A stretch of DNA of 33,656 bases from a virus (taxonomy: Duplodnaviria > Caudoviricetes): positions 1 through 33,656 of IMG/VR virus record IMGVR_UViG_3300024331_000081; one strand, written 5' to 3'. A program made the position numbers and the translations under genes. Positions 1 through 33,656 of this stretch are shown one piece after another; position 1 is the stretch's first letter, and each line of letters starts with the position of its first letter. The notes beneath the pieces are model-generated. The model made no database searches. It had not been told where the DNA came from and worked only from the letters and a program-made list of their open reading frames with translations.

Positions 1-127
1 TTCCTTGGCTGTGGTTGTAGTTGTGGTTGGGAAGATGCTCGTCGTCGGTAGAGGTCTTGTGGAGATCACCTAGGCGAGACGATGAGATGAAGCCACTGGG
101 AGAGCCCCCTCTCCCTGACTGTGCCAT
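1..127 (-). CDS. hypothetical protein (partial, runs off window start)
   Basis: ATG at 127 preceded by AAGAGG; open frame MAQSGRGGSPSG... to the window edge; absent from the ORF track. Confidence 0.45.
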   Translation of the reverse strand, partial: MAQSGRGGSPSGFISSSRLGDLHKTSTDDEHLPNHNYNHSQG

Positions 128-160
128 CTAGGCCTCTTATAGTTAAGGTGGATGAGTAGC

Positions 161-190
161 CGTCTGGTCTTGATTCGTCTGGTCTTGATT
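161..190. repeat. 15-bp tandem duplication CGTCTGGTCTTGATT x2
   Basis: exact copies at 161-175 and 176-190. Confidence 0.85.
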
Positions 191-217
191 CGTCTTGAGT
201 CGGACCGCGAAGCCCCG

Positions 218-610
218 CTAAGCGACTTCGAGTTCCGACTCACCGCTTTCTTCGCCGTTATCGGCATCGGCGTTGTCAGCTCCGAGACCTGAAGCGGCCT
301 CTAAGCCAAAACGGCTGAGCTGCAGGATAGTAACAGTCCGAAAACGGCCACGCTCGTTCTGCACAGACTCTTGCAGACGCTGTACAAGACCCTCAGCAAT
401 GAGGTCTTCCAACACAGGCCGCCAAATAGAAGGCGGATTGTGTGGACCGAGTCCTGACTGGAGCATGCTCGGGCTGATACGCGGATAGATCCTCATCGTA
501 GAGAGGATACGCTGCCTCATGTAATACTCCGGTGGATGGCTGTCGGTCGGGCGGGCATAGGACTCCACCCGTTGATAGAAAGGCATTGAGGGTTCTGACA
601 GGTCTTCCAT
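218..610 (-). CDS. hypothetical protein, possible winged-helix
   Basis: 130 aa; ILSTMRIYPRISPSML...VLEDLIAEGLVQR pattern resembles a wHTH; acidic C-tail. Confidence 0.6.
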   Translation of the reverse strand: MEDLSEPSMPFYQRVESYARPTDSHPPEYYMRQRILSTMRIYPRISPSMLQSGLGPHNPPSIWRPVLEDLIAEGLVQRLQESVQNERGRFRTVTILQLSRFGLEAASGLGADNADADNGEESGESELEVA

Positions 611-613
611 TCT

Positions 614-1006
614 CTACTCCGCTGCTTCCTTAGCTTGCCCCACTTGCGGCGCCTCTTCATTTTTGTAGAATCGTACCGTTGGCGCTACGGAAGGTACTGT
701 GCACTCTTCTACCTGTTCTGGGGTGATGTACCCCTTCTCAACTGCGAGTGCTAAGTTGAACCTGTGTTGGGTGATGTCTGTAATACTAGCTGAGTACTGC
801 TCACCCTTAACCAAATAGGTGTAAGGGTCAATGCGCATGCTTTCATCTAGCCGAGCTTTCAGTCCGGCTTTGTAGTACTTGGTAAGCGTCGTCAGGCGAT
901 TGAGCTCAGCCTGATCGGGCCCACACATGTCAACAATACCGCCTGCTGTGGCGTTGGAGAGATTAGGCATGTTGACTGACTTGGCCATATGTTTTGTGTC
1001 CTGCAA
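614..1006 (-). CDS. hypothetical protein
   Basis: 130-aa ORF, tightly packed with neighbour, directly downstream of the promoter-like element at 1016-1045. Confidence 0.65.
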   Translation of the reverse strand: MQDTKHMAKSVNMPNLSNATAGGIVDMCGPDQAELNRLTTLTKYYKAGLKARLDESMRIDPYTYLVKGEQYSASITDITQHRFNLALAVEKGYITPEQVEECTVPSVAPTVRFYKNEEAPQVGQAKEAAE

Positions 1007-1015
1007 TTATTCCTA

Positions 1016-1045
1016 ATTATATAACACTGGCTTTTGGGTAATCTA
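1016..1045 (-). promoter_or_regulatory. sigma70-like promoter (degenerate member of the early promoter family)
   Basis: CCC-TAGATT-18 bp-TATAAT on minus strand in an AT-rich intergenic gap. Confidence 0.45.
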
Positions 1046-1056
1046 GGGCAAAATTA

Positions 1057-1106
1057 CGGTCAATGCCTCGGTCGCCACAAATATGGGCAGACATAGGCAT
1101 TGACCG
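1057..1106 (-). terminator. stem-loop / probable terminator
   Basis: perfect 12-bp inverted repeat CGGTCAATGCCT (1057-1068) / AGGCATTGACCG (1095-1106) just after the stop of 1119-1412, followed by TAATTTT on minus. Confidence 0.55.
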
Positions 1107-1118
1107 CAACCTTCCTAC

Positions 1119-1412
1119 TTAGCGACCTGGATCTTCCTGAGTTGCAGGCATGGGTATGGGTCCGGGACTGGGATTGTAGACCCCATCGGTCGGAATCTTC
1201 ATTGGGAAGCGGTCAACGAGCTCGTTGTAGGTCTCATAGTACAGAAGGCACAAGAGATCGTTGAGACGATCGTCCTGGAGATAGACCGTATCTCCTGCGA
1301 GCTTGTCTTTAACTATAAAGGTCTTATCTACAGACCCCGTGTGCAGAGCCCGCAGAATCTCCATACGCTCGATCAGTTGTTTAGGTGAGAGATGTTTAAG
1401 GTCCGCTCTCAT
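1119..1412 (-). CDS. hypothetical protein
   Basis: 97-aa ORF overlapping the end of the NYN gene. Confidence 0.65.
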   Translation of the reverse strand: MRADLKHLSPKQLIERMEILRALHTGSVDKTFIVKDKLAGDTVYLQDDRLNDLLCLLYYETYNELVDRFPMKIPTDGVYNPSPGPIPMPATQEDPGR

Positions 1413-1956
1413 TCCGATTCCTTTCCAATAGGGTTCGAAGGTCCTTCATGTCTATGTAGCTATCTGCGGCAAAACGCAGATCGTCAGCGCAGGTGTCTTT
1501 GCTTGAGATGACGATCACGCGCTTGCCTAGGTCTTGGAGGTAGTTGACTAATACACAGAAGTCTCCGTCCCCGCTAAGGAGAACGAAGTTGTCCACACTT
1601 GGGGCTAACTGAACGGCTTTGATAGTCATGTCAACGTCAACGTTGCCCTTAGTGTACTGCTCGCCAGAGACACTTGTTAACGTCTTACTGGGCTTCGAGA
1701 CGATACAGTAGCCGTTGTAGCCTAGGAAGGAAACGAGGGACCTCACAGGGTCCCTCTCTCCTCTGTCTCCATCGTCCATGAGAGCAGTGAAGTAGTATGC
1801 TCTCACAAGCGTGGTATGCTTACGAAACGTGGAGAGCAGCTTCTGGTAGTCCATCTCGTACCCTGCTCTCCGGCAGGCTTGGTAGTGGTTCGCACCGTCA
1901 ATGAGGATGACGGTACGAGCGCCTTCCTTGATATGTTCCGAGATAAGATTCGACAC
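1396..1956 (-). CDS. NYN-domain (LabA/DUF88, PIN-like) protein
   Basis: motifs ILIDGANH, KGNVDVDM, LLSGDGDF..LV..L...GKRV, LRFAADSYID. Confidence 0.9.
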   Translation of the reverse strand: MSNLISEHIKEGARTVILIDGANHYQACRRAGYEMDYQKLLSTFRKHTTLVRAYYFTALMDDGDRGERDPVRSLVSFLGYNGYCIVSKPSKTLTSVSGEQYTKGNVDVDMTIKAVQLAPSVDNFVLLSGDGDFCVLVNYLQDLGKRVIVISSKDTCADDLRFAADSYIDMKDLRTLLERNRNESGP

Positions 1957-1961
1957 GAATG

Positions 1962-2234
1962 TTAACCCTCCTCTGTGCCATCCCAGTGGCCGTTGTAACG
2001 TAGATTAGCTGCTAGGGCCTTTGCTAGCCTGATAGCAGCCTGCGGACCGATTTCAACTTTCATCCGCTTGTTGTGTCCGTTCTTGATGATCTCGAACTCG
2101 TAGCTCTCCATCCACCTACGCAGGTAGAGTTGGTCTCCCAGCTCTATAGAGAAGTCACGATCGTTAGGGTCTACACAAGACTTGTAGTTGGTCACGCGCT
2201 TAGGAGGCGGCTGAGCTATCCTGTATCTGGGCAT
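1962..2234 (-). CDS. hypothetical protein
   Basis: start trimmed to ATG 2234 (MPRYR) immediately after the upstream stop. Confidence 0.6.
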   Translation of the reverse strand: MPRYRIAQPPPKRVTNYKSCVDPNDRDFSIELGDQLYLRRWMESYEFEIIKNGHNKRMKVEIGPQAAIRLAKALAANLRYNGHWDGTEEG

Positions 2235-2235
2235 G

Positions 2236-2634
2236 TTAGCACTCATCGATAAGGTTGTGTGAAGGCATTGGGTAGAAGCGGTCATCAGCAGCGTTGTAGA
2301 ACACTCTGAGGACCTTCGGTATGATGTTAGCCCGTCTGGCTCTGGCCTCCTCTATGTCGTTGATGTTCTTCTCAGTGATGGCGACCCAGCGTTGGACCCA
2401 ACCAACATGCTTACAAGGTCCTTGTCGTGCGTGGTGGTAGGCTGCAGGACAGGAACATACTAGCCTGTCCTGGGCATCACCCCACACGTGGTAGATCTCG
2501 ACTGGGATTCCGTCTCCGTCGTCCTCGATCTTTCTGACTTCGTAGTTGAACTCGAACTTTCTTGAGTTCAGCTTGGCTCCGGAGGACTCTCCGAAGAAGT
2601 AGTGGTAGTTCTGCCCTCGTTTGCTTTTTGCCAT
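2236..2634 (-). CDS. SWIM zinc-finger protein
   Basis: CSCPAAYHHARQGPCKHV = CxC-xn-CxH SWIM motif. Confidence 0.75.
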   Translation of the reverse strand: MAKSKRGQNYHYFFGESSGAKLNSRKFEFNYEVRKIEDDGDGIPVEIYHVWGDAQDRLVCSCPAAYHHARQGPCKHVGWVQRWVAITEKNINDIEEARARRANIIPKVLRVFYNAADDRFYPMPSHNLIDEC

Positions 2635-3194
2635 TCTTCATACTCCGTAAACAGTCTGTGCACTTCTACCAAGAGCTTGTTCATCTTTTTAGTCTGGCGG
2701 AAAGTGTTCGCGTCTTTAGCAGACCTGTACTCGTTGCAGACTTTGTGTGCCAGACCTAGGTTAGCCTGCTTGTTAGTGCCTCCCTTAGTTCTGGGTATAA
2801 TATGCTCCTTGGTAGGAGCTAGAGGATTTCCAGCAGACACGTCTAACTTAACCTCTCGGCTACACCACATGCAGATCAAGTTGTGCTTGTGAGCGAACCG
2901 AACCATCTTAGGGCCGATAGGCTGTATGAGAAACTTCAGTTGGCGTTTAGCCTTCCTCTTCTTGTTGCCTGTAGGGGTAGGATTGAGGTGTATGAGTTTG
3001 AAGTGTTGAGCAAGCCCAGACTGCGATAGGAACTTCCTAGGACAGTGAGGGCATTGCCACAGACCTGTAGAGTCTTGGTTGGTTAGTGGAGGCATAACTG
3101 TATTATGCACAGTGAACCTGTGCTGGTGCAGTGCTTGCTGTGTTAGGAAGCCCTGAGAGGTCTCAGGGCAATCCTTACATCTGTAGACAGTCAC
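2568..3194 (-). CDS. HNH endonuclease with two N-terminal C2H2 zinc fingers
   Basis: YRCKDC..F.TQQAL.QH...VH and WQCPHCPRKFLSQSGLAQHFKLIH; HNH core CMWC...TKEHIIPRTKGGTNKQANLGLAHKVCN. Confidence 0.85.
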   Translation of the reverse strand: MTVYRCKDCPETSQGFLTQQALHQHRFTVHNTVMPPLTNQDSTGLWQCPHCPRKFLSQSGLAQHFKLIHLNPTPTGNKKRKAKRQLKFLIQPIGPKMVRFAHKHNLICMWCSREVKLDVSAGNPLAPTKEHIIPRTKGGTNKQANLGLAHKVCNEYRSAKDANTFRQTKKMNKLLVEVHRLFTEYEEWQKANEGRTTTTSSESPPEPS

Positions 3195-3200
3195 CCGAGA

Positions 3201-3632
3201 TTACTCCGTCTCCCAAGGGAATTGTACCCAGGTGTCTTGAGGTACTTCCCAGGCTGAAGCATCCCGGTATGGGATACCCTCAGGCTTAACGTACACGGAT
3301 ACAAACTTGGCGTTGGGAAGGAACTCCCTTATCTCCCGGAAGGTCTTCCCCGTGTCGCAGATGTCATCTACGACTAGGTAGGCCTTATTTGACTGGCGTA
3401 CCCAAGTGATGTAGTCTTGCATATGAAAGGCTTTAATCGGCACCTTGAGCGTGTGGCTGAGTAAGGTGGCAGGTATTAGGCCTCCTCGGCTGACAGCTAT
3501 AATGCCCTCGTGCGTAGCCATGTCCAGGTCTGGGTGCTGCAGGATGTGTGCAGCAAGGATATGGGTGAGGTGGTCGAAAGTCCCCCAACTCACCTTCAAG
3601 ACCTCTTTGTGCTCCTCGGTCATCTCGACCAT
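3201..3632 (-). CDS. type I phosphoribosyltransferase (Gpt/xanthine-guanine PRT-like)
   Basis: IIAVSRGGLIPA, PRPP-binding LVVDDICDTGKT, C-terminal WVQFPWE. Confidence 0.88.
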   Translation of the reverse strand: MVEMTEEHKEVLKVSWGTFDHLTHILAAHILQHPDLDMATHEGIIAVSRGGLIPATLLSHTLKVPIKAFHMQDYITWVRQSNKAYLVVDDICDTGKTFREIREFLPNAKFVSVYVKPEGIPYRDASAWEVPQDTWVQFPWETE

Positions 3633-3633
3633 G

Positions 3634-3837
3634 CTAGTTCCTTGGTTTGCGAAGTTGGACGGATGTGACGTTCTTCAGAGACTTGAAGAGGGGGTCGTAG
3701 GGATGACGACACCCTCCCATGCTCTGCAAAGCGTCACTGATGAAGTCCTTGACGTCGTCCAAGTAGACCTCTTCATGGACTTCGAAGCTGACTTTCATCG
3801 TGTGACGCTTCTTAGGGCTCAGGACATGCTTAGCCAC
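3634..3837 (-). CDS. hypothetical protein
   Basis: 67-aa ORF abutting both neighbours. Confidence 0.6.
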   Translation of the reverse strand: MAKHVLSPKKRHTMKVSFEVHEEVYLDDVKDFISDALQSMGGCRHPYDPLFKSLKNVTSVQLRKPRN

Positions 3838-4184
3838 TAGTCGATCTCCCTCCAGGAGGCACGCTCGTAGCCCAAGGCGTAAGCCACCCAGGTCATTGTG
3901 AGGTTCTGTGGGCGTTTGGTCTTGCCCTTCATCCAGTTCACGATCGTCGTCTCAGAGATGACGAATGTGTTTCTGGAGGCCCTGATGACCATCTGCCTGA
4001 TCACGTAGGGCGTGAGGTTAGAGTCTGTAATGATCTTACAGAGCTCGACCATATCGGGGTCGCAACCTCTCCAGCGATAGCCCGACTGGCGGTTGATATT
4101 GGACAGCCGTCGGCGAGGAGCCTTGGCCTGGTAGTTGCGGTCTTGCATGTAGGACGGAAAGTTGATCACTTTAGCTTGGGGCAT
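3837..4184 (-). CDS. XRE-like helix-turn-helix protein
   Basis: ISETTIVNWMKGKTKRPQNLTM..VAYALGY typical of XRE/Cro-type HTH; GGAG RBS. Confidence 0.7.
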   Translation of the reverse strand: MPQAKVINFPSYMQDRNYQAKAPRRRLSNINRQSGYRWRGCDPDMVELCKIITDSNLTPYVIRQMVIRASRNTFVISETTIVNWMKGKTKRPQNLTMTWVAYALGYERASWREID

Positions 4185-4196
4185 ACTTGACTCCGG

Positions 4197-4433
4197 TTAG
4201 GTTAGAGACCAGTCGATCTTCTCGTCTAGTTCGTTGATACGTTGGCGGACCAGAGCTTCAGCCTCGTCCCAGGCTTTGAGTTCATCGTCCGTCATCCGTC
4301 CTCCTGGGCGCTTCCTGAGTATGGACCTGGAGAGTGCGATGCTTGTATCAACGTTACACGCTTCGTCGTAGGCGAGTTTCCTTTTCATAGCCTCATCTAC
4401 GGCTGCTAGCAGTTGCCTATACGTAATCTCCAT
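4197..4433 (-). CDS. hypothetical protein
   Basis: ATG 4433 (MEITY) coupled via TAATG to the upstream gene; GAGGAGG RBS. Confidence 0.65.
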   Translation of the reverse strand: MEITYRQLLAAVDEAMKRKLAYDEACNVDTSIALSRSILRKRPGGRMTDDELKAWDEAEALVRQRINELDEKIDWSLT

Positions 4434-4843
4434 TAGTACCCTCCTCGCTCTTGGCGATCTGCGCACTCGTCGCACTGGTAGCCCAAGGCGACGTCTTCAG
4501 GTGTTAGCCTGTTCTTGCCTCTGCAGGTCGGGCAAGGCCTGTTACGTGGGTTGGTTTTGGTCGCCATCCGCAGTGCAGAGTGTCCTGTCGGGTCTGCGAA
4601 CTGCGGACATCCACAACCAGGAGTCTCCATACCACACTGGTCGCATTGGTAGTATTCGAAGTCCTCACCCTCGTCTACCCAGTCCAATTCGGCCTCGCGC
4701 TGGTCGATATCTTCGACCTCAATCTGTAGGTCATCTTGGATTTGGAGGAGAAGGGTCTTCTTCGCTGGGTCCTCTTCAGTCTTCATGGCTTCTGTTGTCA
4801 AGCCTAGAAGCACTAGGACTTGGTCTTTGTCTAAGTCGATCAT
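4433..4843 (-). CDS. Cys-rich (zinc-ribbon) hypothetical protein
   Basis: start trimmed to MIDLDK (GGAG RBS); CxxC pairs CDQC, CPTC, CDEC; acidic middle. Confidence 0.65.
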   Translation of the reverse strand: MIDLDKDQVLVLLGLTTEAMKTEEDPAKKTLLLQIQDDLQIEVEDIDQREAELDWVDEGEDFEYYQCDQCGMETPGCGCPQFADPTGHSALRMATKTNPRNRPCPTCRGKNRLTPEDVALGYQCDECADRQERGGY

Positions 4844-4863
4844 GTAACTCTCCGAGGTTAGTG

Positions 4864-5130
4864 TCAGTGTATGAAACTTACGATGTGACTGCCGTGTTTG
4901 GACATGTTTGCTGCGATTGCTAGCAATACTATGCCGAAGATTAGAAGGATAACGCCACACTGCTTACTGAAAGGCCAAGGTTTTGGTCCTTCACGTACAT
5001 GCGCAGTGTCCTCCTCTGGGAGCTGTCCTGCAGCTTTGGCCTTCTCCATCGCCTCGTACTTACGAATCTGATACAGGATTAGATCCTTATCTGATCCGAC
5101 CCGAGGAGGCAACCGGAAGCCGTGGCTCAT
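4864..5130 (-). CDS. small membrane protein
   Basis: one hydrophobic segment GVILLIFGIVLLAIAA. Confidence 0.55.
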   Translation of the reverse strand: MSHGFRLPPRVGSDKDLILYQIRKYEAMEKAKAAGQLPEEDTAHVREGPKPWPFSKQCGVILLIFGIVLLAIAANMSKHGSHIVSFIH

Positions 5131-5503
5131 CCGAGGTCTCCAGGATTGTTTTGATATGGCTGTTTAGTCGTTTGTCGGACATGTAGTTGAGTTTAATTTT
5201 ACGCTTGGTCACCTCCTCTTCGGTTGTAATTAACAAACGGGCCCTCTGGACTTTCTTGCTTGTGAGGGCCTCAATGATTGATGTAGCGGAAGGTCTATCC
5301 AAGAAAGTAATGTGGATCTTCTTAGGTGTTTGGGGTGCGTAGTCGAGATAGGCTCGCTCGATCTGGAGTGCCTCTAGCCCGTTGCAATACTGGGCAGCAT
5401 CCTTGACCGTTAAGAACGCTCTGATAGGTGTCAGAGTTTCCTTATGCACCACAACGAACCAGATACTGGTGTTGTGGGCAGCGAGCCTATCTCGGATCGA
5501 CAT
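5087..5503 (-). CDS. hypothetical protein
   Basis: 138-aa ORF in operon. Confidence 0.65.
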   Translation of the reverse strand: MSIRDRLAAHNTSIWFVVVHKETLTPIRAFLTVKDAAQYCNGLEALQIERAYLDYAPQTPKKIHITFLDRPSATSIIEALTSKKVQRARLLITTEEEVTKRKIKLNYMSDKRLNSHIKTILETSDEPRLPVASSGRIR

Positions 5504-5517
5504 GGTGTTAGTGGTTG

Positions 5518-5712
5518 CTACCAGTCAATAGTAATCGAGATCTTCTGAGGCTGCTCGTTGCCGAATGCAGTCTTACGGATGTACAGCGGACCAATATTGC
5601 ACCCTGGAGCATTGGGTGCTCTGAAAGTGCCGCCACAGGGGTCGACCTCCTGGTACCGGAGAGCGCCCGGAGTTTCTTTTTCCAGAACGAAGTTGATTGT
5701 CTTCTGTAGCAT
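5518..5712 (-). CDS. hypothetical protein
   Basis: 64 aa, AAGGA RBS; F.LEKET.GALRYQE...LYIRK.A pattern seen in small phage proteins. Confidence 0.65.
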   Translation of the reverse strand: MLQKTINFVLEKETPGALRYQEVDPCGGTFRAPNAPGCNIGPLYIRKTAFGNEQPQKISITIDW

Positions 5713-5779
5713 GACCGCATATTCCTTTCTGTCTGCGGTTAACGATAAGGTGCTACGCTTCTAAACCTGAATCGGTTGG

Positions 5780-6196
5780 TTAGTTCTTGGCCACGATCGG
5801 CTTCGGAAGAACACGAAGGATCTTGTGGGTCCGTTCGTCCTCCTGAGCCTTCGGCCTTCCAGGTCCTCTACTTCCTTGGGATTTTAGAGGGTGCTGGATG
5901 ACATTGTTAACATGCTGTGGTCTCATCTGCCAGCCTCTGAGTTCAGTAATGATCGAGGCGATCGATGAGTTCTTGAAACCCTGGTCGTGAAGGTACCTTA
6001 TCTTGGCAGACCAGTTAGGAGCCTCCATGAGTCCTGCTACGATCGAATCGATCTCAGGGTCTTGGGTCGAAGGGATTCCCTGGCTCTTGAGCTGGTTTGC
6101 TACTACCTCCTCTTGAGGTAGGGGTGTCTCACTTTCGCTCTCCGCTTCAGTGTCGACTGGGGGCTCGTCGTTACTCTTGCGTCTGGCCTTAGCCAC
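5780..6196 (-). CDS. small HTH-like DNA-binding protein (family member 4)
   Basis: SAKIRYLHDQGFKNSSIA...MRPQHVNNVI motif; GAGGAG RBS. Confidence 0.7.
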   Translation of the reverse strand: MAKARRKSNDEPPVDTEAESESETPLPQEEVVANQLKSQGIPSTQDPEIDSIVAGLMEAPNWSAKIRYLHDQGFKNSSIASIITELRGWQMRPQHVNNVIQHPLKSQGSRGPGRPKAQEDERTHKILRVLPKPIVAKN

Positions 6197-6554
6197 TGGG
6201 CTCCTCCTCTTCGTCGGATGTGGATTCGGGGTTGGCGGCGAATACGAATTCGGTATAGCCCCTCCAGAACGTAGGACCTTGTAGCTTGTACCGAATCATG
6301 ACTTTGCGTTCGCCGTCCAGTGGAAAGTCTCTGATGCTGCAGTAGACTTCGTCCGGCTGCAGCATGAAGTCTTTCCCAGCCAACCAGTCTTTGACGGCGT
6401 CGAACCCATTTTGGTAGTCCCTACCGTAGGCTGGTGTGACTGTTATATCGAGCCTGTTGGGTAGGAAGCCTCCCGGCGTTACGATCGGTTTCAATACAGC
6501 GCACTCGTCTGGGGCTCGATGACGTGGATCTGGTACGCTAGGCCGATACCGCAT
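6189..6554 (-). CDS. hypothetical protein (start uncertain)
   Basis: ORF with TPAYGRDY...DWLAGKDF motif typical of small phage proteins. Confidence 0.65.
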   Translation of the reverse strand: MRYRPSVPDPRHRAPDECAVLKPIVTPGGFLPNRLDITVTPAYGRDYQNGFDAVKDWLAGKDFMLQPDEVYCSIRDFPLDGERKVMIRYKLQGPTFWRGYTEFVFAANPESTSDEEEEPSG

Positions 6555-6706
6555 ATGCGACCTCGGGGATCTGGATCGAACCAGTCCATGTTACCCACAG
6601 CTGGGTGCAGCTTGGCTTCGTCCAGGGTCTTGTACAGACCTAGGACTTCCGGAGTGTCTGCGTCGAAGTTGATCAGGATGTAGTAGTACATGCTTGTGTC
6701 CTCCAT
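6491..6706 (-). CDS. hypothetical protein
   Basis: first ORF after tandem promoters; LGLYKTLDEAK motif. Confidence 0.65.
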   Translation of the reverse strand: MEDTSMYYYILINFDADTPEVLGLYKTLDEAKLHPAVGNMDWFDPDPRGRICGIGLAYQIHVIEPQTSALY

Positions 6707-6751
6707 CTTCCGTCTTGGGGTCTTGGGATTTTTGGATAATGTTTTTATTTA

Positions 6752-6810
6752 ATTATAACATAGTTCTATTGGGGAATTCAAGGGTTATTTTTTGGGCATC
6801 AAGAGTTTTC
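6752..6810 (-). promoter_or_regulatory. sigma70-like early promoter with A-tract upstream element
   Basis: AAAAATAACCC-TTGAAT-18 bp-TATAAT with extended -10 TG. Confidence 0.8.
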
Positions 6811-6841
6811 TGCAAGTACTCAATGTGACGAGATTCTATTT

Positions 6842-6896
6842 ATTATAATATAAGTGCGTTAGGGCTTTCAACAGGATTTTTTGTAGAGCCATAAGG
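6842..6896 (-). promoter_or_regulatory. second tandem sigma70-like promoter
   Basis: TTGAAA-18 bp-TATAAT with upstream A-tract and CTTATGG. Confidence 0.7.
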
Positions 6897-6960
6897 CTAC
6901 CTTATTATGTATTTCGGATATTATATTGGGCATATCCAAAGTCCCCGCCTGCCAGCGGGT

Positions 6961-6995
6961 GAGGAATCAGGAGTGGTTTAAGACTCCTGATCCTC
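6961..6995 (-). terminator. stem-loop after 7004 gene
   Basis: ATCAGGAGT (6966-6974) / ACTCCTGAT (6983-6991), extended by GAGG/CCTC; no clear U-tract. Confidence 0.45.
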
Positions 6996-7003
6996 GCACG
7001 TGT

Positions 7004-7180
7004 TTACGCTTCTAGTGGGACGACCTCGTCCGAGTATTTGGGGTCGATGTCCGCTGTGTACGACGTAAAGCCGTTCGTCATGTTTCTGAGGTGAGCAATG
7101 TATTCCTGTAACGACTCGTGCTCTTCCTTAGTCATACCGTGGGCATAGAACACGAGAGCATACGCTTCCTGATAGGGCAT
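7004..7180 (-). CDS. hypothetical protein
   Basis: start trimmed to MPYQEAY with AAGGAG RBS. Confidence 0.6.
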   Translation of the reverse strand: MPYQEAYALVFYAHGMTKEEHESLQEYIAHLRNMTNGFTSYTADIDPKYSDEVVPLEA

Positions 7181-7181
7181 C

Positions 7182-7352
7182 TCATACTCCTTTGGTAGAG
7201 TTAAGTGTAGGAGCTGTTCTGTTGAGTGCATCTTTCTCCTTTCCGATTGGTCTGTCGTAGGGATGTAGACCCTTCAACCATAGTATAGTGCTGAGTCTGT
7301 ACCCAGCCTGTACTAGTGGTTGTATCTCTTCCCACTTAACTTTCACCGTCAT
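7182..7352 (-). CDS. hypothetical protein (56 aa, not in ORF track)
   Basis: AAGGAGG RBS then MTVKVKWEEIQPLVQAGYRLSTILWLKGLHPYDRP...; fills the gap exactly. Confidence 0.6.
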   Translation of the reverse strand: MTVKVKWEEIQPLVQAGYRLSTILWLKGLHPYDRPIGKEKDALNRTAPTLNSTKGV

Positions 7353-7704
7353 CAGTTACCTCCTTGAATACGGCACGCTTAGTCCGTCGACCTAGTTTGT
7401 CCACGGGCCATTCCCAGTGCGAGAACCTGTATTTTCTTGTTATGGCCTTTGGGGTGACTCTCCCGCGCCCTACCGAGTACTCGGACTCGCGCGCAACTTT
7501 TGAAGTCGTCTCGCGTAGGAGAATCCGTTGTTGTTCGGGCGAGACATAGGTATAGCCACCTTTGTGGTGAGAAGGCAGAGCTTGCTTGAACTTTTTATCG
7601 AGTTCTGCTTTGGCTACCTGCTCACCACAACTTTGGCATGTAGAGTAACCCAAGGCCTTGCGGCCTTGGGGGAACTCTTCACCACACTTAGCACAGACAG
7701 GCAT
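7336..7704 (-). CDS. C4 zinc-finger protein (DksA/TraR-like finger spacing)
   Basis: CAKCGEEFPQGRKALGYSTCQSC; start trimmed to MPVC. Confidence 0.65.
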   Translation of the reverse strand: MPVCAKCGEEFPQGRKALGYSTCQSCGEQVAKAELDKKFKQALPSHHKGGYTYVSPEQQRILLRETTSKVARESEYSVGRGRVTPKAITRKYRFSHWEWPVDKLGRRTKRAVFKEVTDDGES

Positions 7705-7708
7705 AGGG

Positions 7709-8002
7709 TTAGTCAATGGGCTCGCCTTTGTTGCGACGGCACCTGACACACTCTAGGTCTCCCGCGTCCCCTTCCGGGAAGTCAGCTACGAACACTTCTG
7801 GTAGTCGAGTCGGGAGACTGAGTAGGAAGCTTCTCGCCTCTGGCTGATGCTCGACGTTGATTACATCGAACACGTCTTCGGGGTTCCAGGACATCCAGAT
7901 CCGAAAGGTATTACCACAGTCGATAACGTGGGCATGTCTGTCATGTTTCAGATTACGGAGCCGAGTGCGCTCTTTAATCTGTTCCTTAGTTAATCCGGCC
8001 AT
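7709..8002 (-). CDS. hypothetical protein
   Basis: 97-aa ORF, AAGGA RBS. Confidence 0.65.
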   Translation of the reverse strand: MAGLTKEQIKERTRLRNLKHDRHAHVIDCGNTFRIWMSWNPEDVFDVINVEHQPEARSFLLSLPTRLPEVFVADFPEGDAGDLECVRCRRNKGEPID

Positions 8003-8041
8003 GATTAGTTAATCCTTTGATAGTTGTGTGTTAGAGTCGTT

Positions 8042-8236
8042 TTACGTGTTGGGTTCGAGGTATTCCCCGATCATGTACAGCCACTCTTCTTTGGAGAGCT
8101 TCTGTAGGTACATCAGAGCGAGGTCCTCCTTACAGTTGCCCTCTGTGAGGTGTTCGACTGTTGCCTCGAGCTGACTTGGTGTGTACACCTTCAGCAGGTC
8201 TGGGTAGTCTTTCTGGATGATTTCCATTAGTGTCAT
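8042..8236 (-). CDS. hypothetical protein
   Basis: 64-aa acidic ORF in operon. Confidence 0.6.
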   Translation of the reverse strand: MTLMEIIQKDYPDLLKVYTPSQLEATVEHLTEGNCKEDLALMYLQKLSKEEWLYMIGEYLEPNT

Positions 8237-8239
8237 GGG

Positions 8240-8590
8240 TTAGCCCTTTGCGACTCGGTCAACAGTGTTGACCACAGCCTCTGTTGAGGTTGCGACGATC
8301 GATACTTCGATGAGAACTGTTCTCCCAGGTAGTAGGTCTAGTACCTCCTGCACTGTTGACTCTGCATTGTAGAACACGTTGAGCTCACTAGCTAGTTTTG
8401 CTAGGACCCCTGCAGTCACTACGTGGTAGAACAACTTGCGTCCCTTGAAAGGGCCTCTGGTTATTGCGATAGAGACGGCTGCTGTTTGGCTGGTCTTCTC
8501 CCACATACCTTTGTAGACGGACCATCCGTCGATGATCCCTTGGTAAGACCCTTGTGGGATAGGCATTAACTGCTTGAAGTCCATCGACAT
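8240..8590 (-). CDS. DUF669-like putative ssDNA-binding (OB-fold) protein
   Basis: PIPQGSY...ITRGPFKGRKLF...L..L...L.GR.V.I.V pattern; start trimmed to MSMDF. Confidence 0.55.
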   Translation of the reverse strand: MSMDFKQLMPIPQGSYQGIIDGWSVYKGMWEKTSQTAAVSIAITRGPFKGRKLFYHVVTAGVLAKLASELNVFYNAESTVQEVLDLLPGRTVLIEVSIVATSTEAVVNTVDRVAKG

Positions 8591-8595
8591 GTGAG

Positions 8596-8940
8596 TTAGT
8601 CCACCTTTGCGACTTCGTAAGAGCCATCTGCCTGGGTAATTGAGACCCACGCATGTGTGTAGACCCGGATCCTCTCACTGCCGATGACAGCTTCGGCAAT
8701 AAGTAGGTAGGGATGGGGTGTCTCAGGGTCCATGATGCTGAAGTCGTCTGAGAACTTCACCATCTCGTCTGCGTCCTTGGCTGGTAGCCATCCTCCCATG
8801 TAGTTGTCGTCGATTTGTTTGGCAATGGATAGGGAGGAATCCCCTTTGAGGAAGTCGGGGATCAACCCTAGCATCGAGAAGGTGGCTTTGGGATGTTTAC
8901 CTTCCCATAAGACACCGTTGTGCATCTTCATGAACGACAT
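8596..8940 (-). CDS. hypothetical protein
   Basis: 114-aa ORF; LGLIPDFL...QIDDNY.GGW...IRVYTHAWVSITQADGSYEVAKVD. Confidence 0.7.
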   Translation of the reverse strand: MSFMKMHNGVLWEGKHPKATFSMLGLIPDFLKGDSSLSIAKQIDDNYMGGWLPAKDADEMVKFSDDFSIMDPETPHPYLLIAEAVIGSERIRVYTHAWVSITQADGSYEVAKVD

Positions 8941-8945
8941 CGTGC

Positions 8946-9131
8946 TTAGTTCCTTTCGACGGTGATTTCGATCTTGGTCCAGTCGAGGAACTTCTGGTCC
9001 TCGATCTGGTCTGAGATAGTGTCCGCTGTGGAGAGTACGGCTTTCCCGACTTCCGACAACGTCCGGATCTTTATTTCCTTGGGAGGTCCGTAGAACCCCT
9101 TTGCGGTGTAGACCTGTATCTTAGCTTTCAT
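8946..9131 (-). CDS. hypothetical protein
   Basis: 61-aa ORF in operon. Confidence 0.6.
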   Translation of the reverse strand: MKAKIQVYTAKGFYGPPKEIKIRTLSEVGKAVLSTADTISDQIEDQKFLDWTKIEITVERN

Positions 9132-9137
9132 CGTTTG

Positions 9138-9338
9138 CTACCTTCCGTAGATGTGGGACCAACGGCGGTTCATCCGCCGGCACTCTTCTTCCGCTTGTTC
9201 CTTGGACATCCTTTTCAGGATAATCCTGGTGAATATGTCCTCCTGCGGCTTGTTGTTGAACATAACGAGCCACACGTTTGGTGTCCCGTCTGGTACTACA
9301 TAGTACGGGCGTGTAGGTGAGGGTGTGCCTGCAGTCAT
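9138..9338 (-). CDS. hypothetical protein
   Basis: 66 aa; ATGA-coupled to the upstream ORF. Confidence 0.6.
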   Translation of the reverse strand: MTAGTPSPTRPYYVVPDGTPNVWLVMFNNKPQEDIFTRIILKRMSKEQAEEECRRMNRRWSHIYGR

Positions 9339-9502
9339 CGGTTGAGGTTCCTCTTGATAGTGGCTTTCATGGCCTCCTCAAGCTGTTTGGCATAGAGGCC
9401 ACCAGGCTGCATGTTTCGGTGATGCTCGTCCATCTCTCCTGCTATCAGGAAGACGATGAGGACGAATAGTCCTAAGACAGCATAGCACGCTAGTTTCATC
9501 AT
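9335..9502 (-). CDS. small membrane-anchored protein (55 aa, not in ORF track)
   Basis: AAGGA RBS; MMKLACYAVLGLFVLIVFLIAGEMDEH...; stop overlaps next start (ATGA). Confidence 0.65.
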   Translation of the reverse strand: MMKLACYAVLGLFVLIVFLIAGEMDEHHRNMQPGGLYAKQLEEAMKATIKRNLNR

Positions 9503-9534
9503 GACTTGTTCCTTCTGTGTTGTGTTATATTATG

Positions 9535-9684
9535 TTAACCGAAGTAGTAAGCTATTTCTACCAGGACGATCACCAGCAGAGTGATGGTAGCTCCTGGTAG
9601 GAGACTGACGTCGTAAGTGTCTTCTAACACTAACAGCAACAGGGCTATCAGTATTAGCGTAGTTAAGGAGATCAGGTATAACAT
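9535..9684 (-). CDS. 49-aa two-TM peptide (not in ORF track)
   Basis: MLYLISLTTLILIALLLLVLEDTYDVSLLPGATITLLVIVLVEIAYYFG; fills the gap; no clear SD. Confidence 0.55.
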   Translation of the reverse strand: MLYLISLTTLILIALLLLVLEDTYDVSLLPGATITLLVIVLVEIAYYFG

Positions 9685-9713
9685 TTGACTGTTGTTGTGT
9701 TAGGGTGATCCCA

Positions 9714-9739
9714 GATAGCCACCTGTCGGGGTGGCTATC
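9714..9739 (-). terminator. stem-loop
   Basis: perfect 10-bp stem GATAGCCACC/GGTGGCTATC; no U-tract. Confidence 0.45.
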
Positions 9740-9755
9740 AAGCATCATCCTCCGG

Positions 9756-10073
9756 TTAGCTGTTGTGGTAGTAGCGCTTGATGTCGTCGATCAGTCTGAC
9801 GAATCCGATCTGATCACGTTCTGGGAATCCATCCCAACCTCCGTGTATGGACTCCTGGAGGTACTCTTTGATAGTGAGTGCAGGGATCTCGTCCAAGCCG
9901 CCGTACTGGGCTATTGTGGGGTCGAACTCCCTCTGTATTAGGAAGAACAGATCCTCAGCCTCCTCCGTTGTTAGGTCGTTCTGTTGCTGTAGCATCTCCT
10001 TCGAGTATTCCCGTCGATCCTCCAGCAGTTGGAGGTCGACGATCTCCTCGAAGATCTCTCTGACTGTTGCCAT
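9756..10073 (-). CDS. acidic hypothetical protein
   Basis: 105 aa, GGAGG RBS, D/E-rich. Confidence 0.7.
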   Translation of the reverse strand: MATVREIFEEIVDLQLLEDRREYSKEMLQQQNDLTTEEAEDLFFLIQREFDPTIAQYGGLDEIPALTIKEYLQESIHGGWDGFPERDQIGFVRLIDDIKRYYHNS

Positions 10074-10080
10074 GTGTTAG

Positions 10081-10566
10081 TTACCTCCAGGCTTCAAATT
10101 TGTACTTGTCGAAGAATAGCCAGTCTGTGAAGGCCATCCACTTCGCCTTGGTCTCCTCATCGTCTTTGAACGACTTGGCGATGAGGCTGTGCATGAGACC
10201 TTGGCAGTCACGAAGCCTGCTGGGTTCGTCGTATGTGTAGCCCTTGGCCTTCGTCTTCTCAGGTCTCATTGTTGGGGTGGTGTCGTCGATGTATTGACCT
10301 CCTTCCGACATCAGGATTGTGAAGCCGAACTCGACAGCTATGTTGAACTGCCAACAGTAGTGCTTCGGGTCTACAGGCTGAGACCACCAACGACAGATCA
10401 CTGCGTCCACCTCCTGGAGGTTCTCGACCTTGAGGCGTTGTACGACGTGTTTGCCGTACGTAGTCTTGAGCTTGCCGTTCACCCTTGTGAAGGTAGCGTC
10501 TGAGTAGTTGGTCTCTTCGACTGGGTGTTCGGTGCCTCGTATGTGGAACCTGTATGATGCTGGCAT
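10081..10566 (-). CDS. hypothetical protein
   Basis: start trimmed to MPASY just after the upstream stop. Confidence 0.65.
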   Translation of the reverse strand: MPASYRFHIRGTEHPVEETNYSDATFTRVNGKLKTTYGKHVVQRLKVENLQEVDAVICRWWSQPVDPKHYCWQFNIAVEFGFTILMSEGGQYIDDTTPTMRPEKTKAKGYTYDEPSRLRDCQGLMHSLIAKSFKDDEETKAKWMAFTDWLFFDKYKFEAWR

Positions 10567-10571
10567 GTTAC

Positions 10572-10796
10572 TTAGTCCTGTGGTAGAAGTGTGGGACGTG
10601 CAGGGTCGATGATCTCGAGGATCGAAGCTCCCCGCTTCTTGCGGAACTTGTAGTTGAGTGCTTTGGCTTGGGAGATCTTCTCTGCGTTGTTCCCCTTTCC
10701 AAGGTCTATATTGATCTGCGGATGCATGGTGTACCACTGACCATCAACTGCAAAGTTGACAGACGAGGCCATTAGCGGGTTGAAAGTGAATCTCAT
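10572..10796 (-). CDS. hypothetical protein
   Basis: 74 aa, GAGGA RBS. Confidence 0.6.
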   Translation of the reverse strand: MRFTFNPLMASSVNFAVDGQWYTMHPQINIDLGKGNNAEKISQAKALNYKFRKKRGASILEIIDPARPTLLPQD

Positions 10797-10880
10797 TGCT
10801 GTGTTCCTCGGTACGAGATTGTACCAGGATGCAGTACTATGTGCAGCACTGCATCTAGCTACCCTCTCTGTTGTTGTTTG

Positions 10881-11177
10881 TTACTCGTGTTCTGGTGGCA
10901 GGATCTGTGTGAAGTCTCCACCGGGCTGGGTGGTTACCTGTACTGCTAGAACCTGGGTGTACGCTTGGATGTTCTCAGCAGCTGAGGTATCTTTGGAGTG
11001 GAGCCACTCCATGAAGTTGCTGGCGACGTATGTTCGTACAAACACCGCATCGTCCTCTCCAGTGGTCCTGAAGTTGCCTGCTTCGAGGATCTCTTTGTAG
11101 GAGGTAGGGTCATCCTTGCAGAGGATTGCTCCGTCCTCGATGAGAACGTCCAGTGTGATGGTTGCTTTACGTTGCAT
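10881..11177 (-). CDS. hypothetical protein
   Basis: 98 aa, AAGGA RBS. Confidence 0.65.
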   Translation of the reverse strand: MQRKATITLDVLIEDGAILCKDDPTSYKEILEAGNFRTTGEDDAVFVRTYVASNFMEWLHSKDTSAAENIQAYTQVLAVQVTTQPGGDFTQILPPEHE

Positions 11178-11231
11178 TGTGTATGTCCTTCCTGAATCGT
11201 CCCTGCATCCGTCCGTGAGTTCTGGGGTTGG

Positions 11232-11537
11232 TTATATAGGACCGACTTTGGGCCATTCTTTCGCGTCGACGTAGTCGATCGTGGATCGACACCCTCCTTT
11301 GTCGTACCTCGACATGATCATCCTGGCGAAGTCTTCCAGTTCGTAGTTTCGAAGAGTTGGGGTGTCGAAGTATTTCCTGTATTGACGTAGGGCGTGCTCT
11401 TCTGGCTCCCATTCATAGAAGATCCCACGTGAATGGTCACACATGAGGATCTTCTTGTCTGCTTTGAGGGTGACGGAGATCCTCTGGCCGTGCTCTTGGT
11501 ATAGCCGTTGGGTGTTGAAACCGATTATCTCAGGCAT
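11232..11537 (-). CDS. hypothetical protein
   Basis: start trimmed to MPEIIG (GAGGA RBS); FNTQRLYQEHGQRI...DHSRGI. Confidence 0.65.
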   Translation of the reverse strand: MPEIIGFNTQRLYQEHGQRISVTLKADKKILMCDHSRGIFYEWEPEEHALRQYRKYFDTPTLRNYELEDFARMIMSRYDKGGCRSTIDYVDAKEWPKVGPI

Positions 11538-11583
11538 GTGTTTACTTTCCTCTGGTTTTGTTGGTTTGTTTCTGTTGCGGTTG

Positions 11584-11823
11584 TTAGAGGAACATGTCAT
11601 CCTTGTTGCCGACGCGTATGTGGTAGATACGGCCGTCGATAGTGACAGTTCCTTCGTACACGGTTGTACCAGGGTTCATCCCCTCGACCTCTTTGAGATC
11701 TACTTCGTAGAACCCGAAGTGGTCTGACCATTCCTGGGTCTCCTCCCTCCCTTCCCAGTCTCCTCCTTGGGACTGCAGTTCCTGATCCTGACCCTTCTCA
11801 GTGTCTGTAATGTGTAGGTGCAT
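11584..11823 (-). CDS. acidic hypothetical protein
   Basis: start trimmed to MHLHIT (AGGA RBS). Confidence 0.6.
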   Translation of the reverse strand: MHLHITDTEKGQDQELQSQGGDWEGREETQEWSDHFGFYEVDLKEVEGMNPGTTVYEGTVTIDGRIYHIRVGNKDDMFL

Positions 11824-11919
11824 GTTGTCTTCCTGTTTGTTTATTGGTATGTCTTGAAGGCATACCGTGAAGCGGTACAAAGGGTACCGCTTACCGCTAT
11901 GTCCTCTATTGTTGTTGTG

Positions 11920-12117
11920 TTAGCTGTATTTGATGGGCTGACGGAGCTCGATGTCTACCCTCTCTCCGTTTATCCTTACGGAAGCGGACCACTGTACGTA
12001 ACCCGTCTCTGCCTCTCCTTCTGGGAGACAGAAGTCTGTAGGTTTCAGGTCTACGTCTATCTCAGGATCTTCTCCGCTCAGGAGGGTTTCCTGTTTCAAC
12101 CATACATGTAAGTGCAT
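11920..12117 (-). CDS. hypothetical protein
   Basis: 65 aa, AAGGA RBS, begins MHLH like its neighbour. Confidence 0.6.
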   Translation of the reverse strand: MHLHVWLKQETLLSGEDPEIDVDLKPTDFCLPEGEAETGYVQWSASVRINGERVDIELRQPIKYS

Positions 12118-12121
12118 TGCG

Positions 12122-12532
12122 CTATTCCTTCCTTCCGGTTAGTCTGCGATAGCGGAGTATACTTTGCTCCACTTTGGAGATCGGGATCTCAGGGTTCAGC
12201 ATGACTCGGTTCTTGTTATCTTTAATGAGGTAACTCTGGATGATCTTTTGTTCGTCGCTGTTGAACGGTAGTTTCTGGATTGACGGTACTTGTAGTAAGC
12301 GAGCAAGGACTGCTGTAGGCATCTTGGGTTTCAGGCGCTCCTCTGTACCTTCTTTCTGCATCCGTTCGTGGTGTTCTTGGAGCGATTCCACCTTGATCAC
12401 TTTACCTGTTGTTTTGGATATTAGGATCTTTGGTCGGTAGAAACGCTCTTCCAGCTTCGTCATCTGGTTCTTGAGCTTACGTTTATGGTTACGAACGATG
12501 TTCCGCTTTCCTTGTAACCATCGACTCGCCAT
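12122..12532 (-). CDS. basic hypothetical protein
   Basis: 136 aa, K/R-rich, GAGG RBS. Confidence 0.65.
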   Translation of the reverse strand: MASRWLQGKRNIVRNHKRKLKNQMTKLEERFYRPKILISKTTGKVIKVESLQEHHERMQKEGTEERLKPKMPTAVLARLLQVPSIQKLPFNSDEQKIIQSYLIKDNKNRVMLNPEIPISKVEQSILRYRRLTGRKE

Positions 12533-12559
12533 TTCGGTTGTACCTCTTGGTTACCCGGT

Positions 12560-12844
12560 TTACCCTTCGTATTTGACCGCGTGGATCTCTAGGTACGCTC
12601 GACCTTCGTCGATTCTCTGAGGACACCGGTAGATCTGGTATTCGTCGTCATCGTATTCGTGTTGTGGGGTCCATTGGATCTCCTGCTCTAAAAAACCTTC
12701 TGGAAGAAGCATGCCGTGGAAAGCGTGGTCCTTCGCTGCTTCCAATGTTTTGAAGGCTTCTGGAGTTAAGAGGCCAGTGTTGAACTCTTCGTCTTCGTTG
12801 TCCGCGTAGTTAACGAACATCAGGTACACGTGTGTGTTGGTCAT
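12560..12844 (-). CDS. acidic hypothetical protein
   Basis: 94 aa; ATGA-coupled; AFKTLEAAK motif. Confidence 0.65.
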   Translation of the reverse strand: MTNTHVYLMFVNYADNEDEEFNTGLLTPEAFKTLEAAKDHAFHGMLLPEGFLEQEIQWTPQHEYDDDEYQIYRCPQRIDEGRAYLEIHAVKYEG

Positions 12845-13083
12845 CGTGTTAGACCCTTGTAGTTATGGTAATACTTCAGGAACTTTCTCATTTCTCGCTG
12901 CATTACGTGCTTTGGTACGCTCTGCAGATGGTTGAACAGTCTCATCGTTACCAGGAAAGTGATCGCCTTTTCTACATCGGCGTCGCTAACAATCGAATCC
13001 GGTATGCTGAAAGGCTGTGGTTGTTCGCTTTCCTTAGGACGGTTCTTAAGTTTTCTCCAATATCCGTCGCTACCGTTGCTCAT
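12841..13083 (-). CDS. hypothetical protein
   Basis: start trimmed to MSNGSDG because the longer ORF reads through the promoter. Confidence 0.55.
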   Translation of the reverse strand: MSNGSDGYWRKLKNRPKESEQPQPFSIPDSIVSDADVEKAITFLVTMRLFNHLQSVPKHVMQREMRKFLKYYHNYKGLTR

Positions 13084-13132
13084 GTTTACCGGCTTTCGGG
13101 TTAGATGGTATTTTGGAGATTGTTTTTTATTT

Positions 13133-13192
13133 ATTTTATAGCGTTTTTTAGTGGTTTTCAAGAGTTATTTTATGGTCATTTTATGGTTTTTT
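13133..13192 (-). promoter_or_regulatory. sigma70-like early promoter
   Basis: AAAATAACTC-TTGAAA-17 bp-TAAAAT with phased A-tracts upstream. Confidence 0.7.
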
Positions 13193-13278
13193 GATGGGCG
13201 CCCGTCAATTGGGAGGCCCGTTGGTTTGTTGTTTGTTTGTTAATTCCTTTACTTCATAAAATGGGGAAACTAAAATTC

Positions 13279-13584
13279 TTTACTGATGGATAGATGGTTA
13301 ACTTATTGATTCTATTAAGTGTTTACTTTTATTTACTTTCTTTGGTTATTCCTCTAAGAAGAAGACATTGAAAAAAGTTAATATAGGAAAATGTTATTGG
13401 TGGGAATGGAGATATTCTGTAAATATGGCGGGAAGAGCGAGGGCGACATGTACATAGGAGGAATAGGCGAAATGTAGTATATTAACTTTTTTAAGAGAAA
13501 ATAGAGAAGATACCGGAGTAACGTAAAGTCAAGATAACTAAACCTTAATGATTTCAAAGAGTTAACCATCCAAAGATCAGTAAA
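13279..13584. repeat. long imperfect AT-rich inverted repeat (~305 bp)
   Basis: paired blocks TTTACTGAT/ATCAGTAAA, GATGGTTAACT/AGTTAACCATC, ATTAAG/CTTAAT, AAAAAAGTTAATATA/TATATTAACTTTTTT in nested order. Confidence 0.85.
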
Positions 13585-13840
13585 CGCAAACTAAAGTCTT
13601 TAGTGGGAAACTAAAGCGTGGGCCCTGGGTACCCGAACGGACCTGAGCACTCGTTGTTCCCTGACTTGCATCCAGAGGCCCGACTTACGAAAAACTGCCG
13701 TGCCTTATGGACGGGTTGGGTCAGACTAAGGATCCTACCTAGGCAGGGTGAGGGATAGGGGCCATTCCACCGTTAAACGGGGGCACCTGGTTTGCTGGTT
13801 CGGTCAAAAATAACCGGCGCTGGGCGCCTCCTTCGTAGTG

Positions 13841-13880
13841 GGTATAATGGGTAGCCTCCGTGGGAGGCTACCTATATACC
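13841..13880 (-). terminator. stem-loop after 13880 gene
   Basis: GGTAGCCTCC-GTG-GGAGGCTACC extended by GGTATA/TATACC. Confidence 0.55.
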
Positions 13881-14062
13881 TACTCCAGTGGATCTAGGTC
13901 GAACCGCTTCTGCAGGTTAATGCAGTGCTCGATCGTTTCCTGGTCATCCCGAACGGCTGCTGCCTCTCCGGGGATGCCCTCTTTCTCGTGGATCTCGTCG
14001 TAGCAGTTGTCGTAGAGCATCTTGAGAGCGCTCCACATTACCCGTTTCTCGTGTTCGTTCAT
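13880..14062 (-). CDS. hypothetical protein
   Basis: 60 aa, GAAGGT RBS. Confidence 0.6.
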   Translation of the reverse strand: MNEHEKRVMWSALKMLYDNCYDEIHEKEGIPGEAAAVRDDQETIEHCINLQKRFDLDPLE

Positions 14063-14085
14063 GTCTCAACCTTCTAGTTGACACC

Positions 14086-14118
14086 AGAAAAGGGCCGCTA
14101 GGTTTCCCTAGCAGCCCT
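14086..14118 (-). terminator. rho-independent terminator
   Basis: minus strand AGGGCTGCTAGG-GAAA-CCTAGCGGCCCT then TTTC; follows the 14149 gene. Confidence 0.75.
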
Positions 14119-14148
14119 CTTGCCTTGGCAGGCTATGCGCCGATGTGG

Positions 14149-14508
14149 CTACTTAGCCTGGTCTTCGACGATCGGCGCCGTGGACGGCTTGACTGCCGCC
14201 TTCTTCGCCTGCCACTCCGTGCGGATGTGGTTGACGTGCACCAGGTTCATGGGATCGCCGGCCTTCCGATTCGGGTTCCGCGCGCTGTCGGAATCGTACC
14301 GGATCTTGTCGGCGATTGCCCGGTTCGACCAGCCCTGTTCGAGCAGGTAGAACACCATGTCCTTCTTCGACGCGTTGGTCTCCGAAAGCCGCTGCAGCTC
14401 CTTGTTCGCCGCGGCATGCTGATCTTCCGTCGGCATGAAGCCGCGGGAAGTGTTCCCGGCGCGGGAAGTCGGGGTGAACGTTACGCTCGAGGCTGAACTC
14501 TGTGCCAT
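14149..14508 (-). CDS. small HTH-like protein (family member 3, ~63% GC)
   Basis: SKKDMVFYLLEQGWSNRAIA...MNLVHVNHI; AGGAG RBS; own promoter and terminator. Confidence 0.75.
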   Translation of the reverse strand: MAQSSASSVTFTPTSRAGNTSRGFMPTEDQHAAANKELQRLSETNASKKDMVFYLLEQGWSNRAIADKIRYDSDSARNPNRKAGDPMNLVHVNHIRTEWQAKKAAVKPSTAPIVEDQAK

Positions 14509-14601
14509 GTTTTGCTCCTGGCCACTATGGCCGTAGGGTTGAAAGGAAACCGCTGTGCCCCAATTGTTGATTGGGTTTGGGGTCTGATTTATTATGATAT
14601 T

Positions 14602-14665
14602 ATTATATAGCGTTATTTAGGCGTTCTCAAGGGTTATTTTTAGGTTCTTGAGAGTTTTTTGCTCG
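14602..14665 (-). promoter_or_regulatory. sigma70-like early promoter
   Basis: CGAGCAAAAAACTC...AAAAATAACCC-TTGAGA-17 bp-TATAAT. Confidence 0.85.
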
Positions 14666-14842
14666 GCTATGGGCGCAACTGCGTCCTAAGGTACTTGTGA
14701 TCAGGATGTTGTTGATGCCAGCGATCGAGGGCCGATTGCGCTTCCCGAAGGGAGCGGAACATGCCAGGGATTTTTACCCAGCCGTCCAAAGTGTTGCGCT
14801 CTACGACCCAATACAACGACCAATAATGGCTCATACACCACC

Positions 14843-15040
14843 TCAGTTAGTTCGGGCGCCCCCCTTGAACTTCAGGAGGGCAGAACGAAGGGCATCCAGC
14901 CAACGCTTATGCATGGGCAGGTCCTCCGCTGATGGGGTTCGAGCTTCCGACACTTCGACCATGTGCTCCAACGAAAGGATGGTCACTTGGGTCTCTTCCG
15001 CCGTTAGCTCAGAGAAGATGTATTCTGACTGTTCCGCCAT
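14843..15040 (-). CDS. hypothetical protein
   Basis: 65 aa, AAGGAGG RBS. Confidence 0.65.
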   Translation of the reverse strand: MAEQSEYIFSELTAEETQVTILSLEHMVEVSEARTPSAEDLPMHKRWLDALRSALLKFKGGARTN

Positions 15041-15106
15041 AGTCCTCCTTTGACTGCAGCCGTAGGTTTTACCGCTGCTCCCGTTAACGATGAACCCCTT
15101 CGGCTC

Positions 15107-15143
15107 ATCGAATAGACCTCCGGCTCGCAGAGGTCTATTCGAT
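15107..15143 (-). terminator. stem-loop
   Basis: perfect 14-bp stem ATCGAATAGACCTC/GAGGTCTATTCGAT after the 15166 gene; no U-tract. Confidence 0.5.
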
Positions 15144-15165
15144 ATTCCGTAGTTAGGTTAGCTGG

Positions 15166-15639
15166 TTAGAACTTACCTAACTTGAATCCCCCTTCGTACT
15201 TAGTTCGATTCGATTTACCTGCTTTAACCGTCTTACGTTTCTTTGGTTCCTCTTCTTCCTCTTTACCTATGTTCATCTTAATAACGTGGTTGATCTGTTT
15301 CAACCTTTCGATGGACTTACGTTTTCTGTGGTTTCTCATCCACTCCAGCGTAATTTCTACCGCGAATCCGTGTTTACAGTGATCCATGATAACCGTGAAC
15401 TCGGACATATCTATTTCATCGTAGATCTGTAAGACGCGCGCTAGGTGTCTCCACCACTCCGTGGGGAACTTCGTCTCTTCTGCTGCTTCTTCCATCATCC
15501 GGTTGATGTGAGCCTCCATCGACTCGTTCATCTTGGGACGGTAGAACTTGATCTCTCTTTCCGTGAGGGATCGGTTACCCTCTCTTTTCATTGCAGCGCG
15601 GTTGCGCTGTTGAACTTGTAACATGAATCTCGAGGTCAT
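15166..15639 (-). CDS. hypothetical charged protein
   Basis: start trimmed to MTSRF (AGGAG RBS); C-terminal YEGGFKLGKF. Confidence 0.7.
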   Translation of the reverse strand: MTSRFMLQVQQRNRAAMKREGNRSLTEREIKFYRPKMNESMEAHINRMMEEAAEETKFPTEWWRHLARVLQIYDEIDMSEFTVIMDHCKHGFAVEITLEWMRNHRKRKSIERLKQINHVIKMNIGKEEEEEPKKRKTVKAGKSNRTKYEGGFKLGKF

Positions 15640-15655
15640 TACTGATCTCCTGTAG

Positions 15656-15677
15656 TGGGGGAGCCGAAGCTCCCCCA
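15656..15677 (-). other. cUUCGg RNA hairpin between cistrons
   Basis: minus strand TGGGGGAGC-TTCG-GCTCCCCCA; no U-tract, so more likely a stability/processing element. Confidence 0.65.
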
Positions 15678-15685
15678 TACACTTG

Positions 15686-15913
15686 TTACAGGGTACCGAG
15701 GTACTTGAGGTAGTAATTGTAGAAGTACTGATCGCGGGTCGTGTCGAGACAGTACTTCATGATACACGCTTTCGACCAGGAATGATCGATACCGTAACAG
15801 AACGCTTCGAACTTCGACTTGAACACCTCGTCGATCTCGTTCACCTCGTCCTGGGTAACAACCACGTTACCAGTGTACTTGTTATTCGAGGAACGCTTCA
15901 CGATTTTCAACAT
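15686..15913 (-). CDS. small HTH-like protein (family member 2, paralogue of 16478-16708)
   Basis: 75 aa MLKIVKRSS...; 44/75 identities to 16478-16708 by hand; start trimmed. Confidence 0.85.
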   Translation of the reverse strand: MLKIVKRSSNNKYTGNVVVTQDEVNEIDEVFKSKFEAFCYGIDHSWSKACIMKYCLDTTRDQYFYNYYLKYLGTL

Positions 15914-15976
15914 GTTACACCTGTACCTTTGGGTTAATAAAGTTTGTTTGGGTAGGTTTTTTATTATTATGTTTAT

Positions 15977-16041
15977 ATTATATAGGGTTATTTTTGGGGT
16001 CTCAAGAGTTATTTTTGGGGTAGATAAGAGTTTTTTGCTCG
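15977..16041 (-). promoter_or_regulatory. sigma70-like early promoter with 22-bp internal repeat
   Basis: CGAGCAAAAAACTC-TTATCT-ACCCCAAAAATAACTC-TTGAGA-CCCCAAAAATAACCCTA-TATAAT. Confidence 0.85.
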
Positions 16042-16429
16042 TCTGCCAAGCGAAACAAGGGGAAGGGCGGGCCCAAGGAAGGGCGCCCGACCACCCAGGG
16101 GTCCAGGGGCAGTTGGCTCCCTGTAAGGAATGGCACCGCGGGGACCCGGAACGCCGGGTTAAAGAAAACCCCGCCACAAAGGGCGGGGGTTCTTACCGGG
16201 TGTCCGGAGGGGAGGGTCACCAGTTGACCTCTAGGACCCAGCGGGGACGGATTATCCGGAATCCCCGTCTCCATAAGTGGAACCGGGGAACGTACCATGC
16301 CCTGGTACAGTAGTATTGTACCCTCATAACCGGGTACCGAAGTACATTGCAACACAGATACACCCAGCAACCGCGAAATAACCGATCAGACCCAGGATCA
16401 AACCGTTGAACATTACACACCCCTTTCGT

Positions 16430-16463
16430 AAAAGAAAGATCGGAAGCTTACGCTTCCGATCTT
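16430..16463 (-). terminator. rho-independent terminator
   Basis: perfect 12-bp stem AAGATCGGAAGC-GTAA-GCTTCCGATCTT then TCTTTT on minus. Confidence 0.8.
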
Positions 16464-16477
16464 CCGTTCTTCCGTTC

Positions 16478-16708
16478 TTACTTTTTGGAAGCTTCGTACT
16501 TTAGTAAGTAATTATGAAAGTACTGATCACGTTCTGTGTTCAAACAGTACTTCATAATCGATTTTTTGGTCCAACCTTTTTCGATACCATAACAGAAAGC
16601 TTCGAACTTACTATTGAACACTTGTTCAATTTTGGAAGCTTGTTCGTCCGTAAGAACGATCGTTCCATTGTACTTGTTCGAAACTTTACGATTTACGATC
16701 TTTAACAT
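16478..16708 (-). CDS. small HTH-like protein (family member 1, ~34% GC)
   Basis: 76 aa; AAAGGT RBS; paralogue of 15686-15913. Confidence 0.85.
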   Translation of the reverse strand: MLKIVNRKVSNKYNGTIVLTDEQASKIEQVFNSKFEAFCYGIEKGWTKKSIMKYCLNTERDQYFHNYLLKYEASKK

Positions 16709-16730
16709 TTTACTTACCTTTCATTTTACT

Positions 16731-16772
16731 GTAAGATCGAAATGTAAAAAACATTTTTTACACTTCTCTTAC
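16731..16772. promoter_or_regulatory. AT-rich palindrome at the divergence point
   Basis: TGTAAAAAA-CA-TTTTTTACA (16743-16762) nested in GTAAGA/TCTTAC. Confidence 0.55.
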
Positions 16773-16859
16773 GTACATTTGCACCTGAATTCTCTACCCA
16801 AAATGGGAAATCCCGCAGAAAAGGGGGAGTGTGCCTATTCGTACAAAGCGCAATACTCA

Positions 16860-16923
16860 AAAAAGAATCTTATGGTCGCCCTCAATTTTCTTCTTGACCG
16901 CCCAAATGCCCATGTATTATAAT
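16860..16923 (+). promoter_or_regulatory. rightward sigma70-like promoter for the packaging/lysis arm
   Basis: AAAAAGAATCTTATGG box, TTGACC-18 bp-TATAAT. Confidence 0.75.
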
Positions 16924-16953
16924 CTATGGAGAATCACAGAGGCGCATCACATA

Positions 16954-18546
16954 GTGTACGGCTCCGCTCCCAACCAGCAAAACCAGCCCCAACAGGGTCG
17001 GGGGCTCCAAGTGCATCAGTCCCCGTCCTCCACCTCGGTCAAAATCACTCGGGCAGATATCGTCCGGGAAGCCTCCAGACGTGTGCCACTTAACCAGCTA
17101 GGCCTCCCAGAAGGCTTCCACCGCTCAGACCTCCTACATACAGACTGCGTGAAGAAGGTGCTCACCCAAGATGAGCTCATGCGGTCTCCCAACGACCCAC
17201 ACATCGACCTCTCACGAGGCATCCTCACGGATGAAGGCCCTCTCCTCATCCTTGACGAGCGGCTCATCCGTCTTGCCTACGTCCCTCTGGACTATCGTGA
17301 GAACTTCCCGACTCTCCCAAACTCTGGTCAACCGTTCTGGGCGCAGCTAGACTTCGAGCCCACCGAAGCCTTCAAAGCTTTCGAGGCCTATCTCAAGCAA
17401 GGTACCGATGAAGGTGCTCGACGTCTCTTCGCCTTGGCATGTATCCCCAGTATCCAGGCGCTCACCGGTGCTTCACTACCACCCTACCCTAATGGGAACG
17501 GCAACGGCTATGACTACCGGCCAGCTACTCCTAGCAGCTACCGTGGCGGCCCTCGTCCTGTGCACGATCCTGGGCAAGTCCCTGGTCGCGAGGGACGAAG
17601 AGAGACGCAGGAGGGAGCATATGGCCCGCAAGGAGCTCGACCGGCTCCGCAAGTTGGGTCCTCGCCAGGGCCAACCTCCGCCCACCCCACCCAAACCACC
17701 GAAGATCGTGAATACGAAAGATCCCGAGAATTAGCACTGCAGGCTAACCGACAACTACAAGAGTGGCATACCATCTACTACTGGGGGCCTCGTTCACGTT
17801 CCCACGATCTGTTCTATTTGGATGGGATCCGTCAGGGCCAAGTTATGCGCGCCCTCCATCTGCAGAACGATCACTTCAGGGACGCAACAAAGCTCTACAA
17901 CGACGTCCTGGCTTTCATCCACGGAGAGGTGGACGGCTCCACTACCGAAGATGGCGTCCCAAGATTCTGGGCAGAGATGTCTCCCAGAGTCCTGGTCGAC
18001 TTCATGAAAGTCTTATCACAAATGCAGCGGCTCTCCCTAGGGCTGCCTGCAGCACAGACACCGAATATTGATAGCCCTTCCAACGTTATCAATATTCTGA
18101 GATCGCTCGTGGGAGCTGGTGTTGAAGGCGGTGCACCAAGCGGCGGAAGGCTGGGGGCGGCTTTCCTAAGCGGGTTAGGAAGCAACACTTCAGCCGGCTC
18201 CCGCGGGCGACCCCGTACAGCGTACGACGAGAACAACAACCTGATCTCTCAGTCGCAGTCGACAGGGAGCTCCACCGCGGCCTCGCAGACCCTGAGCGCG
18301 AGTCATGGGTCAGCCGGAAGTCAGGGGATGCCTGGAGACATCTCAGATGAGGATCGGGTCCGTCGTATCTCGATGCTGTTTAACACTGCGAAAGCTCGTC
18401 GCGAGGCTAACAGGCCTAATCCCCAAGCGGCCTCCCCTGACCCAGAACCCGATCCCCGCCCAGACCCCGAACCCGAACAACGCGAACTCGAACTCGAACT
18501 TACTCCCGCCCCAGACGAACAGGAGTACCCAGATGCCCCAAGGTGA
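16954..18546 (+). CDS. putative terminase small subunit-like protein with low-complexity insertions
   Basis: FWAQLDFEPTEAFKAFEAYL..G...R ... L.EW...YYW..R...D resembles the W.R..GE...AF.AF..Y / W..RA.A.D TerS-like family; upstream of terL; GTG start chosen downstream of the promoter. Confidence 0.55.
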   Translation: MYGSAPNQQNQPQQGRGLQVHQSPSSTSVKITRADIVREASRRVPLNQLGLPEGFHRSDLLHTDCVKKVLTQDELMRSPNDPHIDLSRGILTDEGPLLILDERLIRLAYVPLDYRENFPTLPNSGQPFWAQLDFEPTEAFKAFEAYLKQGTDEGARRLFALACIPSIQALTGASLPPYPNGNGNGYDYRPATPSSYRGGPRPVHDPGQVPGREGRRETQEGAYGPQGARPAPQVGSSPGPTSAHPTQTTEDREYERSRELALQANRQLQEWHTIYYWGPRSRSHDLFYLDGIRQGQVMRALHLQNDHFRDATKLYNDVLAFIHGEVDGSTTEDGVPRFWAEMSPRVLVDFMKVLSQMQRLSLGLPAAQTPNIDSPSNVINILRSLVGAGVEGGAPSGGRLGAAFLSGLGSNTSAGSRGRPRTAYDENNNLISQSQSTGSSTAASQTLSASHGSAGSQGMPGDISDEDRVRRISMLFNTAKARREANRPNPQAASPDPEPDPRPDPEPEQRELELELTPAPDEQEYPDAPR

Positions 18547-19393
18547 TATGCAACTCTCCTCGTATGGCGAGTCCTTCCTCAAGCAGTTTGAAGGATGCAA
18601 GCTCGAGGCCTACCTCGACTCTGCAGGTGTGTGGACGATCGGCTGGGGTCACACCCCTGCCAGCCAAGGCCAGCGTATCTCCCAGGCTCAAGCCGATGCT
18701 TGGTTCACCTCAGACGTCAACACTCGGTATGCTAACAAGCTGAACGAGTACCTCCACAACGGCAAGCAGGCTCTCGCCCCGACTACGCAGAACCAGTTCG
18801 ATGCGATGCTGTCCTTGATGTACAACATCGGGTCAGGGGCGTTTAAGACGTCCTCAGTCCTCCGCTACCACCTCCAAGGCGACTACGAGGCTGCCTCGAG
18901 AGCATTCGCCTCCTGGAACAAGATCCACAAAGACGGCGAGCTCGTTGTCAGCCAAGGCCTCGCTTCACGTCGGGCTAAGGAGGCTGCCATCTACTTGGAG
19001 AAGCAGCCGATCACTACCCCGCATACCACCCACCCACAGACCCAGCCCCAAAGTCAACCTGCCAACCCAGCTCACCCAGAGGCTCGTCCCGACTTGAAGC
19101 CCTCACCAGCCCCCTCGCAGAACACGATGCCCCAGCCAACCAATACTTCCACATCAGGCCAGATCAACACGCTCCATACTCTCCGCAGGGGTGACCAAGG
19201 AGAGGCAGTCAAGACTCTCCAGCAGAACCTCATTACTTTAGGAGCCGGAATCGCAGCAGACGGGGACTTCGGTGAGTTGACTGAGACAGCTGTCTTGAAC
19301 TACCAGTCCAGGATCGGCCTCCAACCAAACGGCATCGCAGATCCTATCCTGCAGACCCGTCTCATCGACGAAGTGGCCCGCATCAAAGGCTAA
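18533..19393 (+). CDS. endolysin: GH24 lysozyme + P/T/Q linker + PG-binding domain
   Basis: E-x8-D-x5-T catalytic motif FEGCKLEAYLDSAGVWTIGWGHT; QNQFDAMLSL.YN.G; LRRGDQGEAVKTLQ..L...DGDFG..T; AGGAG RBS. Confidence 0.92.
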   Translation: MPQGDMQLSSYGESFLKQFEGCKLEAYLDSAGVWTIGWGHTPASQGQRISQAQADAWFTSDVNTRYANKLNEYLHNGKQALAPTTQNQFDAMLSLMYNIGSGAFKTSSVLRYHLQGDYEAASRAFASWNKIHKDGELVVSQGLASRRAKEAAIYLEKQPITTPHTTHPQTQPQSQPANPAHPEARPDLKPSPAPSQNTMPQPTNTSTSGQINTLHTLRRGDQGEAVKTLQQNLITLGAGIAADGDFGELTETAVLNYQSRIGLQPNGIADPILQTRLIDEVARIKG

Positions 19394-19397
19394 TACT

Positions 19398-19781
19398 ATG
19401 TCCCACTCAGATCCCGGCCCAGGCCCCGCACCCTCCTCGCCCTCCCCGATGAATAACATGTCGGTACCTCCGGTATCGACATTACCGAAAGCTGTGCAGC
19501 AGCTTCTTCTGGATACCCCAGCGACTCCGGCGACTCCCTACGCGAGCTTAGAGGTCCTGATCTATGCCCTGGTCAGGTCAGGGATCCTCGTGGCTTGTGG
19601 GGTCGGGCTGGCAGTCCCCGCGTTTATGATCGACGGACCAGCACTCTACGCAGTTATCGGCGCCTTGGTGTCTGGCGGGACTGCAGCCTGGTCAATATGG
19701 CAGAAGATTCAAGCGGCACGTAAGGATTTTGCAGGCTCTGTGCAGTCAGCTAAGACGGGACTGCCCGTTCAAGTACGTTAA
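19398..19781 (+). CDS. putative holin (2 TM)
   Basis: directly after the endolysin; two hydrophobic helices ending AAWSIWQK. Confidence 0.6.
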   Translation: MSHSDPGPGPAPSSPSPMNNMSVPPVSTLPKAVQQLLLDTPATPATPYASLEVLIYALVRSGILVACGVGLAVPAFMIDGPALYAVIGALVSGGTAAWSIWQKIQAARKDFAGSVQSAKTGLPVQVR

Positions 19782-19808
19782 CCTCAACCGAGATGCAAGG
19801 TATGAGAT

Positions 19809-20294
19809 TTGACGGAGCCAAAACCCTTAAGAACGCTTGGCGATAAGACTGAGCACGCTCTATTTCTGATCTTGGGCGCGCGATGGCTAGGACACGGGAG
19901 AGCTACTGAATGCTTACTCACGTGCATAGCGCTAACATATGGTACGGCCCTGACTTTGTGGACGTCCCCTGGGTGGGAGAGCTCGGCTCTGATACAACTC
20001 GCTTGGCAGGGGAGGGACCACTTAGTTGGCTATGCACTACTGCTAAAAGCAGCTCTGAGCGGATTTGGACTCATAGCAAATATAAGGGGGTGGATGGGAT
20101 CAAGGTATTTCAGATTCTTCGGCGCTTTTATCGGTTCTGCAATTTGGGTATGGTTCGCCCGTCAATACTGGGCCGTAGGGCAACCCATACTGTTGTCGTC
20201 GATAGTATGCATGTGGTTCTTCCTCTTCTCCGTAAGGATAATGGGACTTGCGCTGGCAAACAGGCCTCTGCCGGGAGTACCCGGCCAACTATAA
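19809..20294 (+). CDS. multi-pass (4 TM) membrane protein, lysis cluster
   Basis: four hydrophobic segments; position in the lysis cluster. Confidence 0.65.
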   Translation: MTEPKPLRTLGDKTEHALFLILGARWLGHGRATECLLTCIALTYGTALTLWTSPGWESSALIQLAWQGRDHLVGYALLLKAALSGFGLIANIRGWMGSRYFRFFGAFIGSAIWVWFARQYWAVGQPILLSSIVCMWFFLFSVRIMGLALANRPLPGVPGQL

Positions 20295-20308
20295 AGGCTG
20301 GCTCGCCT

Positions 20309-20836
20309 ATGATTCTCAACCTAAGTGATGCTGTACTATCGGCAGTCATAGCTGGAGGGGCGTCAGTGATAGGCGCGGTTATCGGCTGGCTCTTTAAGAG
20401 AGGTCTTGCGAAAGAGACGTCGTCATCTACAAGTCTAAACGTACAATTGCAAGCATGGGCATCTCTAGCTCAAGAGCTACAGGATCAGATTGAATACAGA
20501 GACGGTCGTATCAGGACACTCACATCTAACGAACGCGAAATGGAAGAACGCCTCGAGGAGTGCGAGCGGGACCGACGATCTCTCAGGGGCGCTGTTAACC
20601 AGACACATCTCCACATGAACCAGCTACGAGCCCACCTGGGGATGCCTCCGATCCCAGAGTCTGAGCTCTACACGGGCAACACTTTGGATAGCCCCTTTGC
20701 ACGAGACCGGGAAGATCGCATCAACCTCCGCAGAAGCAATCAGCGAGAGCGTGATCGCGAGACCGACAGAGATCGCAGGGATCGAGATCGGGACCGAGAT
20801 CCTCTCCGGGACAGGGATAAGGACAAGGAGACGTAG
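20309..20836 (+). CDS. membrane-anchored coiled-coil protein with R/D-alternating tail
   Basis: start trimmed to MILNLSD; N-terminal TM, heptad region, RDRETDRDRRDRDRDRD tail. Confidence 0.7.
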   Translation: MILNLSDAVLSAVIAGGASVIGAVIGWLFKRGLAKETSSSTSLNVQLQAWASLAQELQDQIEYRDGRIRTLTSNEREMEERLEECERDRRSLRGAVNQTHLHMNQLRAHLGMPPIPESELYTGNTLDSPFARDREDRINLRRSNQRERDRETDRDRRDRDRDRDPLRDRDKDKET

Positions 20837-20839
20837 TAC

Positions 20840-21133
20840 ATGGCAAATGCAGACTTTGACTTAGGGCAGATCCGGGCGCAAAGGAACAACAGCGGCTCCT
20901 ACGCTCGGTTCTATGCAGTCACTCCTAGCGACACGGTAGACCTCCCGTTCCTCCCGACCGCAATATACGTCGGAGTAGGCGGGACTGGCAAAACCATCAC
21001 CTTCCAGGACGTCGATGGCAACTCCGTCCTGCTTACAGGTCTGCTCAGTGGAACGATCTACCCTATCCGCGCTGCCAGGATTATGAGCACAGGGACCGAT
21101 GCGACGAACATCGTCGCTATGGCTCCGGAATAG
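20840..21133 (+). CDS. head-spike base protein-like (RcGTA Rcc01079-type)
   Basis: AVTPSDTVDLP...AIYVGVGG...GTIYPIRAARI.STGT.ATNIVA pattern; AAGGAG RBS. Confidence 0.7.
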   Translation: MANADFDLGQIRAQRNNSGSYARFYAVTPSDTVDLPFLPTAIYVGVGGTGKTITFQDVDGNSVLLTGLLSGTIYPIRAARIMSTGTDATNIVAMAPE

Positions 21134-21163
21134 CCAGCCCAGCCAGCCAGCCTGGATAGCCCG

Positions 21164-21502
21164 ATGTACTACGGAAGAGACTTCCCCAGTGCAGATCCGA
21201 CAACGATCCAACGCTATTCGTTTGACTTCGCTCCGCAGATCCCCGAGCTCGACTCGTTAGCGTCTGTCGTGTGGGGTATGGAAGTCGCTCCGTCCTACGC
21301 ATATCAGGAAACGGATGCCGACGCAGACACGAGGCACTCGAACCCTCAAGAGGCGGGTTCGGAGGTGTTCATCGTACTCAGTACGATGGTTGCTAACTGC
21401 CGGTATAAAGTGGTTGCGACAGTTACCACAGTAAACGGGCTCGTCGTTGACTACTTCGCATTCATAGTCTGCAACCAACGTCCTCTACAACCAACTGCCT
21501 AG
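21164..21502 (+). CDS. putative fibre/virion adaptor protein (Ig-like)
   Basis: DP.....YSFDF......DSL.SV.W...Y.V...VTT.NG pattern. Confidence 0.55.
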   Translation: MYYGRDFPSADPTTIQRYSFDFAPQIPELDSLASVVWGMEVAPSYAYQETDADADTRHSNPQEAGSEVFIVLSTMVANCRYKVVATVTTVNGLVVDYFAFIVCNQRPLQPTA

Positions 21503-21513
21503 CCCACACCCCA

Positions 21514-23634
21514 ATGCCCGACGGCGATCCGCACGTAGTAGCGAACCTAGACCTTAGAGACGCTGCAGCCCTTCAGCGGGCTAAGGTAAGGTCTATTGCT
21601 GCCCAAGTTGAAGAGTTCGAGGAACTCCTGCCGTACCTTACGTACCAGGAGCGGATGGAGATTGACCGTCTCCTCTCGTCTGTCTACACCCCGATCTGGG
21701 AGCCGTTTGAGGGTCCTCAGTCGATCGCCTTGGACTGTATGGCTGACGAGCTCTTCTACGGAGGAGCAGCTGGAGGCGGTAAGACAGACCTCTTACTGGG
21801 GTGTGCGCTGACTCGGCATTGGAGATCAGTCATCTTCCGCAGAGAGTACGCGGAACTTAAGGGTATCAGAGAGCGAGCTCAAGAGCTGTACGAGGATATC
21901 GGGAGGTTCAACGGACAGCTAGAGTTGTGGCGCATTACTGATGGCGAACACAAAGGTGTTCGGATCGAATTTGGAGCCTGCCAGAACCTTGGCGATGAGC
22001 GCAAGTTCCAAGGACGTCCTCACGACCTGAAAGCATTCGACGAGATTACGCAGTTCACGGAAGAGCAGTTCAGGTTCCTAATCACCTGGAACCGTACTTC
22101 ACGTATAGGACAGCGTAGTCGCGTGATTGCTACAGGCAACCCTCCCGTTAACTCCGAAGGGAGGTGGGTCGTTGACTATTGGGCTCCATGGCTTGATCCT
22201 CGTCACCCGAATCCTGCTAAAGAGGGTGAGCTCCGCTACTTTATTACCGTTCCGTTGGGCACGATCTCGTTCGTTTACGCCGACAGTGGAGAACCAGTCG
22301 AAGGATTCTCCAGAGAAGTCTTGGGTCACGACATTGAAGTTCCCGACTCGCGACCAATTCGTATTGTCGAAGACGGTGAGGAACCTGATGTTGCCGAACC
22401 TAAGTCGCGCACCTTCATCCGAGCCAGAGTCGAAGACAACCCAAGACTCATGGAGACTGGGTACAGACGGACTCTACAGGGCCTACCTGAGCCACTCCGT
22501 TCGAGAATGCTCCGTGGAGACTTCGGAGTCGGAGAAGAAGATAACGTCTGGCAAGTAATTCCTACCGATTGGGTTCTACAAGCCCAAGCGAGGTGGGCAC
22601 CTACGTTCGAGCTGTACTTGGGTAAGGCTATCAGACTCAGACGAGAACGTCAGCAAGAGTGGGCAAAGAAGAAGGCAGAACTGGATGCACAGCTGTTGGT
22701 CCAGGCTAAGGACCAGGTTCAGAAGGACCAAGAGGGAATTAAAACTGGCGGAAACCCTGAGTCCGGTGCAGATGTTGTTACCCCGTCCGCCCCCACCCCC
22801 GTTCATCCAGGAGCCCGCTCCCCGCAAATCGACCCACCCTTTCCGCCAACGCGTTTGAAGTCCAAACCCTTGCCAGAATCTCTGTTAAAGCTGTCCGGAG
22901 TAAGTGTTCGGGAGTGGACTCGCGATAAGGTCGACAAGAAACAGCCCCTTGAGGAGGATCTGCCTGAGAACACCGAAATGTTCTCCCGTAGATTAGAGAG
23001 GGCGCAGCGGGAAGGAGCAATTGGAGTCGACATCTCTCGAGGCGGACGAGACTATACCATTATCGCCGAAAGGCTCGAGAATTGGTTTGCGTCTCTTACG
23101 GCCATTCCAGGATCTCAGACACCGGATGGTGCAGCTGTTATCCAAGCTCTAGTCAATGCAGGATTCTCAGGGAGGCGTATACAAGTTGACGTTACTGGTG
23201 TAGGTACGGGTCCTGTTGATATAGGACTCATGCACAACATGAACGTAATACCTATGGTCTTTGCAGGAAAGAGCGAGGCAACTGACAAATCAGGGAAATT
23301 GCGCTTTGCAAACCTCAGAGCTGAATGGTTTTGGAAGTTCCGTGAAGCTCTCGATCCTGTCACTGGTACCGATATTGCTCTACCTCCCGATCCTCAGCTC
23401 CTTGCTGACCTGTGTGCTCCTCTTTGGTCTCTGACTGCACGTGGAATCCTGGTAGAGGCTAAGGAGCACATCAAAGACCGTCTGAAACGTTCGCCCGATC
23501 GTGGTGAAGCTGTCGTCCTGGCGCATGCACGCCCGTATACAGCGGGGCTAGGCTTCCTACACCACGTCAGAGACGAGGTCGAAACAGCAAAAGCCCAACT
23601 AGAACGCCCCCGGAGAAGCCCCAATGAGAATTAG
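21514..23634 (+). CDS. terL: terminase large subunit
   Basis: Walker A YGGAAGGGKT, Walker B AFDEITQF, ATGNPP, RNase H-like GVDISRGGRD, SPDRGEA. Confidence 0.95.
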   Translation: MPDGDPHVVANLDLRDAAALQRAKVRSIAAQVEEFEELLPYLTYQERMEIDRLLSSVYTPIWEPFEGPQSIALDCMADELFYGGAAGGGKTDLLLGCALTRHWRSVIFRREYAELKGIRERAQELYEDIGRFNGQLELWRITDGEHKGVRIEFGACQNLGDERKFQGRPHDLKAFDEITQFTEEQFRFLITWNRTSRIGQRSRVIATGNPPVNSEGRWVVDYWAPWLDPRHPNPAKEGELRYFITVPLGTISFVYADSGEPVEGFSREVLGHDIEVPDSRPIRIVEDGEEPDVAEPKSRTFIRARVEDNPRLMETGYRRTLQGLPEPLRSRMLRGDFGVGEEDNVWQVIPTDWVLQAQARWAPTFELYLGKAIRLRRERQQEWAKKKAELDAQLLVQAKDQVQKDQEGIKTGGNPESGADVVTPSAPTPVHPGARSPQIDPPFPPTRLKSKPLPESLLKLSGVSVREWTRDKVDKKQPLEEDLPENTEMFSRRLERAQREGAIGVDISRGGRDYTIIAERLENWFASLTAIPGSQTPDGAAVIQALVNAGFSGRRIQVDVTGVGTGPVDIGLMHNMNVIPMVFAGKSEATDKSGKLRFANLRAEWFWKFREALDPVTGTDIALPPDPQLLADLCAPLWSLTARGILVEAKEHIKDRLKRSPDRGEAVVLAHARPYTAGLGFLHHVRDEVETAKAQLERPRRSPNEN

Positions 23635-23977
23635 GATCATATGCGATTCGAACTGTGAAGGGGATAGGATACCTCCACAGATACTAGGTTCAATAGAGAA
23701 TCAGGATTTCTGCGGTACTGCAGATGCCTACCATACTATCGACAAGGATGGTAGGAATCATGTCTTCATGTATCTAGACTACTGGGTTGATGACGATGGG
23801 GCTCCTACAGCCCGGGCCAAAGATCTCACACACGGACACCGTTTGCCCTTTATAGGGCCAGGTACCTGTGCTCGGAAGGAGGTTTTCCTGCATGCTGTGG
23901 CTAACATAGCAGATACTCCTCCAGATCTTAGCGGCATTCAGAGTTTTGAGCCATGCAAATCCGCTCTGAAGTCCTGA
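23624..23977 (+). CDS. hypothetical protein
   Basis: 117 aa overlapping the terL stop; GGAG RBS. Confidence 0.6.
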   Translation: MRIRIICDSNCEGDRIPPQILGSIENQDFCGTADAYHTIDKDGRNHVFMYLDYWVDDDGAPTARAKDLTHGHRLPFIGPGTCARKEVFLHAVANIADTPPDLSGIQSFEPCKSALKS

Positions 23978-24177
23978 CAGAGTGCTTCGATCTCATCATT
24001 AAGGGATCGGGGTACGCGGAATCTGCCTGGAATATCCTCAACCAATGCGCCATTGAAGGGCGAGACCTGACAGACGAGGAGGTTGAAGAGTTCGACGACC
24101 TGATGGACTCTGCCCGTGACGACCTAGAGGGTCCTAGATTGGCTGTGGACCTCGGAAAGGATAAGATTTATGCCTGA
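23953..24177 (+). CDS. acidic hypothetical protein
   Basis: 74 aa; EGRDLTDEEVEEFD. Confidence 0.6.
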   Translation: MQIRSEVLTECFDLIIKGSGYAESAWNILNQCAIEGRDLTDEEVEEFDDLMDSARDDLEGPRLAVDLGKDKIYA

Positions 24178-25633
24178 ATTCGCTTTCGCCCCCAGCGAAA
24201 ACTACGAAGACGAGGATGACCATATCAAGCTTGGCGAGGGAATGGTCCTGGATTTGGGCAGTGCCGTCGTCAATGCTAACAAGGCTGCAGCAAAATTCGT
24301 CAAAAATCGCAACTTTCAAGCAGCGAAAATCGCGCTTTGCAGAGCTTTGACGGTAGATCAGGAGAATTCTGAGCTCTGGACGAACCTATCCTCGGTCTTA
24401 TGGGGTCTCAGAGCATACGAAGACGCTTTTACTGCAGCTACGACTGCTTGTCAGCTATCTGGCGCCCGAATCATGGGACCCGTCCGCTTAAGAGCCTTTC
24501 TAGCGCTCGCAAACTCGCTGGTTTCGCTCGGAAAACGCGAAGATGCTCTCCAAGCTTTCGGATATATCATCCGGAGTGCAGAAGAATTGGGAGAAGATTC
24601 CGAAGGTATGGCCTCGATCCTCCGAGATGCCTACTGGAATCGGACCTTATTGCTGCTTAGTCTAGGCAGATACGACGAGGGTTGGGAAAAGTATCACCTC
24701 CGTATCGACAAGGACAAAGTCGATGAGGAACTGGATCTCAAGCGCTACGGGGATTATGCACCTTTATGGAACGGAGAACCTCTTCGTGACCAGACTATTC
24801 TCGTACATCATGACCAGGGTTATGGTGACACTATCCTGCATTCGCGCTTCCTACATAATCTGGTTGGCGAGGCGAAACAGGTATATTTTGCCACCGCTCC
24901 TGATCTTGTCCCACTTTTTTGGGATTTTACAGAAGAGGGGCCGGGTGTACAATTTGTCCACCAGAGAGTCCCCCTTCCTCGAGTTGATAAGCGTGTGTAT
25001 CTGGGTTCTATTCCCAGTATCCTTTATCGTGACCGTACTTGGGTTACTCCTCCTAAGCCATCTCCTTTGATCCTTAGTCGCGCAACCAAGGATTTAGGTA
25101 CGCCAAGGGCCATAGAACTCAGCGAACCCGGCGTGCATCCGCATCTAAAAGTAGGTGTAGTGTGGTCCGGAAGGCCCGATTTCGTGCGAAACGACGAGCG
25201 TCAGGTGCCCCTCAAGATGCTCGCAAGCCTGACTGAGAACCCTCATATCTGGCTGTACTCACTACAAGCCGGACCGAAGGCTAAGGAGCTGTACGACCTC
25301 GGAATCGAGTCGTTTGTCCGGGATCACTCAGACGAAATCGACCAAAAAGGCTGGGTAGGTACTGCTACTGCAATGTTACAGTGCGATTTGGTGCTGACTT
25401 GCTGCACATCCACTGCGCATTTGGCGGGCAGCCTCTTCGTACCTACCTGGGTTATGCTCGGTACCGACCCCTATTGGCCTTGGGGTGTACTGGGTGAGAC
25501 CACTCCTTGGTACCCCACAGTACGCCTGTTTAGACAAAGCCCCGACCGCCGCGGAGACTGGTCTCACGTTATCGAGACAGTCCGAGCAGAGCTGAATAAG
25601 TTTCTTAGCGAGAAGGCTTCCAGAAATGCCTGA
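24170..25633 (+). CDS. TPR-repeat glycosyltransferase (GT9/GT-B-like)
   Basis: N-terminal TPRs; LWNGEPL...[66 protein letters not shown]. Confidence 0.88.
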
Positions 25634-27095
25634 ACACATCCTTATGGAGGCGATGCAGCCTCTGGATACTGGCAAAGTCGTTCCTCCCAGCATGGTGCCT
25701 TCCGGCCATCAATATACCCTAGATTCCCAGAACCGTATTCGAGCTCGGTCAGAAGACACTCCAGCTCTGTCGGGACTGGGCTTCGCTGTCGTCGGTACAG
25801 CAGGTTTGGGGTCTGTCCATGAAGGGATCAGGGGGCCGAAAGGAGACAAAGGCGATAAGGGGGATCAGGGCCCGATCGGCCCTCCGGGCCGTGGCGATCC
25901 TGGACCCAAGGGAGATCCTGGACCCAAAGGAGATCGTGGGGAAAAGGGCGATCCCGGAGACCGAGGAGTCCAAGGACTCCGAGGCCTGAAGGGCGAGAAG
26001 GGTGATCTAGGCCCCCAAGGAGATCAAGGCCCTCACGGAGACAAAGGTGATCGGGGTGATAAGGGCGATCCTGGCGAGCGAGGCTTCCCGGGAGTTCCTG
26101 GAGCTCAAGCAAATCTTCTGATCAACCCACACTTCCTGTATTGCCAAGAGCAGGAATCGAAGGAGGTTCGTCTCTGGGCAGGCCGTCCTCAGTACGTTTG
26201 CGATGGCTGGGCGGTCTCCTACAAAGGAGGAGCGACGGTTGATGCCCAAAAGGGTGACGATGCTCTATCTGTTACCGTCCGCCAGGGAGCTGCCGTAGGT
26301 GCTGAAGACTATCTTATCATCTCTCAGCCGATCGAGGCAGACACCTACGTAGACGCCAATATGGCCTCCCCTCAGCCGGCGTGGTTCTCTCTGAGGCTCA
26401 AGGCCTGGTGTACTCTGCCCAAATACGTCTTTTCCTGCGCTCTTGTGAACGCGGACCATTCCAGGTCGTTCCCTTTCAATATGGCATTCGAATCAGGAGG
26501 AGAGTGGCAAGAGTGCCTAGCTACCTTCCAAGGCGATAATGAGGGTGACTGGGCCGAAGGTATGGAGCTGGTCATCTGCATCGCAGCAGGTCAGTCTCTG
26601 CAAGGGCCAGGAGCTACGTGGCAGGAAGGTCCCCATATTGGGACGAACCTGAACAACAACGTCCTGCTCACGAACGGGGGCCGTTTCGCGATCAAGGACG
26701 TCAAGCTAGAGATCTCTCCGCAACCGACTCCTTTCGTGCGCGATCCTCTGGACTTCAAGCGCTGTCAACGCTATTACGAGAAGTCCTATGAATTCGGAAT
26801 CCCTCCCGGAACCGTGACGACTGCGGGGTCGGAGATCGTTATCCCGACTAGCAATGTTGGGATGCACTCTATCAGATTCAAAGAAGAGTCTCCCCAGACT
26901 CCCCAGGTGTGGCTGCGTAGTCCAAGCTCAGGCGAGCGAAGCCTGGTATTCGACTCTACAGACCATACGGATGAGAAAGGAGCTGCTGCCAACGTCTCCA
27001 AAGTCGGGTTCCACATCCAGTTCGACGGAGTATCCGGACACATATACTTCGTACACTGGGTTAAGGATGCTCGTCCCTTCCTGACGACTTTCTAA
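25626..27095 (+). CDS. collagen-like fibre protein with C-terminal carbohydrate-binding-like domain
   Basis: 31 Gly-X-Y triplets with one break; NLLINPHF...VKLE...TPF...CQRYYEKSY phage fibre domain. Confidence 0.8.
25824..26108 (+). repeat. collagen Gly-X-Y coding repeat
   Basis: 7 + 24 G-X-Y triplets separated by one G-R interruption. Confidence 0.9.
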
Positions 27096-27120
27096 CAACA
27101 CCCGCCCCCCGGGTTCGCAC

Positions 27121-30100
27121 ATGCCTTCAACTATGATCTTGATGGAGGCCCTCCGGGAGCCCAGCTTCGGGAGGGTAGTTCCCAAGGCTCTCATGCCTTC
27201 TGGGAACCAGTACACCCTTGACTCTCAAGGGCGTATCCTTGTCGAGTTCCAAGATATAGAGACTCTGGGTGAATTAGGCTTTCAGGTTGTAGGCTACTCG
27301 GGTGTCGGATCGACTCCCGGCGCTCGAGGCATGGAAGGGTTGGTAGACGTCGAAGTCACCAATATCCAGAGCGGCGACGTCCTGGTATTCGACGCTACTG
27401 ACGGACATTGGAAAAATTCCCCCATAACTCCGTCTTCGTTCCAGGTCGGCCCGGGGCTACACATCGACACGGGAACGAACCCGGCGACACTAGATGTCGC
27501 AATGCCTCTTCCTGGCACCTACCTACCCCAGCCCCAGCTAGCAATCCTGGGAGGCGTTCTAGCTGCGACTGCTCCTGCAGACCAGTTTATGATCGGCATC
27601 AATCTTACTGGTGCCCCTCAGTTTGCTCAGCCCTCATTCAGCAACCTCTCGGGCGTAATCTCTCCTCTCCAGATTTCTCTTACTGACGGGCATATCTTCG
27701 TAGGTAATTCGAGCAACAACCCTGCAGATGTTGCACTCTCTGGCGACGTTACGATTACTGACACAGGTGCTGCGACTGTCATCACGGCCACCAACGCCGT
27801 CTTGGGCAAGTCTCGTCCCGATAATTCAACGATCACGATCACAGGAGGTGTCCTCTCTGCAGTCTCAGGTACTGCGGGCATCAACCAACTAACCGGCGAT
27901 GTGACAGCCGGCCCTGGTGTAGGTTCTCAAGTAGCTACCCTAGCGACCGTCAACAGTAACGTAGGCACATTCCAAGGTATTACTGTCAACGCGAAGGGTC
28001 TAGTAACTGCTGCGGTCGATCAGCACTACCCGACGGGGCCGGCGACGTGGGCTGTGGGTTCGGTTGCGTTCGCAACTTCGACGACTGGGCTTGGCCAAGA
28101 CAACGCCAACCTATTCTTCGATGACTCCAACAACTTCTTGGGTATCGGAACTGGTTCGCCGAGTCAGAGATTGCACGTTGCCGGCAACATCTACCTACAA
28201 GCTGGCGACATCCATCTCGACAACACTCGGATCATCTACGCCAAGAACACGTCGGGAGTCCTGAAGCAGGTCCTGTTTGGTCGTTGGAGCGATAACGCGA
28301 CCTATTTGGATGGTGGTACTGGCGGAACTTTTCTACGAACTAACGATGGTGTAGTCAATAATATCTACCTAGCTACCACTGGCAAAGTTGGTATTAGTGG
28401 TACAAACACTGACTCCAACCTTCACGTAACCAGTGCGGACGCCTCATCGACCGGATATGCTCGGTTCACAACCTCTGACTATGTAAGTGGGTCGGTTGGG
28501 TCGGGCCTGTTCTTTCATTCCGGGGCGAACAGCGGCAACACCTACTCAGGTATCGGCGCACTTAGTGCGGGCTTCTCAGCGTGGAACAACCTGATCCTGC
28601 AATACGGAGGTGGTCGGGTCGGGATCGGCACAACTAGTCCCCAGACCGGGCTTGACGTAGCTGGCAACCACATCTCCGGCGTCGGTAACATCTCCGGCAG
28701 CGCCAACAACTCAGCCTATACTATTTGGGGCGGCGGACCTTCTGGTACGGACGGCGGCTACATCCAACTTTGGGGCAGCACTTCTGCCGGAGCAGGCCAG
28801 AACATACTTGGCGGCACCACGATCTTCTTTTCGATCAATGGCATTGGTGATCGGGGTCGGGTCAATTCGACCTACATGATTGCTGGAGTGCCTGGCAGCG
28901 GCAGTGAAATCTCGTTCAGCAACTCGACTGATCCTTCGACTGGCGCGTGGATACGTAGCGACGGCTCGAACACGGTCATCAGCACCAACGTTGGCGATAT
29001 ATACCTCGGCTATGGGGGCAGCGCAAAGAATATTAGGTTCCACAGCCAGACCAATCAGCTTGGTATTTGGGATAGCAACGGCTACCTGACAGTCGGCTCG
29101 CTGGGCCTCATATCGCGGATCTTGGCGACCGGCGCAGGTGGTCAGACAAGCCTTTCGTTCAGCACTGCCGGCTCACTCACTGACGTTATTGAGCTTGACT
29201 CACAGGGTATCTCGTCGGGCAACGGTGGGGCAATCTTATTCAGTGCCGCGAGCACAGGTTGGAAGTTCGCTGCAATTAAGGGCTACGTCCGTGACGGTGG
29301 TGGCAACAGTCGGGGCGACATCTCGTTTTTAGTTAGACCAGTTAATACCGACTCGACTTTGACCGAGGTCATGCGTGTTGACATGATCGGCCAGATTTGG
29401 GGGTTCAATAGCTACATTGCGGTCGCCAACGGCCCAGGCGGCAACCATGGCATGTACAGGATGGTTCCGAACGGTTCGGGGACCCTGTATGGATCGTTCT
29501 GGTACAATGACGGCAGCACTACGTACTTGCTACTGACTGCCAACAACGACGCATTCGGTGTCTACAATAGTCTGCGACCGTTTGCTGTGAATGATGCTAC
29601 CGGCTACGTCACGATGGGCCACGGTCTTCAGGTCAACAGTGGTATCGACACCTATTACTCCACAACCAATGTTGGACTAAACGTCTTTAACGGCGCGGGC
29701 GGTGGCTCTGTCCTTCGTATCTACGACGATGGCAATTCCCACATTGAGTCCACTACTGGTCTACACATTAGCTATGCAACGGGCGTGCCAGTCAGTATTT
29801 ATGGTCATACGAATATCTACAAGGCTGGTGCGAACGACCCACTTCAAGTTGAAGTTGACAATGGTCATTATGCTCGTTGTTTGTTCTTGGTCGATAGCAC
29901 TCGGCAGTGGAGCGCGGGCGTCAATCCGTCAGGCGAGTATGTTGTTGCTGACGAAACCGGAGGTCAATTCTACCTAAAAGTTGACACTAGCGGTATCGTT
30001 CACGCAGTTAATGGCTCATTTGACACTCACGGCGCCAACGCAGGCTACTTCCTAGATGACCGTACAGGTACTTCGCCGACCACTTGGGCCTGGTATGCAA

Positions 30101-30702
30101 CCAGCGGTCTTGTTCGTTTGTGGAACAACGTTAATAACGACCGCATCACCGTTGATACTAGTGGGATTGTTACCTTCACTAACTATCTTGCTGTACCGAA
30201 CTTGGTCAGCTACACGTGCAAAGACACCGGAGGAACTGCGCGTGGTGCGGTCACAATGGCCGCCAGCAACGAACTCTTGATTAGCGACAACCTGCGCAAC
30301 ATCAAGATGCAGGGTCCAATTATGCCGATCACGGACAACACTTGGTTCTGCGGCACAGCCGGCCTAGCTTGGAGCAATGTTAATTCATATGGTTACACCA
30401 CTTCGTCGGACCGAAAGTACAAGAAAGAAATCGGGAATTTGCCAAACTGTCTTGACCTGGTGAACAAACTTCGACCACAGAAGTACAAGCTCAACGACGA
30501 GACCGACGAGGTCGCGGAGCATTATGGCTTTGTTGCGCAAGACCTCGAAGCGGCGATGGGTGAGTCAGGACACAAGTTCGGCGCGTTCGTGCCTAACGAA
30601 GACGGTCACGGCATCGCGTACAACGAGTTGGTGGCGGTGTTGTGGAAGGCGTGCCAAGAGATGTCGAGTCGCATCGAAACCTTAGAAGCAAAGGTCCATT
30701 AG
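27121..30702 (+). CDS. long tail fibre with C-terminal S74 intramolecular chaperone
   Basis: G/S/T/N-rich, GIGT..P...L.V.G repeats, YG..WYNDG..YLL.T..LRPF segment, SDRKYKKEI...HYGFVAQDL...coiled end. Confidence 0.9.
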   Translation: MPSTMILMEALREPSFGRVVPKALMPSGNQYTLDSQGRILVEFQDIETLGELGFQVVGYSGVGSTPGARGMEGLVDVEVTNIQSGDVLVFDATDGHWKNSPITPSSFQVGPGLHIDTGTNPATLDVAMPLPGTYLPQPQLAILGGVLAATAPADQFMIGINLTGAPQFAQPSFSNLSGVISPLQISLTDGHIFVGNSSNNPADVALSGDVTITDTGAATVITATNAVLGKSRPDNSTITITGGVLSAVSGTAGINQLTGDVTAGPGVGSQVATLATVNSNVGTFQGITVNAKGLVTAAVDQHYPTGPATWAVGSVAFATSTTGLGQDNANLFFDDSNNFLGIGTGSPSQRLHVAGNIYLQAGDIHLDNTRIIYAKNTSGVLKQVLFGRWSDNATYLDGGTGGTFLRTNDGVVNNIYLATTGKVGISGTNTDSNLHVTSADASSTGYARFTTSDYVSGSVGSGLFFHSGANSGNTYSGIGALSAGFSAWNNLILQYGGGRVGIGTTSPQTGLDVAGNHISGVGNISGSANNSAYTIWGGGPSGTDGGYIQLWGSTSAGAGQNILGGTTIFFSINGIGDRGRVNSTYMIAGVPGSGSEISFSNSTDPSTGAWIRSDGSNTVISTNVGDIYLGYGGSAKNIRFHSQTNQLGIWDSNGYLTVGSLGLISRILATGAGGQTSLSFSTAGSLTDVIELDSQGISSGNGGAILFSAASTGWKFAAIKGYVRDGGGNSRGDISFLVRPVNTDSTLTEVMRVDMIGQIWGFNSYIAVANGPGGNHGMYRMVPNGSGTLYGSFWYNDGSTTYLLLTANNDAFGVYNSLRPFAVNDATGYVTMGHGLQVNSGIDTYYSTTNVGLNVFNGAGGGSVLRIYDDGNSHIESTTGLHISYATGVPVSIYGHTNIYKAGANDPLQVEVDNGHYARCLFLVDSTRQWSAGVNPSGEYVVADETGGQFYLKVDTSGIVHAVNGSFDTHGANAGYFLDDRTGTSPTTWAWYATSGLVRLWNNVNNDRITVDTSGIVTFTNYLAVPNLVSYTCKDTGGTARGAVTMAASNELLISDNLRNIKMQGPIMPITDNTWFCGTAGLAWSNVNSYGYTTSSDRKYKKEIGNLPNCLDLVNKLRPQKYKLNDETDEVAEHYGFVAQDLEAAMGESGHKFGAFVPNEDGHGIAYNELVAVLWKACQEMSSRIETLEAKVH

Positions 30703-30703
30703 C

Positions 30704-31156
30704 ATGGCGGCAAGTGAAGCAGACTGCGTTGCGCAGTTTCCAAGACAACAGAATTGTATTGATCGACTGTACTCACGACTCCTTAATTGGGCGTCGTTTG
30801 TATCAGCGGCTACGCCTCCAGCGGATCACACGGTTGCACCGGACAAGGCTTGGGTCCAGCAGCGGGTGTTGGCGGAGCGGACGCCGATCACAGCGGACCA
30901 AATCTCACGCCAGCTTGGGCCGTGGTTCGTTGAGGATCCAAATATACGCACCAAAGTACGGTCCCACTTGAATGCGTGGAACGATGCGGCTACAGAGACG
31001 ACATTGGAGGGCGACATCGACACAGTGGTCCCGTATGTTATGCCGAAGTTTGCCGCCACTGTCGTTAGTGACCAAGAGGTCGCGACGTGGTGCGACAAGA
31101 ACGGCTATCCACGCCCAAGCGGTCTCGTAGGCGTATTTAGCAACTCGCCCCTCTAA
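30704..31156 (+). CDS. hypothetical protein (fibre-associated)
   Basis: 150 aa directly after the fibre gene. Confidence 0.7.
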   Translation: MAASEADCVAQFPRQQNCIDRLYSRLLNWASFVSAATPPADHTVAPDKAWVQQRVLAERTPITADQISRQLGPWFVEDPNIRTKVRSHLNAWNDAATETTLEGDIDTVVPYVMPKFAATVVSDQEVATWCDKNGYPRPSGLVGVFSNSPL

Positions 31157-31168
31157 CAGGAGAAACAA

Positions 31169-31456
31169 ATGCCCAACGACACGCCCCCACAGGTCGTTCA
31201 ACAAGCACCTCAGCAGGTCCAGATCTCAGGAGATACTGACGTACCTATCGTCTTCCAGGCTCAAATGTGGCAACAGATTGTGCAAGTACTGGCCAAGGGG
31301 CCCTACGAAGTTGTAGCTGGACCGATCCAGAGCATCAATTCTCAGATAATAGAGTTCGCGCAGAGACAACAGCAACAGCAACAGCAACAACAGTCTCCTC
31401 CCCTGCCCCAGAAGCCTCTTGCCAACGGACACGATCCTGATGGCGTACAACAGTGA
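31169..31456 (+). CDS. small protein with polyQ tract
   Basis: AGGAG RBS; LAKGPYEVVA..I..I motif; nine-Gln run coded by mixed CAA/CAG. Confidence 0.7.
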   Translation: MPNDTPPQVVQQAPQQVQISGDTDVPIVFQAQMWQQIVQVLAKGPYEVVAGPIQSINSQIIEFAQRQQQQQQQQQSPPLPQKPLANGHDPDGVQQ

Positions 31457-32069
31457 CATCTTCGATGTTCGATCGCCTTCAGAGGCGAAGAACATCATCC
31501 TGACTCCTCAGGACGGTCTTACTCCTGAACAGCGTTGGAGGACTGAGACTCCCTACCTTGTAGAACTGATCCACAACCACACCAACAAGGGGTCGTTCGT
31601 GCTCGACTACGGGTGTGGGATTGGCCGTCTCTCTAAAGAGATGGTCAACGTAGGCAGGTATGTTACCGGGGTCGACATTTCCTGGTCCATGCGGGCCCTC
31701 GCGAACGACAATGTCAGGTCAGAGAGGTTCATGGACTGCTCTCCGGAGTGGTTCTACCAGCTGATGCTCGTCGGCAAAATGGGGTACGATCTTGGTCTAG
31801 CCGTGTGGACTTTGCAACACTGTGAAAACCCGGAAAAAGACATCTACCTTATCCAGCAAGCCCTCACGCCCCGAGCAGGGCAACTGTTCGTCGTTAACAA
31901 TAGGCGGCGTGTCGTTCCAACCGATAAAGGTTGGGTCGACGACGGTCTAGACATTGATAGCATGTTACGTGAGGCCTGTAAAGAATGCCTTTTCAAAGAT
32001 GTACTAGACCCGAATATTGTAGGACCAGTAGTATCGGGCAATACGTTCTGGGCCGTATACCAATTTTAG
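31440..32069 (+). CDS. class I SAM-dependent methyltransferase
   Basis: VLDYGCGIGRL motif I, GVDIS.SM; start trimmed to ATG 31440. Confidence 0.85.
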   Translation: MAYNSDIFDVRSPSEAKNIILTPQDGLTPEQRWRTETPYLVELIHNHTNKGSFVLDYGCGIGRLSKEMVNVGRYVTGVDISWSMRALANDNVRSERFMDCSPEWFYQLMLVGKMGYDLGLAVWTLQHCENPEKDIYLIQQALTPRAGQLFVVNNRRRVVPTDKGWVDDGLDIDSMLREACKECLFKDVLDPNIVGPVVSGNTFWAVYQF

Positions 32070-32073
32070 GGCC

Positions 32074-32140
32074 AAAAAGAATCTTATGGGCGACCTAAAG
32101 ATTTCTCTTGACCCCCTATAGGCGACTGTTTAATTATCAT
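32074..32140 (+). promoter_or_regulatory. probable promoter upstream of portal
   Basis: same AAAAAGAATCTTATGG box and identical spacing to TTGACC as at 16860; -10 degenerate. Confidence 0.6.
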
Positions 32141-32179
32141 ATATTAAGGTGGGTAGTTTGGAAGGGCCATAAGTAACTA

Positions 32180-33656
32180 ATGCCACCGGCACCAGCAGGA
32201 GCTAGGATGACGTCAGTCGTTGGGTTCGCCCAACGGATGACTCAGGCTGCTCGCTACGTTATATCGGGAGTAAGGCCGGACACCTGGTTCGGCCCGATGC
32301 AACCGCTAGCCCCGATGGCTCCTCAGCAGGATGGCGTGAAAGGCCGTCGCTGGGACTACCCAACCGGTATCAACCTAAACTACGTTCCCAGGTCAGATGC
32401 TGCGATAGGGTTCGGAACTCTCCGAGCTCTGGCTGACTCGTGCGACCTCCTCCGGATTGCTATCGAGTCCCGCAAAGACCAGATGGCATCCCTGGAGTGG
32501 ATTATCAGGCCTAAGAAGCCTGGGAAGGGTATGAACTCCGATGTCTGGTACAAAGCCGGAGCAGATGCCCATCCCCAGATCCCTGCTGAGCAGCAAGGGC
32601 GTATCGATAAGATCACCAAGTTCTTCCAGTATCCGGACCGAGAGAATCCCTGGGATCAGTGGCTCAGGGAATGGATGGAAGACGTCTTCGTCATCGACGC
32701 TCCTGCGATGCAAAGAGTCCGCACCCGAGGTGGTGAACTATACGGACTGGAGCTTATCGACGGAGCAACAATTAAGCCCCTCCTCGCAGCTGACGGACGC
32801 CGACCGAAACCGCCTGATCCGGCTTATCAACAAATTCTCCACGGAATCCCTGCTGCAGATTACACTACAGAAGAGCTCATCTACTGTCCTTGGAATACAA
32901 GAACTAATCGACTGTATGGGTACTCGAAGGTCGAGCAGATCCTCATTACGGTTAACACATCTATCCGTCGATCACTCTTCCAGCTGAACTATTACACCGA
33001 GGGTACTCAGCCTGATGCTTTCATGGGTCTGCCCAAAGAGTGGACCATGGAGCAGATCAAGGACTTCCAGGACTATATGGACTCTCTGTTGCAGGGTAAC
33101 CTCGCAACGCGCCGGCACCTCAGATTCGTTCCCTCCCCGTTTGACTACCAAGAAACCAAGACTGCTCCCCTGAAGGATACTTTCGACGAGTACCTTGCCA
33201 GGATCATTTGTTTTACCTTCGCGATCGCAGCGGACCCGTTCATCGAACACGTCTCTCGCGGAGCTGTTGAGAAGTCGCATACCAGGGCCCTCGAGGAGGG
33301 CCTCGAGCCGAACCAGTCCTACGTCAAGACGATCATGGACAGGTTCATCGAAGACGACTTCAAGAGTCCGGACTTAGAGTTCAAGTTCGTCGAGAACCGA
33401 GAGCAAGATCCTAAAGCTCAGATGGAGATCGACGTCGGGTATGCGAAAGCCGGTCTCTATGCGATTGACGAGATACGCATCGCCAGAGGTAAGGTACCGC
33501 TTGGGGGTCCTGCCTCAATACCAATGCTTGCAACCGCTACAGGGTACGTCCCCCTCTCGGCTCTTACGATGCCTGGAGCGGCTGAGAATCTTGCAGCAGC
33601 AGGAGGACCTGCAGCGCAAATCGTTACCGGCAGCGCAGGCAACTCAAATACCAAAC
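32180..33656 (+). CDS. phage portal protein (partial, runs off window end)
   Basis: frame open from ATG 32180: WFGPMQPLAP..GRRWDYPTG.N...PR, LRALADSCDLLRIAIESRKDQ, IDGATIKP, AYQQILHG.P, YGYSKVEQ; missing from the ORF track because no stop lies in the window. Confidence 0.92.
   Translation, partial: MPPAPAGARMTSVVGFAQRMTQAARYVISGVRPDTWFGPMQPLAPMAPQQDGVKGRRWDYPTGINLNYVPRSDAAIGFGTLRALADSCDLLRIAIESRKDQMASLEWIIRPKKPGKGMNSDVWYKAGADAHPQIPAEQQGRIDKITKFFQYPDRENPWDQWLREWMEDVFVIDAPAMQRVRTRGGELYGLELIDGATIKPLLAADGRRPKPPDPAYQQILHGIPAADYTTEELIYCPWNTRTNRLYGYSKVEQILITVNTSIRRSLFQLNYYTEGTQPDAFMGLPKEWTMEQIKDFQDYMDSLLQGNLATRRHLRFVPSPFDYQETKTAPLKDTFDEYLARIICFTFAIAADPFIEHVSRGAVEKSHTRALEEGLEPNQSYVKTIMDRFIEDDFKSPDLEFKFVENREQDPKAQMEIDVGYAKAGLYAIDEIRIARGKVPLGGPASIPMLATATGYVPLSALTMPGAAENLAAAGGPAAQIVTGSAGNSNTK

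Follow-up and report, generated by a model that had tools for sequence, protein, structure and literature searches.

Introduction

Two described phage modules offer the closest comparison for the locus studied here. In the sections of the T5 reports available to us, the left terminal repeat is described as entering the cell first (PMC10644984), restriction sites as mattering mainly in this first-entering DNA (PMC10644984), and an untranslated inverted-repeat region as lying near the inner end of the repeat (10.1101/866236). The available part of an account of SPO1 describes a host-takeover module of small early genes at the genome terminus, with promoters and ribosome sites of the high-expression type (PMC6873191).

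Here we analysed the window, a 33.7-kb stretch of DNA that is a tailed-phage fragment (terminase large subunit, portal, endolysin and tail fibre) from a virus record that is 38% complete. The stretch is present in soil metagenome runs, among which no RNA data set is listed. An earlier note had described three homologous early genes in it, referred to herein as A, B and C, as written in three nucleotide dialects, and had proposed that they are redundant copies of which at least one survives or is expressed in any host. We found that the duplicate-gene pattern is real and conserved, and that this interpretation is partly supported.

Results

The layout of the A, B and C cassettes is conserved in three phages

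Up to 16.7 kb, the minus strand of the window carries early-type genes, and plus-strand late genes follow from about 16.9 kb. Relatives of the region were confirmed for 1/176 candidate stretches in a viral scan and 6/93 in a metagenome scan. L001 and L005 represent two diverged phages with loci long enough for their layout to be judged. L006 contributes a B-type gene (50.4% GC) flanked by promoter copies, L007 represents a variant of the window, and L002-L004, which match the window's B at 100%, were left out of the analyses. Viral scans for homologues returned only G001 and one near-copy fragment, genome scans confirmed no copy of the A/B/C family in bacterial genomes, and 50,697 phage records (GenBank phages) gave no match to B or C by tblastn at E<=1. 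The features of the window are listed below, with the evidence for each in brackets.

16831..18546, plus strand: divergent terminase-small-subunit (terS)-like ORF, boundary marker (weak PHROGs terS match, E 0.042)
16781..16787, minus strand: conserved 7-nt motif upstream of A, which has no sigma70 consensus promoter (invariant in 3/3 loci)
16731..16772, minus strand: AT-rich leader hairpin directly before the ribosome site of A (z -4.2; relatives -4.6 and -2.6)
16478..16708, minus strand: gene A, 76 aa, basic, predicted HTH-like; AT-shifted copy, GC 34%, GC3 0.43 (ORF, composition, family model and fold)
16424..16468, minus strand: terminator-like hairpin with U-run after A (inverted repeat, folding z)
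16324..16413, minus strand: 29-aa hydrophobic ORF between A and B (ORF)
16040..16215, minus strand: GC-rich block (68%) containing a terminator-like hairpin, 16169-16188 (comparable blocks after A in L001 and L005)
15963..16037, minus strand: repeated promoter element, B copy, 11/12 sigma70 match (75-nt element common to B and C)
15686..15913, minus strand: gene B, 75 aa, paralogue of A; GC-shifted copy, GC 47%, GC3 0.76 (ORF, composition)
15651..15681, minus strand: UUCG hairpin after B, without U-run (folding z)
14667..15639, minus strand: three small ORFs between B and C (157, 65 and 55 aa), of average composition
14588..14662, minus strand: repeated promoter element, C copy, 11/12 sigma70 match (shared 75-nt element)
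14149..14508, minus strand: gene C, 119 aa, distant homologue with a Pro/Ala tail; GC 62.5%, GC3 0.85
14086..14125, minus strand: terminator-like hairpin after C (folding z)
13279..13584, no strand: AT-rich block between 41-nt inverted arms, putative inner repeat end (arm motif kept in L001 and L005)
13119..13193, minus strand: third copy of the promoter element, just past the putative repeat, driving early genes
13300..16850, no strand: putative long terminal repeat, ~3.5 kb, with all three cassettes inside; ends approximate (contig depth)

The same layout recurs in 3/3 loci long enough to show it (the window, L001 and L005), in the order divergent terS-like ORF, A, GC block, promoter, B, more genes, promoter, C and AT-rich inverted-repeat block. 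The terS-like orthologues of L001 and L005 occupy the same place and are 53-54% identical to that of the window, downstream of which lie terL and the portal gene.

As the earlier note had described, each of A, B and C is followed by its own hairpin (z -4.3 to -5.2), that of B being followed by the ribosome site of the next gene. Two of the genes, B and C, have a consensus promoter of the sigma70 type (11/12), which lies within the shared 75-nt element; 14 copies of this one element were aligned over four loci. The spacers separating the genes are not purely non-coding as had been stated: that between A and B holds one ORF and that between B and C three. Spacer repeats are phage-specific, with no spacer motif common to the phages. 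Given palindrome z values of -1.8 to +1.3 over 12 spacers, the idea that the spacers act as palindrome decoys was rejected. Rfam gave five matches, all under the gathering score.

The promoter element of B and C is absent from A in 3/3 loci, and no sigma70-type match able to serve A was found within 150 nt. The leader hairpin of A shows compensatory change, with both sides altered in 5/21 consensus pairs. The AT shift extends over this non-coding leader (21-29% GC) and ends at the GC block.

A and B differ in synonymous composition

On recounting, A and B were identical at 44/75 residues with GC contents of 34.2% and 46.9%, and C was 62.5% GC with seven GCCG and six CGGC, in agreement with the hand counts made earlier (about 63% for C). 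The values for A, B and C are 35.5, 50.6 and 63.9% in L001 and 26.8, 42.9 and 63.6% in L005, giving ranges over the three phages of 27-36%, 43-51% and 62-64%. At residues identical between A and B, the GC-richer codon lay in B rather than in A at ratios of 12:1, 12:0 and 21:6 (P = 0.003, 0.0005 and 0.006 for the window, L001 and L005, respectively). Synonymous change makes up 0.12-0.14 of the 0.13-0.17 step in GC from A to B, whereas the step from B to C (0.12-0.20) is mostly amino-acid composition (0.10-0.12), with a synonymous part of only 0.02-0.08. The three dialects that had been proposed are thus reduced to two.

Synonymous GC bias was scored against 66 reference genes outside the repeat, picked by eye and with one ORF dropped for a frame error, which ranged from -0.74 to +0.90. 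A scored -1.07, -0.86 and -1.82, below all of these genes, and C scored +1.28, +1.49 and +0.91, at or above their maximum. B was high in 3/4 cases, the exception being L005 B (-0.32), which is not GC-shifted relative to the reference; L005 was scored against the codon usage of the window and G001. The opposite synonymous composition of the duplicate is conserved in 3/3 phages. At the level of words the vocabulary is not conserved, the window and L001 favouring GT and CG and L005 favouring GG and CC. A smooth GC gradient from the tip was also considered and rejected, because the genes between B and C are of average composition.

Codon adaptation was scored against five highly expressed genes (ribosomal-protein and tuf) of Sinorhizobium meliloti, a stand-in for the host, chosen on the strength of one NYN protein with 44% identity. 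On this scale B scored 0.52, 0.71 and 0.35 and C scored 0.57, 0.54 and 0.47, with genes of the phage averaging 0.33 and reaching 0.52 at most, which places B and C among the phage genes best adapted to this stand-in alphaproteobacterial reference. With the same reference A was at the phage average in the window (0.30) and L001 (0.32), and is therefore not a poor gene in these two phages; L005 A was lowest. Speaking against this choice of host, the phage shows no depletion of GANTC, at 4.1-4.3 sites per kb versus 1.8.

Restriction sites largely follow composition

GpC does occur three times in A, always as AAGCTT, and four times in B, three of them as AAGCGT. Both counts are low against a GC-matched synonymous null (P = 0.006 for three or fewer in A; P = 0.002 for four or fewer in B), and the three AAGCTT of A are its three Ala codons (Q/E-A-S/F), all in frame 0. 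GpC was low in 7/8 A/B genes (z -1.9 to -2.7). The idea that GpC avoidance is unique to A and B was weakened by 6/71 other genes of two phages with z <= -2, a level that L005 A does not reach. A WWC/SST codon pattern is typical of well-expressed genes; the index of this pattern was 0.71-0.88 in 6/8 A/B genes, and the low GpC fits it.

Using 545 distinct sites from the Biopython enzyme list and a GC-matched synonymous null, we found that A and B have 31, 29 and 25 sites in common (null 29, 33 and 23), and 11, 11 and 8 palindromic sites (null 10, 10.5 and 8). Complementary restriction vocabularies, as proposed in the earlier note, were therefore not observed in any of the three phages with either set of sites. 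Exclusivity beyond that of synonymous shuffles reached P < 0.05 in 0/12 palindromic and 2/12 all-site comparisons, both of them from L001 (A with C; A with B and C). As the shared sites match the null, the k-mer differences are largely explained by composition.

The AT shift of A strips a third to a half of its restriction sites, leaving 59, 51 and 56 distinct sites versus 96, 108 and 84 expected at a B-like bias. Since A is site-poor through its low GC, this effect is one-sided and provides no symmetric hedge. A is rich in TCGA, GTAC and GATC, with 4-mer palindromes at z +2.1 and +2.7 in two phages. Across the putative repeat, 4-mer palindromes per kb are mostly equal to or above those outside, the repeat and its spacers being neither purged nor enriched, and within it a scarcity of GC-rich sites is confined to the A unit.

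These data bear on the bet-hedging envisaged in the earlier note, in which a redundant pair, A and B, would ensure expression from the copy whose spelling evades host restriction, an AT-rich silencer or tRNA limits. Within a phage the A and B proteins are ~62-70% identical while their synonymous composition diverges, most B sites are missing from A through low GC (64/95, 72/101 and 53/78), and L001 A is site-poor beyond its GC (51 versus 73, P = 0.007), all of which would suit such a strategy. A silencer of AT-rich DNA of the MucR type, which Alphaproteobacteria possess according to the available part of one report (PMC9410896), would likewise favour a GC-rich backup copy. However, the sites shared by A and B equal the null throughout, ACGT, GATC, GTAC and TCGA are present in all three genes of two phages, and the whole repeat is not purged of 4-mer palindromes. 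The polarity is moreover fixed, with A always low and B higher, and the upstream structure of A is distinct, which fits a division of labour better than interchangeable copies. We consider bet-hedging of this kind unlikely.

Contig depth points to a putative terminal repeat with A at its tip

In six of eight runs, contig pieces lying mostly inside the putative repeat had 1.9-2.4 times the flanking depth, and in the remaining two, with longer spanning pieces, depth was raised too. A two-level fit placed the ends at 13,300 and 16,850 (residual 1.0 versus 9.6 for a flat model), with near-equal fits at 12,800-13,600 and 16,650-17,100 and a ratio at the grid top of 2.4. As these depths are contig means, not reads, from runs chosen for holding the stretch, four of which may be the source of the window, we infer the repeat from them: they point to ~3.5 kb of terminally repeated DNA with A at its tip, and a pac-type start may be the other reading of the raised depth.

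The A unit and the inverted-repeat block are the two least stable 300-nt segments in 3/3 sequences, the block at 13279..13584 being the least stable of the contig, and the two coincide with the fitted ends of doubled depth. From this doubled depth, it is likely that the cassettes lie in first-entering DNA, as the earlier note had supposed. By analogy with T5, A itself would be the first to enter.

A and B are predicted to encode HTH-like DNA-binding proteins

The family is small and unannotated, with five representatives at E<=1e-10 among 1.84 billion. Its proteins are also encoded on contigs of 79-100 kb. The distant homology of C to A and B, also suggested in the earlier note, was supported by a profile-profile probability of 82.5% (E 1e-5 over 88 columns) through bridging sequences added to the alignment; with the first small alignment the probability was just 22%. 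Two 109-aa proteins combine the A/B core with a C-like tail.

The model of B (pLDDT 89) has helices at residues 34-43, 48-55 and 61-74, and most of its top structural matches are HTH domains, which residues 31-75 overlay with an rmsd of ~2 over 42-46 residues, though the matches are weak (best Z 4.1). A and B are predicted to be basic HTH-like proteins of no known family. The model of C (pLDDT 67) was without a Foldseek match, and Foldseek gave none at E<=0.001. Searches of Pfam, PHROGs, NCBIfam and PADLOC returned no family at threshold, PHROGs had no match at E<0.001 for A, B, C or five other ORFs of the region, and a PDB sequence search had no match; Atlas yielded no usable match for A and leads for C below 0.9. 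The pI was 7.7-9.6 in 11/11 A/B/C proteins, that of A being 9.4-9.5. We predict that these proteins bind DNA, most likely to coat or regulate it, be it the DNA of the incoming phage or that of the host.

Discussion

The reading that we favour, with a probability of about 0.45, is a relay in which the AT-rich A would be an early starter and the GC-richer B and C would be high-output amplifiers. It builds on the gene order, the synonymous polarity, the promoter types and the low-stability blocks, all of which were observed. The low GC of A would answer to a requirement of the DNA end, whose strands may need to part easily during entry, the first transcription or processing of the repeat; having fewer GC-rich restriction sites would come as a bonus, and in two of the three phages A would keep translatable WWC/SST codons. 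Free of this requirement, B and C would have codons suited to a GC-rich host and be expressed in quantity from sigma70-type promoters, so that the tip copy would give the first protein and the B and C copies the bulk. The relay would also need the terminal repeat and the entry order to be as the depth and T5 suggest, the proteins to bind DNA, and labour and protein roles to be divided in this way. In our data, either melting or restriction-site loss could be the cause of A's AT shift; the window and L001 copies of A also avoid long AT runs (P = 0.03 and 0.01), which easy melting alone would not predict.

A could instead be a passenger of a cis-acting terminus, its AT-rich block serving packaging or repeat duplication and the copy on that block contributing hardly more than gene dosage, without a relay. 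The least stable blocks at both fitted repeat ends, the conserved motif and hairpin at the fitted end and the absence of a consensus promoter for A are what such a terminus might look like. In 3/3 phages, however, the frame of A is intact and has kept both a ribosome site and a terminator of its own, and 9/15 changed codons between two close variants are synonymous. We consider a mere passenger role unlikely. Mutational bias at the chromosome end, eroding the GC of the gene located there, would accord with the 9% C in the coding strand of L005 A and with the AT-rich low-complexity DNA that runs beyond its terminator. This explanation is very unlikely given the GC block of 68-83% within 100-300 nt after A in 3/3 phages, the genes between B and C that show no gradient by distance, and synonymous changes between the close variants that run in both directions.

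In the tree, the A copies and the B copies do not separate into two ancient groups. The closest relative of L005 A is L005 B (support 96/92 and 95/92), and a single A clade was rejected at an AU p of 0.042, which is marginal given that this group was defined once a first tree had been seen. Judged from these sequences, in at least one lineage the AT-rich spelling is imposed on, or kept by, the gene closest to its GC-richer neighbour. Separate import of A and B from donors of matching GC, not yet ameliorated, which the earlier note had itself raised against its proposal, is highly improbable: repeated promoter elements could shuffle cassettes and the tree leaves the window and L001 copies unplaced, but the 27% GC copy of L005 is sister to its 43% partner and the family is tiny, with no copy confirmed in bacterial genomes or GenBank phages.

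Beyond the relay, it is possible, though we are doubtful, that selection keeps the two spellings as such. The AT-rich tip copy would then make a DNA-protecting protein where the GC-rich copy is cut or not yet inside, the GC-rich copies would take over or substitute where AT-rich DNA is silenced, and after a gene conversion such as that supposed for L005 the position of each copy would restore its spelling. If true, dual spelling selected on purpose would amount to natural recoding as an infection strategy. A and B provide a natural experiment: the protein is nearly fixed, yet the two neighbouring genes, separated by 600-800 nt, differ by 12-14 GC points in synonymous composition, with the same polarity in each of three diverged phages. 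The contrast singles out a constraint, at the DNA or RNA level, that acts on the first few hundred bases entering the cell. The open-licence literature yielded no phage gene kept in two synonymous compositions. A, B and C also make up a small, previously undescribed family of basic proteins from early phage genes, which are candidates for shielding incoming DNA.

At the protein level, residues 31-75 of the B model superpose on the HTH domains of NarL/LuxR, Lrp, sigma region 4 and GcrA with an rmsd of ~2. They differ in that Z is at most 4.1 and no family is reached at threshold, the likeness being that of a predicted model. The DNA-mimic anti-restriction proteins Ocr and ArdA are strongly acidic. 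A, B and C resemble their genes in being small early genes in what is probably leading DNA, but encode neutral to basic proteins (pI 7.7-9.6).

At the level of the region, the likeness to the first-step-transfer DNA of T5 would lie in a long terminal repeat, here putative, with early genes that would enter first, as set out in the available sections of the T5 reports (10.1101/866236; PMC10644984), and in an untranslated inverted-repeat block near the inner end, here at 13279-13584 with its arm motif in 3/3 loci. The putative repeat here differs in being ~3.5 kb versus 9.7 kb in T5, in having no homologue of the T5 pre-early genes by PHROGs (E<0.001) or by tblastn of B and C, and in not being purged of palindromes overall, only the A unit being poor in GC-rich sites; the same sections of the T5 reports describe no duplicated gene in two compositions (10.1101/866236; PMC10644984). 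As in the SPO1 module, small genes stand behind repeated strong host-type promoters in a putative terminal region (14 element copies, 4 loci). No sequence relation to SPO1 was found, and the content here is mainly three copies of a single family, whose GC polarity is fixed. The region would work like the terminal early modules of T5 and SPO1, without being a member of either by homology.

Additional early genes

Besides A, B and their distant homologue C, we found a second duplicated early family, with one copy within the inferred terminal repeat, the other beyond it and one relative in each of two diverged phage loci with the same gene order (L001 and L005). No GC polarity was found between its two copies. 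A possible fourth, more distant C-family member (BLASTP E 0.029), present in the window and in a related viral sequence (G001), lies outside the repeat and is of average composition. Hydrophobic ORFs of 28-29 aa directly follow A or B genes.

Further early genes
window 12122-12532, minus: second duplicated family, copy beyond the repeat
window 15166-15639, minus: second duplicated family, copy within the repeat
window 5780-6196, minus, and G001 42290-42634: candidate fourth C-family member
window 16324-16413, minus: hydrophobic ORF
L005 5515-5602: hydrophobic ORF

Spacers, inferred repeat ends and variants

C-rich spacers made up of short repeats precede the promoters in L005, L001 and L006 (a locus with a B-type gene), and the repeated words are phage-specific. 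They may be binding or Rho-loading sites.

Spacer repeats
L005 4780-7190: one 10-mer family, 8 times
L001 8165-8403: a 7-mer, 5 times
L006 1-140 and 545-640: a repeat different from those in L001 and L005

The fitted ends of the terminal repeat are linked by a 16-nt inverted match (window 13432-13447 versus 16875-16890); it may mark the termini or may have arisen by chance. In two of the eight soil metagenome runs, contigs skip ~244 nt (window 13832-14077), which takes out a 60-aa ORF 3' of C's terminator. L007, a variant of the window, carries at its positions 1064-1231 a form of B that lacks 19 codons; a small inverted segment sits where the flanking parts join, and this form is probably a chimeric assembly.

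Other genes of the window

Two enzyme-like genes lie amid tail and portal genes; we take the first to resemble a TPR glycosyltransferase, with no match in PHROGs, and the second presumably resembles a methyltransferase. The closest plasmid-collection matches of an NYN-domain protein are alphaproteobacterial (42-44%).

24170-25633, plus: glycosyltransferase-like gene (presumed)
31419-32069, plus: methyltransferase-like gene (presumed)
1396-1956, minus: NYN-domain protein
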